From NCBI GenBank assembly GCA_965218425.1, contig OZ244621.1, forward strand, positions 1,824,001 to 1,888,000: DNA of 64,000 nucleotides, given 5' to 3'. Shown one piece after another: positions 1 through 64,000 of this stretch. The position numbers and the translations under genes are program-made. Source of the DNA: an uncultured Candidatus Binatia bacterium (GTDB lineage Bacteria; Desulfobacterota; Binatia; UBA9968; CAXXLF01). The stretch's first letter is position 1. Every line of letters starts with the position of its first letter. Under the pieces are notes generated by a model. That model was given only the letters and a program-made list of their open reading frames with translations. It was not told the DNA's origin and ran no database searches.

Positions 1-506
1 GGTTTTTGTCGCGTTTGATGAGTGCGCCGATTTCACGGGGTTCCATTCTCGTTGGCCGGTTTCTGGCGGTGAATATCAATACCCTGGTTCAATGTCTTCT
101 CATTCTAATCTTGGGCCTTTTCTTTGGCGTCCGAATTGCGACTGGGGTTAGCGGGGTCTTTGCCGTTCTACTCATAAGTGTGCTTCTTGGGTTTGGAGTG
201 ACCGTGATCTCTTTAGTTCTTGCATTTGTTGTGGACAGTCACGGAGATTTTTTTGCGGTGATGGGTATCACGGTGCTGCCCCTTACCTTTCTTTCGAGTG
301 CCTTCGTGCCTCTTGAATCGATGCCTGCGTGGATGAGGATGCTGGCGTGGGTGAATCCTGTGACCTACGCAGTGGATGGGATGCGGTCGTTGATCCTTAG
401 CGGGTGGAACGGTCCTTCCTTGCTGCGTATTGTGATCGGGCTCCTTGTCTTTGACGTAGTGATGTTTTTGCTCGGGAGTAGGGTCCTGCGCCGACACCTC
501 GCATAG
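1..506 (+). CDS. ABC-2 type transporter permease (5' truncated by window edge)
   Basis: Multiple hydrophobic TM segments; FLSSAFVPLESMPAWM..NPVTYAVDGMR motif typical of ABC-2 permeases; frame open to window start. Confidence 0.9.
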   Translation, partial: FLSRLMSAPISRGSILVGRFLAVNINTLVQCLLILILGLFFGVRIATGVSGVFAVLLISVLLGFGVTVISLVLAFVVDSHGDFFAVMGITVLPLTFLSSAFVPLESMPAWMRMLAWVNPVTYAVDGMRSLILSGWNGPSLLRIVIGLLVFDVVMFLLGSRVLRRHLA

Positions 507-743
507 ATCCCGTAACTCACGCTTCACGGCTGGTTAAATTACCATTCAATTGAGGATCAGCCCATAAAATTGATAAACTAAGCCGCCTTTTCGCGTGGGG
601 CAAAAGGGAAAAGGAGGAAACAGGAAGAAAGTCATTTTCGCTCCACTGCTTGTAGCCTTGCTTATGGGGACTTTATGATAGGTTGCCATGGAATTTTAAA
701 AGGGAAGGGAAAAACTTAACTGAGTTTGCTGTGAAATACCCTA

Positions 744-1340
744 TCAATGACCCTGGCGTCTCATCTCAAATCTGCTTTCCGCTCCGGATAGGATTCGTTG
801 GATATTTTCCCGATGGCGCACAATAATGAGTAAGGCCATAAACAGGCTCATCCAGATGTAGGAGGGCTCATGGGTGAAGTACCAAAAGAGCGGTGGGGCT
901 AATGCCGCTGCGCAGATAGAACCGAGAGAGACCCAACGGGTGGCCAGGACAATGACCAAGAATGCCAGGGCGAGGTACCCGGCGATCAAAGGATCGAGAC
1001 CCGTGAGACACCCCAGTGCGGTAGCAACACCTTTCCCACCCTTAAATTTAAGAAACACCGGATAGAGATGGCCCAGGAAGGCTGCCAGAGCTGTCAGGAC
1101 GGAGATTTCAGGGTCAAAATCCGTCTGAACGGTGAGGAATACGGGTATGAAACCCTTACCCGCATCGGCCAAGAGGGTAACTAGTCCTGCCTTCCAGCCC
1201 ACTACTCTGCCCACGTTGGTGGCGCCAATATTGCCACTTCCCGCCCCACGAATATCGATTCCGGATACGGAGCTAAGAATGTAACCGGTTGGCACGGAAC
1301 CAATGAGGTAGGCAAGAACCAGGATCCATATGGAATGCAT
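744..1340 (-). CDS. plsY: Glycerol-3-phosphate 1-O-acyltransferase PlsY
   Basis: YLIGSVPTG, GSGNIGATNVGR, GHLYPVFLKFKGGKGVAT, RHRENIQR motifs. Confidence 0.97.
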   Translation of the reverse strand: MHSIWILVLAYLIGSVPTGYILSSVSGIDIRGAGSGNIGATNVGRVVGWKAGLVTLLADAGKGFIPVFLTVQTDFDPEISVLTALAAFLGHLYPVFLKFKGGKGVATALGCLTGLDPLIAGYLALAFLVIVLATRWVSLGSICAAALAPPLFWYFTHEPSYIWMSLFMALLIIVRHRENIQRILSGAESRFEMRRQGH

Positions 1341-1358
1341 CTGTGTTAGTGGCGCGCC

Positions 1359-2063
1359 CTAAAAACGGAGCCTTGTCCTTTTGATGCGATCCCTTCGCAA
1401 ATAATAGTTTCCCCCGAGGATCCAGCCTAAGATAAAAATGCAGCTGGGGGCTAGGATCCATCTCAGAATTCTCCAAAATCTCCATTGACCCCTTTGGACG
1501 GGAGTGGTTGTTTCGATCTCGCGGGGTGCCACTGCGAGAGTCTCGGGAGGAGAACTTTCACTTTCAAGCAGGTTCGCCGGGGCTTCTTGTACCGGAACCT
1601 CTGCTTGAGTTTCTACAGGAGTGAGCGCGGGCTCTTGCGGCTGTTCTGAGACGGGCTTTTGCCCATCGGTATCGGGTTGAGATTGCGGGGTGGATTCTTC
1701 TAGGGAGACTTCCATGGTGGGCGTTGGCAGGGTGCCCTCGGTAGCCGTCTCTAACGGTTCTTCTTTTCCTGGAAGAAATCGGACGAACTCGGCATAAACG
1801 TAACCCTTCAAGCCATCGGGCAGGGAGACCTGGTACCAACTCCCCTCCAGCTTCTCTACTTTGACTTCTTCCCCGTTGTTGAGGATGGTGACGGGGGGGT
1901 GGCTGATACTCGGCCCGGAGCGTAGATTGACCTGACTGGCCCCGGCAACCTTTGCCCACCTTTCAGTCGTTTCGGTCAGAGCCTGACCTTTGGACGGGAA
2001 AAAGGTGAGGAGCAGGATAAGAGAAAGAAAGCCCACACTCGAGTTTAAGCAGGCTGCAGCCAC
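1359..2063 (-). CDS. SH3 domain-containing exported protein with C-terminal TM anchor (start uncertain; GTG at 2063 chosen)
   Basis: Signal-like hydrophobic N-terminus; VNLRSGPS..WYQV..GYVYAEFV bacterial SH3 motif; Pro/Glu/Thr linker; TM helix and basic tail. Confidence 0.8.
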   Translation of the reverse strand: MAAACLNSSVGFLSLILLLTFFPSKGQALTETTERWAKVAGASQVNLRSGPSISHPPVTILNNGEEVKVEKLEGSWYQVSLPDGLKGYVYAEFVRFLPGKEEPLETATEGTLPTPTMEVSLEESTPQSQPDTDGQKPVSEQPQEPALTPVETQAEVPVQEAPANLLESESSPPETLAVAPREIETTTPVQRGQWRFWRILRWILAPSCIFILGWILGGNYYLRRDRIKRTRLRF

Positions 2064-2097
2064 GTTAAATAGTCGTTTGTCGGGAGAGGGACTAGGC

Positions 2098-3195
2098 CTA
2101 AGAATTCTTCTTATAAACCTCCGGGTCCATCTGACTTTTGATCCCTGACTTGGCCAGTTCCTCTTCAAACATCCGCCTGATGGACGGGTCCTGGTCGCAA
2201 TATTCGATTTGATCCCCACCCGCTTTCACGTCTTTGTCCACTTTGGAGATATCACCAAACATCCCCGGCCCCATGCTGTGTTTGATGGCGCCGAAACGGA
2301 GCGGAAGGTAGCGGGCCGGAGTCGATGACGTATTGAAATGTTGGTGAAACCACATTTCGGGAGGGACGAACACGCTGCCGTCCTTCCAATCACACCTCTT
2401 GATGGTCTTGCCTTCCTGCCACAGCAGAGAGAATCCCCTACCTCCGATGATGATGACGTTGAATCCCGGACCATGGCGGTGTGCTTTTTTATACGTGCCC
2501 ACTGGAAACTCCGAGATATGGGCAGCCATAACCCCGTCCGCCAATTCCAACATGACATTCTTGCCGGCTGCGCCGCGCTCTTTCCATTCTTGGAGCTTGA
2601 AACTCCGGGCGTCGGAAATAAAGTTGGTTTCCCAAATTCGGCCCGGGTGGGAGGTGCCTTTTCCGCTGAAATAATCGGCCTCTCCGTTGAAGCGGTCGGT
2701 AAAATCGAAAGGCGTGTTGTAGATAAACCCGTCGTTATGGAAGAGGTTGAAGATGATGGGCATGTTGTTGACGGAGAAGAACCGTGCGGGTTCGCCTCCT
2801 TGCCCGTTGAAATGCTGATGGGACGTGTTGAGCGGTATGGAAACCAGGCTTCCTTCCTGCCACTCAAAAGTCTGTTTAGCCCCCTTGTCATTCCAGAGGG
2901 TCGTGGCACCGCGCCCCCGTACCACGTAGAGGAGCTCCTCAAAAATATGTCTGATGGGTTTGGTGCTCTTCCCGGGTGCGATTTCGCAAATGTAAGAGCC
3001 CGTGGCCTGCCCCGCCCCTTCCATATTTACAAACGCTGCCGGTTGGCCGATTCGGTCCCATTGGTCCAAGGGGACCTCTTTTAGGTCGGGGATAAAAAAG
3101 GAATCAAGGATGGGAATCCCTTCCTTTTTTTGCCACTTTTCATAGTAAGGGACGCTGTCCATGATGCTTTCGGTTTTAGCAGCCGGCTTAGCCAT
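2098..3195 (-). CDS. Bicupin domain protein (gentisate-dioxygenase-like fold, function unknown)
   Basis: Two cupin motif sets (RHIFEELLYV..HQHFN; AHRHGP..HQHFN); ATG 3195 follows GGAGGA SD. Confidence 0.8.
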   Translation of the reverse strand: MAKPAAKTESIMDSVPYYEKWQKKEGIPILDSFFIPDLKEVPLDQWDRIGQPAAFVNMEGAGQATGSYICEIAPGKSTKPIRHIFEELLYVVRGRGATTLWNDKGAKQTFEWQEGSLVSIPLNTSHQHFNGQGGEPARFFSVNNMPIIFNLFHNDGFIYNTPFDFTDRFNGEADYFSGKGTSHPGRIWETNFISDARSFKLQEWKERGAAGKNVMLELADGVMAAHISEFPVGTYKKAHRHGPGFNVIIIGGRGFSLLWQEGKTIKRCDWKDGSVFVPPEMWFHQHFNTSSTPARYLPLRFGAIKHSMGPGMFGDISKVDKDVKAGGDQIEYCDQDPSIRRMFEEELAKSGIKSQMDPEVYKKNS

Positions 3196-3348
3196 TTTAT
3201 CCTCCAATTTCAGTTACCTCATATCGCAGAACAGGGGCAAAAGCAAGGCGAGGAACGGTCGGCTATTTGACAACACATGGAAACTATTACTATATAGCAG
3301 ATGTCCTCGCTCGAGTGGCAGCCAACCGGATTCCAAGGAGATAATAAA

Positions 3349-3564
3349 TTGGCAAGTTCCGTTGAAGCGCCCATGGTTGGGAAAATCTTTAAAATCGAAA
3401 AACAAGTGGGAGACGCCGTGGAGGAGGACGATGTGGTGATTGTGATGGAGGCCATGAAAATGGAAATACCCGTAGTGGCCTCGAGCTCTGGCAAGATCAA
3501 AGAGATTAAAGTCTCCACCGGGCAGGCTGTGGAGGCAGGGGATATCTTGGCTGAGATCGATTAG
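3349..3564 (+). CDS. Biotin carboxyl carrier protein (biotin/lipoyl attachment domain)
   Basis: EAMKME biotinylation motif, APMVGKI; TTG start after AAGGAG SD. Confidence 0.92.
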   Translation: MASSVEAPMVGKIFKIEKQVGDAVEEDDVVIVMEAMKMEIPVVASSSGKIKEIKVSTGQAVEAGDILAEID

Positions 3565-3599
3565 CAATCTTTCCGTTGCTTGGCGGTTGTAGGGAAGAG

Positions 3600-3740
3600 A
3601 TGGACATCTGGACCTTTGGATTGACGGTGGCCCTGGTGGGCGGGGGCGGGACGGTGGCGGTCCTGTGGCTATTGAGTGTCCTTGTGCTGCTGCTCAAGAA
3701 GGTCTTTCCGGCTTCGGAACCCCCCTCCAAAAAAGGTTGA
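3600..3740 (+). CDS. OadG-like small membrane (gamma/delta) subunit of Na+-translocating decarboxylase, 46 aa
   Basis: Hand translation MDIWTFGLTVALVGGGGTVAVLWLLSVLVLLLKKVFPASEPPSKKG*; single TM helix; lies between biotin carrier and beta subunit; not in ORF track. Confidence 0.8.
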   Translation: MDIWTFGLTVALVGGGGTVAVLWLLSVLVLLLKKVFPASEPPSKKG

Positions 3741-3945
3741 CCCCGATCCGGCAAAACTAGGCGGGCTATATGGAATCTTGGGCCAGACATTTCGGCCGTC
3801 GCCGGTATTTTGATTGTAAGACCGTAATTACACTGAAGGTGAACTATCCATTTTTGAACAAACAGATCTGGAGCCCCATCCAATGCCTAGTGGGGAATGA
3901 TTTCTTGAACCGATTAACGTCGGATCGGGGTTAAAAAAACGATTC

Positions 3946-5085
3946 ATGGAAGAGGCGATCCTCTCTGGAATTCAGGGTCTATTCGACGGCATTTTGCACC
4001 TCGAGTTAGGTCAAGTCATCATGCTGCTCATCGGGTCCCTGCTGCTGTTTCTCGGGATCCGCAAGGGTTTTGAACCCTTGCTCCTTGTCCCCATCGGATT
4101 TGGCGCCATTCTGGTTAATATCCCTTTGGCGGGTCTTATGGAGGAAGACGGCATGCTCCGTTTCTTCTACAACACCGGGATCCGTACCGAGATCTTCCCC
4201 ATCCTCATTTTTATAGGCATTGGTGCCATGACGGATTTCGGCCCGCTGCTTGAGAATCCCAAAATTATTCTTCTCGGCGCCGCGGGACAGTTTGGCATCT
4301 TTCTTACGTTGCTGTTGGCGTTGGCTGTGGGATTTAACAAACTGGATGCGGTGGCAGTAGCCATCATCGGCGCTTGTGACGGACCCACGGCCATCTATGT
4401 AAGCTCGAAGTACGCCCCCCATCTCCTTGGGGCCGTTTCTGTGGCGGCTTATTCTTATATGTCTTTGGTTCCCTTAATTCAGCCGCCCATAATGCGGCTC
4501 CTCACCACCCAGCGGGAAAAGACGATTATCATGGGCATGGAACGACGGCCGGTATCAAAGACTACCAAGATCCTTTTCCCCGTCGTGGTGACGGTGGCGG
4601 CCTCTCTAATTGCCCCCAAGGGGACACCCCTCATTGGAATGCTCATGTTGGGAAACCTCCTTCGTGAGTCGGGCGTGGTGGAACGGTTAAGACATACTTC
4701 CGAAAACGAGATCACCAACATCGTGACCCTCCTTCTAGGTCTCTCCATTGGGGCCACCATGGAGGCCGATCAGTTCCTGAAATGGCAAACCATCACGGTG
4801 CTGATCCTGGGCTTCATTGCCATAGCACTGGACACCGTCATGGGAGTCCTGTTTGGCAAGCTGATGTGCTTTCTCACTCGAGGCAAGATCAATCCGCTGA
4901 TTGGCGCGGCAGGGATCTCTGCCTTTCCCATGGCGGCGCGGGTGGTGCAGTTTGAGGGACAGAGGTACAATAAGAAGAATCATCTTTTGATGCATGCCAT
5001 GAGCGCAAATGCGGGGGGACAGATCGGATCTGTGATCGCCGCGGCCATCATGCTTTCAGTACTGACAGGGATGGGGATCATTTGA
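3946..5085 (+). CDS. oadB: Na+-translocating decarboxylase beta subunit (OadB/MmdB/GcdB family)
   Basis: FEPLLLVPIGFGAILVNIP, GIGAMTDFGPLL, IIGACDGPTAIY, AAYSYMSLVPLIQPP, NPLIGAAGISAFPMAARV. Confidence 0.95.
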   Translation: MEEAILSGIQGLFDGILHLELGQVIMLLIGSLLLFLGIRKGFEPLLLVPIGFGAILVNIPLAGLMEEDGMLRFFYNTGIRTEIFPILIFIGIGAMTDFGPLLENPKIILLGAAGQFGIFLTLLLALAVGFNKLDAVAVAIIGACDGPTAIYVSSKYAPHLLGAVSVAAYSYMSLVPLIQPPIMRLLTTQREKTIIMGMERRPVSKTTKILFPVVVTVAASLIAPKGTPLIGMLMLGNLLRESGVVERLRHTSENEITNIVTLLLGLSIGATMEADQFLKWQTITVLILGFIAIALDTVMGVLFGKLMCFLTRGKINPLIGAAGISAFPMAARVVQFEGQRYNKKNHLLMHAMSANAGGQIGSVIAAAIMLSVLTGMGII

Positions 5086-5107
5086 AGCCGTGACCAGTGA
5101 GTGGATC

Positions 5108-6655
5108 ATGGAAAGTCGTGAATTAGAAAAAAAACTTTCCCAAATGGAAAAGAAAGTCTTGGAAGGAGATCCTAAGGCTGTAGAAAAACAACACGATGAG
5201 GGCAAGCTCACCGCCAGGGAGAGGATCGAAATTTTGTTGGATCCGGGGAGTTTCGTTGAGGAGTTCATGTTAGCGGAGACCCAGTGCAGCGACTTTGGGA
5301 TGGCGGAAAAGAGACGGCCCACGGATGGAGTGGTGGCGGGTTACGGCAAGATAGAGCAACGGGCGGTCTATGTTTTTGCCCAAGACCGTACGGTGCTGGC
5401 GGGAGCGGTGGGCAGTGCCCACGCCGAAAAGATTGCCTATGTGATCCAGACGGCGCGTCGGCTCGGCGTTCCACTTGTTGGCCTATACGATTCCGTTGGA
5501 GCTCGGATACAAGAAGGGCTTAGCGTGACAACGGCCATTGGAAAGATCTTTTTCGAAAACAGTATTACGTCCGGGGCCGTTCCCCAGATCTCGGCAATTA
5601 TGGGTCCTTGCATTGGGGTGGCCTCCTACGCGCCGGCCCTCACGGACTTCGTGGTCATGGTGCAGGGGACTAGCCAGATGTTCATCACAGGGCCCCCGGT
5701 GATCAAGGAAGTTCTTGGGGAAGAGGTTACCATGGAGGAGTTGGGTGGAGCGAAGATCCACTCCGAAGTCTCCGGAGTAGCAGATTTGATAGCCAAGAAC
5801 GATCAGGATTGTCTGGCCCTGCTTCGCAGGCTGTTGAGTTTTCTTCCGTCCAATTGCCAATCGAGCCCACCCTCGAATGGCTCACGGCAGGATTCAGGCC
5901 GCCTTCTCGAAGGTATCGCCAAGATCGTTCCAGAAGACATGCGTAAGGCCTACAACGTCCTTCAGGTCATAAAGGCCATTGTCGATAACGGTGATTTTCT
6001 CGAGCTCAAGGGAAAGTTTGCGCGCAATTTGGTAATAGGGTTGGGACGGCTCGACGGTTTTCCGGTGGGTTTCGTGGCGAACCAACCTATGTTTCTCGCC
6101 GGCAGTCTTGACGTGGACGCCTCGGATAAGGCTGCGCGCTTTATCCGTTTTTGCGACGCATTTAACATTCCCATTGTCACCTTGATGGATGTCCCGGGAT
6201 TCTTTCCAGGAAAGCAACAGGAGGAGAGGGGAATCATTCGTCACGGGGCAAAACTCCTGTACGCCTATGCGGAAGCCACGGTGCCGAAGACTACCGTTGT
6301 GCTTCGCAAGGGCTACGGAGGAGCCAAGCAAGCCATGTGTACCCGCGAGATGGGTGCCGACCAGTTCTTCGTATGGCCGGGAGTGGAGTTGGCAGTGATG
6401 GGTGGAGGAGGTGCGGTGAACGTTATCTATCGCCGGGAGATCCAGGAATCAAAGGACCCGGAAAAGACGAGACGTGAAAAGATGGAGGAGTATGCACAGA
6501 GATTTAGCGGCCCCTTCGAAGCCCTGTCTAAGCAGTTTGCCCACGCAGCCATTCGACCAGAAGAGACGCGGACCCGTTTGATACAGGCTTTCGAAGTCCT
6601 TCGTGAAAAGAAGGAGGAGAGGCCGAAGAAGAAACACGGGTTAATGCCGGTCTAA
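5108..6655 (+). CDS. Acyl-CoA carboxyltransferase subunit (MmdA/PccB-like)
   Basis: GKLTARERI..LLDPGSF, GARIQEG, MFITGP, FIRFCDAFNIP, DVPGF, KKHGLMPV; start 5090 or 5108. Confidence 0.93.
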   Translation: MESRELEKKLSQMEKKVLEGDPKAVEKQHDEGKLTARERIEILLDPGSFVEEFMLAETQCSDFGMAEKRRPTDGVVAGYGKIEQRAVYVFAQDRTVLAGAVGSAHAEKIAYVIQTARRLGVPLVGLYDSVGARIQEGLSVTTAIGKIFFENSITSGAVPQISAIMGPCIGVASYAPALTDFVVMVQGTSQMFITGPPVIKEVLGEEVTMEELGGAKIHSEVSGVADLIAKNDQDCLALLRRLLSFLPSNCQSSPPSNGSRQDSGRLLEGIAKIVPEDMRKAYNVLQVIKAIVDNGDFLELKGKFARNLVIGLGRLDGFPVGFVANQPMFLAGSLDVDASDKAARFIRFCDAFNIPIVTLMDVPGFFPGKQQEERGIIRHGAKLLYAYAEATVPKTTVVLRKGYGGAKQAMCTREMGADQFFVWPGVELAVMGGGGAVNVIYRREIQESKDPEKTRREKMEEYAQRFSGPFEALSKQFAHAAIRPEETRTRLIQAFEVLREKKEERPKKKHGLMPV

Positions 6656-6884
6656 ACGCGGCTAAATCGTTCTCTAATAACTTAACCGCAGAGTTGTGCC
6701 GATTTTTGTAGATACTTGGCAGCAATGAGCATAGCGTATAGCGTCCTTGCGGGTTCGGAACCACTGACTACCGACTACAGAATTTAGAAAGACAGTAAGC
6801 AATCAGCGGTTGCTTATCTGCGTGAATCCGCGGTTAGTAGCTTTGACGCTTTACCGCAGTTCTTTGCCAAGACTTTATAGATGG

Positions 6885-7307
6885 TCACTTTGGAGTCGAC
6901 TCGCTTTTGGGTCGGGTAATGATGGCAAGCCGATGAAGACCGGCCGTTCGTGCCTGATCCATGACCCAAACCACCGTGCCATGCGTGATCCGTTCATCGG
7001 CTTGGATGAGGACCTGAATCTCATCGTTTAATTGTGCCACTTCTGCGAGGTGTTTCGCCAGGTCGTCTCTTTGCACGGGCTTCTCGTTGATATAGAGCCG
7101 TTTGTCAGAGGTAATGACGATGCGCAGATCCTTTTCTTGACGCGCGATCTCTTGGGCGGTGGATTTGGGCAGGTTCACTCGAATCCCTGGGGTTGAAATA
7201 AAATTTAGGGACAGGGCAAAAAAGATCAGTAAATTAAAAACCGTATCCACAAAGGGAGCGATGTCTATGAAGCTGCCTTGGGTCTTCTGCGGGGTTCGAA
7301 AGCGCAT
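6885..7307 (-). CDS. exbD: Biopolymer transport protein ExbD/TolR
   Basis: IDIAPFVDTVFNLLIFF TM motif, VNLP, IQADERITHGTVVWVMD; ATG 7307 directly after the exbB-family gene. Confidence 0.9.
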   Translation of the reverse strand: MRFRTPQKTQGSFIDIAPFVDTVFNLLIFFALSLNFISTPGIRVNLPKSTAQEIARQEKDLRIVITSDKRLYINEKPVQRDDLAKHLAEVAQLNDEIQVLIQADERITHGTVVWVMDQARTAGLHRLAIITRPKSESTPK

Positions 7308-7308
7308 C

Positions 7309-7923
7309 TCACTCGTTTTCGTCTTTTTGCTTGAGGAGGTCCACCAAGCGGATGGAATGCTCTTCCATTTGTAGAATAAGAGCTTGAGTTTTGCTTTGTA
7401 GGTACTTGTGCATGACAAGAGTTGGGATAGCTACGCTCAAGCCGGCGTAGGTGGTGATGAGGGCCTGCGAGATCCCGCCGGCAAGGGAGCCGGGGTTGAC
7501 CACCGTCTGAGATGAAATGACCGAGAAGATTTGAATCATGCCTGATATGGTTCCCAACAACCCTAGCAGAGTGCTGACTCCTGCAATGGTTCCCAATCCT
7601 TCTACGAACCGTTCCAGGGAGGCGCTCTCCTGGCGGCCCACTTCCTCTAGGTATTCTTTGATGACTTCCCGTTTTCTGCCGAAGTTTTTGATCCCAACCA
7701 AAAGAATTCGAGCCATGGAGGAAGTGTTTTGCTGACAAAGCAGAGCGGCGTCGGGAAGTTTTTCTCCGCGAATGAGCTGCTCGACGTCACCAATGAAATC
7801 CTGTGGGATGACGAGTTTCCATCTTAGATTCCACAATCTCTCGATAAAAATGGCTAGGGCGGTAATGGAGCAGAGGAGGATCGGATACATGAAGATCCCC
7901 CCTTTGGTGAAGAAATCGACCAT
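7309..7923 (-). CDS. exbB: MotA/TolQ/ExbB proton channel family protein
   Basis: GGIFMYPILLCS, LGLLGTISGMI, LAGGISQALITTYAGLSVAIP. Confidence 0.9.
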   Translation of the reverse strand: MVDFFTKGGIFMYPILLCSITALAIFIERLWNLRWKLVIPQDFIGDVEQLIRGEKLPDAALLCQQNTSSMARILLVGIKNFGRKREVIKEYLEEVGRQESASLERFVEGLGTIAGVSTLLGLLGTISGMIQIFSVISSQTVVNPGSLAGGISQALITTYAGLSVAIPTLVMHKYLQSKTQALILQMEEHSIRLVDLLKQKDENE

Positions 7924-8173
7924 GTCTTACCTCATTGATCGCATGTTCGTAATTTATCTCAACATTTCGGTTATGGCAATAGATTAAGATGCGGTGGCAA
8001 GTCGGTTCCCGTCGAGGGGTTTGCCTCAGGGGCAGTCCTGGTACGGGTCTAAAACGCACTGCTATTTTTTAAAAGCCACAACTATTGAATCTGATGAATG
8101 AATAATAGCAGAAAGATTATGTGCTTCGCGAAATTCATTTTGAAAAAATGTTTTGTAAAATATCATTTTTTTC

Positions 8174-8203
8174 TTGACATACTATTTGTGGTGTAACTAT
8201 AAT
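8174..8203 (+). promoter_or_regulatory. Sigma70-type promoter TTGACA-N18-TATAAT
   Basis: Exact consensus -35 (8174-8179) and -10 (8198-8203) with an AT-rich upstream tract. Confidence 0.75.
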
Positions 8204-8320
8204 TAAAGTGTCTACAAAATGTGGGAGGGGTTTTAAACTAGGTTCTCTTCGCCTGAGCATTTAACTTTCCCTCGTTCTTTCGTAGATGCCCACTGGAGGC
8301 AATCTAGAAAGGAGGTGCCT

Positions 8321-8374
8321 ATGGCAGCGAAGAAGAAGGCAAAAGCGAAGAAGAAGGCAAAAAAGAAAAGATAA
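8321..8374 (+). CDS. 17-aa Lys/Ala-rich micro-peptide MAAKKKAKAKKKAKKKR
   Basis: ATG preceded by AAAGGAGGTG SD; downstream of a consensus promoter and upstream of a 14-bp hairpin. Confidence 0.6.
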   Translation: MAAKKKAKAKKKAKKKR

Positions 8375-8462
8375 TATTGTCTGTGATTGGATGTGGCGTG
8401 GTGGCGTTGGTTTGAACCCTCCATGATCTCAGGCGATAGGGCGGCTGTTCTGGCTACCCAAA

Positions 8463-8504
8463 GGTCAAGGCCCTTCAGTCATTCACGGCGGAAGGGCCTT
8501 GACC
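8463..8504 (+). terminator. Perfect 14-bp hairpin, probable terminator
   Basis: GGTCAAGGCCCTTC-N14-GAAGGGCCTTGACC followed by ATTTCT (weak U tract). Confidence 0.6.
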
Positions 8505-8622
8505 ATTTCTACCTTCCATTATTATCTCTTGCCGCGAACTTCCCTCGATCATCTCAATTCAATATTGTAGCAGAAATGAGGCGTGTCGTATTTTTCCTGT
8601 TGATGGCTATGGGTCAGGATCC

Positions 8623-9456
8623 ATGAGAAAGCAAATCGGAGAAGTCGTGGTGGATATCTCACCGCCGGAGAAACAAAAATTTAGGTCTCCTGTGATCCTC
8701 GTCCACGGCCTGTGGACCGGAAGTTGGTGTTGGTCCGGCTGGGCCACGCGCTTTTCCAACCTTGGTTGGGAGTGCTGGTCGGTGAACATGAGGGGTCGGG
8801 TTGAAGAGAGCCGTGGAAGGACCGTTTCTCAATTGACCTTTGAGCGGTGCGTAGAGGATCTCAGGGACGTTATTCGTGCTGCCGGACCCAAGGCCGTTTT
8901 AGTGGGCCACAGCTTGGGCGGGATCATGGCCATGGAGGCAGCAGATGATAACAACATCTCGGCACTTATCCTGGTTTCGCCCCCGCTACCAGGCAACGAG
9001 CCCAAGTCCATGGGGCGAAGCCTTCAACTGCTGCGTTTGAAATACTTTTTGCCGGTTGTTCTGCGTTTGCCTATTTGTATCAAGGAGGATGACTTTTCCC
9101 GTCATTGGCTGGGATCTCTGCCGAGGGCTTGCCATGGCGACGTCCTGAGGAGGTTGGTACCGGAGTCCAGTTATTTGGTGCAAAGGCTCTTCAAGCCCCA
9201 GGTCTCCCCGGAGTCGGCGCTAGTAGTTAGGTGTCCAGTTTTGGTAATGGCGGGTATGGATGATCGGGTGGTCCCGGTGGAGGCAGTGCGGCAGAGGGCG
9301 CGACTCTTGGGCGCTGAGTTTAAGGAATATCCCGATCGTGGTCATTGGATGGTGGAGGAAGAGGGTTGGGAGGAGGTGGTGAATGACATTCATCGCTGGA
9401 TTGTTCAGGGGCTCGGGGAAGAGATTCTCCTCGCCGAGTTTCCCGGAAGATCCTAG
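8623..9456 (+). CDS. Alpha/beta fold hydrolase
   Basis: LVHGLW, GHSLGG nucleophile motif, DRVVP, GHW. Confidence 0.9.
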   Translation: MRKQIGEVVVDISPPEKQKFRSPVILVHGLWTGSWCWSGWATRFSNLGWECWSVNMRGRVEESRGRTVSQLTFERCVEDLRDVIRAAGPKAVLVGHSLGGIMAMEAADDNNISALILVSPPLPGNEPKSMGRSLQLLRLKYFLPVVLRLPICIKEDDFSRHWLGSLPRACHGDVLRRLVPESSYLVQRLFKPQVSPESALVVRCPVLVMAGMDDRVVPVEAVRQRARLLGAEFKEYPDRGHWMVEEEGWEEVVNDIHRWIVQGLGEEILLAEFPGRS

Positions 9457-9518
9457 CTCCACGGCACAAGCTGGGACGGGAACTTTACCCCGGGGATGAA
9501 CGTTTCTAAACTAATAAC

Positions 9519-9738
9519 GAGTTCATCAGGATCTAGATAAGTGACGCATCCAGCCACCCTCGGGCCGAGCCCTTCCGAGCGCGGTCAATGGGCCTCTACC
9601 TTGTAGGCCACCACCCCGTCCGCTCCAAGGCCGGCGAAATGCGCCGCCCTGGCCTGAACGTAACCGCTACGTTGCTGTGCCCGCGCTCTTCAGGACTCAC
9701 CCCTCGGTTGCCTTATGGTGGCGCTAATTCGTGAACTC
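9519..9738. repeat. Structured palindromic intergenic element (MITE/REP-like or ncRNA)
   Basis: GAGTTCA/TGAACTC ends, GAGCGCGG/CCGCGCTC stem, three internal hairpins. Confidence 0.45.
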
Positions 9739-9821
9739 CTTGATATGACCGGGTAAGTTGCCCGTGCCTGTTGATCTGTTAGAGTGAGCTGAGTCTACTA
9801 GGGAGTAGTAGCGAAAACCCC

Positions 9822-10559
9822 ATGAACGAAGTGAGTGTGTTGATCGTATTTACCGCCGGGCTTTTTTCGTTTCTCTCGCCCTGTGTGCTGCCGCTTATCC
9901 CATCGTACCTATCCTTCCTATCCGGGGTGTCCTTGGAAGAGATGCGAAGCGGCACCATGCCGGGTGATATTCGCCGGCAGGTGGTTTTAAATTCCCTCTT
10001 CTTTATTTTGGGATTTTCCGTCGTCTTCATTTCCTTGGGTGCTTCCGCCAGCTATCTGGGCGGCCTCTTCGTGGGTTACCGTACTTTCATTCGGACCCTG
10101 GGAGGAATACTGATCACTCTGGTGGGCCTCTATCTCATCGGGGCTTTCAAGGCGCCTTTCTTGGAACGCTACCTACAGTTTAACCTGAAGGGTAAGCCCA
10201 CGGGCTATTTTGGTTCCGTACTGGTGGGAATCACTTTTGCTTTGGCTTGGACGCCTTGTGTGGGGCCCATATTGGGTGCGGTGTTGACCCTGGCGGGCAC
10301 GTCGGCAGAGGTGGACAGGGGAATGTTGCTTCTCGCTACCTACGCGGCGGGTCTGGGGTTGCCTTTTTTCTTGAGCGCTCTGGCGATGAACTCCTTCTTC
10401 CAATTTTCACAGGTCTTTCGGCGATACCTCCGCGCAGTTCACGTGACGGCAGGGGTTCTCCTGTTGATCGTAGGCGTATTGATCCTTACCGATTATTTGA
10501 CGATTTTGAACGCCTATGCCATCAGCCTGACGCCTGAGTGGCTTTTCAATCGACTCTAG
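9822..10559 (+). CDS. ccdA: Cytochrome c biogenesis protein CcdA (DsbD TM domain)
   Basis: SFLSPCVLPLIPSY and WTPCVGPILGAVL Cys motifs. Confidence 0.95.
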   Translation: MNEVSVLIVFTAGLFSFLSPCVLPLIPSYLSFLSGVSLEEMRSGTMPGDIRRQVVLNSLFFILGFSVVFISLGASASYLGGLFVGYRTFIRTLGGILITLVGLYLIGAFKAPFLERYLQFNLKGKPTGYFGSVLVGITFALAWTPCVGPILGAVLTLAGTSAEVDRGMLLLATYAAGLGLPFFLSALAMNSFFQFSQVFRRYLRAVHVTAGVLLLIVGVLILTDYLTILNAYAISLTPEWLFNRL

Positions 10560-10564
10560 CAGGG

Positions 10565-10705
10565 CGCTGAAAAAGACTCATAGGCTTCGTTGCGCTCATT
10601 CTCCTCGCTCTAACGTGGCACCGAAGTACGCTTCCGCTCGTCGAAATTTCGTGCGCCTCGCCTTCGAGATCTTTTGGACCGGCCCGGAAACAGCTTTTTT
10701 CAACG
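10565..10705. repeat. MITE-like element with imperfect terminal inverted repeats
   Basis: CGCTGAAAAAG ... CTTTTTTCAACG; non-coding, between convergent ccdA and eno. Confidence 0.45.
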
Positions 10706-10719
10706 ATCAGGTATAAAAG

Positions 10720-12069
<1,350 letters not shown>

Positions 12070-12085
12070 TCACTTATCTCCAACT

Positions 12086-12460
12086 ATGCCTCCTCGAAAG
12101 AAAAATCGCCCCTGGCTGAGCCTTGCCCTCCTTGCGCTCTTGTTGGGGTTCGCTCTTTTTACCGTCTTTGGCGAACGGGGCTTGCTTCACCTGTGGCGTC
12201 TGTCGGAAGAGAATAAAAGATTGGACGAAAAAAACTTTCGTGTCCATCGTGAGAACGAGATCCTCGGTGACAAAATTAACCGTCTGCGCCATGACAATCG
12301 GTACCTGGAAAAGGTCGCCCGGGAAGAGCTGGGCTTAGTCCGGCCAGGAGAAATCGTTTACCAATTTGCCTCCTCGGGGTCAAAAGAAAAGAGCACTGAG
12401 CCCCTCAAGGAGTCCCTTCCTGAGCCTCCCCCGTCATGGGTACAAAGATTACGCCCGTGA
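12086..12460 (+). CDS. ftsB: Septum formation initiator FtsB/DivIC family
   Basis: TM helix, FGERGL, coiled coil, YLEKVAREELGLVRPGEIVY. Confidence 0.9.
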   Translation: MPPRKKNRPWLSLALLALLLGFALFTVFGERGLLHLWRLSEENKRLDEKNFRVHRENEILGDKINRLRHDNRYLEKVAREELGLVRPGEIVYQFASSGSKEKSTEPLKESLPEPPPSWVQRLRP

Positions 12461-13133
12461 TGGTTTCCACGTGAGGTTCGCCGTCTATCTTAGTCACGCG
12501 GATCAACTTCTGTGGCTTTGGGCTCTCCCCCAGAGGCATCACCAAGCGTCCCCCTTCCCGGAGCTGACTCCATAGGGGTCGTGGAATTTCTTTTGTAGCG
12601 GCAGTGACCACAATCCCGTCAAAGGGTCCTTTCTCCTCCCAACCAAAAAATCCATCGCTTGATTTGACCCGTACATTGCTGTAGCCGAGTCGTCGGAGTC
12701 TCTCTTGGGCGCTTTCGGCCAGGGAAGGAATAATCTCGATCGTGTATACTTCCTTCACCAGAAGGCTCAATACCGCTGCTTGATAGCCCGAGCCGGTCCC
12801 CACCTCCAAGACCTTTTCGTTGCCTTTGAGCTTCAAAAGTTCGGTCATCAGTGCCACCACGTAGGGTTGAGATATGGTTTGACCTTTTCCGATGGGCACC
12901 GGGCGGTCCTGGTATGCTTGGAATCGATGTCTGCTAGGTACAAAGAGGTGACGTGGTACGAGAGACATGGCGCGGAAGACTCGGGGATCACTGATACCTC
13001 GCCGAACCAGGTCTATTTCCACCATCCGTTTTCGCGACTCGGCGTAAACATCTTGAACCTTCTTCTGTACGTGGACAGGAAGTTGAGTGAGCAGAAGGAG
13101 AGGCAAAATGGTCAAGCTACCCAGCATCATCAT
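12405..13133 (-). CDS. pcm: Protein-L-isoaspartate O-methyltransferase (start uncertain)
   Basis: VPRHLFVP, GQTISQPYVVALM, VLEVGTGSGYQAA, FVPM. Confidence 0.96.
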   Translation of the reverse strand: MMMLGSLTILPLLLLTQLPVHVQKKVQDVYAESRKRMVEIDLVRRGISDPRVFRAMSLVPRHLFVPSRHRFQAYQDRPVPIGKGQTISQPYVVALMTELLKLKGNEKVLEVGTGSGYQAAVLSLLVKEVYTIEIIPSLAESAQERLRRLGYSNVRVKSSDGFFGWEEKGPFDGIVVTAATKEIPRPLWSQLREGGRLVMPLGESPKPQKLIRVTKIDGEPHVETITGVIFVPMTGEAQEGTP

Positions 13134-13302
13134 GTTTCCAAAGGGGCAACCGCTGCGGAATATTAAGCAACAACCATTAAGGATTGCCACTGAGCTGTCA
13201 AGGAACGCCAACCTATGTCATTTCCATGAGGGGATTGAGATTATGGGCGGGAAAGAGTATTTTAAAAGATCCGAGATAGTGGTCCTCCCGCATTTGACGT
13301 GA

Positions 13303-13377
<75 letters not shown>

Positions 13378-13584
13378 AAATCTTACCCTTTTAATTCTGC
13401 CGGTCGATAGTTACATCGTTCCAAGGTTGGGTTGATTTCAGTGTTAGCCAATTCAGGTTGACCTTGACTTGCCCACTTCAGAATTGAGTCACGCCTTTTT
13501 TCGATCGCCAATGTTGACAGAACCGTGCCCCTGGGTTATTGGGGGATTGGCCCACCTCGCAAAGTGAATCCAGGAGATCGAGTC

Positions 13585-14667
13585 ATGCACGTCATAGACG
13601 CTGACGCCCACGTTGAAGAATCCGTCGCCACCTGGCAGTATCTCGATCCACGGTTTTACCCCAGGAGACCCATCCCGGTTACATTGCCGCGGGACACGAG
13701 CTGGGGACAGTGGAACGCGGTGTGGCTCATAGACAAGAAAGTGCGCCAATCGGCGGCCAATCCAACGACCATGGAGTTGGCTCAGGGCAAGGGAATCTCC
13801 GTCCCGTCTCAGGAACTCACAAGCGTACCAGCACGGCTCAGGGATCTGGACCTATTCGGAATAGACAAGCAGGTTGTTTATCCGTCCGCCTGGCTTGGAT
13901 GTCTGGCCAAGGACGTTGAGTTAGAAGCGGCCCTTGCTAAAAGCTACAACAAATTTATGTCCAACCAGTGTACTCATTCCGGCGGAAGGCTCATGTACGC
14001 GGCGCTGCTTCCCTTTCGGCAACCACAAACGGCCGTCGAGGAGATTCGTAATGTAAGGAAAATGGGAGGGGCCGTAAGCATCTTTGTCAGGGGGATGGAG
14101 TGGGACATGCCGGTGAATCACCCTTCTTTCTTACCCATCTATGAAGAAGCGGAGCGGCAGAATCTGGCCATAGCCGTGCACATCGGATTTGGTAGCCCCA
14201 CCATCAGTCGGATGTTTGAAGGTCTCGCCAGCTTACCCGATGAAAGGCCTTTCATACCCCCTCGGGGCCGGCTACTCGTTAGTGGGCTGCTAATCCAGTA
14301 CGCTTTCAACGCAATTATCAGCGCGGGTCTAATGGAAGGGTTCCCTAAACTCCGCTGGGTATTTCTTGAGGCAGGTTCCGAGTGGTTGGTGCCAGCGGTC
14401 AGAGCCGTGGCACGTTCGGGTAAACGAGAGATCCGCAAGCACTTCGAGGAAGGGCGCTTGTTTGCATCCTGCGAGCCCGATGAGAACTTGCCTTATTTGA
14501 CCAACGAGTTTGGTGCCGATTGGCTCGTGGTGGCGAGCGACCTGCCACACGCTGATGATTTTCACCACGACCGCCCAGAAGAAGTGTTTCGTCAACGGGG
14601 AGACCTCTCGGAAAGCCTGCTTCAGAAAATCCTCTGCGACAATGCCGTGAGGCTGTACGGCATTTGA
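13585..14667 (+). CDS. Amidohydrolase_2 family protein
   Basis: IDADAH metal motif, AVHIG, FLEAG, ASDLPHAD, DNAVRLY; ATG after AGGAG. Confidence 0.9.
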   Translation: MHVIDADAHVEESVATWQYLDPRFYPRRPIPVTLPRDTSWGQWNAVWLIDKKVRQSAANPTTMELAQGKGISVPSQELTSVPARLRDLDLFGIDKQVVYPSAWLGCLAKDVELEAALAKSYNKFMSNQCTHSGGRLMYAALLPFRQPQTAVEEIRNVRKMGGAVSIFVRGMEWDMPVNHPSFLPIYEEAERQNLAIAVHIGFGSPTISRMFEGLASLPDERPFIPPRGRLLVSGLLIQYAFNAIISAGLMEGFPKLRWVFLEAGSEWLVPAVRAVARSGKREIRKHFEEGRLFASCEPDENLPYLTNEFGADWLVVASDLPHADDFHHDRPEEVFRQRGDLSESLLQKILCDNAVRLYGI

Positions 14668-14715
14668 ATGACGGTTGTTTTGCCATGAAATAAAGTAAGG
14701 AAGGAGCGCAGCGCG

Positions 14716-15471
14716 ATGGCTGGTCGATTGACTGATAAGGTGGCTATCATCACGGGAGCTGCAAGCGGTCAGGGACGGGTGGCGGCAGAACTCTTCGCAC
14801 GGGAAGGGGCTCTATTAGTCTTGGCCGATATGGACAGGGAAGGGTTGGAAGGGATCGCCGCTCATGTGCGCAAAACGGGTGGGGATCCGCAGTTATTCGT
14901 GGGGAACCTCACGGAGGAAGAGGCCAATCGGGCCATGGTGGCGGGGGCCGTGAACCGCCATGGGCGGGTTGACGTCCTCTATAATGCGGCAGGTCTCGTG
15001 CGCATGGGCCCACTCCATGAGACCACCCTGGAAAACTGGCACTTTACTCTTGAGCACGAACTGACCATTAGCTTTCTCGGGTGCAAGTACGCCGTGGGTG
15101 CAATGCTGGAGCACGGTTCCGGCAGTATCGTCAACATTTCGTCCGGTTCTGGAGGAGTTCGAGGGGTTCCCAACCACGCGTCTCACGCGGCCACAAAGGC
15201 AGGCATTGTCGGATTGACCCGCCAGATTGCCGTCGGATACGGACCACTGGGAATCCGCTGCAACGCCATAGCTCCCGGTTTTTTGGTGTATGAGCCCGGG
15301 CAACGCCGCATAGCCTCGCAAACACGTGAGCGCTCGCCGGAAGGGATTCCCCTGAGACGGTTCACCCGTCCGGAGGACACCGCTTATTGTGCGCTGTACC
15401 TGGCATCCGACGAGGCAAGCTACGTTACAGGACAGATGATTGTCGTGGACGGTGGGAATTCGGTAGGTTGA
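14716..15471 (+). CDS. SDR family NAD(P)-dependent oxidoreductase
   Basis: TGAASGQG, NAAG, HAATK (YxxxK variant), GQMIVVDGG. Confidence 0.93.
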   Translation: MAGRLTDKVAIITGAASGQGRVAAELFAREGALLVLADMDREGLEGIAAHVRKTGGDPQLFVGNLTEEEANRAMVAGAVNRHGRVDVLYNAAGLVRMGPLHETTLENWHFTLEHELTISFLGCKYAVGAMLEHGSGSIVNISSGSGGVRGVPNHASHAATKAGIVGLTRQIAVGYGPLGIRCNAIAPGFLVYEPGQRRIASQTRERSPEGIPLRRFTRPEDTAYCALYLASDEASYVTGQMIVVDGGNSVG

Positions 15472-15505
15472 GTTTCCACGCACCGCAGAACAAGGATAAC
15501 AGCGG

Positions 15506-16366
15506 CTAGCGGATAATCAGGACCGGGTCTCCCGAGTGGCGTACCACGCGTTCCGTGACATTGCCCAAGACCCATCGCCCAATTCCTGACCAGCCATGGG
15601 TGCTGATGGCGATGAGGTTATTGGGTGTTTTGCGTGCCAGGTCAATGATCTCACCTGCCGCCTCTCCATCAAGCAGTAGGGATGAAACTTTCAGCCCTTT
15701 TGCCTGTATCTCTTTGACCTTCGTCTCCAGGTAGGTTTCAGCCTCTTTAACAATCTCTTTCGCGATCTTTTTAAACTCAGGGTTGCCTTCTTGGTCCACA
15801 GTGGCGGCCCTGGGCGCAGCCGGGGCGCGCGCCACCACCACTTCCATTTTCATTCTTGCGGCTAGCTCTAGTACGTGGGGCAGTGCTTTTTCAGCAAGAG
15901 GAGAGCCGTCCAGGGGCACGAGGACTTTGCTTAAGGGTTCCTCGCCGCTGGTTTTGCCGTCCGTTTCCCCGCGCAAGAGTAGAAGCGGGCTGGTTGTTGC
16001 GTGCAGGACTTTATCAGCCACACTACCCATCATCCAGCGTTGGATTCCTGACCGGCCACGGGTGGACATGGCAATGAAGGTATCCGGTTGCAAGGAGGCT
16101 TTGTCCACGATAACGTCCGCTGGGTTACCGATCTCGACGGAGGATAGGACTGATTTAGGTTCTCGGAATGAGGTGGCCACACGATTCAAATAATCCGCGT
16201 TGGCCTTGTGTGGATCCGTCTGCCCTTTGGCCGAAAGGGTACTGGGCTCTATGGTTGCCAACAACTCAACAGGAACCATGAGAGCGCCGGCAATGGTGCG
16301 GGCGTAAGGTAAAATAGTTTCGGATAACTGCGATCCGTCCAGTGGTACTAGTATTTTTGAGTACAT
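15506..16366 (-). CDS. Tandem-domain universal stress protein
   Basis: Two KxLVPLDGS domains with GRSGIQRWMMGSVADKV and HGWSGIGRWVLGNVTERV. Confidence 0.93.
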   Translation of the reverse strand: MYSKILVPLDGSQLSETILPYARTIAGALMVPVELLATIEPSTLSAKGQTDPHKANADYLNRVATSFREPKSVLSSVEIGNPADVIVDKASLQPDTFIAMSTRGRSGIQRWMMGSVADKVLHATTSPLLLLRGETDGKTSGEEPLSKVLVPLDGSPLAEKALPHVLELAARMKMEVVVARAPAAPRAATVDQEGNPEFKKIAKEIVKEAETYLETKVKEIQAKGLKVSSLLLDGEAAGEIIDLARKTPNNLIAISTHGWSGIGRWVLGNVTERVVRHSGDPVLIIR

Positions 16367-16534
16367 TGCGCTCGCAAAAAAATGACCGTCCGTGGGTAGC
16401 ATAGCATATGGAATTCAGAGGTCAAAGAGGCGTTCGTTATACCCATAAAACGCAGTGAGGCTTCGACTTCATGACTGCTAACTAACACTGGACGCGAGCG
16501 AACCAAATGGAGTAGAAAGAAGGGGAGGGCTGGG

Positions 16535-16735
16535 TTGATGCCTCTGATGGTTAAATGCCCCCAGTGTAAGGCGGAAGTATCTTGGGACAATAATCCCCAT
16601 CGTCCGTTTTGTTCTGAGCGGTGTCAGCTGATGGATCTCGGAGCGTGGGCAGAGGAGAGGTACCGGATTGCGGGCCGTATTCTGGAGGACGAGTCAGAAC
16701 CGGAGGACGATGATTCCGATGAAAATCTTAACTAG
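16535..16735 (+). CDS. yacG: DNA gyrase inhibitor YacG
   Basis: [27 protein letters not shown], acidic tail. Confidence 0.93.
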
Positions 16736-16749
16736 CCAGTTCTAACCTG

Positions 16750-17523
16750 ATGAGTATTCACTCAACTGCCGTTATTGATTCCCGGGCGGAGATCCACCCG
16801 GAAGCGGACATCGGTCCTTATGTTGTGGTGGAGGGACCGGTTCAGATCGGGCGTGGGACTCGTGTTATGGCACACGCAACTCTGTTGGGGCATACGGAAA
16901 TTGGAGAGCAGAACGAAATACATCCGGGCGCCGTTTTGGGCGATACCCCACAGGATGCGGCTTATAACGGCGAACTCAGCTACCTCAAGATCGGAAACAA
17001 CAACATCATCAGGGAGTCTGTCCAGATACACCGAGGGACAAAACCAGAATCGTCCACGGTTATTGGAGACCAGAATTTTTTGATGGCTTGCTCTCATGTA
17101 GGACATAACTGCAGATTGGGCAACCGGATCGTGATGGCTAATGGCGCTGCGTTGGGCGGTTATGTGGAGGTGGCCGACCAGGTCTTTCTCTCCGCTCAAT
17201 GTCTCGTGCACCAGTTTGTTCGTGTTGGGACCCTTTCCCTGATGCGCGGCCTGAGTGGAACAAGCCGGGATGTTCCACCCTTTTCGATTCTCGACTGGCA
17301 GCATACGGTGCGTGGGGTGAACGTGGTAGGGTTGAAGCGGGCGGGATTTGGTGAAAAGAGGATTCGCGAGATCAGGGAAGCCTTTCGTATCCTATTTCGA
17401 AAGGGAAGAAATCTTTCCCTTGCGGTCAAGGAAGTCGAAGAAAAGTCAAAACCCTCCGCAGACGTGGTAGCCCTTTTGGAATTTATAAAGTCTTCCGAGC
17501 GAGGGATCTGTATTGGCGGTTAG
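16750..17523 (+). CDS. lpxA: Acyl-ACP--UDP-N-acetylglucosamine O-acyltransferase
   Basis: IHSTAVI hexapeptide repeats, PQD, IHRGT, HVGHNC, VHQFVRVG, NVVGLKRAGF. Confidence 0.93.
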   Translation: MSIHSTAVIDSRAEIHPEADIGPYVVVEGPVQIGRGTRVMAHATLLGHTEIGEQNEIHPGAVLGDTPQDAAYNGELSYLKIGNNNIIRESVQIHRGTKPESSTVIGDQNFLMACSHVGHNCRLGNRIVMANGAALGGYVEVADQVFLSAQCLVHQFVRVGTLSLMRGLSGTSRDVPPFSILDWQHTVRGVNVVGLKRAGFGEKRIREIREAFRILFRKGRNLSLAVKEVEEKSKPSADVVALLEFIKSSERGICIGG

Positions 17524-17710
17524 CCCCGATCCGACATTAATGGGCTCGAGAAATCAGCCCTGATGAGCATTGGAGCGTGGCGAAGAGCCGTTTGTATCAT
17601 GAATCGGCAAATCACCATGAGTGTAGTTACGAACTTAGGAGCGAGGTGTGCAATGCCTGTAACACGACCCCAGCATCGCGTATGCCTTGAATATTTTCTT
17701 CGGATCGGGG

Positions 17711-18181
17711 TTAGTTTTCGGGCGGTGATCGTGGTTCAGGGGGTTGGCTCTGTTGCTGCTGACCACCGGGTTGCACAGGAGATGCCATAAAGATAACAGG
17801 TTTTTGACCCTTTAGCTGTGTCGGAGTGATGATGTAGCTGCCGCGCACGGCGGGGTAAATAATTGCAATTGCCACATCACGCCTGCCACCGCTTAACACA
17901 TAGCCCAACCCGCCCGTAAGGAGGCCTAGTCCGGCATAGGTAATTTTGAGGGGACTGTAGACTGTGTTGGCAAAGACTGAACCGACACCATAGCCGATAT
18001 TCTGAGCCTTTTCCTGAGATATTTCGTTGGCCTCACCCTCGGGAACGGGCGCGGGTTCCTCCTCAGGACTGGCGGCGGGTTCTTCTTGAACGGATTGTTG
18101 GCCGACGGCAGGGTTGGGGAGATACAATGCCAGGGAAAAGAGAAGAGCGAAGATCCAAAATCTCCAGTACTCTCTTATCAT
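17711..18181 (-). CDS. Hypothetical exported/membrane protein
   Basis: Signal-like N-terminus, Gly-rich hydrophobic segments; start uncertain. Confidence 0.65.
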   Translation of the reverse strand: MIREYWRFWIFALLFSLALYLPNPAVGQQSVQEEPAASPEEEPAPVPEGEANEISQEKAQNIGYGVGSVFANTVYSPLKITYAGLGLLTGGLGYVLSGGRRDVAIAIIYPAVRGSYIITPTQLKGQKPVIFMASPVQPGGQQQQSQPPEPRSPPEN

Positions 18182-18286
18182 AGGGCGTAATATATCAGAA
18201 TTTACTTTAGCGGTCAAAAGTAATCGGCCGGTCCTTTTTGGGGAAACAACGGGCTAAAAGGGTATAATCGAAGCGTATAATTCGAG

Positions 18287-19393
18287 CTAGCGGGCTTTGA
18301 TACCTACCGCCGCTGGGATGTCTTTCAGCCCGTCGCGCTGGAGCAGCTTGAGTAATCCTCGGTTGATCTTTCTCACCAAGGCCGGACCTTCGTAAACGAA
18401 TCCGGTGTATACCTGGAGCGCAGTTGCGCCAGCGGTGATCTTTTCATAGGCATCTTCAGGGGTGAACACTCCGCCAGAACCGATTATGGGCAGATTGCCC
18501 TGGGTGGCCTGGTAAATATGGCGAATGAGCTCAGTAGCCCGCGCGCTTAACGGTTTGCCGCTCAAGCCGCCAGGTTCTTCCAATCGAGTGATGAGCCTCT
18601 CTCTCAAAAAAGCCGTTGCGTTAGTTGCAATGATGGCGTTTACCCGGTGGGTCTGAAGCACTTCGATTATTTCGTCCAGCTGTCCCAACTCCATATCTGG
18701 AGCAATCTTCACCAGGATCGGCTTTGGATGGGCATTTTTTTGGGTTGCAGTCTCGAGGTTTCTTTCCTGAATCGCTCCAAGCAACTCCTGAAGATAACCT
18801 ATTTCCTGAAGGTCACGAAGGTTTGGCGTGTTGGGGGAGCTGACGTTTAGAGTGAAGTAGTCACCGAAGGGGTAGAGCCTTTCGAAGGTGAAGAGATAGT
18901 CTAAAGCGGCATCTTTGTTCTCGACGACCTTACTCCTCCCGATGTTGATACCAAGAGGTATCCGGGGAAGCGCGCCTTCCTTCTGCCAACGATCCAACCT
19001 TTCACTGATGGCCACCGCCCCCTGGTTGTTGAACCCGAGACGGTTTATCAAGGCCTGATCCTCCGGTAGACGGAATAGCCGTGGCTTCGGATTGCCAGGT
19101 TGTGCCTGAGCGGTTACCGCGCCGATCTCTATGAAACCAAAACCGAACCCGGGCAGAGTTCTTATCGCCACGGCATTTTTATCGAAACCCGCCGCCAATC
19201 CCACTGGGTTGGAAAAGGTCAGGGGACCCAGCCGGACTGTGAGACGCTCATCATCGACTCGACATAGAGGTTGCAGTGCGCCTTGGAGCAGGTTTACATG
19301 AGAAAGAAGTGAAAGAGTCTGTTCGTGGGTTTTCTCCGCGTCTCCCAGGAAAAGGAGCGGACGGAGCAGGCTTTTATAAAACACAATTTCCAT
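18287..19393 (-). CDS. pyrD: Quinone-dependent dihydroorotate dehydrogenase
   Basis: NPVGLAAGFDKN, GNPKPRLFRL, INRLGFNN, NVSSPNTPNLR, GGLSGKPL. Confidence 0.97.
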   Translation of the reverse strand: MEIVFYKSLLRPLLFLGDAEKTHEQTLSLLSHVNLLQGALQPLCRVDDERLTVRLGPLTFSNPVGLAAGFDKNAVAIRTLPGFGFGFIEIGAVTAQAQPGNPKPRLFRLPEDQALINRLGFNNQGAVAISERLDRWQKEGALPRIPLGINIGRSKVVENKDAALDYLFTFERLYPFGDYFTLNVSSPNTPNLRDLQEIGYLQELLGAIQERNLETATQKNAHPKPILVKIAPDMELGQLDEIIEVLQTHRVNAIIATNATAFLRERLITRLEEPGGLSGKPLSARATELIRHIYQATQGNLPIIGSGGVFTPEDAYEKITAGATALQVYTGFVYEGPALVRKINRGLLKLLQRDGLKDIPAAVGIKAR

Positions 19394-19435
19394 ATAGCAT
19401 ACATGCGAAGGTGCATGCCATGCGATACGCCAGAG

Positions 19436-20042
19436 ATGTCAGTTTCATGGGGTCTAGACCTTGCATGGTCTGACAGGAACCCGAGCGGAGTGGCTCACCT
19501 CGTTTTACAAGGCAATGGATGCCTCCTGTTAGAGACGGACCATCTCAGTTCGGATGAAGACATTACCACGCCGGGGCATATCCCGGAAATCGGGAGCGGT
19601 GTGAGCGGCCCATTCGATTATCCGGCAAACTGGCGGCGCAGGGATTTTCCCCAGATCCTTTTCCTCCCTTAAAATGGAGGAGGAGACAACTGGAAATATT
19701 TCCCCACCTGGTTCAGGTGGGGTTTTTCGGTAGGAAGAGGATCATTAAATACAAGAAGGGCGGCATAGATCAAAAAAGGAGCGGCCTCAGGCAACTTCAA
19801 CGTGCGGTGGGGAGGAATCTACCAGCGCAAACTCCTCCACTTCTCCCTTCCCGGTCTCTCCAACGGTTGCTTGAGGAGAAACCACAAAATCTACAGGGCA
19901 GGCGATAAAAGGACTATAGGACAGGGTCGATGCTTTAATGTGTGCCTACATGTCCTATTATTTTTGGTATTGGCGCAAGGGTCGGTGTGAGATCCTAGGC
20001 GATCTCAAGACGAGATACATTATTGGGCCAAAGAATGGATAA
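19436..20042 (+). pseudogene. Disrupted DUF429-like (RNase H fold) gene
   Basis: Fragments in different frames: GLDLAWSDRNPSGVA, EIFPHL..IIKYKKG, DALMCAY..GDLKTRYII; internal stops and frameshifts. Confidence 0.7.
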
Positions 20043-20081
20043 TGTAAGGCCCAAGTCATAGGGACATTCAGCTTCGCCTTA

Positions 20082-20141
20082 TTGCCCACGGCATTTGAGC
20101 TCGATCCCCGAGGAGAATGCGGGCTCGGGGGCCTGCCCCTT
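20082..20141. repeat. Dispersed intergenic repeat, copy 1 (copy 2 at 60446-60564)
   Basis: Shared TTGCCyACGGC..GCTCGwTCCCCGAGGA and GAGAATGnnGGCTCGGGGGCCTGCCCCTT. Confidence 0.65.
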
Positions 20142-20154
20142 CGGATAGTGAGAG

Positions 20155-20955
20155 CTAAATCTTTTTCCAGAAACGGTAGAAGTGGTGAACAGGGCTATGG
20201 CCGTTGCCAATGGGGAAGCCGTTACGAATGGCACGGGTGATAAATTGTTTCGCCTCCACAACGGCCTTGTCTAATTTTCTTCCCTTTGCCAGGTTCGCGG
20301 CTATGGCTGCAGAATAGGTGCAGCCAGTCCCGTGTGTATTGGCTGTGGAAATCCTGGCGGCGGTTAGCTCACGAAATATTTTTCCATCGTAGAAAATATC
20401 TTTAGCCGCTCCCTTCCTATGACCTCCTTTGATCACCACGTTTTTCGCCCCCATGTCCATGAGACGCCTGGCGGCGTCTTTTAAGTCTTTCATTCGGGTG
20501 ACGGCAATTCCAGTGAGCTCCTCTGCTTCAGGGATATTGGGGGTAACGATGGTGGCTAGCGGGATCAGCCGAGAGCGAAGGGTCTCAAGGGCATCCTTTC
20601 GTAACAGGATATCTCCGCCCTTGGCCACCATGACCGGGTCCACGACGAGGTTTCGCAGACCATGTTCCCGGATCTTTTCCGCTACAACGGTAATGATCTC
20701 AGCGTTTGCCAGCATACCCGTTTTGAGGGCAGAGGCGCCGATGTCCTGGATCACCGCATCCATCTGAGCGGCGATCATTGCCGGAGGCAGTTCCATCACC
20801 TGGGCCACTCTTTGAGTATTCTGCGCGGTGATGGCGGTGATGACAGAAGTCCCATAGACGCCAAAGGCGGCGAAGGTTTTTAGGTCCGCCTGAGCTCCCG
20901 CCCCAGCCCCTGAGTCTGACCCTGCAATGGTCATGGCTTTATATACGGCCTGCAT
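20155..20955 (-). CDS. thiD: Hydroxymethylpyrimidine/phosphomethylpyrimidine kinase
   Basis: TIAGSDSGAGAGAQADLKTF, VVDPVM, TPNIPEA, KGGH, HGTGCT. Confidence 0.97.
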   Translation of the reverse strand: MQAVYKAMTIAGSDSGAGAGAQADLKTFAAFGVYGTSVITAITAQNTQRVAQVMELPPAMIAAQMDAVIQDIGASALKTGMLANAEIITVVAEKIREHGLRNLVVDPVMVAKGGDILLRKDALETLRSRLIPLATIVTPNIPEAEELTGIAVTRMKDLKDAARRLMDMGAKNVVIKGGHRKGAAKDIFYDGKIFRELTAARISTANTHGTGCTYSAAIAANLAKGRKLDKAVVEAKQFITRAIRNGFPIGNGHSPVHHFYRFWKKI

Positions 20956-21136
20956 GGAAACCCATCCTAGCCCCGATCTCTTAAAAGATCGAGTGCCCCT
21001 CCAGAGCTACGAGTAACGAGGACCGAGTGGGGAGAAGAACGGCGTGAGGGATAGGGTTAAGTGTAAGCAGCTCTCTGTGCTTTTCACTGAATGGCTGCCC
21101 GCTGCTCACTGCCGACTGATTTTGCATTGTGCATTC

Positions 21137-21979
21137 TTAGGTGGGGTCGCTTTGCCTTCCAGCGGCGGCGCGTTCAATAAAGCTCTTCAATGCCGCAAAG
21201 TAGGGGTCCCCGCCCACGGTGAAGGTATTGTTATGCTTGGCTCCGCGGATTGTGTAAAACTCCTTCGGCTCCAGGGCCGCATCGAAAACCATTTTCCCCT
21301 GGACGAAGGGAACAATGTCATCCTGGTCTCCATGCAATACCAGGACAGGTTGCTGTACCCGTTTAATATTTGCCAAGACGTCGTATTCAGTGCTCAAGAA
21401 TGGGCCAATGGGAAGGTACGGGAAGACCGCCTTGGCCATCTCCCGAATGGAAGCGAAGGGAGTCTCAAGGATAAGGGCAAGGGCCTCTTCCCGATGGGCT
21501 AGGTACGCTGCCACAGCGGCTCCCAGTGAACGGCCAAATATGACGATTCGCTTGGGGGCGATGTCCTTTTGACTACGCAGATAATGGTATGCAGCCAGAG
21601 CGTCTTTGTAGGTTCCCTCCTCCGATACCCGGCCCTCGCTTCTCCCGTAACCGCGGTAATCGACGATGAATATATGTGTTTTAACCTTCTCGTGGATCAG
21701 CCTTATGTTCTGTAACCGGTGACTGATATTGCCGGCATTGCCGTGAAACCATAGCAGCGTATCTTCTCCCTCCGGTGACGGAATGAACCAGCCGTTTAGC
21801 TTCACGTCGTCTTCGGTGGTGAAATAGATGTCTTCGTAAGGCAGACCCAACTCCTTGGGGGTCCCGTCCATGCCGGAGGTGGGATAGAAAATTAAAGAGT
21901 TTTCCATCTGGCAGCTCCACAGAAATGGGAGGACCGGGATGAGGAGGACAAGTTTCAGGACCCTCCGATATAGGGCCAT
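21137..21979 (-). CDS. Alpha/beta hydrolase (ABHD-like)
   Basis: FHGNAGNI, DYRGYGRSEG, GRSLG, HGDQDDIVP, HNN. Confidence 0.92.
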   Translation of the reverse strand: MALYRRVLKLVLLIPVLPFLWSCQMENSLIFYPTSGMDGTPKELGLPYEDIYFTTEDDVKLNGWFIPSPEGEDTLLWFHGNAGNISHRLQNIRLIHEKVKTHIFIVDYRGYGRSEGRVSEEGTYKDALAAYHYLRSQKDIAPKRIVIFGRSLGAAVAAYLAHREEALALILETPFASIREMAKAVFPYLPIGPFLSTEYDVLANIKRVQQPVLVLHGDQDDIVPFVQGKMVFDAALEPKEFYTIRGAKHNNTFTVGGDPYFAALKSFIERAAAGRQSDPT

Positions 21980-22102
21980 ACGGTATTCAGATCCAGGATC
22001 TGACTCCTGTGTGCCTTTCGAGATCGTTTTGCCAATGGATGACTTTGGAGATTGTAGTTTCGGGATGCTGGCTTTGTTATGGGTCGTGCTGGACGTGACA
22101 TT

Positions 22103-22623
22103 CTAATGCTTGCGTTCGTCTCTTAGTTTCCACTCTAGACCGTCAATAATGCACTCCACGCTGGCCCGGAGAATGTCCTCGGCGACTCCGACGGTTCCCC
22201 AGCTTTCTTGACCGTCGGTAAAAATACCCAGAACCCGAACGGGCCCTCCGATTCCCAGTTCGTCATCATCACCGGGAACCTCACCGTGATGCAGCAACCG
22301 TACGTCAAACTCGGTCAACTGGACCTCGGAGAGCTGCGGGTAGTGCTTTTCTAGGACTTTACGCATGGCATTGTCCAGTGCATGGACTGGCCCGCGTCCA
22401 ACGCCTACCTCTTGCTCTTCGGTTCCAAAGATGTCCAATTGAACGGAAGCCTCGGTACGGCTCAAGGTTTGCTCCGTATTCTGAAAGTCCACCTGGTCGT
22501 CGATTTTGCAACGAATCACACGGAACGGTTTGAGGTAGTCTTCCCGCCTTCGAATGGACATGAGTTCAAAGGAAGCCCAAGCCCCATCCAGGCGAAAAAA
22601 TCCTCTTTAAGATCCTTTTTCAT
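22103..22623 (-). CDS. Stand-alone CimA/LeuA C-terminal regulatory-domain protein (frameshift near 5' end; continuous ORF 22103-22561)
   Basis: ASFELM, GRGPVHALDNAMRKVL, VRVL, WGTVGVAEDILRAS match the alpha-IPM/citramalate synthase regulatory domain. Confidence 0.75.
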
Positions 22624-22796
22624 AAGCCCCTCCTTTGGTTTCGCCAGCCCTTTTATTATATCGCTGTGAGCATGGGGTAGCTAGGGGCAAATGTTACAAT
22701 CTTAAGGGGTTATAGAAGAGGAAGAGCTAGGTGCATGATTCCCGCCCGCGAAAATGACCTTCCCCAGGGTACATAAATTTGATATCATTTTATACG

Positions 22797-23369
22797 ATGC
22801 AAAAGACAATCACCGGCGAACGAATGCATACCTTCTTTCTCAAGCTCACCCGTCAGAGCTTCTGGGAGCTCGGCATCAACGATCCTTTGGTGGCGGAGTA
22901 TGTGGCAGATGTGTTGACCGATTTCGTACGAGCTGAAAACCTCACCAAGATACGATCTCGGCCGGAAAAGAAATTGGAGAGCGTGGTGGAAGTGCTGGCT
23001 GAAAGCAAAGAGGATACTTTGCGCGATAACCCTACCCTGCTACAAGAAAGGGCCGTACGTAAACATGTTGGGGACTACGCGTTGTTCATGAGCGGCATCT
23101 TCCGGTCCTATGTGGAACATCATGGGTTTCTCGACTACTATCTCCAAGAGGGGAGCCGGTCCTATTGGACGGTATCGGAGTTGGACCTTTCCCTGTACCG
23201 GACGGGTTTTCTTCTCTACCAGGAGCTCTCCAAAAAATTTGAATATTTCTCCGGTGCCCTCGACTATATGCGCAAAGCTTATTTTGTTCCCGAGCCGGGG
23301 AAAGATCCGTTTGCGGGCTTTCTAAAACAGATTGAGGGTTGGATGAGAGTTAACATAACCGAAAATTAA
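22797..23369 (+). CDS. Hypothetical protein
   Basis: Long ORF with helical, protein-like composition (KHVGDYALFMSGIF); no family recognised. Confidence 0.75.
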   Translation: MQKTITGERMHTFFLKLTRQSFWELGINDPLVAEYVADVLTDFVRAENLTKIRSRPEKKLESVVEVLAESKEDTLRDNPTLLQERAVRKHVGDYALFMSGIFRSYVEHHGFLDYYLQEGSRSYWTVSELDLSLYRTGFLLYQELSKKFEYFSGALDYMRKAYFVPEPGKDPFAGFLKQIEGWMRVNITEN

Positions 23370-23467
23370 TTGGCTCCAGCCTCCATCCTCAAAAACCTTC
23401 CCACATTCGTCCGTTCCTTTTTGGGCTGTTTGCTTTGAGCAGAAAAAAGAAATTTCGGGATTAATCT

Positions 23468-24478
23468 GTGAAAAAAATTCTACTCGGGACAATTTTCGTT
23501 TTCCTCTCAACGTTTTTATTCGTTGGGTTTTTAATTGTTTACATTTCGAATCCCTCCCAAAACGGGCGAGGTGTGGTGGAGCTTAAGGTGGAACGAGGGG
23601 AGCCCTTTTATTCAGTGGTACGGGGTCTGAAGGGAAAAGGGGTAATTACCAATGAGAGGCTGTTTACTCTCTGGGCTCGGATGTGGTCGCTGGATAAGCG
23701 AATTCACTGGGGGCTTTATCGGTTTGAACTACCCATGGCCCCTCGAAAAGTCCTGGATCAAATGGTTTTGGGAAGGGGAGCGTTTCATCGCATTACCGTC
23801 CCGGAGGGACTCACCCAGAGCGACATTGCCCAACTCCTGGAGAAAGAAGGATTGGTGCAAGGAGAGAGTTTTCTAAAAGCGGCCAATAGCCCGGAGATTC
23901 CTGCCCAGCTTGGTATCGAGGCCAAGCAGGTGGAAGGCTACCTCTTTCCGGATACCTACTATTTTCCGGCTTCGGTCACAGAAAAGGACATCCTGGTTGC
24001 CATGGTCGAGCATTTTAAAGAGAGCTTTTCCCCACTGATGGAGGAGCAGGCTGGAGCATTGGGGCTCAAGAGACACGAAGTGGTAACTCTGGCGTCTCTC
24101 GTGGAGAAGGAGGCCAGCGTAGAGGCGGAGCGCCCCCTTGTCTCAGCCGTCTTTCATAATCGATTGAGAGGTGGCATTCCCCTTCAAAGCGACCCCACTG
24201 TGATTTATGGTCTCAAGGAGTTCACCGGGAACTTGACACGAAAAGACCTCAGGCGACCCAGCCCGTACAACACCTATCTTATCCGAGGGCTTCCACCCGG
24301 GCCCATCTGTAATCCTGGGCTGTCTTCACTCCAGGCCGCACTTTTGCCAGCCGAGGTGGAATACCTGTACTTTGTTTCCAAGAACGATGGTACCCATTTC
24401 TTTTCCAAGACCATCCGGGAACACAATCGAGCGGTAAACCGGTATCAAAGGTCCCGTCGCCGCTTCACCGGGCGGTAA
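23468..24478 (+). CDS. mltG: Endolytic transglycosylase MltG
   Basis: N-terminal TM, TVPEG, EGYLFPDTY, LASLVEKE, LQSDPTVIY, SPYNTY..GLPPGPICNPG. Confidence 0.97.
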   Translation: MKKILLGTIFVFLSTFLFVGFLIVYISNPSQNGRGVVELKVERGEPFYSVVRGLKGKGVITNERLFTLWARMWSLDKRIHWGLYRFELPMAPRKVLDQMVLGRGAFHRITVPEGLTQSDIAQLLEKEGLVQGESFLKAANSPEIPAQLGIEAKQVEGYLFPDTYYFPASVTEKDILVAMVEHFKESFSPLMEEQAGALGLKRHEVVTLASLVEKEASVEAERPLVSAVFHNRLRGGIPLQSDPTVIYGLKEFTGNLTRKDLRRPSPYNTYLIRGLPPGPICNPGLSSLQAALLPAEVEYLYFVSKNDGTHFFSKTIREHNRAVNRYQRSRRRFTGR

Positions 24479-24518
24479 CTTTAGAGGGAACCGATCCCCT
24501 TACAGGTCCAGTCATGTT

Positions 24519-25402
24519 ATGTATGTGGGCATGGCGGGCAGCTCACATAGCGAGAAAGGGCTCCCAGAAGGCTTGGTGAATGATCTGCATCGTCGACTCC
24601 GGTGGCATGGATTCTGGGACAGCCTCCTGAGCTTTTCGCCACCGCTTCTCGCCTTCTCCTGTCTGATATTCTCATTTTTTTACGCCGGATGGATTGCCAT
24701 GGAGGTGGCGGTTTTCACCTTCGCAGCGGGTCTTGGATTGTTCTTGGGTTTTGATGTGTGTTTGGGTGGGTAAATCTGACGGTAGCGTCCGTTGCCCGAT
24801 TGATTGACAACAGACTTCCCCCATCGATTCAGAAAATCCTTCTTTGCCTCGTTGATCGGTTCACTCATCCTTGTTTTGTTGGCCCAAGTTGTTCTACGGA
24901 CGACTCTTTATAGTTCACCCCAGGCTAATTCCATCAAGGGGCTTTCGGCGTTGGCTCGACAGCTTTCACAGGTTCCCGCTTCTGCGCAAGGCCCCGCGGA
25001 AAGTTTGGAAAAGGGTCAAGGAGTGAAGGAGGGCATGGAGATGGAAAGGATAAACCCGGAAGTGCAAACGGCGTGGGGGGAAAAGGGGAGACGTGTCAAA
25101 GGCGCAGACCGAGGGAAAGGGAACGAAGGATGGGCAGGACAAAATGCCCTCGGGGAAATTCCCCAGCGCTATTGCAAGGCTGACGAGAGGGGAGAGAAGG
25201 GAATCGAGGGGGCGCGCTACATCATTGTGGAGCTACCTGATACGGAGGGAGCCTCAGAGGTTTCGGTGACCTCAAAAAGTCGTAAGGAGTTGCGTGGGTC
25301 TAAAGTCCCTGTTAGCAACGTTCCGTTGCCCCCGCGGTCGGGTCGGGACGCGCCCCTTGGGAAGCAACGGTTCCTTTAGAATATCGAGGGATGCTGCGCT
25401 AA
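24519..25402 (+). pseudogene. Decayed membrane-anchored hypothetical gene
   Basis: Successive broken ORFs 24519-24773 and 24804-25379 with TM segments, and a shifted terminus ..PLEYRGMLR*. Confidence 0.5.
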
Positions 25403-25508
25403 CAATAGAGCAACGATGGAACCACAGAGACTGCAAAAGATCCTGTCACGGCTGGAGATTGAGGATTTTATACCTCGCCGAGGCGTTTAAATCATAGGGT
25501 TTTAAAAC

Positions 25509-26509
25509 GTGGGACAGAAGAAGGCGAAGAAAACCGAGAGTGTCGGCGCCGGGCGGCGGCGCAGGAAACCGGCAGGGGCCTCCGCTGGATTAGCGCCCAC
25601 GGAACTGCAGCCCACGGCAGTGCCCCGGGAGGTTGACGGGATCCGGCAGGAGGTGGAAAGCGACGGTGGGAAGGTGATCGGTGTTTTTAGAGAACCATAC
25701 GCGGGACGCTGGGTGGTTTTGGCCGCCCTCCCGATCCATCAGGTTGAGCCCACGCCCTAATCAGCGCAATCTGTCGGACCCCCATGTTCGAAAGCTCGAA
25801 GGGGCCATCGGTACTCTCGGGCGATTTTTGGATCCCATCATCGTGGTTCGCCCGCAGAAATCCATTGAGGGTGATGTCAAGTACTGGACTCCCAACGGGC
25901 ATCACCGTCTATCCGCCATGCGTACCTTGGGAGCGAAGAGTATAACGGCGCTTTTAGTTCCGGAGGCTTCCCTGGCCTATCAAGTCTTGGCGTTGAACAC
26001 GGAAAAGGCCCATAACTTAAAGGGAGAAGGCCTTGGAAGTGATTCGCATGTACAAAGAGCTTTCAGCTTTGGATGATACCAGTACCGCCTACAGCTTGGA
26101 GTTCGAGGAACCGGCCCTCATTACTTTGGGACTCTGTTATGAACAGAGACCGCGCTTTAGCGGCGGGGCCTACAATCCAATCCTCAGACGTGTGGATCAG
26201 TTCCTGAATCAACCCCTCCGAAAAACACTGGAGGTTCGAGAAAAGAGGGCGAAGACGTTATTGGAATTGGACGACGCGGTGATTCAACAGGTGGAGACCC
26301 TGAAGGCCCGGGGACTCACCAGTCCTTATTTGAAGAGTTTTGTAGTGGCTCGCATTAATCCGGTCCGCTTCCGACCCAAGGATAGCGATCCCCTCAGCTT
26401 CGACGAAGCCCTGGGGCGTATGAGCAAGGCCCTAGAGAGATTCAACCCGGACAAGATTAAAATGGAAGACCTGGCACGGTCCGGCGGAGCGCCTGAGGAA
26501 AGCAGATGA
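25509..26509 (+). pseudogene. ParB N-terminal-domain protein with two +1 frameshifts
   Basis: VEPTP/QRNLS, FLDPIIVV, TPNGHHRL, LNTEKAHNL/REKALEVIRM; three ORFs join if one A is removed at ~25759 and one at ~26020. Confidence 0.8.
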
Positions 26510-26564
26510 CACGAGCTAATGAGTGAAAGGAATCGGCCGCTAAAATTTGACTATGGTCCGTGAG

Positions 26565-27140
26565 TCATTTTTGGCCCAGTAGCTGTGCCCGGTACGATTC
26601 TTTGCCACCGTCCAAAAACCTTCCCTCCCGATAGCACAGAATTCGAATGTCACCGAAAAGATCTGGTAACTCATTGTATTGGAGTAGATAGGCCGGGTTC
26701 CTGGGATGACCCATGGCCTGCTGATCAATGAGGTAGGCGTCGAAGATGATGTGGCCTCCAGGTCGGAGGGCTTTTTTAATTCCGGGAATAATGGGTCGTA
26801 GAAGAAAATTAACATTCAGTATCAGGTCGTAGACGGAATCAGGGAACTCGAAACTTGCCAAATCCGCCCGTATTAAGTTCAGTGATCGGCCTTGCGCCTC
26901 AGCGTGTTTCCGGGCCTGCCTTAGCCCCGCCTCTGAAATATCGATGACATCCACCGCAAATCCCTTCTCGGCCAGGAAGAGGGCGTTTCGTCCCTTACCC
27001 GTGGCGATATCAAGGGCGCGTCCCGGCTGGATCCGCCACGGCCCGCTCTGAATAATCTGTCGCAAGAAGGCTGCTGGTTCGCCTGGTTCATCCTCCGCGG
27101 TGTGCTTCGAATCCCATCTCGATCTATCATCGGTGGCCAT
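26565..27140 (-). CDS. Class I SAM-dependent methyltransferase (TehB-like)
   Basis: RALDIATGKGRNALFLAEKGF, DISE, LRPGG. Confidence 0.9.
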   Translation of the reverse strand: MATDDRSRWDSKHTAEDEPGEPAAFLRQIIQSGPWRIQPGRALDIATGKGRNALFLAEKGFAVDVIDISEAGLRQARKHAEAQGRSLNLIRADLASFEFPDSVYDLILNVNFLLRPIIPGIKKALRPGGHIIFDAYLIDQQAMGHPRNPAYLLQYNELPDLFGDIRILCYREGRFLDGGKESYRAQLLGQK

Positions 27141-27322
27141 AGTTTTCAGGCTTTACAGGTGTTGCGGATTGTCCTGTTGGATGAAGATACCAACACCAAA
27201 CGCTACCATGAAGAGCAGAAAAATCTCAATGAAGCTGTGCTCGGCACCCCAAGGCCCTGTCAAGGGGTTGAGCGTGCTTCTATAAGTGCTGCCCTCCCGT
27301 CGCTTCAGTGGTCCCGCGGCGG

Positions 27323-27362
27323 GCAGCATCGAAACTCGCTGCGCTCAACCGGTCGATGCTGC
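27323..27362. repeat. REP-like perfect 10-bp inverted repeat
   Basis: GCAGCATCGA-N20-TCGATGCTGC with loop AACTCGCTGCGCTCAACC. Confidence 0.55.
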
Positions 27363-27435
27363 TCATCCTCAGCCTCGCAGAGGCTTCCAACGCCCCAGAA
27401 CCAAACTTTCGCTCAGGCACAGCGGTTCCTTTTGA

Positions 27436-28140
27436 ATGGATCGTGGGGTGACGGGGCTTGGCGAGCGAAATAAGGAAATTCCTCTGGTCGCATCATGGAA
27501 ATATGGAAGAGGCAAGGCCGTCGCCTTTGCGACGGATCTCCACGGTCGCTGGACAAAGGGTTGGATTGATTGGGATGGACTCGAAGAGTTTTGGCGCAGG
27601 ATCTTTCACTGGCTGGTTCCAATTAAAGACCCGTTACCGCCTTGCGAGGTGAGAATCAATCCTAGCGGCGGCCAGCCGGTTTGGGATTTGTTTCTCTATG
27701 GAGGGAAGGCGAAGTCTTCGGTCTTTCGTTATTCTTACCGTGGTAATAGAATCAAAGGTCAGGGATATCTCAGGAGCATCGCCCCAGGTCACTACCGCAG
27801 GGACCTTCCCTTTACTGCTCCTGGCGACTACCGCATAGAGCTGGCGCAGGTAACAGGGAAAGAAGAAACTCCCTTTCCACCACTTGGCTTTACACTCCCC
27901 TTTGACCCCAGGAGCGAAGTCCCGCGGGACCATCTCAATGCTCGGTTACTGGAGACACTGGCCCAAAGGACGGGCGGCGCCATTAACCCCGAAATGGGGG
28001 AACAGGTCAAACCAGCGAAGGTTCAACGCGTCATCCGGTCCCTTCGCACCTTTCCCATGCTCTTTGCCATGATTCTGTTTTTGCTGGAGACGTTGCTCGG
28101 CCGGTTGGTTCACTGGTGGGGTTGCACTTCGACCCTGTAA
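27436..28140 (+). pseudogene. C-terminal fragment of a vWA/glutamine-amidotransferase-like membrane protein
   Basis: PLVASWKYGRGKAVAFATD..RW..W, LLETLAQRTGG, C-terminal TM; no credible N-terminal part or SD. Confidence 0.6.
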
Positions 28141-28199
28141 TCCGCCTCATATGGACTTGGGCGTTTCGATTTATCCGTGGTGATGTGGTAAAAAAGCTC

Positions 28200-28487
28200 A
28201 TGGAGAAATCTTTGAATCAAGTTATATTCGATCTCGGTGCCAGGCTGGGCTCCCTTGAAGGTTACCTCTATGGGGAAGAGCGGGTGGAGAAGAAGTATCT
28301 GGCGGGCTGGCTGCAGAATATCGACAACCAGTTCTCGGGGCTCCCCCTTGAGACACAGAGGGAGATGGCCGGAGATTATGGGGAGGTCTTGAAAAAGGTG
28401 TTGGCCTTGCTCCAGAAAACCTTTGGTGATGGGGATGCCGATACCGTTAAATGTAAGGACATGACTGCCAAGTTAATTAGGAGGTAA
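28200..28487 (+). CDS. Hypothetical protein
   Basis: Helical ORF; its 3' end contains the AGGAGGT SD of the next gene. Confidence 0.65.
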   Translation: MEKSLNQVIFDLGARLGSLEGYLYGEERVEKKYLAGWLQNIDNQFSGLPLETQREMAGDYGEVLKKVLALLQKTFGDGDADTVKCKDMTAKLIRR

Positions 28488-28490
28488 CCA

Positions 28491-28688
28491 ATGAAGAGGG
28501 TTGTGATTGAAATGATCAACGGGGAGCTCACGGGTGGCAGCAACGCAGAGATTGGGCTCAAACTCGGCGACCTTATTACCCAAAGCCTCCATTGGTGGCG
28601 GAGCCATCTTGGCGATAAGGACCGCATCGGCCTTGGCCGATGGCGGGTGGAGTCCATTGAGGTGAAAGAGATTCCCGCCTCGAAGTAA
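28491..28688 (+). CDS. Hypothetical small protein (65 aa)
   Basis: Strong AGGAGGT SD upstream of ATG. Confidence 0.65.
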   Translation: MKRVVIEMINGELTGGSNAEIGLKLGDLITQSLHWWRSHLGDKDRIGLGRWRVESIEVKEIPASK

Positions 28689-28755
28689 GGGGTTCAAAAC
28701 TTGAACTAGGATTTTCCTTTGCCTAAGATGAAATGGCTCGGCGGATAACCCTTCC

Positions 28756-29361
28756 ATGATTTTGACGAAGCGGCAAAAAGAGATCCTTGATTACGTGTCC
28801 ACCTATACGGGACGAAATGGATACGCTCCGACCCTGGCGGAGATCGGGGCTCGCTTTGGCCTGACCTCCTTGGCCACGGTTCACAAGCATCTCACGAACT
28901 TGGAGGGAAAACGGCTGATCCGGAGGCATCGCAACCGGAGCCGGGCTGTGGAAGTGATCAGCGATACGCGGAGAAAAAGAGGTTCCGTGGAAGTTCCCCT
29001 GCTGGGAATGGTTGCGGCGGGGGCGCCCATTGAAGCCGTGGAGATAGCTGATAACCTTGCGGTCCCTGACGAATTGGTCCGGGGGGATAACGTGTTTTTG
29101 CTTAAGGTCAAAGGCGATTCCATGATCGATGAACAGATCCTGGACGGTGACCTCATCCTTGTGCAGGCCCGGGCTGACGCTGAAAATGGGGAGACAGTGG
29201 TTGCGCTTGTGAACGGGGGCTCTACGGTCAAGAAGTTCTACCGAGAGGATGGAGGTAGAATCCGATTGCAACCGGCCAATGAGAGAGTAGGACCCATATG
29301 GGTGTCCGAGGGCGGGGTGGAGATCCGTGGCGTGGTGGTAGCCGTCATTCGAAAGTACTAG
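28756..29361 (+). CDS. lexA: Transcriptional repressor LexA
   Basis: LTKRQKEIL wHTH, PTLAEI, VAAGAPI cleavage site, GDSM Ser, TVKK Lys. Confidence 0.97.
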   Translation: MILTKRQKEILDYVSTYTGRNGYAPTLAEIGARFGLTSLATVHKHLTNLEGKRLIRRHRNRSRAVEVISDTRRKRGSVEVPLLGMVAAGAPIEAVEIADNLAVPDELVRGDNVFLLKVKGDSMIDEQILDGDLILVQARADAENGETVVALVNGGSTVKKFYREDGGRIRLQPANERVGPIWVSEGGVEIRGVVVAVIRKY

Positions 29362-29533
29362 GCCATAGCAACATCACGATTTCGGCTCGGAAATTAACGG
29401 AAAGTGACGCCGTGACGCCAAGAAAGGCCGATAAATCCACCGTCTCAATAAGCTTCCTGCGTGGCGAGGGCCGAAAAATTCTCCGCCCTCCCATAGGTTA
29501 TTTTTGATCGCTCCTTCCCCAGGACACTGAACG

Positions 29534-31582
29534 ATGCCATCGAACAAGCTTATTCATGAGACCAGCCCCTATCTCCTGCAGCATGCACACAACCCCGTCC
29601 ATTGGTATCCCTGGGGGGACGAGGCCTTTGAGTTGGCGAGGAAAGAGAATAAGCCCGTCCTCCTCAGCATTGGCTATTCCGCCTGCCATTGGTGTCATGT
29701 CATGGAACATGAATCCTTTGAAAATGAAGAAATCGCCGCTTTGATGAACGAGCAATTTGTAAATATCAAGGTGGATCGTGAGGAGAGGCCCGACCTAGAC
29801 GAAATCTACATGAACGCGGTGCAGATGCTTACAGGTCGTGGCGGATGGCCCATGACCATGTTCCTTACACCGGAACGAAAGCCCTTTTTCGGCGGCACCT
29901 ACTTCCCGCCGCAAGACCGCCACGGTGTCCATGGGTTTCCGAAGGTGTTAAATGCTGTGGCCCAGGCCTTTCGCGAGAGACCCGACCAAGTAGCCAGGAG
30001 CGTCCAACAGATCATCGATGGCCTTAACCGGCTCAGCAATTTGACCGCGAGCGAGCGTTCTTTTTCCTTTGACACCGTGCTTGGAAGCGCCGAGGCTCTC
30101 TCCCAGTCATACGATCATGACCATGGCGGGCTTGGGCGAGCTCCCAAGTTTCCCAATGCGGGAGTTTTGGAGCTCTTTCTCCGACACCATAAACACTCGG
30201 GCGAACGCCGTTTCCTGGAAATGGTCACTCACACCCTGACCCGGATGGCCCAGGGAGGTGTCTATGACCATCTGGGGGGAGGTTTTCACCGTTACTCGGT
30301 GGACGAAAAATGGTTGGTGCCTCATTTTGAAAAGATGCTCTATGACAACGCCCAGCTTCTAGGCATTTATGCGGATGCCTTTCGTGTAACCGGCGATCCC
30401 CTCCTAAAGCAGGTGGTGGAAGAGACGGTGGATTATCTTTTGCGCGAAATGTTGCACCCAGAGGGTGGTTTTTATTCTACCCAGGATGCTGACAGTGAAG
30501 GGGAAGAGGGCAAGTATTTCGCGTGGGAGAGAGCGGAGGTGATGGCTATCCTTGGCGACGAGGAGGGTAAGATCTTTTGCCGGGTCTATGATGTCGGCGA
30601 GGTTGGGAATTTTGAGGGGAAAAACATCCTTCACCCCACGCTGTCATTGGAGCAGGCGGCAAGGTTGTTTAAGAAAGACCCTGCCGATGTCCATAGGATT
30701 TTGGAACAGTCCCGGGGGAAACTCCTTGGGATGCGAGAAAAGCGAGTGAAACCATTCCGTGATGAAAAGATATTAACCTCATGGAATGGGTTGATGCTTT
30801 CCGGGATTGCCGCGGCTTCTAAGGTCACGGACCATGGAAAGATGCGAGAGGCCGCAGAGGGAACCGTTGAATTTTTTTACAACAAGATGTTTCAAGGAGG
30901 GTTCCTTCTTCACACATACAAAGACGGTCAGGCCAAGCTCCGAGGTTATCTTGATGATTATGCCTTTTTCGCTTTAGGCCTATTGGACCTCTATGAGGCG
31001 CTCTACGAGGGAACCTTGTTACAGAGGGCCCAACGGCTGGCAGAGGTGATGATCCGGGAATTTTGGGACGATGACAATGGAGCTTTTTTCTATACGGGTC
31101 ACTCTCACGAACAACTCATCAGCCGCACCAAACCGGCCTTAGACGCTTCGGTGCCCTCAGGTAACTCGGTGGCGACGCAACTTCTGCTACGGCTCCATCA
31201 CTTTACGGGCAGAGAGGACTATTTGAACAAAGCGGAAAGGGTACTGCGTCTCTACTACGATGGAATGGAGAGCCAGCCCTTCGGTTTGACGGCCATGCTG
31301 TCCGCTTTGGATTTTTACGTGGAGGGACCAAAAGAGGTGGTCTTTGTGGGCGTGGCGCAGGACCAAGCCATGCGGGATTTGCTTGGGAAGTTCCAGTCCT
31401 TTTACCTCCCCAACAAGATCCTGCAGGTGGTGCAGCCTGGAAAGCCATTGGGAGAGATTTCCCCGCTACTGGAGGGCAAGACTCAGATTGATGGGAAGCC
31501 CACGGTCTATGTTTGCCAGCACTCCACCTGTTCCGCCCCCGTCACGGAATGGGAGCACCTTAAACGATTGATAGAAAGTTGA
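29534..31582 (+). CDS. Thioredoxin domain-containing protein (YyaL/SPATA20 family)
   Basis: [46 protein letters not shown]. Confidence 0.95.
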
Positions 31583-31832
31583 GAATCCAGCTCATCCATC
31601 TCCATCCATAGGCTTCCAATTCAATACAGATTCGGGCCGTAAACTCGCGGATTCGATCGCGTCTGGACCGCCCATCATGGGCGCTGCCGTGGTCCTGATT
31701 GCACAAACTCCGGTTTCTTGACAAGAAGCGGGGAAAATGTTTTGGTTGCTTTCTCCGCCCGGCGCCTTCAGTGAATGAGCCGTGGGCGGAGGTTTTTTGT
31801 AGGGGAATAATACCAGCGGATGGGAGAGTTTC

Positions 31833-33293
31833 ATGGCTAGGATGTTTGTTGCGGGCGAGCTTCGGGATTCGAAAAGTGGTGAGGTCACCGAGATCAGAAA
31901 CCCCGCCACGGGTGAGGTGGTGGACGCCGTGCCGAAGGGAAACGCCCAGGATGTACGCGATGCGGTTGCCGCGGCCCACGAGGCCTTTAATGTTTGGTCG
32001 AGGATGTCCCCGGCAAAGCGCGGTGAATTGCTTCAGGAAACCGTTCGTTTAATAAGGGAAAACGAAAAGGAGCTCAGTTCCACCCTGACCAAAGAGCAGG
32101 GAAAACCCATTCGAGAATCTATACTGGAAATACGCCGATTTGCTCATACCCTGGAACATTACGCCGGCATGGCCAAGACTCTGCGAGGAGGCTATGTCAA
32201 CCTGGATGACGGTCGTTATGGATTCATACTAAAGAAACCCATGGGGGTCGTCGGGGCGATTGTCCCGTGGAACTTCCCTGTTTCTCTGATGGGTAACAAG
32301 GTGGGTCCAGCCCTGCTGGCGGGCAACACCATGGTCATAAAACCCGCGGGGAGCACTCCCTTGACGGCCAGTCGGTGCGTGGAGCTGATCCACCGGGCGG
32401 GGCTTCCCAAGGGTGTGATCAATATCGTTACTGGACCCGGTGGAGTCGTGGGAGAAGAGATCCTCCAGAATCCTAAGATTAGAAAAATAGGCTTTACGGG
32501 CGAGACCGGCACCGGCAGGCATGTCATGGAGGTGGCTTCCAAGGAGGTCAAGCGGGTAACCCTCGAACTTGGAGGAAGCGATCCCATGATCGTGTGTGAT
32601 GATGCGGACCTGGACAGGGCGGTGAGTGCCGCATCGGTGGGCCGCTTCTTCAATTGCGGTCAGGCCTGTCTTGCGGTGAAACGACTCTACCTATTTGAGA
32701 AGATCGCGGATACCTTCATGGAGCGATTGACGGAAAAGGTAAAGAAATTACGGATCGGTGACGGGGTCAAGCGCGAGACCCTGTTGGGACCGTTGCATAC
32801 CAAGGGACAAAGGGAAGAAGTGGAAGAAATGGTCGAAGACGCCGTCAAAAGAGGCGCCAAGGTTCTCACGGGAGGAAAGCGGCCGCAGGGTTCGGAGTTT
32901 GATAAGGGATTCTTTCTTCAGCCCACACTCCTGGCGGACGTGGATCCGGACGCGCGTATCGTTGTGGAAGAGTGCTTTGGGCCGGCGCTCCCCATCCTGC
33001 GAGTCAAGGATCTGGACCAGGCCATCACTCAGGCCAACCGTTCGATCTTTGGTCTTGGTTCGTCCGTTTGGACCAGGGATATCGATAAGGCCATGAGAGC
33101 GGCGGAGCAGATTGAGGCGGGATACACCTGGGTTAACTCCGCCCAGATTATTTATGACGAGTTACCCTTCGGGGGCGTCAAGCAGAGCGGCCTGGGTAAA
33201 GAGCATGGCAACGAAGCCATTGACTATTACACCGAAGCCAAGTCTATTGTGGTGGCGACAGAAAAGAAGTCTGAGGTGGTTGGCGGAGAATAA
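31833..33293 (+). CDS. Aldehyde dehydrogenase
   Basis: PWNFP, FTG, LELGG, GQAC, EECFGP, PFGGVKQSGLGKE. Confidence 0.96.
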   Translation: MARMFVAGELRDSKSGEVTEIRNPATGEVVDAVPKGNAQDVRDAVAAAHEAFNVWSRMSPAKRGELLQETVRLIRENEKELSSTLTKEQGKPIRESILEIRRFAHTLEHYAGMAKTLRGGYVNLDDGRYGFILKKPMGVVGAIVPWNFPVSLMGNKVGPALLAGNTMVIKPAGSTPLTASRCVELIHRAGLPKGVINIVTGPGGVVGEEILQNPKIRKIGFTGETGTGRHVMEVASKEVKRVTLELGGSDPMIVCDDADLDRAVSAASVGRFFNCGQACLAVKRLYLFEKIADTFMERLTEKVKKLRIGDGVKRETLLGPLHTKGQREEVEEMVEDAVKRGAKVLTGGKRPQGSEFDKGFFLQPTLLADVDPDARIVVEECFGPALPILRVKDLDQAITQANRSIFGLGSSVWTRDIDKAMRAAEQIEAGYTWVNSAQIIYDELPFGGVKQSGLGKEHGNEAIDYYTEAKSIVVATEKKSEVVGGE

Positions 33294-33313
33294 GAGAGTC
33301 TCCAAGCTGGGCA

Positions 33314-34861
33314 ATGAAAGTGGAACTACCCTCCATCTATAACGCCGCCACCACGTTTGTGGACGAGAACCTAGAACTCGGACGGGGAGGTAAGATTGCC
33401 ATCCACTATTTGGACCAACAACTCACCTACCAGGATCTATTTCAACGGGTCAACCAAGCCGGGAATGCCATTAAAGAACTCGGGGTGGGCGTTGGTGAGC
33501 GGGTGCTCATCGGTTTGCCTGACAGCCCGGAGTTCGCATTCGGGTTTTTTGGTGCCATCAAGACGGGTGCGGTTCCCATTCCAATCAATCCATGGATGAA
33601 GGCGCAGGACTACGAATATCTTCTTGAAGACAGCAGCGCGCCACTGATGATCATTCACGAATCGGTCATTCCTGACGTGGAGAAAATCTGGGATCGTCCA
33701 CGTCATCTGAAAAACGTCCTGGTGGTGGGCACCCCAAAAGGACGTGGCCTCTCCTATGAGTCCATGGTTGGTCGAGCCTCCACTGAACTCGCTGCGGAAC
33801 CGACCCACAGGGATGATATTGCCATGTGGCTTTACACATCGGGCAGCACCGGTTTCCCAAAGGGTGCCGTTCACCGCCACAGGGACATGATCACCATTAC
33901 GGATCTGTTTGTGAAGCCTGTCCTGGACATGAACGAAGACGACATCTGTTTTTCCGCCTCCAAGCTTTTTTTCGCATACGGCTTAGGCAATTCCCTCTAT
34001 TTCCCTTTTCGCTTTGGGGCATCCACGGTCCTGTGGCCGGATCGACCTGAACCGGAAAAGATCTTGCAGGCAATCGACAAATACCGGCCCACCTTTTTCT
34101 TCTCTGTGCCCACCCTCTATAGCAGGCTGCTTCGTGTGGAAAAGGAATACAATCTGGGATCTCTCAGGATCTGCCTGTCCTCCGGAGAGCCTCTGCCCCC
34201 GGCCCTTTTCCATCAGTGGAAAGAAAAGTTCGGACAAGAGTTATTGGATGTAGTGGGCTCGACTGAGGCCACCCATGATTTTCTGGCCAACCGTCCAGGT
34301 AAGGCAAAACCGGGCAGCAGCGGGCAGGTAACCCCGGCGTTCGAGGCTAAGATAATTGATGATGAAGGAAGAGAAGTCCCTGTGGGTGAAGTGGGGCATC
34401 TCATGGTGAAAGGTGACGCCACGGCCCCCTACTATTGGAATAAGGAAGAGCAGACGAAAAGGACCATGCAGGGGGACTGGCTCAAGACGGGGGATACCTA
34501 CTACCGGGACCAAGAGGGATACTTCTGGTACTGTGGGCGCTCCGACGACATGTTAAAAGTGGGAGGACTGTGGGTCTCTCCCATCGAAGTGGAAAACACC
34601 CTTATGGAGCATCCGTCGGTGCTGGAGGCTGCGGTTACCGGGGAAGCCGATCAGGATGGGTTGATCAAACCCAAGGCCTATGTGTTGTTGAAAAGCGAAT
34701 ATCAGGCGAGCGAACAGTTAAAGGAAGAGCTTCAATCCTTTGTTAAGAGCAAACTTGCCCCGTACAAGTATCCTCGTTGGCTTCAGTTCGTCGAAGAGCT
34801 GCCTAAAACGGTGACAGGAAAAATTCAGCGGTTTAAGTTGCGGGAGAAATCACAGTCATAA
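33314..34861 (+). CDS. Benzoate-CoA ligase family protein
   Basis: YNAA, WLYTSGSTGFPKGAVH, SKLFFAYGLGNSL, GSTE, RSDDMLKVGG, YKYPRW, GKIQRFKLR. Confidence 0.92.
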   Translation: MKVELPSIYNAATTFVDENLELGRGGKIAIHYLDQQLTYQDLFQRVNQAGNAIKELGVGVGERVLIGLPDSPEFAFGFFGAIKTGAVPIPINPWMKAQDYEYLLEDSSAPLMIIHESVIPDVEKIWDRPRHLKNVLVVGTPKGRGLSYESMVGRASTELAAEPTHRDDIAMWLYTSGSTGFPKGAVHRHRDMITITDLFVKPVLDMNEDDICFSASKLFFAYGLGNSLYFPFRFGASTVLWPDRPEPEKILQAIDKYRPTFFFSVPTLYSRLLRVEKEYNLGSLRICLSSGEPLPPALFHQWKEKFGQELLDVVGSTEATHDFLANRPGKAKPGSSGQVTPAFEAKIIDDEGREVPVGEVGHLMVKGDATAPYYWNKEEQTKRTMQGDWLKTGDTYYRDQEGYFWYCGRSDDMLKVGGLWVSPIEVENTLMEHPSVLEAAVTGEADQDGLIKPKAYVLLKSEYQASEQLKEELQSFVKSKLAPYKYPRWLQFVEELPKTVTGKIQRFKLREKSQS

Positions 34862-34876
34862 AAAAAGGTCAATGGG

Positions 34877-35575
34877 ATGAGCATCGATGAGCTTAAAGAG
34901 AAAGTCGCCTATTCATGCAATATCTTAGCCATCGAGGGCCACTGGGATCAGATCCTGGGCCATGTCTCGGCCCGGATTCCAGGCGAGCAGGCTTTTTTGA
35001 TGAAGCCCCACAGTTTCGGATTCGAGGAGATCCGCCCCTACCACCTAATCGTGTGTAACCTCGAAGGGGAGAAGATTCGTGGCGACTACATGCGACATTC
35101 AGAGGTTTTTATCCACTCGGAAATCTACAAGGCCAGACCCGATGTCAACTGTGTGGTTCACAGCCACCCCCCCTATGCCATCGCCTTTGGATCGCTACGC
35201 CAACCGCTGCGTCCCATCAGTCACGAAGGGAGTATTTTCCAGGACAACCTTCCATTATTCGATTATACGACCGCGTTGATTCGAACTCCTGAACTAGGCT
35301 CCAGAGTGGCAGAGTCAATAAGGAATTGCCGTGGTCTTCTCATGAAAAATCACGGATCCACCGTGGTGGGGGAATCGGTAGAGGTGGCAACCCTCTACGC
35401 CGTTTTCCTGGAGAAAGCGGCACGAATCCAGCTCTCAGCCATGGCGGCGGGGGAGCCAACGTGGAGCAGCGATGAAGAGGCAAAACTAAAATTCGAGCAG
35501 ATTTACCACCCCCAGCGTTTGTCTGCTATGTGGGATTATTTTGTCCGTCGCGCCAAGAGGGGGTCCATTGATTAG
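34877..35575 (+). CDS. Class II aldolase/adducin family protein
   Basis: GHVSAR, SEVFIHSEIYKARPDVNCVVHSHPP, LMKNHG. Confidence 0.92.
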   Translation: MSIDELKEKVAYSCNILAIEGHWDQILGHVSARIPGEQAFLMKPHSFGFEEIRPYHLIVCNLEGEKIRGDYMRHSEVFIHSEIYKARPDVNCVVHSHPPYAIAFGSLRQPLRPISHEGSIFQDNLPLFDYTTALIRTPELGSRVAESIRNCRGLLMKNHGSTVVGESVEVATLYAVFLEKAARIQLSAMAAGEPTWSSDEEAKLKFEQIYHPQRLSAMWDYFVRRAKRGSID

Positions 35576-35615
35576 GCAGGTTTAGGGCGAAAGCAATAAG
35601 CCGCACAGGTTTCCC

Positions 35616-36608
35616 ATGTCACAAAAACTCCACCTCACTCTAGCCACGGGTGACTACGAAATTGTTCGAGCCATTAAAGAGGGGATTGTCAGGCCGGATG
35701 GGATTGAACTCACTGTCCTGACCGATATGGACTCGCCAACGCGCCATTGGAGAATGGCGCGCAATCGCGAGTTCGACATCTGCGAGTTCTCCTGGTCCAC
35801 CTATCTGCTGGAAAAAGACAGAGGAACAGACCTAACCGCTATCCCGGTGTTTCTTCACCGGAGGTTCCGCCATGGTTTTGTCTTTATCAACACAAGTAAG
35901 GGAATTAAAAAGCCGACGGACCTAATCGGGCGCGCTGTGGGACTTAAAAACTTCCAGGCCACCGCCTTGGTTTGGATCCGGGGGATCTTGGAAGATGAGT
36001 TTCAGGTCCCATTCAAAGAGATTCAATGGAAGGCCGAACGGGACGAGGATGTGCCCTTTACGCCCCCACACGGGTTGAGCCTTGAGCGTACTCCTCCTGG
36101 CAAGAGAGTTGAAGACATGCTGGCCGAGGGCGAACTGGACGCCCTCATTCATCCAGATATCCCCTCGCAGATTTTAGACGGCGACCCGCGGGTACACCGC
36201 CTGTTTGAAAATCACAAAGAGCTTGAGATGGACTACTACAGGAAGACCGGGATCTTTCCTATTATGCACACGACGGTGATCAAGCAGGAGGTAGTTGACC
36301 GGTACCCTTGGGTTCCCATGAACATGCTCGTGGCCTTCGAGAAAGCCAAACAATGGGCCTATGGAAAAATGGAAAATCCCAGGCGGGTTGCCCTGGCCTG
36401 GTTCCGTGAGGCCCAGGAGGAACAGGAGAACGTCCTCGGTCGAGACCCCTGGATGTACGGTCTAGGGGAAACGAACTTGAATAACCTCGGCGCTTTGGTT
36501 AGGTACTCCCATCACCAGGGATTGATTTCCAAAGAGCCTGCCGTTAAGGACCTTTTCGATCCGTCCACCTGGGGCGACCAGTGGAGGCTTCCCACCTCGC
36601 GGGGCTAG
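35616..36608 (+). CDS. 4,5-dihydroxyphthalate decarboxylase-like / PBP-fold protein
   Basis: LTLATGDYE, AIPVFLHRRFRH, WIRGIL, GIFPIMH, DPWMYG, YSHHQGL. Confidence 0.8.
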   Translation: MSQKLHLTLATGDYEIVRAIKEGIVRPDGIELTVLTDMDSPTRHWRMARNREFDICEFSWSTYLLEKDRGTDLTAIPVFLHRRFRHGFVFINTSKGIKKPTDLIGRAVGLKNFQATALVWIRGILEDEFQVPFKEIQWKAERDEDVPFTPPHGLSLERTPPGKRVEDMLAEGELDALIHPDIPSQILDGDPRVHRLFENHKELEMDYYRKTGIFPIMHTTVIKQEVVDRYPWVPMNMLVAFEKAKQWAYGKMENPRRVALAWFREAQEEQENVLGRDPWMYGLGETNLNNLGALVRYSHHQGLISKEPAVKDLFDPSTWGDQWRLPTSRG

Positions 36609-36902
36609 GGGCAGGACTGACCTGATTCCATCATCCCGATCTAACAACCGTGGGTCTCCCCTGCACTCGATACGCCCTCAATATGTGGTTAAAAAACCAG
36701 CACCAAATGGCTGAAATTTAGCCAAGATCCGGTGCAGAATTGGCGGTCCTAGCCTGCGAACACGAGGAATCGAAACTTGGGGATGCCTGATCCCATAGTT
36801 TTAAACCCTTCCCCCTGACTATCACACCAAAAGAGGGATGACAGACTGGCCTGTGCCTGGATCTTCTTTCCCACAGATATGTTTTCCCTGTTGCGTCTGC
36901 GG

Positions 36903-36911
36903 TGTTATAAT
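36903..36911 (+). promoter_or_regulatory. Extended -10 element upstream of methyltransferase
   Basis: TGtTATAAT ~75 nt before ATG 36986. Confidence 0.45.
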
Positions 36912-36985
36912 GCGGTTCGATTACGGTGTCCCTGATAGGTTAGCGTGTAAGGAGACAGACGGCTGGTCCTAGAAAGCAGCAATAA

Positions 36986-39196
36986 ATGATTGAACAAAAT
37001 TTTGATATCCCGTTCATCGCTGACCTTGCTCTGCGTGAAAAGCAGATTCAGCAGAACTACAGGCCAATTATAGCCGTTCACAAATGGTTTGCACGGCGTC
37101 CCGCTACACTATTTCGCGGTTTGTTGCTCTCTGAGTTCCTCGATAAGCCTCTTGCCGAGGCATTTTATCAAGCCAACTGCCTACGAGGAATTAAAGTGGC
37201 TGATCCATTCATGGGTGGAGGCAGCCCGCTAATAGAGGCAAATAGACTAGGCTGTGATGTTAGCGGGTTCGACATTAACCCAATCTCCTATTGGATCGTG
37301 AAACAGGAGATCGAACATCTCGATTTGGACGCGTATGATCAAACGGCCAGCTCGTTAAAGGAGCAGGTCGAGAAAGATGTCGGGCATCTTTACCGGACCC
37401 GCTGTACTAATTGTGGAAGCAATAATGCGCACGTGAAGTATTTTCTCTGGGTGAAAACAATTCCTTGTCGGAAATGTAAGAAATCCATTGATTTATTTCC
37501 TGGTTATCTTCTGGCTTCGGACTCAAGACACCCAAAGAACGTTTTTTTATGTCAGGCATGTGGACAATTAACCGAAACGGCCGACCGAAACCGTCCAGGT
37601 CAATGCCAAAACTGTGGTGCTGGCATCTCAATAAAAGGGCCCGCCAAGCGAAACCACTGTCAATGTACCAATTGCGGCACAGTCAATTCATTTCCAAACA
37701 GGTTATTGGGAGCACCCCGGCATCGGCTATTCGCAATTGAATATTACTGCCTCTCTTGCAGAAAAAGACATGCCGGCAGGTTCTTCAAGGTACCTGATCC
37801 CAAGGACCTGGAAAAAGTGCAGGAGGCTGAAGCACGATCGGCGGGTATGCGAACGAAGTATGTGCCGATGGACGAGATTCCCTCCGGCGACGAAACAAAT
37901 CGACTCCACCGGTGGGGGTACAAAAGATACCGTGAGATGTTCAACGGCCGGCAACTCCTAGGTTTGGAGTTATCAGCACGGATAATCAGTCGGATGGATA
38001 ATGAACGTGTTCGGAACGCCATGGCCACGAATCTCTCAGACTTGCTGCGTTACCAGAACATGCTTTGCCGGTATGATACGATGGCGCTTAAGTCACTGGA
38101 TATTTTCTCAGTTCATGGATTCCCGGTGGGGCTCGTTCAGTGTGAGTCCAACTTGCTCGGCATTATCGATCCGAATAGACAGAGCTGTGTGGGTAGCGGT
38201 GGTTGGGCAAACATCATTGAGAAGTTCCGTAAGGCGAAAGAATATTGCGACTCCCCTTTCGAGATTAGACATCGAGGGACGAGAAAGGAGATTGTTCCGA
38301 TCCAAGGGGAATGGATCGGAGACAAACCCAACGGGAAGCACCAGGGTCAAAGACGCAAAGTTGCACTTTATTGCCGTGATGCCGCCACACTCCAAATGCC
38401 TTCTAACTCATTGGATGCAGTTTTTACCGATCCACCGTATTTTGGGAACGTGCAATATGCCGAGTTAATGGATTTCTGTTATGTGTGGCTGCGTCGCCTT
38501 GTTAAAAGCGAAGATGAAGTCTTCGCCAGTCCCTCAACTCGTAATCCGCAAGAGCTGACAGGAAACGAAGATATGGGTAGGAGACTTGATCACTTTGCAC
38601 AAGGCCTGTCGGCCGTTTTTCAGCAGACAGCAAAGGCGCTAAAACCCGGCGCGCCACTTGCTTTCACGTATCACCACAATGACCCGGAAGCATACCTTCC
38701 GGTTGCCGTGGCAATCCTTGACGCTGGTTTAACCTGCTCGGCGTCTCTGCCTTGCCCTGCAGAGATGGGAGCATCGATTCATATAAATGGAACAGGCTCT
38801 TCGATTATTGATACCGTTTTCGTATGCAGATCAACCGGGTCTGTTCCACGAAAATGGGTAGTGAATTCAGTGGATGGCATAGCACGACTTGTCGAAGAGG
38901 ATTTAGCAAAACTCCAGGCCGGGGATGTCAAGCCAACGATGGGAGACACAAGGTGTATCGCTCACGGCCATCTTATCCGAACGGCAATATGGAACCTTCG
39001 AGCGACTTGGGACAAGGACGCCGAAATTAGAAAGCGATTGTCAACGGTATCTTCCTGGCTTGCGAAATTTGGAGGATGGGGCGAAATCGAGGCCCGCCTT
39101 ACCAAAACTAAGGGTGCATCCTCTAATGGACCGTTATTCGCAGTGCGTGAAAAACCTAACGGATACAGGGTCTCCCATGCCGCAGTATCCTTTTGA
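36986..39196 (+). CDS. Amino-DNA methyltransferase with Zn-ribbon (DUF1156/COG1743-like)
   Basis: HKWFARRP, motif I DPFMGGGS, six CxxC pairs, motif IV TDPPY. Confidence 0.9.
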   Translation: MIEQNFDIPFIADLALREKQIQQNYRPIIAVHKWFARRPATLFRGLLLSEFLDKPLAEAFYQANCLRGIKVADPFMGGGSPLIEANRLGCDVSGFDINPISYWIVKQEIEHLDLDAYDQTASSLKEQVEKDVGHLYRTRCTNCGSNNAHVKYFLWVKTIPCRKCKKSIDLFPGYLLASDSRHPKNVFLCQACGQLTETADRNRPGQCQNCGAGISIKGPAKRNHCQCTNCGTVNSFPNRLLGAPRHRLFAIEYYCLSCRKRHAGRFFKVPDPKDLEKVQEAEARSAGMRTKYVPMDEIPSGDETNRLHRWGYKRYREMFNGRQLLGLELSARIISRMDNERVRNAMATNLSDLLRYQNMLCRYDTMALKSLDIFSVHGFPVGLVQCESNLLGIIDPNRQSCVGSGGWANIIEKFRKAKEYCDSPFEIRHRGTRKEIVPIQGEWIGDKPNGKHQGQRRKVALYCRDAATLQMPSNSLDAVFTDPPYFGNVQYAELMDFCYVWLRRLVKSEDEVFASPSTRNPQELTGNEDMGRRLDHFAQGLSAVFQQTAKALKPGAPLAFTYHHNDPEAYLPVAVAILDAGLTCSASLPCPAEMGASIHINGTGSSIIDTVFVCRSTGSVPRKWVVNSVDGIARLVEEDLAKLQAGDVKPTMGDTRCIAHGHLIRTAIWNLRATWDKDAEIRKRLSTVSSWLAKFGGWGEIEARLTKTKGASSNGPLFAVREKPNGYRVSHAAVSF

Positions 39197-40214
39197 AGTG
39201 CCCTTTTATCAAATACTGGCAGATACTGAATCGTACGTGGATGCCGTATTTTCATGCCTGGAATCCGAATTCCTTGTGATGCCAAAAGGGATAGGATTCG
39301 TTGAGTATCCCGTATTTGAAAGGGGATACGAGGCGTTAAAAGCTGCAACAAACGGGTTCTCCGGATTCGAGCCGGCAAAGGTCGTGCCGGTAACCTTATC
39401 AGAACCTATTGCTATTGTGGTTCTGCGCGCAATGCTCGGTTTGACACCGCCTGAATGGGGTTATCTCACCTCCCAACGAACCGGTGTAAGCGTAACCCAA
39501 GGGTTTGTTAGGTCCCTCGATAGAAAAGTTAGAATGTCCCCGAAAACACCGCTTAAGACCAACGGGGTAACCACAAAAAGGCTCGAAGCATTGGTGAAGA
39601 CCGCGTGTATTATGCTTGCCGAGGGTGTGCCGCAGGTTGAAGACAATCAACTGCACCGTTTGAACAAGGCCGACACGAGACGTGGGCTCGACAGCCTAAA
39701 GAATATAGCGTCGATGGGCGCACCCTATGCAATGGTGCTTTACGAGCGATTTCTTGGAAGGCCTTTCGCTGGACATCGGGATTCGGTAAGCGAATTGGTT
39801 GGTGATATCCTTGAATCGGCGATCGAAGATGTGTTGACGAAGGCTGGTATTAGCTTTCGTAAAACAAAGCGAGCCGAACGTATCGAGGGCTTCGATCAGA
39901 CTCCTGATTTCATCATCCCGAGTGAGTTTAACCCGCAGGTCGTAATCGAGGCCAAGATAACTGAGGACGACGGTACAGCGAGAGACAAGGTGACGCGCGT
40001 TCAGCATCTGGGTGAGTTGAGTCGTGCAGGTCGTCAGGAGGAAAATCCAAAATTTGAGGTCATCGCATGCATCGGCGGACGAGGCTTCGGTGTTCGCCGT
40101 GAGGACATGAAAAAGATGATCCTAGCTACCAGAGGCAAGGTTTTTACCGTAAAGACCTTGGGCCAACTCGTTGAACATACAGGCCTAAAAAGATTCAAGC
40201 GAAGTGACATGTAA
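39177..40214 (+). CDS. Putative PD-(D/E)xK restriction endonuclease
   Basis: LESAIE..TPDFIIP..VVIEAK..DGTARDK; start overlaps the MTase stop by 20 nt. Confidence 0.75.
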   Translation: MPQYPFEVPFYQILADTESYVDAVFSCLESEFLVMPKGIGFVEYPVFERGYEALKAATNGFSGFEPAKVVPVTLSEPIAIVVLRAMLGLTPPEWGYLTSQRTGVSVTQGFVRSLDRKVRMSPKTPLKTNGVTTKRLEALVKTACIMLAEGVPQVEDNQLHRLNKADTRRGLDSLKNIASMGAPYAMVLYERFLGRPFAGHRDSVSELVGDILESAIEDVLTKAGISFRKTKRAERIEGFDQTPDFIIPSEFNPQVVIEAKITEDDGTARDKVTRVQHLGELSRAGRQEENPKFEVIACIGGRGFGVRREDMKKMILATRGKVFTVKTLGQLVEHTGLKRFKRSDM

Positions 40215-40851
40215 TCCAAAATATAACAGAACAATGCACTGCCTGGTGATTCTTGGGGTGGGATGCAGCCTAACGAGATAGATTTTGGATACTCAACGTG
40301 CGAAGTTTGCAAGCTGTGAGCTATTGAGACGAAAAAATTATTCGGGCGGATTATACCGCGCAGTGCTACGTGCCAATAATGGCCCCGTAGTCCCAGGAGC
40401 GATCAAACAAAGATAAACATTTCCAGCAGCAACTTAACCGGCTCGGTGGCCGCTCGACACAGTTCAAAACATCAAAAGCCTGGCCCCCACTGGTTTGCAG
40501 TGTTTGGAGAGGATATTGAAGAGTCTCCGAGAAAACGGTTTAGCAAGCTTGGATACCGGGAACAGGAAGATTCGGCTAGGGAGTCTTTCGGACCTATAAA
40601 ACCGCTAGTAGCAAGGGAAGTGCACCGCTTTTGGCTAAGGAAGGCACGGCTGGCAAGAGCTGTGGCCCTATTAAGAAACCTAGCGCGAAATTCGCAGAGA
40701 TGGTTGTACGCACTGAAAGTGGGCACAACCGGTTTTGAAGCGGTAAAGAACCAGATCAACGGGGTGAAATAACAAAGGGAGCAGTTAATGAGAATTGAAG
40801 TTGATACGGAAAACCGGCAGTTCGGATTTGATCTAATAACACCTTAGAAGA

Positions 40852-40873
40852 TCCCCGGACGTAAGTCCGGGGA
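40852..40873. repeat. Perfect 9-bp hairpin with GTAA loop (REP-like or terminator)
   Basis: TCCCCGGAC-GTAA-GTCCGGGGA. Confidence 0.5.
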
Positions 40874-40899
40874 AATTTACTTGACCTGGACGAAACATC

Positions 40900-41130
40900 A
40901 TGACCTTGACTGCCAATAGAGAAGTCATTGCTGATCCCGAAATTCAATCGGTCGCCCAACGGTTGGGTACTGGTTTCCCCCAAATAATTTTTCGGTTTGC
41001 CATGCAAATCGGGATGGTCCCGTTAACCGGAGCCACGAGCCAACAACATATGAGAGAAGACCTACAGGCGGAACAGCTTTCACTCTCCACCGAGGAAATT
41101 TTCGTATTGAAACCATCGCACTGTAAATAG
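40900..41130 (+). pseudogene. C-terminal remnant of an aldo/keto reductase
   Basis: LTAN..AQRLG..QIIFRFAMQIGMVPLTGATSQQHMREDL..LSTEEI; N-terminal portion absent. Confidence 0.7.
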
Positions 41131-41225
41131 AAAAATGCCGTGGTGGAGTCAGGGATCGAAGCATCCCGGGAGTAGCTACCGACTTTCGATCCACGCTTGG
41201 GTCTTTTGGATAAACCAGGCTAGAC

Positions 41226-41622
41226 TCATAGGCAGGATGCGGGGCTGTGGTATTCAATCGCGCCCGCGTCATCGGGATATTCGGTGTGCCATGCATTGCT
41301 AGATGAGGTGTCCATGATGTGTATGTGAACTGTCTCCCCGCCATTTTCCAATCGATACTTGGTAAAGCACACATCTTTGGAAAAAATTAAATCCATTGGT
41401 CAACAGATCAGAATGGTTTGCCGGATAGCTTTGGTTTGCCACGAAATAGTTCTCGATCGCAGTCAGAGCGCTCTTGAGATCCGACTTTGCGGTAGTGTGG
41501 TAGGCTTGATTCTTGTAGTCGCGGTATTGCGTAATTGCTATGGCAGCCAGTATGGAGAGGATTGCTATGGCCACCAGCAACTCGATCAAGGTAAAACCAA
41601 ACTCTTTGTTTAGCCTCCCCAA
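41226..41622 (-). pseudogene. Type IV pilin (prepilin cleavage/methylation motif) with a +1 frameshift in a T6 tract
   Basis: G|FTLIELLVAIAILSILAAIAI; removing one T at 41381-41386 gives NFSKDVCFTK..HSPASCL* with a C-terminal Cys pair. Confidence 0.8.
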
Positions 41623-41930
41623 TTCTTAAGCCTCTTGCGGATCAATAAGGCGACAATCAACTGATCTTCCCGGTTCTTGAGTAACCAATGCGGCCCCGTC
41701 GAAGCAACCCTTTTTCCTAGGTTCGCTTTTTTAGGACCCGTGAATATTGGAGGATGAAACAACAAAGGTGCGAGACAGAACAACATAAGCGGATCGAGAC
41801 TGATCTAGCCCCAGTCTCACGGCTTGAGGGTTAATTGATATTTCGCATTAATCCAAGGGGAGTCAATTTAATGATCCTGTCGATAGGATCCAGACGAGAA
41901 AGTTAGGCTGTGCCGGGCTTGAGGACTAAC

Positions 41931-43124
41931 CTATTTCCGGTAAAACTCAGCGATCCTCTGAACGACCGTATCCTGCTGCTCTGGGGTGAGCTCCGGATAC
42001 ATGGGCAGGGCGAGCGCCTGCGTGGAGACGAGTTCTGAGATGGGCAGGTCACCCTGATGGTAGCCCAGGTATTCAAAACTGGGTTGGAGGTGGAGGGGGA
42101 GGGGGTAGTATACGAGGGTTTGAATGCCCTGCTTGGCTAGATGCTGCTTGAGTTCGTCCCTCCGCTCTGCCCGGATGACGTAATAATTGTAAATATGGGA
42201 CCGCTCGGTGCCTGAGAAAGGGAGGAGAATTTTCTTTTTCATCACCAGTCCACCGGAAGAAAAAAGATCTTTATAGTATCGGGCATGTTGGATTCTCTGT
42301 TCACACCACTGGTCCAAGTAACGAAGCTTGACTTGCAGTATGGCCGCCTGAAGGGCGTCCAATCTCGAATTGATGCCCACGGCTTCGTGATAATACTTGG
42401 TCCCCTGTCCATGAACCCTAAGCTTCCTAATCCTCTCGACCAGTGATTCGTCGTTGGTTGCCGCCAGCCCCCCGTCGCCGAATCCTCCTAGGGATTTGGT
42501 TGGGAAGAAAGAAAAGCAACCCAGGTCTCCTATGGTACCGGCCGCCCTTGGTTCCCCTTTGCCCAGTTGGAGCTTGGAACCGAAGGCCTGGGCGACATCC
42601 TCTACAATTTTAAGCTTGTAACGATCGGCCAAGGCGAGAAGTTCACCCATGGGGCAGCATTGGCCAAAGAGGTGAACGGGCAAGACCGCTTTAATTTGAG
42701 TGTGGTTCCTGGGGGAACGGTTTTCCAAAAGGGTTTCCGCCTGTTTGGTGTCCAACAAGTAACTGTCAGGGTCAATGTCTACGAAGACAGGTGTTGCTCC
42801 TAAGCGCGTGATACAAGAGACGGAGGAGAAGAAGGTGAAGGTGGGGACCAGAACCGCGTCTCCCGGTCCGATTCCAAGGGCCATGAGTGAAAGAAGAAGC
42901 GCATCGGTTCCAGAGGCGACACCCACTGCGGAACGACACTCAAGATAAGTGGCCACCTGCTCTTCGAATTCACGCACCGTGGGCCCAAGGATAAAGGCCT
43001 GGGAGTCTAACACTGCTTCCATGGCCTCCAGGATCTCCCCACGAATATTTCGGTATTGAGCCTTGAGGTCCAAAAAAGGGATTTCCTGAAAGCTACTCTT
43101 ATGTTTTTTTACCGTCTCAGCCAT
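41931..43124 (-). CDS. DegT/DnrJ/EryC1/StrS aminotransferase
   Basis: IPFLDLKAQY, SGTDAL, EDVAQAFG, SFFPTKSLGGFGDGG, NSRLDALQAA. Confidence 0.95.
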   Translation of the reverse strand: MAETVKKHKSSFQEIPFLDLKAQYRNIRGEILEAMEAVLDSQAFILGPTVREFEEQVATYLECRSAVGVASGTDALLLSLMALGIGPGDAVLVPTFTFFSSVSCITRLGATPVFVDIDPDSYLLDTKQAETLLENRSPRNHTQIKAVLPVHLFGQCCPMGELLALADRYKLKIVEDVAQAFGSKLQLGKGEPRAAGTIGDLGCFSFFPTKSLGGFGDGGLAATNDESLVERIRKLRVHGQGTKYYHEAVGINSRLDALQAAILQVKLRYLDQWCEQRIQHARYYKDLFSSGGLVMKKKILLPFSGTERSHIYNYYVIRAERRDELKQHLAKQGIQTLVYYPLPLHLQPSFEYLGYHQGDLPISELVSTQALALPMYPELTPEQQDTVVQRIAEFYRK

Positions 43125-43215
43125 GAATGCATGCCGTCGAGTTAACTCCAATAAATCAACCTACGCACAGCACAGCAACCTTGTAACCATATGGGTTACT
43201 GTATGGGGGGTTGTT

Positions 43216-44607
43216 TCAGGATCTCTTTTTTGCTCCGTATGGTCTATCCTTCAGGGCCTCTTCGGCCGTTTCAGCTAACATTTGGTCGTTTTCGTGATCC
43301 AGGGCAAAGACCCGGAATTGGACCACTTTTGAAGGAATGAATTCAAAGAGGTCAGCAAGGGATTCCTTGGCGATCTCTCGAGTGGACGGATCGAAGATGT
43401 AGATCTGTTTCTTGCCCATGGCAAAGGGACTCTCCGGCCTCGGATCTTGTGTGGCCATGTCCACGCGAAAGACCACGGAACGCGCCGAGGGGGGAAGAGT
43501 ATCGAGGATTCGTTTTTCCCAATCCGTCCTTTCCACGGAGGTCGTTCCATAGTGCAACTCGTTCAATGACAGGGTTCGGTCATAGGCCATTTTCCATTTC
43601 ACGTCCCGGTCCAGGATTCTTCCCCACTCTTGAGCCAGTTCGCCGTTAGCTTTTTTTCCCCTGCGCCAGCGGGAGACCTCTTCCAACAACGACCAGTCGG
43701 TAAGGTAGAGGTACTGGTCCATGTGGTGGAGAGGGTTGCCGGGAAATATCCTGCGGATTGTCTCAGGAAATATTTCTCTTAAATGGAGGTCAATGGCCCG
43801 TGTGGTGCGGTGATAATAAACATTGGTGTAAAGATAGAGCCGAGCATTCAAAAACATAGTAAGTGCCGCGTTTCCAGCCTTGTGAAGGGTTAATCCCTTG
43901 GGGGAAAGGAAGGTATAGTGAATCAAACGGTCCCGGTCGATGGGTCCCACCGATACACCACACATATAAGAGTCCCTAGAGACATAATCGAGGTTGTCAA
44001 AAGTATAGATTCCGCTGGTCAGGGGCTGGAGGAGCCTGAGCCATTTGGGTTTAAGTTTATCCTCTTTTCCGTCCTTCTTGATGGGAAAGGCGATTTCCTC
44101 TGGTTTGAGCTCCTCACCCGGTGCAAAAGGACCGCTGGGGCTGCGGCGTAACTGGCGAATGAGCTGTCCAAGCTTGTCCCGAATGATAACCTGGCTAATA
44201 TCTTCGTGGATGATCCCGAAGTCCTCGAGAAAGTTGTGATCGAAGAAATGGCCGAAGGGGCCATGACCCACGTCGTGGAGGAGGCCGGTTATTCTTAAAT
44301 ACTCCTCGATGAAGGGTCCAGAAGGGCATTCGTGTCCCAAGATACGGCGAAGCGAGGGGTAGAGGTGTTTTGCGAATTCCCCAGCGAGGTGCATGGCTCC
44401 CAGGGAGTGTTGAAAACGGCTATGTTCCGCTGAGGGATAGACCCAGCGAGCGTTTTGGAGTTGATAGATATGACGAAGCCGTTGGACCCAGGGGGAATCC
44501 ATGATTTCTTTTTCAGTGATCTCCCCTTTCCTTTCGGGTACCGTAAACTGGATGTAACGGTGAATGGGATCGGCAATTAAAGCGGTTCCCTCGTATTGGC
44601 TTTCCAT
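43216..44607 (-). CDS. HD-domain phosphohydrolase (SAMHD1/dNTPase-like family)
   Basis: DPIH, QRLRHIYQL, HSRFQHSLG, LLHDVGHGPFGH, DNLDYVSRD, VYYH. Confidence 0.9.
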   Translation of the reverse strand: MESQYEGTALIADPIHRYIQFTVPERKGEITEKEIMDSPWVQRLRHIYQLQNARWVYPSAEHSRFQHSLGAMHLAGEFAKHLYPSLRRILGHECPSGPFIEEYLRITGLLHDVGHGPFGHFFDHNFLEDFGIIHEDISQVIIRDKLGQLIRQLRRSPSGPFAPGEELKPEEIAFPIKKDGKEDKLKPKWLRLLQPLTSGIYTFDNLDYVSRDSYMCGVSVGPIDRDRLIHYTFLSPKGLTLHKAGNAALTMFLNARLYLYTNVYYHRTTRAIDLHLREIFPETIRRIFPGNPLHHMDQYLYLTDWSLLEEVSRWRRGKKANGELAQEWGRILDRDVKWKMAYDRTLSLNELHYGTTSVERTDWEKRILDTLPPSARSVVFRVDMATQDPRPESPFAMGKKQIYIFDPSTREIAKESLADLFEFIPSKVVQFRVFALDHENDQMLAETAEEALKDRPYGAKKRS

Positions 44608-44626
44608 TCCTTGTATAGGTTTCCTC

Positions 44627-45046
44627 TCACAGTCCGAAGGTCGCCTGACCTGTCCACTGTTCTCCTGTTTTTCCCATGCGACATTGGTGGGCGACTACGG
44701 AACTAATCTCACACTGGATTTCGTGTCGGTCGGGATCGAATTTCTCTCCTCTGACCTCGGCTCGGACCGCGGGCCCCTTCATCTCGTGGATCTCAAATTC
44801 CTTGAGAATATAACCACTACCCTGGAAGAGATAGAGGAGTTCGCGCATCCAGTTCACCATCAATTCGTCGTCCACGCCTTCCACTTCCAAGGGGAGGCTT
44901 TCCTGCACTTCGACCTTATTGAGATCCGTCATGAGGTCAAACAGGGCAAAGGCCGACTGGGTGAGGACATCCTCCTGTGTCCTTGCGGAGACCCTTACTG
45001 CAAGGTCTGAGGAACGCTTTATCGTACGGTAACTCGGTTTGTCCAT
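44627..45046 (-). CDS. Archease family protein (divergent motifs)
   Basis: DLAVRV, AFALFDLM, LMVNWMRELLY, GEKFDPDRH; size and layout match archease. Confidence 0.8.
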   Translation of the reverse strand: MDKPSYRTIKRSSDLAVRVSARTQEDVLTQSAFALFDLMTDLNKVEVQESLPLEVEGVDDELMVNWMRELLYLFQGSGYILKEFEIHEMKGPAVRAEVRGEKFDPDRHEIQCEISSVVAHQCRMGKTGEQWTGQATFGL

Positions 45047-45086
45047 GATTCAGGCCTCTCCAACCATGATTGAGTGCACCCTCGCG

Positions 45087-45839
45087 TTAATTGATCCGAT
45101 TTATCAGGCTGGCCGCGAAACCGGCCCCAAAGCCGTTGTCAATGTTAACCACCGTCACGCCTGCCGCACAGGAGTTCAGCATACCCAGGAGAGCGGATAG
45201 GCCATGGAAACTCGCCCCGTATCCGACGCTGGTGGGGACTGCGATCACGGGTTTATCCACCATCCCGGCAACGACACTGGGCAAAGCCCCCTCCATACCG
45301 GCGACGACGATCAGGACGGAGGCGGAAAGGAGCCTCTCTCTGTTTTCCAGGAGGCGATGGATACCGGCTACTCCGACATCGAAAAGGCGTTTCACTTGAT
45401 TGCCCATCATTTCGCCAGTTAAAGCAGCCTCTTGGGCCACTGGAATATCGGAGGTGCCCGCACAGACTACCAGAATCTGTCCTTTTCCCTTAAGGGGAAT
45501 CCGTTTACCATTCCATGTGGCGGCTCGGGCGTCCTCATGATACTGCAAACCCTTGGTTTTTTTTTTGAGGGCCGTCATTTTTTCCGGTGAGAGACGAGTA
45601 ATCAGGACATTGGTGCCGCGCTTTTGCATAGCACGAGTGATTGCAGCAATGGCACTGACAGGCTTGGACTCTCCCAAGATTACCTCGGGGAATCCTTGTC
45701 TCAAAGACCGGTGGTGATCCACCTTGGCGAAACCTAGATCTTCATAGGGCAGGTGGTTCAATCTCTTGAGCGCTCGGTCCACGCTCACCCGGCCTTTACG
45801 AACTCCCTCTAAGAGTTCCGCAAGCCTTTCGGTGTCCAT
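45087..45839 (-). CDS. larB: Nickel pincer cofactor biosynthesis protein LarB
   Basis: FAKVDHHRSLRQGFPEVI, AGTSDIPVA, DVGVAGIHR, VAGMEGALPS, PTSVGYG, VNIDNGFGA. Confidence 0.95.
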   Translation of the reverse strand: MDTERLAELLEGVRKGRVSVDRALKRLNHLPYEDLGFAKVDHHRSLRQGFPEVILGESKPVSAIAAITRAMQKRGTNVLITRLSPEKMTALKKKTKGLQYHEDARAATWNGKRIPLKGKGQILVVCAGTSDIPVAQEAALTGEMMGNQVKRLFDVGVAGIHRLLENRERLLSASVLIVVAGMEGALPSVVAGMVDKPVIAVPTSVGYGASFHGLSALLGMLNSCAAGVTVVNIDNGFGAGFAASLINRIN

Positions 45840-45868
45840 CTCCTGTCCTTTCCTCGTTCTGCTAAGGT

Positions 45869-46903
45869 TTAGTTCGAGTGACGGTTCATAGCGATTGCAG
45901 GTGATAATCGACTCTTGAATTTGAAGTGATCATGACCCTTTTGCGGCAGGGCAAGCGGAGTTCCCTTGCCGTTGACTACCGTAATTCCGGCACGGGCGGG
46001 CACGCACCTCCCAATGTGAGTAACGGGTGCGCCCAATCGCTTGCGGATTCTTTGTAAACGAGCGCGATCCCTCGCCCGAAGGGAAAATAATAGCTCATAA
46101 TCTTCCCCCCCCGACAATGAGTACCTGATCCCTTTCCCGACGGCCAAGCGTCGATAAGGGCCCGAGAGAGGAAGTGCGTCTTGCCAGATAACGGCTCCCG
46201 TTTCGCTTGCCTTACACAGATGAGTCAAGTCCTGAATGAGGCCATCGCTTATGTCAATCATCGCCCTGGCGAGTTTTTCCTTCGCTAAGATGGCTCCCGC
46301 CTTCACACGGGCGGTAGGGAAGCGATGGCGGGAAATCAGGTAGGTGACATCATCTCTCCTGAGCCTCCCTTTAGATTTCCTGAGAAGATCCAATCCTAAG
46401 GACGAGTCTCCCAGGGTTCCGGTCACATACAGATCATCCCCCACCTTCGCCCCGCCCCGAGTGACGGGTCCGTAGGGCGCATGCCCAACAAGAAAGGCAC
46501 TGATGAAAAATCGATTGGCAGAGCTGGTATCCCCTCCCACAAGGGACACCCCACTCTGGGCTGCCAACGTTCTTATCCCCCGGTAGAATTCTTCTACTTC
46601 TTCCACCTTGAAGTCAACGGGTATGCCCAAAGAAATGACCAGATAATCGGGGGCCCCTCCCATGGCGGCTATATCGCTCAGGTTTACAGAAAGGGTTTTG
46701 TGACCCAGTTCATAGAAGGAGGTCCAGTTGAGGTCAAAATGTACGCCTTCGATCAGCAGATCCGATGTGAAAAGAAGGGGAGCCCTCTTTGATCTCACCC
46801 AAGCGGCATCGTCTCCTATTCCAAGGACCACTCCTGTGCCTTTCGAGGTGAATTTTTTGATCCTCTCGATAAGGCCAAACTCCCCTATCTCTCGCAACTT
46901 CAT
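45869..46903 (-). CDS. thiL: Thiamine-monophosphate kinase
   Basis: GEFGLI, GIGDDAA, NLSDIAAMGG, GGDT, IDISDGL, GGEDYELLF. Confidence 0.97.
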   Translation of the reverse strand: MKLREIGEFGLIERIKKFTSKGTGVVLGIGDDAAWVRSKRAPLLFTSDLLIEGVHFDLNWTSFYELGHKTLSVNLSDIAAMGGAPDYLVISLGIPVDFKVEEVEEFYRGIRTLAAQSGVSLVGGDTSSANRFFISAFLVGHAPYGPVTRGGAKVGDDLYVTGTLGDSSLGLDLLRKSKGRLRRDDVTYLISRHRFPTARVKAGAILAKEKLARAMIDISDGLIQDLTHLCKASETGAVIWQDALPLSGPYRRLAVGKGIRYSLSGGEDYELLFSLRARDRARLQRIRKRLGAPVTHIGRCVPARAGITVVNGKGTPLALPQKGHDHFKFKSRLSPAIAMNRHSN

Positions 46904-47034
46904 TTACCCCGTACCACCTGTCCAGAGCCACCAAGTCGAACGATAAGACGTCCTGCGCAAGACGGGGTGCATGTTTTGGATTTCCCCAAAGGGTAGTGTC
47001 CTAGAGCCCCGGACAAAGTTCCGTGGTACAGGGT

Positions 47035-49527
47035 TTAAGGCCTGAGGGGAAGGATCCTCTCTCTGCGCACCTTTGCCTGGTTTTGCCCCCTCTTTTTAAA
47101 TCGTTTTTCCTTGGCTGGCGTCAAGGGTTTTTCTTTAGCCGAGACTCTAGCAGTTTTCTCCCGCTTGGGTACAAGCGCGCAATCCAGGACGTCCCACATG
47201 GTCTTAGCGGTCACGAACCGCAGCCGGCGTCGTAGCGGCTTTGGGATTTCATCCAAGTCCTTCTCGTTGCGGTCGGGGATAATAATGGTTTTGATTCCCG
47301 CTCGGTAGGCCGCCAGGCATTTTTCCTTTAGGCCGGCAATGGGTAAGACTCTACCCCGCAGGGTTATTTCGCCCGTCATGGCCACGCCTCGACTGACAGC
47401 CCTTCGGGTGAGCGCTGAAATGAGGGCAGTGCCCATGGTGATGCCGGCGGAGGGTCCGTCCTTGGGAATGGCTCCGGCTGGGACGTGAATGTGGATGTCC
47501 AGTTTTTGGTAGAAGTCCTCTTCGATGCCAAGTTTCTTAGCCTGCGAGCGGGCGTAGCTCACCGCAGCCTGGGCCGACTCCTTCATGACATCCCCTAGTT
47601 GACCTGTCAGTGTAAGGGTACCTTTCCCCTTGGACAGGGATGCCTCCACATGGAGGATCTCTCCACCCACGCTGGTCCAAGCGAGCCCAACGGCAACACC
47701 GACGTCGCTTTGTTCCGCCTCTGTTTCAGGAATATACTTCGGTGGTCCCAAGTAAAGGTGGATATTTCCACGTGTGACACGGGTAAACTCTTTTTTCCCT
47801 TCGGCAACTTTGCGTGCGACCTTTCGGCAAATGGAAGCGATTTCACGCTCAAGATTTCTTAGCCCTGCCTCCTTTGTATACTGGGCGATGGTACGCAGGA
47901 GCGCATCATCTGAAATGTCTAAAATTTCAGCGGAAATCCCGTTGGCTTCCAGCTGTCTGGGAATGAGATAGGTGCAGGCGATTTCTAGCTTCTCTTCGTT
48001 GGTATACCCAGATAGGGAAATGATTTCCATACGGTCCCTCAGGGTGGTAGGGATGGGATCGAGCATATTTGCGGTACAAATCATCAACACGTTGGAAAGG
48101 TCAAAGGGGAGATTCAGGTAATGATCGCTGAAGGCGTGATTCTGCTCGGGGTCCAACACCTCCAGAAGGGCCGCGGATGGGTCCCCCCGAAAGTCGGTTC
48201 CAATTTTATCGATTTCGTCCAACATGAAAACAGGGTTTTTGGACCCCGCTTGTTTGATCCCCTGAATGATTCTGCCAGGCAACGCCCCCACATAGGTTCG
48301 TCTGTGTCCCCTGATCTCTGCCTCATCCCGGATGCCGCCCAGGGAAACACGGGTGAAATTTCTTCTCAGGGACCTGGCTATGGATTTCCCTAGGGAAGTC
48401 TTTCCCACCCCCGGTGGTCCCACGAAGCAGAGGACGGGTCCTTTGAGCTTCTTTTTGAGCTTGTTGACGGCCAGGTATTCGAGGATTCGTTCCTTGACTT
48501 TCTCCAGATCGTAGTGGTCCTCGTCGAGGACCTTTTTGGCCACTTGGATATCTAGGTTGTCTTTGGTCTGTTTACTCCAAGGAAGATCCACGATCCAGTC
48601 CATATAGGTACGGACGAGGGATGCCTCAGAGGACTCGGGATGCATTTGTTCCAGACGTTTTAATTGTTTTTCGGCTTCCCGTTTCACTTCTGAGGGCATT
48701 TTGCCCTTTTCGATTTGTTTTCTTAGCTCGTTGAGTTCTTCGGTTCGCTCGTCACCTTCGCCTAATTCCTGATGGATCTGCTTGAGCTGTTCCCTTAAGA
48801 AATACTCTCGCTGGGTCTTACTTATCTCCTCCTTTGCCTGATTTTGGATCTGGGCCTGCATGGTGGACAGTTCCAGTTCACGGCTGAGGAGCTCGTTAAC
48901 TTTTTTCAGTCGATCCAGCGGGTCAAAGATTTGCAGGATACTCTGGCTCTCTTCAATCTTTAAACGTAGATTGGAGGCCACCAGGTCCGCCAAGACGCCA
49001 GGGTCGCTCACGTTGTCCGTGACCATGGTAATTTCAGGAGGAAGGCTCTTGAGGTTCAAGATCTGCTCGATTTTTTCCTTCACGTTGCGCATCAAGGCCT
49101 CCACCTCGATGGAAACCTCCGGCGCCGAAGGTTCGATGACCTTGCGGATGGTTACTTCAAAAAACGGGTTTTCTTTGAGAAAGTTTTGAACCTCTCCCTT
49201 GGCGAGCCCCTGTACGAGGATTTTGACTTTGCCGTCGGCTAGCTTCAACATGCGCAGAATGGTGGCCACGGTCCCAACCTCGTAAATATCCTTTGGGGCA
49301 GGGTTGTCCTGCGCCGAGTTCATTTGAGCCACGAGAAAAATGAGGCGGTCCCGCGCAAGGGCCTCTTCCACGGCGCGAATGGAGAGGTCTCTCCCCACAA
49401 AAAGCGGCAGCATCATATAGGGATAGATTACGATGTCGCGTATGGGCAAGAGTGGGATGACATCGGGGATCTCGGCGGGAGGATCTTTCCAATCCTGGCT
49501 TTCAGGGTTGTCTGCTATTTCGTTCAT
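47035..49527 (-). CDS. lon: Endopeptidase La
   Basis: GPPGVGKTS Walker [14 protein letters not shown] Ser, [14 protein letters not shown]. Confidence 0.99.
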
Positions 49528-49634
49528 AAATCTCCTTATAACAACGTTAACTCGGGCCCGTTGTCCGCGTCAAGAAAATATCATTCAACCACGGTAGACA
49601 AACGGTCGGAGGGATGGTCAATGGGGACAGGAAA

Positions 49635-50750
49635 TTATCCAAATATTTCCTTAACTTTCTCGAAAAAACCCTTAGAGAGGGGGTGAATCTCCTCTCCGCC
49701 CAGCGCGGCGAATTCCTTTAAAAGCTCCTTTTGCCTGGCTGTGAGGTGGGTGGGTGTCTCTATACTGACCCGGACATGTTGGTCTCCCTGATGATAGCTG
49801 TGGACTTCTTTTAACCCTTTTCCTTTAAGGCGGAATACTTTACCGGACTGAGTTCCATAGGGGACCTTCAACTTTACCTTTCCGTGCAAGGTGGGGACCT
49901 CAATCTCTGCCCCCAACGCAGCCTGATGAAAACTGATGGGGACTTCGCAAACGATTTCCAGACCGTCTCGGACGAAAATCGGGTGAGGCTGGACATTGAT
50001 CGCCACGTAAAGATCTCCAGAGGGCCCCCCCAGTGACCCGCTCTCACCCTCCCCGCGCAGTTTAAGGAGAGAACCAGTATCAACGCCGCCAGGGATTTTC
50101 ACTCCGAGTGTATGGAACTTACGTACCTTTCCGGCCCCCTTACAGGTGGGGCAAGGATCCCCAATGATGGTTCCCTGCCCTCGGCACTGGCTACAGGTCC
50201 GTGAGACACTAAAAAAACCCTGTTGGAAACTGACCTGCCCTCTCCCGTGGCAAGTGGAACAAGTCCGAGGCGAGGTTCCAGGCTTCGAACCGCTGCCTTT
50301 GCAGGTTTCACAGTTGCTGTGCCGCGGAATCTTGATTTTCTTTTCTGTCCCAAAGGCCGCTTCTTCGAAACTGATGTCCAGATTGTAGCGTAGGTCCTCC
50401 CCACGTTGGGATCGAGCGCGGCGCCTCCCGGTGCCGCTGCCGAAAAAGTCGCCGAATATGTCTCCAAAGATGTCTTCGAAACCAGAGCTAAAATCAAAAC
50501 CTGCTCCGAAAGGACTGCCGCCGTCGAAGGCGGCATGCCCGAACTGGTCGTATTGGGCCCTCTTTTCCGGGTCGGCGAGGACCTGGTAGGCCTCTGAAAC
50601 CTCTTTGAACTTCTCCTCGGCCTGCTTGTCTCCCGGGTTTTTGTCGGGATGGAACTTTAACGCAAGCTGGCGGTAGGCCTTCTTAAGTTCATCATCATTG
50701 GCGTTACGACCCACGCCAAGCAGATCATAATAGTCCTTTTTCGCGTTCAA
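49635..50750 (-). CDS. dnaJ: Chaperone DnaJ
   Basis: HPDKN J domain, G/F region, four CxxCxGxG repeats. Confidence 0.99.
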
Positions 50751-50782
50751 TTGTAAATTCCCCTTGAAGGATCTTATATAAC

Positions 50783-50824
50783 AAAAAAAGCCCCTCTCCT
50801 GAAACGACCGGGAGCAGGGGCTTT
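50783..50824 (-). terminator. Rho-independent terminator between dnaK and dnaJ
   Basis: Minus strand AAAGCCCCTGCTCC..GGAGAGGGGC followed by T7. Confidence 0.8.
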
Positions 50825-50858
50825 AAATTACTTTAAGGAAAGCTTGTCCCGTCCCGCT

Positions 50859-52778
50859 TTAGTCCTTGACCTCCTCGAAGTCGGCATCCACCACATCCTC
50901 CTTCTTACCGCCTTGCTTGTCACCCTGCCGGTCGGCGCCGCCCCCCTCGGGTGGGGGAGGTGGTTGTTGTTGGGATGCTTTGGCGTACATCGCCTCGGCT
51001 AATTTATGAGACGAGCGGCCTAGTTCATCGGCCGCAGAACGGAGGGTTTGGGGATCCTCACTCTCCACGGCTTTCTTGGCCTTTTCCAGTGCCGATTCGA
51101 TTTCCGCCTTTACGGATGCGTCCAATTCCCCGGAGTAATCCTTAAGCGATTTTTCAGTTGTATAGATCAGAGAATCCAGCTGATTGCGGGCCTCCACTAC
51201 CTCCTTCCGCTCCTTGTCCTCGGCAGCGTGGGCCTCGGCATCCTTCACCATTTGGTTGATCTCTTCCTCACTGAGGCCGCTAGAGGCCGTGATCTGGATG
51301 GACTGTTCTTTATTGGTGCCCAGATCCTTGGCATTGACATGAACAATCCCGTTGGCGTCGATGTCAAAAGTCACCTCGACTTGCGGAACACCCCTTGGCG
51401 CTGGTGGTATACCCACCAAGTCAAATTGCCCCAGGAGTTTGTTGTTTGCCGCCATCTCCCGCTCCCCCTGATGGACACGGATGGTAACAGCGGTTTGATT
51501 GTCTGCGGCGGTAGAAAAAATCTGACTTTTTTTAGTCGGTATGGTGGTATTTTTCTCGATGAGCTTGGTAAACACGCCACCTAGGGTCTCAATTCCCAAG
51601 GAAAGGGGAGTTACGTCCAGGAGCAGGACATCTTTGACTTCCCCTTTTAGTACGGCGGCCTGGATCGCGGCCCCCACGGCCACCACCTCGTCTGGATTGA
51701 CCCCTCTGTGGGGCTCTTTACCAAAGATCTTTTGCACTCGTTCCTGCACCACGGGCATGCGCGTCATTCCGCCCACCAGGATCACCTCATCGATATCCGC
51801 CGAAGAAAGGCCCGCGTCCTTGAGTGCCTGGCGACAGGGACCTTCCGTTCTGTCCACCAGCTCCGAACAGAGGGCCTCCAGTTTGGAACGACTGAGCTTG
51901 ATGTTGAGGTGTTTCGGCCCGTTTTGGTCCGCCGTGATGAAGGGGAGGTTGATGTCCGTCTCCATGGTGGAGGATAACTCGCATTTGGCCTTTTCCGCCG
52001 CTTCCTTTAAACGCTGCAAGGCCATGCGGTCCTTACGCAGATCAATCCCTTGGTCCTTTCTAAATTCCTCCGCTAGGTAGTCCATCACTTTTTGATCGAA
52101 GTCTTCACCCCCGAGGAAGGTATCCCCATTTGTGGCCTTGACCTCGAACACCCCCTCTCCAAGTTCGAGGATGGAAATATCGAAAGTCCCTCCGCCAAGG
52201 TCAAAGACGGCGATCTTTTCATCCTTCTTCTTATCCAAGCCATAAGCCAATGAAGCGGCGGTGGGTTCGTTGATGATCCGAAGGACATTGAGACCCGCGA
52301 TTCGGCCCGCGTCCTTGGTGGCCTGTCGCTGGCTATCGTTAAAATAGGCGGGGACTGTGACCACGGCTTCCGTCACTTTTTCTCCTAGGTAGTTCTCCGC
52401 CGTTTGTTTCATCTTTTGAAGAATAAAGGCAGAGACCTCAGCGGGGCTGTACTGCTTCCCTCTCATTTCTACCCAGGCGTCGCCATTGTCCGACTTAACG
52501 ACCCGATAGGGGAGAACCTTCAGGGCCTTCTGAACCATGGGATCATCGTGCCGTCTTCCAATGAGTCTCTTGACCGCGAAGATGGTGTTTTCGGGGTTTG
52601 TGATGGCTTGCCTTTTGGCAATCTGACCCACCAAACGCTCGCCGCTGTCAGAGAATGCGGCCACCGAGGGAGTAGTGCGGGTTCCCTCCGCATTGGCCAG
52701 CACATTGGGATCGCTTCCTTCCATTATGGCCACACAGGAATTGGTGGTCCCTAGATCGATACCTATCACTTTAGCCAT
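50859..52778 (-). CDS. dnaK: Chaperone DnaK
   Basis: [39 protein letters not shown]. Confidence 0.99.
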
Positions 52779-52828
52779 GGTTAGCTCTCCTCAAAGGGTG
52801 AGACCTCAGATCGGTCATGGTGAGTCAT

Positions 52829-53455
52829 TTAATCATCCGTCTCGGTCTTTTCAAATTTTGTTTGTTCGCTGCTCTCCTCTTTAGTTTCCGGTACCTTGGC
52901 AACGCTTACCAGGGAAGGGCGGAGGAGCCGGTCGGCCATAAAGTATCCTTTATGGAGCTCTTGCACCACGGTGTTGGGTTGGTGATCCTTGCTTTCCACC
53001 CGGGCAAAAGCCTCGTGCTTTTGCGGGTCAAAGGGCTCTCCCTTGGCAGAAACCTGTTTGACGCCGTGCTTTTCGAGGACCTCGAGAAAACCCTTGAGGA
53101 CCATCTCAACGCCCTCCAGCAGTGGAGTTTCGTTGCCCTCTGGACCGGCATGCTCCACGGCCCGTTCCAGGTTATCGAGCACTGGTAGTAGGTCCTTAAC
53201 TAGGCTCTCATTGCCGAATTTGATGGCCTCTTGTTTCTCCCGTGCGGCCCGCTTTTTAAAGTTTTCCAACTCTGCGCTTTGGCGGAGCAGAAGGTCATAG
53301 TTTTTTTGGGTCTCAAGCTCCTTCGCAGCGATCTGTTCACGTAGTTTTTCTATTTCTGGAGCGGGCTCTTCCTCATTGTTTTGCTGCTCAGAATGGCTTA
53401 ACGTTTCCTGTGCCTCGGCAGGCTGCGCGCTCTCTCGGCTATCTTTCTCGTTCAT
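52829..53455 (-). CDS. grpE: Nucleotide exchange factor GrpE
   Basis: AELENFKKR, LLPVLDNLERA, FDPQKHEA, GY..RLLRPS. Confidence 0.98.
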   Translation of the reverse strand: MNEKDSRESAQPAEAQETLSHSEQQNNEEEPAPEIEKLREQIAAKELETQKNYDLLLRQSAELENFKKRAAREKQEAIKFGNESLVKDLLPVLDNLERAVEHAGPEGNETPLLEGVEMVLKGFLEVLEKHGVKQVSAKGEPFDPQKHEAFARVESKDHQPNTVVQELHKGYFMADRLLRPSLVSVAKVPETKEESSEQTKFEKTETDD

Positions 53456-53612
53456 TGATTCCTCAGGCTCGCGAGGTGTATTGAAAATTAGTATGTAATC
53501 ATCACTTGCCGGCTTGTCAAGGTGAAGTGCTTCTCAGAACCCGTTGATTTTTCAAAGAGTTTGCGCGTTTTGGTTCGAAATGATATCTGTCTTGGGGAGG
53601 AACAATTGGGAC

Positions 53613-54422
53613 ATGCCGGTTCTCTCTGTTAGTCCTGCAATTGTATTGCGGACGCGGTCCTTCGGGGAATCCGATAAGATCGTCTCTCTTCTCTCTCGAG
53701 ACTTCGGAAAGGTCACTGGAATCGCCAAGGGTGCGAAGCGGTCGCGGAGGAGGTTCGTCAACACCTTGGAACTGTTCTCGCTGGTCAACCTTCGGTTTCA
53801 AGAACGCGCCCAGAGTTCATTGGTCTTTATTCATGCCTGCGATTGGCTACAGGTCTTTAAGAATTTGACCACTGACCTGGAGAGGATTGCCATGGCGTCG
53901 TACATGGTTGAGATCACCGATGAGCTCACTCGAGAGCGGGAGGAGAGCCGCACCACCTTCGAACATTTAAAGCAAGGGTTGCTCTTTCTTGAGGAACGGG
54001 GCAGTTCGGCATCCTATTTAACCTTTTTTGAGATGAGGCTACTCACGCTATCGGGGTATCAGCCCATGCTAGAAGGATGCCGTAGGTGTGGAAAAAAGAG
54101 ATCCCAATCTAGGGACGCATTCATGGTTAAGGATCCGGAGGAAAACCGTGACTACCTCTCCCGTTGGAGTTTTAGTCCACGGGATGGCGGTATCCTGTGC
54201 CGTTCCTGTCTTCCTTTCAGGCAGGAAACTCTGCCTCTTTCCCAGGAGGCCTTGAACGCCCTGGCCCGGCTTCAAGAACCCGAGGAATGGTTGCTATCTT
54301 TTTCAGACTTGTCCGGTCTCGCTCTCAAGGAAACTCGTTCTATTTTACCTCGTTTCATCCAGTACCAGATTAACAAGGAATTGAAATCGGTTCCCTTTCT
54401 AGAGACATTCCGCATGACTTAG
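53613..54422 (+). CDS. recO: DNA repair protein RecO
   Basis: IVLR..GESDKIV..GKVTGIAKGAKRS, CxxC..GGILCxxC zinc finger. Confidence 0.95.
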   Translation: MPVLSVSPAIVLRTRSFGESDKIVSLLSRDFGKVTGIAKGAKRSRRRFVNTLELFSLVNLRFQERAQSSLVFIHACDWLQVFKNLTTDLERIAMASYMVEITDELTREREESRTTFEHLKQGLLFLEERGSSASYLTFFEMRLLTLSGYQPMLEGCRRCGKKRSQSRDAFMVKDPEENRDYLSRWSFSPRDGGILCRSCLPFRQETLPLSQEALNALARLQEPEEWLLSFSDLSGLALKETRSILPRFIQYQINKELKSVPFLETFRMT

Positions 54423-54529
54423 ATTCTTTTCTGATGCAGCGGGAATTCGTTTCCCTCCTTAAGAATAGGGTTCACGGAATGAGACCATTCAAACGGTAGA
54501 GAGGAATCGAGCCGTAAAGAATTTGTACA

Positions 54530-55861
54530 ATGAAAACTAGAGTAACAATGGAAAGCATTGTTAACCTGTGCAAGCGTCGAGGGTTTGTATTTCCCTCCAG
54601 TGAGATCTATGGGGGATTCGCCAGCACGTGGGATTACGGTCCTTTGGGAATTGAGTTGAAACGCAACATCAAAGAGGCCTGGTGGCAGGATATGGTCATG
54701 TCCCGTGAGAATATCGTGGGTATCGAGAGCGCCGCGCTCATGCACCCCAAGGTATGGCAGGCCTCCGGTCACGTGGAAGGATTTGCCGACCCATTGGTGG
54801 ACTGCCGCGCATGTAAACAGCGGTTTCGGGCAGATCATATCGCCGATGGTCTGTGTCCCGGCTGCGGCAGCAAAGACCTAACAGAATCCAGGCAGTTTAA
54901 TCTCATGTTTAAAACCTTTGTGGGTCCGGTGGAAGATGAGGCGGCCACGGCTTATTTGAGGCCGGAGACAGCCCAGGGGATGTTTGTCAATTTTCAGAGC
55001 GTGCTTCAATCCACGAGGATGAGACTGCCCTTTGGCATTGCTCAGGTGGGAAAATCCTTTCGCAACGAAATTACTCCCGGAAATTTTATCTTCCGTACGC
55101 GCGAGTTCGAGCAAATGGAAATGGAGTTCTTTGTCAAACCGGGAATGGACCAACAGTGGTTCGAGTACTGGCGCGAAGAGCGGTTGTCCTGGTACTCTAG
55201 GCAGGGACTAAAAAAGGAAAACCTTCGTTTTCGTCACTATCCAAAGGAGGAGTTGGCCCATTATGCTAAGGCCTGTTCGGACATCGAGTACAATTATCCC
55301 TTCGGCTGGGGAGAGCTTGAAGGAATCGCCAATCGGATGGATTTTGATCTGAAACAGCATATGAACTCCAGTGGAAAGGACCTCACTTATTTTGATGAAG
55401 AGAATCGAGAGCACTACCTTCCCTACGTGATCGAGCCCGCGGTGGGAGTGGACAGAATATTTCTGATCTTGCTGATTGATGCATACGATGAGGATGAAGC
55501 GGAAGGGGAAAAGAGGGTTGTCTTACGTATCCATCCCAAAATGGCACCCATTAAGGCGGGGATCTATCCACTGCTCAGGAAAAATGGACAACCGGAGAAG
55601 GCCCATGAGATTCAAGATATTCTCAAGCGGCACTTTTCCGTGATCTATGATCAAGCGGGCTCCATTGGTCGTCGATACCGCAGGCAAGATGAAGTGGGCA
55701 CCCCCTATGGAATTACGGTGGACCACCAAACCATGAAGGATCAAACCGTAACCCTAAGAGACCGAGACCTTATGACGCAGGTGAGGATCCCTATTGATCG
55801 GCTGGTTGAGGAAATGAGAGGCCGCATTGAGGCGCCCGGTGGAGAGAAGGAAAATGGCTAA
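54530..55861 (+). CDS. glyQS: Glycine--tRNA ligase, homodimeric (alpha2) type
   Basis: [55 protein letters not shown]. Confidence 0.97.
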
Positions 55862-58571
55862 AGCGAAGAAAAGAGTTTTCTCCTTCGGCGGTGGGAAGTC
55901 GGATGGAAGAGCAACCATGAGGGAACTCCTGGGGGGGAAAGGCGCGGGCCTGCACGAGATGACAAAGATGGGAATACCGGTCCCCCCTGGATTCACCATC
56001 TCCACTGAGGTGTGCGCTTACTTCGATGGCCATGGGGAGCGATATCCAAAAGGATTGGAGAAAGACGTTGCAGGCGCTCTGGGTCGGCTCGAGAAGGATA
56101 TACGAAAGCGGTTTGGGGACCCCGCCAATCCCTTGTTGGTATCCGTTCGATCGGGGGCCCGGGAATCCATGCCTGGTATGATGGACACGGTTTTGAACTT
56201 GGGTCTCAATGATCAAACCGTTCAAGGGCTCATTGCGCGAACCGCAAACCCCCGTTTTGCCTATGATTCGTATCGCCGATTCGTGCAGATGTACGGCGAT
56301 GTGGTCCTGGGTCTCAAACCCACTGGAAGAGACGAACGCGATCCCTTTGAGATTATCCTTGAACGCAAGAAAGAAACCAGGGGAATCCGCTTCGATACCG
56401 AAATGACCGAGGAAGACTTGAAAGAGCTGGTGGCGGAGTTTAAGGCGGAGATCAAGAGTAAGCTGGGAAAGGAATTTCCAGAAGATCCCCAGGAGCAACT
56501 CTGGGGAGCCATAGGGGCGGTGTTCGGCTCGTGGAAAAATGATCGTGCCATTGCCTATCGTGAGCTTTACCATATCCCGCACAGTTGGGGTACGGCAGTG
56601 AACGTTCAGACCATGGTGTTCGGCAATATGGGTGACAAATGCGCCACGGGGGTTGCCTTCACCCGTAACCCTGCCACAGGTGAAAAGCGACTTTATGGCG
56701 AGTTCTTGGTGAACGCCCAAGGTGAAGATGTTGTGGCCGGCGTTCGCACCCCTCGATCCATCGCCGAACTGAAGGACGCTATGCCGAAGGCCCACGGTGA
56801 GTTGGTCCGGCTCTGTAAGGTCTTGGAAAAGCGTTACCAGGAGATGCAGGATATTGAATTCACCATCGAGGACGAGAAGCTCTGGATGCTCCAGACCCGC
56901 GCGGCAAAAAGGACCGGCTTTGCCGCCGTGCGTATCGCGGTGGATATGGTGGAGGAACGGATCATATCGAAGCGGGAGGCGCTGCTTCGGATCGAGGCGG
57001 ATCAATTGAACCAGCTGTTGCAACCCATCTTCGATCACCAGGATAAGCAACGCGCAGGTGAGGAGGGGCTTGTTCTTGCAAAAGGCCTGCCTGCGGGACC
57101 CGGTGCGGCCTCCGGTCGCATAGTCTTTCACGCCGAGGACGCTCAGGAGTGGAAGCAAAGGGGGCAGAAGGTGATCCTTTGCCGCGTGGAGACGAGCCCG
57201 GAAGACATTCGGGGCATGGAGGCGGCCCTGGGAATTCTCACTGCCAGAGGGGGGATGACTTCCCATGCCGCCTTGGTCGCTCGCCAAATGGGCAAGGTTT
57301 GCGTGGTGGGCTGTGACGCCTTGAATATGGATTATGCCGCGCGTGAAATGCGGGTGGGAGATGCGATTCTTCGAGAGGGGGATTGGATCTCGGTGGATGG
57401 GACCACCGGGGAGGTGATCCGCGGCGAGTTGAAGACTCTGCCCTCGGATATCTCTCGGGTGTTGATTGACCGGACTCTGGATCCCAAGGAGACTCGTGTC
57501 TACCAGCAGTTTTCGAAACTCATGAGATGGGCCGACGAGGTCCGAAAGATTGGTGTTAGAACAAACGCCGATCAACCGGGACAGGCAGAGATTACGAGGG
57601 CCTTTGGCGCCGAGGGGATCGGGCTCTGCCGCACGGAACACATGTTTTTTGAGGGAGAGCGCATTAACGCAGTACGAGAAATGATTCTGGCAGGCGACGA
57701 AACCGGGCGGCGCAGGGCACTGGACAAGCTCCTGCCCATCCAAAAGGAAGATTTTAAGGCCATCCTCAAGGTCATGGGAAAATTGCCCGTGACGATTCGA
57801 ACGCTGGATCCACCCCTTCATGAATTCCTGCCGAAGACCGAAGGGGATGTGGAGGAGCTTGCCCGCGCCATTTCCATCCCGGCAGAGGTTCTCCGGGAGA
57901 AGGTAGAAAGCCTTCACGAGATTAACCCGATGCTTGGCCATCGGGGATGCCGTCTCGGTATCTCGTTTCCAGAAATCACAGAAATGCAGGCCCTGGCGAT
58001 TTTTCAGGCCGCCTGCGAGCTACGCAAGGAAGGGAATGATCCGTTTCCAGAGGTGATGATCCCTCTAGTGGGGAGCCAGGAGGAGTTAGGAGCGCAGAGG
58101 GAGATCGTTGAGCGGATTGCCCGACAAACCATGAAAGATTACGGCGTCAGGGTCCGATACATGATTGGGACCATGATTGAGCTCCCGCGTGCCTGTCTGG
58201 TGGCGGACCAAATCGCCCGGCAGGCGGAGTTTTTCTCCTTCGGTACGAACGATTTGACTCAAACCTGCCTTGGACTTTCCAGGGACGATGCCGGGAAGTT
58301 CCTTCCGAGCTACCTTTCCCAGGGACTCATCTCCCAGGACCCCTTTGTGAGTATCGACCGGGAGGGGGTCGGTGCCCTAATGCGCGTGGCCATCGAAAAA
58401 GGCCGCAAGGCACGCCGGACACTGGAGATTGGGGTTTGCGGCGAGCATGGAGGGGACCCCAAATCCGTTGTCTTTTGCCATGAAATCGGCCTGGACTACG
58501 TGAGTTGCTCGCCCTACCGTGTCCCGGTGGCCAAGCTGGCCGCAGCCCAAGCCGCCATCAAGAAAAAGTAA
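55854..58571 (+). CDS. ppdK: Pyruvate, phosphate dikinase
   Basis: [50 protein letters not shown]. Confidence 0.99.
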
Positions 58572-58822
58572 ACGTAGTGACGGATTGGTTCGATGTGGTT
58601 AACTCATTGTTCGTCATCCGTCGCAACGATGCTAAGAAGCAGTATCGCGAGGATTGTAGAATTCTTGGGGATGGTTAATGGCTGTACGGTGCCCTTTTTA
58701 GGTGGGTTCGTATGGGGTCGTGGTGACGGTAGAATTAGCCGGACCGGTGAAACGGTGGGGGGTGACGCCTGGAACCAATTCCCGCTTACCCAGAGCTGCG
58801 GCTATAGTCGGGCATTCGGAAC

Positions 58823-59032
58823 CTATTCGTGCTTGGCGCCCGGTTTCTCCTCTTTGATAAACGCATGGACCAGCCGGGGAACGGCGCCGCAGCTAAAACA
58901 CTTGGGGGATTCGGGCTTGGTTCCGTCCGGGTATCGCATGAACTTTAGATAGAAAGGCTTCTCGGTTCCGACGTAGTCGTCGTAGTAAAACGCAATCTTT
59001 TTGCATTCGCTGCACTCAAGGAATTTAGCCAT
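58823..59032 (-). CDS. Small hypothetical protein with two CxxC motifs
   Basis: MAKFLECSECKK..KCFSCG; AGAAAGG SD-like sequence; 20 nt downstream of the dioxygenase. Confidence 0.7.
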   Translation of the reverse strand: MAKFLECSECKKIAFYYDDYVGTEKPFYLKFMRYPDGTKPESPKCFSCGAVPRLVHAFIKEEKPGAKHE

Positions 59033-59052
59033 GGGCGCCTTTCTCGCTAGCG

Positions 59053-60153
59053 TCAATTTTCAAACTTGCCCGTAACCTTTTGATGACCTTCGTTCTCCTC
59101 ATAGGGCTCCTCACGGTATAAGCCTAGGGCCTTCGTGACAGGGGTGTCCTGAATGGAGAAGAGGATCGCTTCCTGCTGGTCTTCATTGGCATGTTCATGC
59201 CAGGCCCAAGGGGGCACCACAAAGAAATCTCCTTGCTCCCAGTCGAACCGCCGGCCGTTGATGATGGTGTAGCCGCTTCCCTCGAAGGCATGGTACACGG
59301 CGCTGTTCACTTGCCGGTGGGCCTTGGTGTGGACTCCAGCCCTAATGGCTTGAATATAACAGCCCATGGTCGGGAGAACGGGTCCACCCGTGTTGGGATT
59401 CAGATACTCGAAACAGACATCGTCGTAGGGGCTCGCCGGCCTCTCGCCAATCTTCTTTAGCGCCTCGTAGGTGGGCTCCCACTTGTAGTTGAGAAGAGGC
59501 GGAATATCCTGTACCGGTTTTTCCCAGGTGGGCCTGAGTTGAGGCCCGCCGAATTTGCTTTCGGAATCGTTGAGCAGCGTTATGGGGTAGCGTGACTCCT
59601 GGTAAGGCTGAAAAAAAATCGCATCCAGGTCCCCCACCAATGGAAGGTCCAGGCCGTCCATCCAGATCATGGGCTTATCGGATTCGCATCCGTGGTCATG
59701 CCATGTCCAGTTTGGAGTCAGCACCAGGTCCCCTCGGCTCATGACGCACTTGTCGCCGTTGACGTTGGTATAAGAACGGTCTCCCTCGATAATGAAGCGG
59801 ATTGCCGAAGCCGTGTGCCGGTGGGCTGGAGCGATCTCTCCCGGCTTCACGATCTGCACGGCCCCCCATAGGGTATGGGTGGCAGCGTACTTGCCGCCAA
59901 GCCCCGGGTTCACCAGTGCCAGGACCCTTCTCTCGCCACCGCGCTCGATAGGCACCAGTTCTGCCGCACGATAGGCCAGATCCCGTAAATCGGCCCATTT
60001 CCAGAGGAAGGGTTTCACCTTGGTCCGCGGTTCCGCCGGCAGGAGGCGGGAGGTGATGTTCCACAGGGGAATCAGGTGTTTGTTTTCTACCTCATTGTAG
60101 AACTTTTCTTCCTCTTTGAGTTTACCGTTGACAGCCACTTTGCTTTCGGCCAT
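59053..60153 (-). CDS. Gentisate 1,2-dioxygenase-like bicupin
   Basis: ERRVLALVNPG, AHRHTASAIRF, TPNWTWHDHG, WMDGLDLP, NPNTGG, WAWHEH. Confidence 0.88.
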   Translation of the reverse strand: MAESKVAVNGKLKEEEKFYNEVENKHLIPLWNITSRLLPAEPRTKVKPFLWKWADLRDLAYRAAELVPIERGGERRVLALVNPGLGGKYAATHTLWGAVQIVKPGEIAPAHRHTASAIRFIIEGDRSYTNVNGDKCVMSRGDLVLTPNWTWHDHGCESDKPMIWMDGLDLPLVGDLDAIFFQPYQESRYPITLLNDSESKFGGPQLRPTWEKPVQDIPPLLNYKWEPTYEALKKIGERPASPYDDVCFEYLNPNTGGPVLPTMGCYIQAIRAGVHTKAHRQVNSAVYHAFEGSGYTIINGRRFDWEQGDFFVVPPWAWHEHANEDQQEAILFSIQDTPVTKALGLYREEPYEENEGHQKVTGKFEN

Positions 60154-60326
60154 GGCGTCCCTCCAGTGGGAAAGATAGCAGAATAGAAATTGCCTTTCCA
60201 GGGTCCGGTTGAAGCGGAACCAGTAATTTAATTCCCCTGCTGTGATTCATTTCCACTGAGCTTTCCCTAGTAACGAACCGCCGAGTAAGACTCGACTCAT
60301 AGGTTCGATGCGGTTAATTGGGGACC

Positions 60327-60386
60327 ATGGAGGATTTTGATGTTATTACCTTCGGTTGCTACGGGACTTTAATCCATTGGGAGGAG
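60327..60386 (+). pseudogene. N-terminal remnant of a HAD (haloacid dehalogenase-like) gene
   Basis: MEDFDVITFGCYGTLIHWE resembles the FDCYGTLIDWE motif I with Asp lost; homology stops. Confidence 0.55.
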
Positions 60387-60445
60387 CGGAATGAGGGTGA
60401 AGGTCGTGGGCATCGAACGTTCGGCTTCAGATATCCAAAGGCCTG

Positions 60446-60564
60446 TTGCCTACGGCCTGAGGCTCGTTCCCCGAGGAAAGTTTTAGTGTTCTCGCAAACA
60501 CTTTTTTTCAATGCGTTGTTAGAAAAATTCGGTTTGAGAATGAAGGCTCGGGGGCCTGCCCCTT
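60446..60564. repeat. Dispersed intergenic repeat, copy 2 (with ~60-nt internal extra segment)
   Basis: Both ends match 20082-20141. Confidence 0.65.
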
Positions 60565-60602
60565 AGCGGGAGCCGGAAGTGTTGATTGATGTGACGGCGT
60601 GC

Positions 60603-61544
60603 CTAGAGACCCGGTATGCTGTTCAGTTTGATGTTTTTCTTTTGGACCTGGTCCCAAACGTAACGGGCCACAGCCAAATCCTCGTCGGCTATTCCATTTG
60701 ATTGGAAAAGGATTCTTTTCCCCCGACCCGTGGGCCCTTCGCCGCCGACTATTCTTTCCAGGGGTATGATGTCCTCCCATCGGGTCAACCCCGCTTCGCA
60801 TGCCTCCACTAGATCGCCGCTGCCATATTGTGCTGTGGGAATGTCGTCGGTCACCACGAGATCCATTCGCCGGATGAGATTCGTTGAGATCTCGTGTTTG
60901 GCGGTGGCGTTTGCCCCCATGGTGATGACCAGCACCTCGTCCTTCAGATGACCGCCGTCCGTGATGGATGTGGTGGAGTCCGTGGCCAACACAAAGACGT
61001 CCGATTCTTTTTCCACTGCCTCGATGGACGGTGATTCTTTTAGCTCCACAGGAATCACTGTGCTCAATTGCCGGACAAAGTCCGTTCTTCTCTCTGAATT
61101 GCGTCCGTAGACCAGCACCTGGCGGACGTTGCAGGCGCTCACGATGGCCTCTACCTGGTAGGTGGCTTGCTTGCCCGTTCCCACGAGTCCGAGGACATTG
61201 GTGCTCTTGGGAGCGAGATATTTCGCCGCCACTCCGCTGGCGGCCCCAGTGCGCAAACTGCTAAGGTACCGTGCGTTAAGGATCAGGCTCAGCTCACCTG
61301 ATTGTCCGTTGTATAGGGTAATCGTATTGGCTCCGCCCATATAGGCCCTCAGGGCGACTAAATCCCAATCCGCCTGCCATGCGGCCATGACGTTGAGTTG
61401 GCGGGAGCCGCTCCTCAGCCTCCTTCTGGGAAGACTCCTTACCTTTCCCTCGGCCCGGTCTTTGAACATTTTTTCCACTACCGTGAGAGCCTGGCTCATT
61501 TGGATCAGTTCTCTCGTCTCTTTTTCTCCAATTACCAGGGCCAT
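60603..61544 (-). CDS. Ornithine cyclodeaminase/mu-crystallin family protein
   Basis: LRTGAASGVAAKYLA, GTGKQA, ATDS, MGAN, FQSNGIADEDLA. Confidence 0.9.
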   Translation of the reverse strand: MALVIGEKETRELIQMSQALTVVEKMFKDRAEGKVRSLPRRRLRSGSRQLNVMAAWQADWDLVALRAYMGGANTITLYNGQSGELSLILNARYLSSLRTGAASGVAAKYLAPKSTNVLGLVGTGKQATYQVEAIVSACNVRQVLVYGRNSERRTDFVRQLSTVIPVELKESPSIEAVEKESDVFVLATDSTTSITDGGHLKDEVLVITMGANATAKHEISTNLIRRMDLVVTDDIPTAQYGSGDLVEACEAGLTRWEDIIPLERIVGGEGPTGRGKRILFQSNGIADEDLAVARYVWDQVQKKNIKLNSIPGL

Positions 61545-61591
61545 CTTGCCTCCCTTTAATTTCCTCTTATCCTACGGTTTTATTCATAGAT

Positions 61592-62935
61592 TTAAGCGGC
61601 GCCGGGCTCTGGTTCGTCCTGGATCAGCTCGCCATGATCGATTTTGTTGATCACGAGACCGCTCAGGATCTTGGGATAAAAATAGGTGGACTTCTGAGGC
61701 ATTTTCTCTCCGCCCAGTGCAATGGCTAAAATCTCCTGGGCCCGTGGCGGGCCTAGGATAAACGCCGCCTTGTACTCTCCCTTTTCCACCGCCTTCAGTG
61801 CTTCCTCTTCATCTTGCGGGTAGCTGATGGCGTCGCCCATGACCTGCCTCTCGGGCGCGAGCCCGAGAACTTGTTCAAGGATTAAATGGTGCAGGATCGT
61901 CACGTCCAGTTCCAGCAGCGCAGCGCTCATTTCCTTGCCTAGGTTTTGCATGGCCTTTTTGTTTTTCAAGCGGAGAATGAGATAGCGGGGATCCCCCTTG
62001 AAGGATGCGCCGATAAGCCGGTGTTTTTTCCCTCCCTTTTGCAGCTCCTGAAGAAACGAGCGCCTCCCATCCTGGTTCTTGGGAAACTGGTCAACGTTGA
62101 AGTATTTTTGCAGCGATCCCTCCAATTGTAAAAACGGCATGGAGTCAAAGTCTCTGACGAGTCGATGGGTAGGAAGAATCACCAATCCGTCCTCGGTCAT
62201 GTTGGAGAAATACATCATCACATAGTTGTAAGCCTCTCGACCGGTCCATTGGGATTGCTCGGCGCGCAGCTGGTTGCGGTAATTCATGGCCGCCTCGTAT
62301 CGATGATGCCCGTCGGCGATGAGTAGAGGCTGGTCCTGCATCTGCCGTTGAACCTGGCCAATGATGTCAGAGTCGGTGATTTGCCAGAGGGTGGAAGATC
62401 CCTTGCCCTCTTCTTTGACGTGAATGTCAGGGGAAACCCCCCGGACGTGTTCTTCCAGCGCTTCGGTAATGGTCTGCCTCGGCTGCGAATAAAGGCCAAA
62501 GATGGGACTCAAGTTGGCCTTGCAGGCATGGAGGAGGTTCATCCTGTCGTCCCGGGGGCCTTGAAAAGTGTTCTCGTGGGGATGAATGCTTCCGTCGGAA
62601 AAGTCTTCAATCCGAGTGAGGGCAATAAATCCCAAGCGCTCTATTTGTTTACCGTTCTTCAGGGGGAAACGCTGACTCAAAAAATAGATGGCCGGCTGAT
62701 CGGCCCGAACCAAGACGTCATCGGTTTGCCACTGCTCGAAAAGGCGGGCCGCCTCATCGTAGGGGTTGGGCTCTTGATTGAGAATGAGCCGCACGACGTT
62801 GTGGGGTGATTTCCGGTGGAGTCTTTCCTGCTCATGGGCTGAAATTACGTCGTAGGGAGGAGCCACCACCTTGGATGGGTCGCGAACTTTTTTGGAATTA
62901 TAGAGGATGCCGCGGAATGGGGCGATGCGTACCAT
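61592..62935 (-). CDS. DUF1015 family protein
   Basis: PFRG, APPYDVI, PHENT, IADGHHRYE, ILPTHR, MPQKSTYFYPK. Confidence 0.93.
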   Translation of the reverse strand: MVRIAPFRGILYNSKKVRDPSKVVAPPYDVISAHEQERLHRKSPHNVVRLILNQEPNPYDEAARLFEQWQTDDVLVRADQPAIYFLSQRFPLKNGKQIERLGFIALTRIEDFSDGSIHPHENTFQGPRDDRMNLLHACKANLSPIFGLYSQPRQTITEALEEHVRGVSPDIHVKEEGKGSSTLWQITDSDIIGQVQRQMQDQPLLIADGHHRYEAAMNYRNQLRAEQSQWTGREAYNYVMMYFSNMTEDGLVILPTHRLVRDFDSMPFLQLEGSLQKYFNVDQFPKNQDGRRSFLQELQKGGKKHRLIGASFKGDPRYLILRLKNKKAMQNLGKEMSAALLELDVTILHHLILEQVLGLAPERQVMGDAISYPQDEEEALKAVEKGEYKAAFILGPPRAQEILAIALGGEKMPQKSTYFYPKILSGLVINKIDHGELIQDEPEPGAA

Positions 62936-62971
62936 TGTAGTTTTGTTACTCGGCAGGTGTGGGAAGCCGGC

Positions 62972-63628
62972 TTAGCGAGAGTTTGCCAAGGTTCCGTCCA
63001 ACTCCTGCGAGCTGATTTCTCCTTCCCGAATGATTTTGTATTGGTCTCCATGACATTCCACAATGGTGGATCCCTTTTTGCCCGTGAGTTCTCCAGCGTC
63101 GATGAAAATTCTAAGATTGTCGGCAAAATACGCCTGAGCCTTTGCGATAGTTCTTGCCGGTTCGGCGCCCGAAGGGTTGGCGCTGGTTGCAGTGATGGGG
63201 TAGCCCAAGCCACGGACCAGGGCGGAGGCAATCGGATGACTTGAAACCCGCACCCCGATACCCCCGTGGGGGTTGCAAAGTAGCGGTGAAAGCCCTTTCT
63301 TGGCTGGAAGGACCAGGGTCAGAGGCCCCGGCCAAAAGTGTTGCATGAGTCTTTCCGCTATGGGCGGAAAATCCTTGGTAACCTCTTTGAGCATGTCCAT
63401 GTCCGCAATGATCAACGCAATGGGATTTTTTGCATCTCGGCCCTTGAGGTTTGCGACCCGCTCCACCGCGTCCTCATGGAGGGCATTGGCCCCCAATCCG
63501 TAAAAGGTCTCGGTGGGAAATACAATAACCTCCCCGGATCTCAGGGCCGTCACGGCCCGACCCGACACCGTGGGACTATTTGTTTTGCTAGCTGTTGAGA
63601 TTTCGGTCCTTCTCTTCGACACCTGCAA
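62972..63628 (-). CDS. tsaC: L-threonylcarbamoyladenylate synthase (start uncertain)
   Basis: [35 protein letters not shown]. Confidence 0.95.
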
Positions 63629-64000
63629 CCAGTTCTTCTTTCAGCTGTGCCAATTTAGCGGAAACCCGAGAGTCGTTGCGGGCAATTATTTGCGCAGCCA
63701 GTATTCCGGCATTGGCGGAGCCCGCCTTGCCGATCGCCATGGTGGCCACCGGCACTCCCGCGGGCATTTGCACCGTGGCCAGCAGGGCGTCCATGCCCTT
63801 GAGTGGCGAGCTATCGATGGGAACTCCGATGACGGGTAACGTCGTGTGCGCGGCCACTACGCCTGCCAGATGGGCCGCCGCTCCGGCCCCCACAATGATG
63901 ACCTCCAGGCCTCTTTGCCGTGCGGAGCTTGCGTAGCCCGCGGTAAGGGCAGGAGAGCGGTGGGCGGAGAGGACTCTCGTTTCATGGGGGATACCAAAAT
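63588..64000 (-). CDS. purE: N5-carboxyaminoimidazole ribonucleotide mutase (5' truncated by window edge)
   Basis: [42 protein letters not shown]. Confidence 0.97.

Follow-up and report, generated by a model that had tools for sequence, protein, structure and literature searches.

What, if anything, is encoded in the gap between a divergent MotA/TolQ/ExbB gene and an alpha/beta hydrolase gene in this Candidatus Binatia genome, and what would its product do? The window, i.e., the whole stretch of DNA that was analysed, comprises 64,000 nucleotides, and its numbering is used here. The initial annotation had described in the gap a complete expression unit, with an exact consensus promoter, a leader hairpin next to a strong Shine-Dalgarno (SD) sequence, a 17-codon Lys/Ala frame rich in basic residues, and a perfect 14-bp hairpin. 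All of these elements are confirmed, the leader hairpin being only loosely conserved among relatives. The unit (8174–8504) and its neighbours are arranged as follows:

7309–7923, minus strand: divergent MotA/TolQ/ExbB gene, adjacent here but not a conserved neighbour of the unit
8174–8203, plus strand: sigma-70-type promoter TTGACA-N18-TATAAT, 12/12 consensus matches, conserved in 20 aligned loci
8283–8306, plus strand: leader hairpin adjoining the SD, with one bulged base
8308–8317, plus strand: SD sequence, AGGAGG core invariant
8321–8374, plus strand: ORF for the 17-residue Lys/Ala peptide MAAKKKAKAKKKAKKKR, frame kept in relatives
8439–8459, plus strand: 3' hairpin of 7 bp with a conserved loop, two-sided changes at 6/7 pairs
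8463–8504, plus strand: perfect 14-bp terminator-like hairpin, arms 8463–8476 with 8491–8504
8623–9456, plus strand: downstream alpha/beta hydrolase gene, frequent but not constant, replaced in several loci

Exact promoters of the form TTGACA-N15–19-TATAAT number seven in the 4.46-Mb genome. Transcription from the present one would be expected to start near 8210, and the product of this near-consensus promoter would be a monocistronic mRNA of ~295 nt. In this genome the terminator-like hairpin has a short T-tract and was therefore missed by a terminator scan; the relatives have T-rich tails, and in their alignment 10 of 14 counted pairs of this hairpin show two-sided changes. Rfam covariance models, applied with gathering and E-value thresholds, returned only chance-level miRNA/sRNA matches at the unit, and the tmRNA of this genome lies elsewhere. 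With 10 Lys and 1 Arg, 11 of the 17 residues of the peptide (65%) are basic.

A DNA search of 60 order-level relatives (class Binatia) matched 30, one of which (G024, family f3) was discarded as a 38-base match lacking a K-rich small ORF. The unit is present in the remaining 29, i.e., in 4/4 genomes of family f1, 25/28 of f2 and 0/28 of f3, and it is considered dispensable because this search did not find it in the 28 f3 genomes. A looser pattern matched one of five further genomes. The loci read are the present one and those of 28 of the 29 relatives, G049 being left out since its copy sits at the edge of a contig. In 29/29 loci the SD, the ATG and an open Lys/Ala frame of 12–19 codons are kept, as the initial annotation had anticipated for a genuine gene. 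Together the 29 peptides contain 426 residues (281 Lys, 103 Ala, 29 Met, 7 Arg, 5 Thr and 1 Pro), and acidic residues are absent. Lys is encoded by both AAG (168) and AAA (113), all four Ala codons are in use, length changes amount to whole codons and synonymous changes are present; this mixed codon usage, together with the synonymous changes and codon-sized indels, shows selection acting on a peptide. The upstream neighbour of the unit varies among relatives. We conclude that the locus is a real, previously unannotated mini-gene for a 17-residue Lys/Ala peptide. In the f3 genome G014, the same exbB–hydrolase gap lacks the unit and contains an 18-codon basic ORF without SD (L302:1283–1339), which is possibly a remnant and possibly due to chance.

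Four RNA runs from four studies, out of 16 runs listed, were examined, and each yielded one short contig (8231–8401, 8222–8467, 8266–8434 and 8231–8444, at depths of 2, 60, 3 and 214, respectively). All four lie wholly inside the predicted unit and are 95–96% identical to the window; they are assembled contigs from relatives at that level of identity, give neither strand nor ends, and may include DNA. They stop short of the next gene and of the flanking genes, which does not imply that the flanks are silent, and they hint, weakly, at a discrete RNA from the unit. The earlier expectation of a transcript confined to the unit agrees with contigs located within 8222–8467, leaving its ends and strand aside; of the claim of a strongly expressed, stand-alone unit, the conserved unit holds, and the expression is better worded as probably good. 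As judged from the sequence, translation of the micro-gene is highly probable.

Two further features, both absent from the initial annotation, bear on the regulation and fate of this mRNA: a pair of putative boxes for NrdR, the repressor that governs the synthesis of DNA precursors, and long-range pairing between the untranslated regions (UTRs). The boxes are the following:

8179–8194, strand not assigned: putative NrdR box 1, within the −35/−10 spacer; 8.9 bits; C4, A6, T11 and G13 in 20, 20, 19 and 20 of 20 loci
8212–8227, strand not assigned: putative NrdR box 2, just past the expected start site; 12.7 bits; C4, A6, T11 and G13 in 20, 20, 18 and 20 of 20 loci

Both boxes contain all four of these bases here and, given the predicted start site, overlap the promoter. 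Box 2 reaches at least 11 bits in 18/20 loci; box 1, which overlaps the −35 element, falls below 3 bits in 6/20. Box 2 begins 33 bp after box 1, and the intervening spacer of 17 bp lies within the 14–17 bp typical of NrdR box pairs and recurs in the nrdJ promoters of 4/28 relatives. The genome encodes nrdR (TIGR00244 above cut-off) and has one ribonucleotide reductase (RNR) match, which we take, from its size and type, to be the class II enzyme nrdJ; boxes lie beside the −35 element of its promoter, and the micro-gene has the same layout. The middle TT of box 1 departs from the published NrdR search pattern; a middle TT is described as tolerated and bound in vitro, with C4, A6, T11 and G13 mattering most (PMC13584703), and a 17-bp spacer as binding and repressing in the NrdR systems tested in PMC12051234.

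Scores were obtained with a matrix trained on nrdJ promoters from 28 relatives, with this genome and other members of its genus excluded; a first matrix, built from the boxes of the locus itself, was in the wrong register and circular, and was replaced. The micro-gene pair scores 21.6 bits and ranks fourth genome-wide after nrdJ (32.0), a site at C1:1185241 (24.9) and smc (24.9). Four pairs reach the micro-gene score in the real genome versus 0–2 in each of 10 locally shuffled genomes. The second-best pair (C1:1185241–1185288) lies amid foreign-looking genes, and weaker NrdR-like pairs are present at C1:2389334 and 3874428. At the smc promoter (G000:C1:1148910–1148956, L287), the tandem NrdR-like pair is located just upstream of the −35 element. 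A pair is found in 29/29 full-length smc loci (L261–L289; 31 genomes), including family f3, which lacks the peptide gene, and at each locus 0/100 shuffles reach the real score.

In the NrdR regulon (nrdAB, nrdJ and nrdDG, with single boxes at topA and dnaA), two 16-bp boxes lie about three helical turns apart over the promoter, as they do here, and the micro-gene shows every sequence trait of this regulon that could be judged. On the sequence evidence, we regard control by NrdR as likely. The micro-gene and smc are non-RNR genes with pairs; in the data described for E. coli and P. aeruginosa, paired boxes occur only at RNR operons (bioRxiv 10.1101/2025.03.28.645925). If the assignment is true, the paired-box NrdR regulon extends beyond RNR operons. 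Searches of the open full-text literature turned up no paper describing peptides of this class, nor any that places paired NrdR boxes at a small ORF or at smc; subscription journals lie outside that search, and a 2005 paper on the NrdR regulon may list more targets.

How far does the peptide extend? A pattern for the start of the peptide matched 43/251 Binatia genomes. Twenty-four further Binatia loci were translated: 15 encode stand-alone peptides of 19–32 residues, 3 encode KKKAK/KKKAT repeats of 46–73 residues, and 6 are the starts of longer proteins. A scan of named genomes gave at least 120 loci, many with Lys/Ala ORFs of 10–30 residues, notably MATKKKAKKKKH in Acidobacteriota, where near-identical peptide genes also have an NrdR-like box pair. 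Records titled Syntrophobacter, Chloroflexota or Dormiibacterota have sequence of the Binatia or Acidobacteria type and are not counted as extra lineages. Overall, the length ranges from 10 to 73 residues, Arg is rare and there is no fixed motif; because the sequences are of low complexity, we do not claim homology between the peptides of Binatia and those of outside lineages. At least 40 matches on viral contigs were not treated as the Binatia-type unit: they include K-rich ORFs of 21–25 residues that lack boxes, and those inspected are tightly placed between other genes. About 20 of the viral contigs L203–L242 encode ORFs of 17–28 residues, mostly very K-rich and without NrdR boxes. Many of the Terriglobales genomes searched have two matches, and in L307–L316 the second is a mini-gene of the MATKKKAK type, which has a promoter and a terminator to itself but lacks NrdR boxes.

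Among non-viral loci found with one peptide pattern and having enough upstream DNA (L185, being too short, was set aside), a pair scoring 13 bits or more at 31–33 bp precedes 33/57 ORFs of up to 17 residues, 0/45 of 18–35 residues and 0/38 longer ones, the 33 boxed loci being mostly kin from two clades, not independent, and including L200 from the unpublished genome G277. The longer Binatia versions have no NrdR boxes, and these are also absent from 10/10 second acidobacterial paralogs read. Since nrdR is present in 10/10 genomes tested, 7 of which have box-less copies, NrdR control does not extend to the family as a whole. The acidobacterial copies have a strong box over the −10 region and, in 31/35 loci, a weaker one 30 bp downstream, with a 14-bp spacer; in the two acidobacterial genomes checked, a pair at the same 30-bp spacing stands ahead of a gene that precedes the RNR gene and presumably shares its operon. 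In two loci, L101 and L169, genes for 10-residue MAKKKAKKKK/R peptides have NrdR-like boxes spaced 31 bp apart, with scores of 24.6 and 10.1 bits; the record of L101 bears the title ANGP1 and is possibly a third lineage.

The reading that we favour, with chances that we judge to be about even, is that the locus encodes a DNA-binding polycation, similar to a minimal H1 tail, whose production is repressed by NrdR and coupled to replication. The mRNA would be translated into a 17-residue Lys/Ala polycation, in effect a free-standing minimal histone-H1-type tail. NrdR would bind both boxes over the promoter and shut it when dNTPs accumulate; dATP-loaded NrdR is described as repressing once DNA synthesis stops and dNTP levels go up (PMC13584703). 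Because NrdR would close the promoter at that point, the peptide would be made alongside RNR and SMC condensin, during DNA synthesis, and would coat or neutralise DNA. The boxes would also offer a physiological handle, in that expression would be tied to dNTP status, as for smc.

The composition of the peptide matches that of H1-like DNA-condensing tails as described in PMC2848022, PMC9239181 and PMC4154389. Chlamydia Hc1/Hc2, Bordetella BpH1 and Pseudomonas AlgP likewise consist of low-complexity Lys/Ala repeats, variable in number and without acidic residues; Hc1 and Hc2 are described as condensing DNA, and BpH1 as expressed in exponential growth and not essential (PMC2848022). However, these are long proteins (Hc2 has 165–237 residues) with other domains, whereas the micro-peptide has 12–19 residues. 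HC2 (PF07382) and other Pfam profiles gave no match for the 30- and 73-residue versions, and the 17-residue peptide is below the minimum searchable length. The protein Atlas includes the 30-residue version and unnamed clusters resembling it; the nearest named cluster is HC2 (0.82, 20% of members), which serves as a lead only. The peptide would thus work like a minimal H1 tail, and by profile it is not an HC2 member. The first 23 residues of a 104-residue SWIB protein of this genome (G000:C1:1987363–1987677, minus strand, L318), a K/A stretch, also closely resemble the micro-peptide, and plastid SWIB-4 is described as having an H1 motif and compacting nucleoids (PMC4154389). The micro-peptide is the tail alone, without a folded domain, and we claim likeness here, not common descent. 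Of the four roles offered in the initial annotation, the H1/protamine-like one fits best, since one RNA helix of the unit (B:B', below) also frames H1-like versions of 19–73 residues and the promoter has NrdR-like boxes, as does that of smc.

There is no obvious reason why a polycation of 12–17 residues should prefer DNA to RNA or polyphosphate. The peptide could instead be a general polyamine-like polycation, or an actor in the dNTP pathway that engages polyphosphate, RNA or an acidic NrdJ/NrdR surface, and have no part in chromosome structure. The evidence from the NrdR boxes applies equally here, the restriction to almost only Lys and Ala at freely varying length suits such a role, and the Lys/Ala repeats of AlgP are described as acting on polyphosphate granules (PMC9239181). 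However, both the predicted co-regulation with smc and the continuity with the H1-like repeats of 46–73 residues point to DNA. We therefore consider this alternative rather unlikely.

The second feature, the long-range UTR pairing, involves four segments:

8223–8232, plus strand: segment A, 5' leader, complementary to A', near-invariant
8249–8257, plus strand: segment B, complementary to B' and retained in five other families of Binatia
8415–8422, plus strand: segment A', 3' UTR, pairs better with A than with the SD
8428–8436, plus strand: segment B', pairs with B

The crossing order A-B-ORF-A'-B' places two complementary pairs around the ORF. In a 30-row alignment, 92.8% (A:A') and 98.1% (B:B') of the cells pair, and two-sided changes are found in neither helix; two divergent loci outside this alignment show U-A to C-G in A:A' (L296) and A-U to G-C in B:B' (L299). 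B:B' recurs in families f4 (with C-G to U-A), f11, f18 and f19, the 5' arm being unanchored in 1/25 loci of this survey. This helix also frames the KKKAK-repeat peptides of 19–73 residues, and its recurrence links the 17-residue peptide to the 46–73-residue H1-like versions. Nested folding yields one helix, the other or neither (mean P 0.33 and 0.26 across loci), and neither long-range helix in the RNA of this genome (P = 0.04 and 0.0); a pseudoknot would explain the alternation. Since 63 nt separate B from the ATG and 40 nt separate the stop codon from A', ribosomes would not need to open the helices; these would join the two UTRs away from the path of the ribosome and probably make the mRNA more stable. 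A search for such a 5'–3' clamp in copies from outside Binatia, acidobacterial ones included, gave longest complementary runs not beyond those of shuffles.

An anti-SD switch, with A' masking the SD, was rejected, as the mean pairing probability is 0.00 over 30 loci and the duplex is predicted at −10.8 kcal/mol, versus −15.8 kcal/mol for A:A'. Type I toxin mRNAs such as hok and aapA enclose a small ORF by long-distance 5'–3' UTR pairing, much like the present unit. A type I toxin–antitoxin system was nevertheless discarded: the peptide is 65% basic and not hydrophobic, a simple promoter scan detected no antisense promoter facing the unit, and sequestration of the SD by A' is not predicted.

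Conserved UTRs also raise the prospect that the RNA is the main functional product, as a dual-function sRNA or structural RNA that translation protects or switches. The UTR motifs are indeed more conserved than mere spacers, with A, B, A' and B' nearly invariant, the 3' hairpin covaries around its fixed loop, and A' resembles the 3' end of the 16S rRNA of this genome. However, pairing in cis accounts for the conserved segments, with compensatory changes in the divergent loci, and the predicted SD:A' pairing is close to zero. No trans target was found for the dual-function sRNA of the initial annotation, rplL included: elsewhere in the genome, the best matches reach scores similar to those of shuffled RNA, and none of the five that were inspected is a credible target. 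The acidobacterial copies, moreover, keep peptide and boxes with different UTRs. An RNA-first function is in our view unlikely.

The very short, basic, Arg-rich ribosomal proteins bS22, eL41 and bTHX have fixed length and motif, and a ribosomal or ribosome-associated protein of this kind would agree with the size and charge of the micro-peptide and, as a weak hint, with the strong SD and the discrete RNA. The peptides of the present family are instead Lys-dominated, with rare Arg, and range from 10 to 73 residues without a fixed motif, the gene was not found in family f3, and NrdR control would be unexpected. A search with the 30-residue version matched no PDB chain up to E = 10, a weak test for low-complexity sequence. 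A ribosomal role thus seems quite improbable. Poorest in fit among the initially proposed roles, and hardly credible, is a lysine-sensing leader peptide controlling read-through into the downstream gene: in many loci, runs of Lys codons are followed by a terminator and then by a gene on the same strand, but that gene varies and is here an alpha/beta hydrolase, not a biosynthesis or transport gene for the cognate amino acid, no antiterminator is conserved, 88 nt lie between the stop codon and the terminator, and the RNA contigs do not extend into the next gene.

Genes of 10–20 codons are missed by annotation, and a peptide made up of Lys and Ala would be destroyed in tryptic proteomics; because of these blind spots, a class of bacterial polycations that is widespread, and possibly abundant too, may go unseen. 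Tentatively, and with doubt on our side, several uncultured lineages may share an NrdR replication programme of RNR, SMC and a histone-tail-like peptide of 10–19 residues from a pseudoknot-clamped mRNA, to which Terriglobales would add an NrdR-free paralog, paralleling the replication-dependent and replacement histones of eukaryotes.

A minor observation concerns the DNA upstream of the unit, where a conserved block at 8070–8145 resembles a divergent minus-strand promoter and leader.
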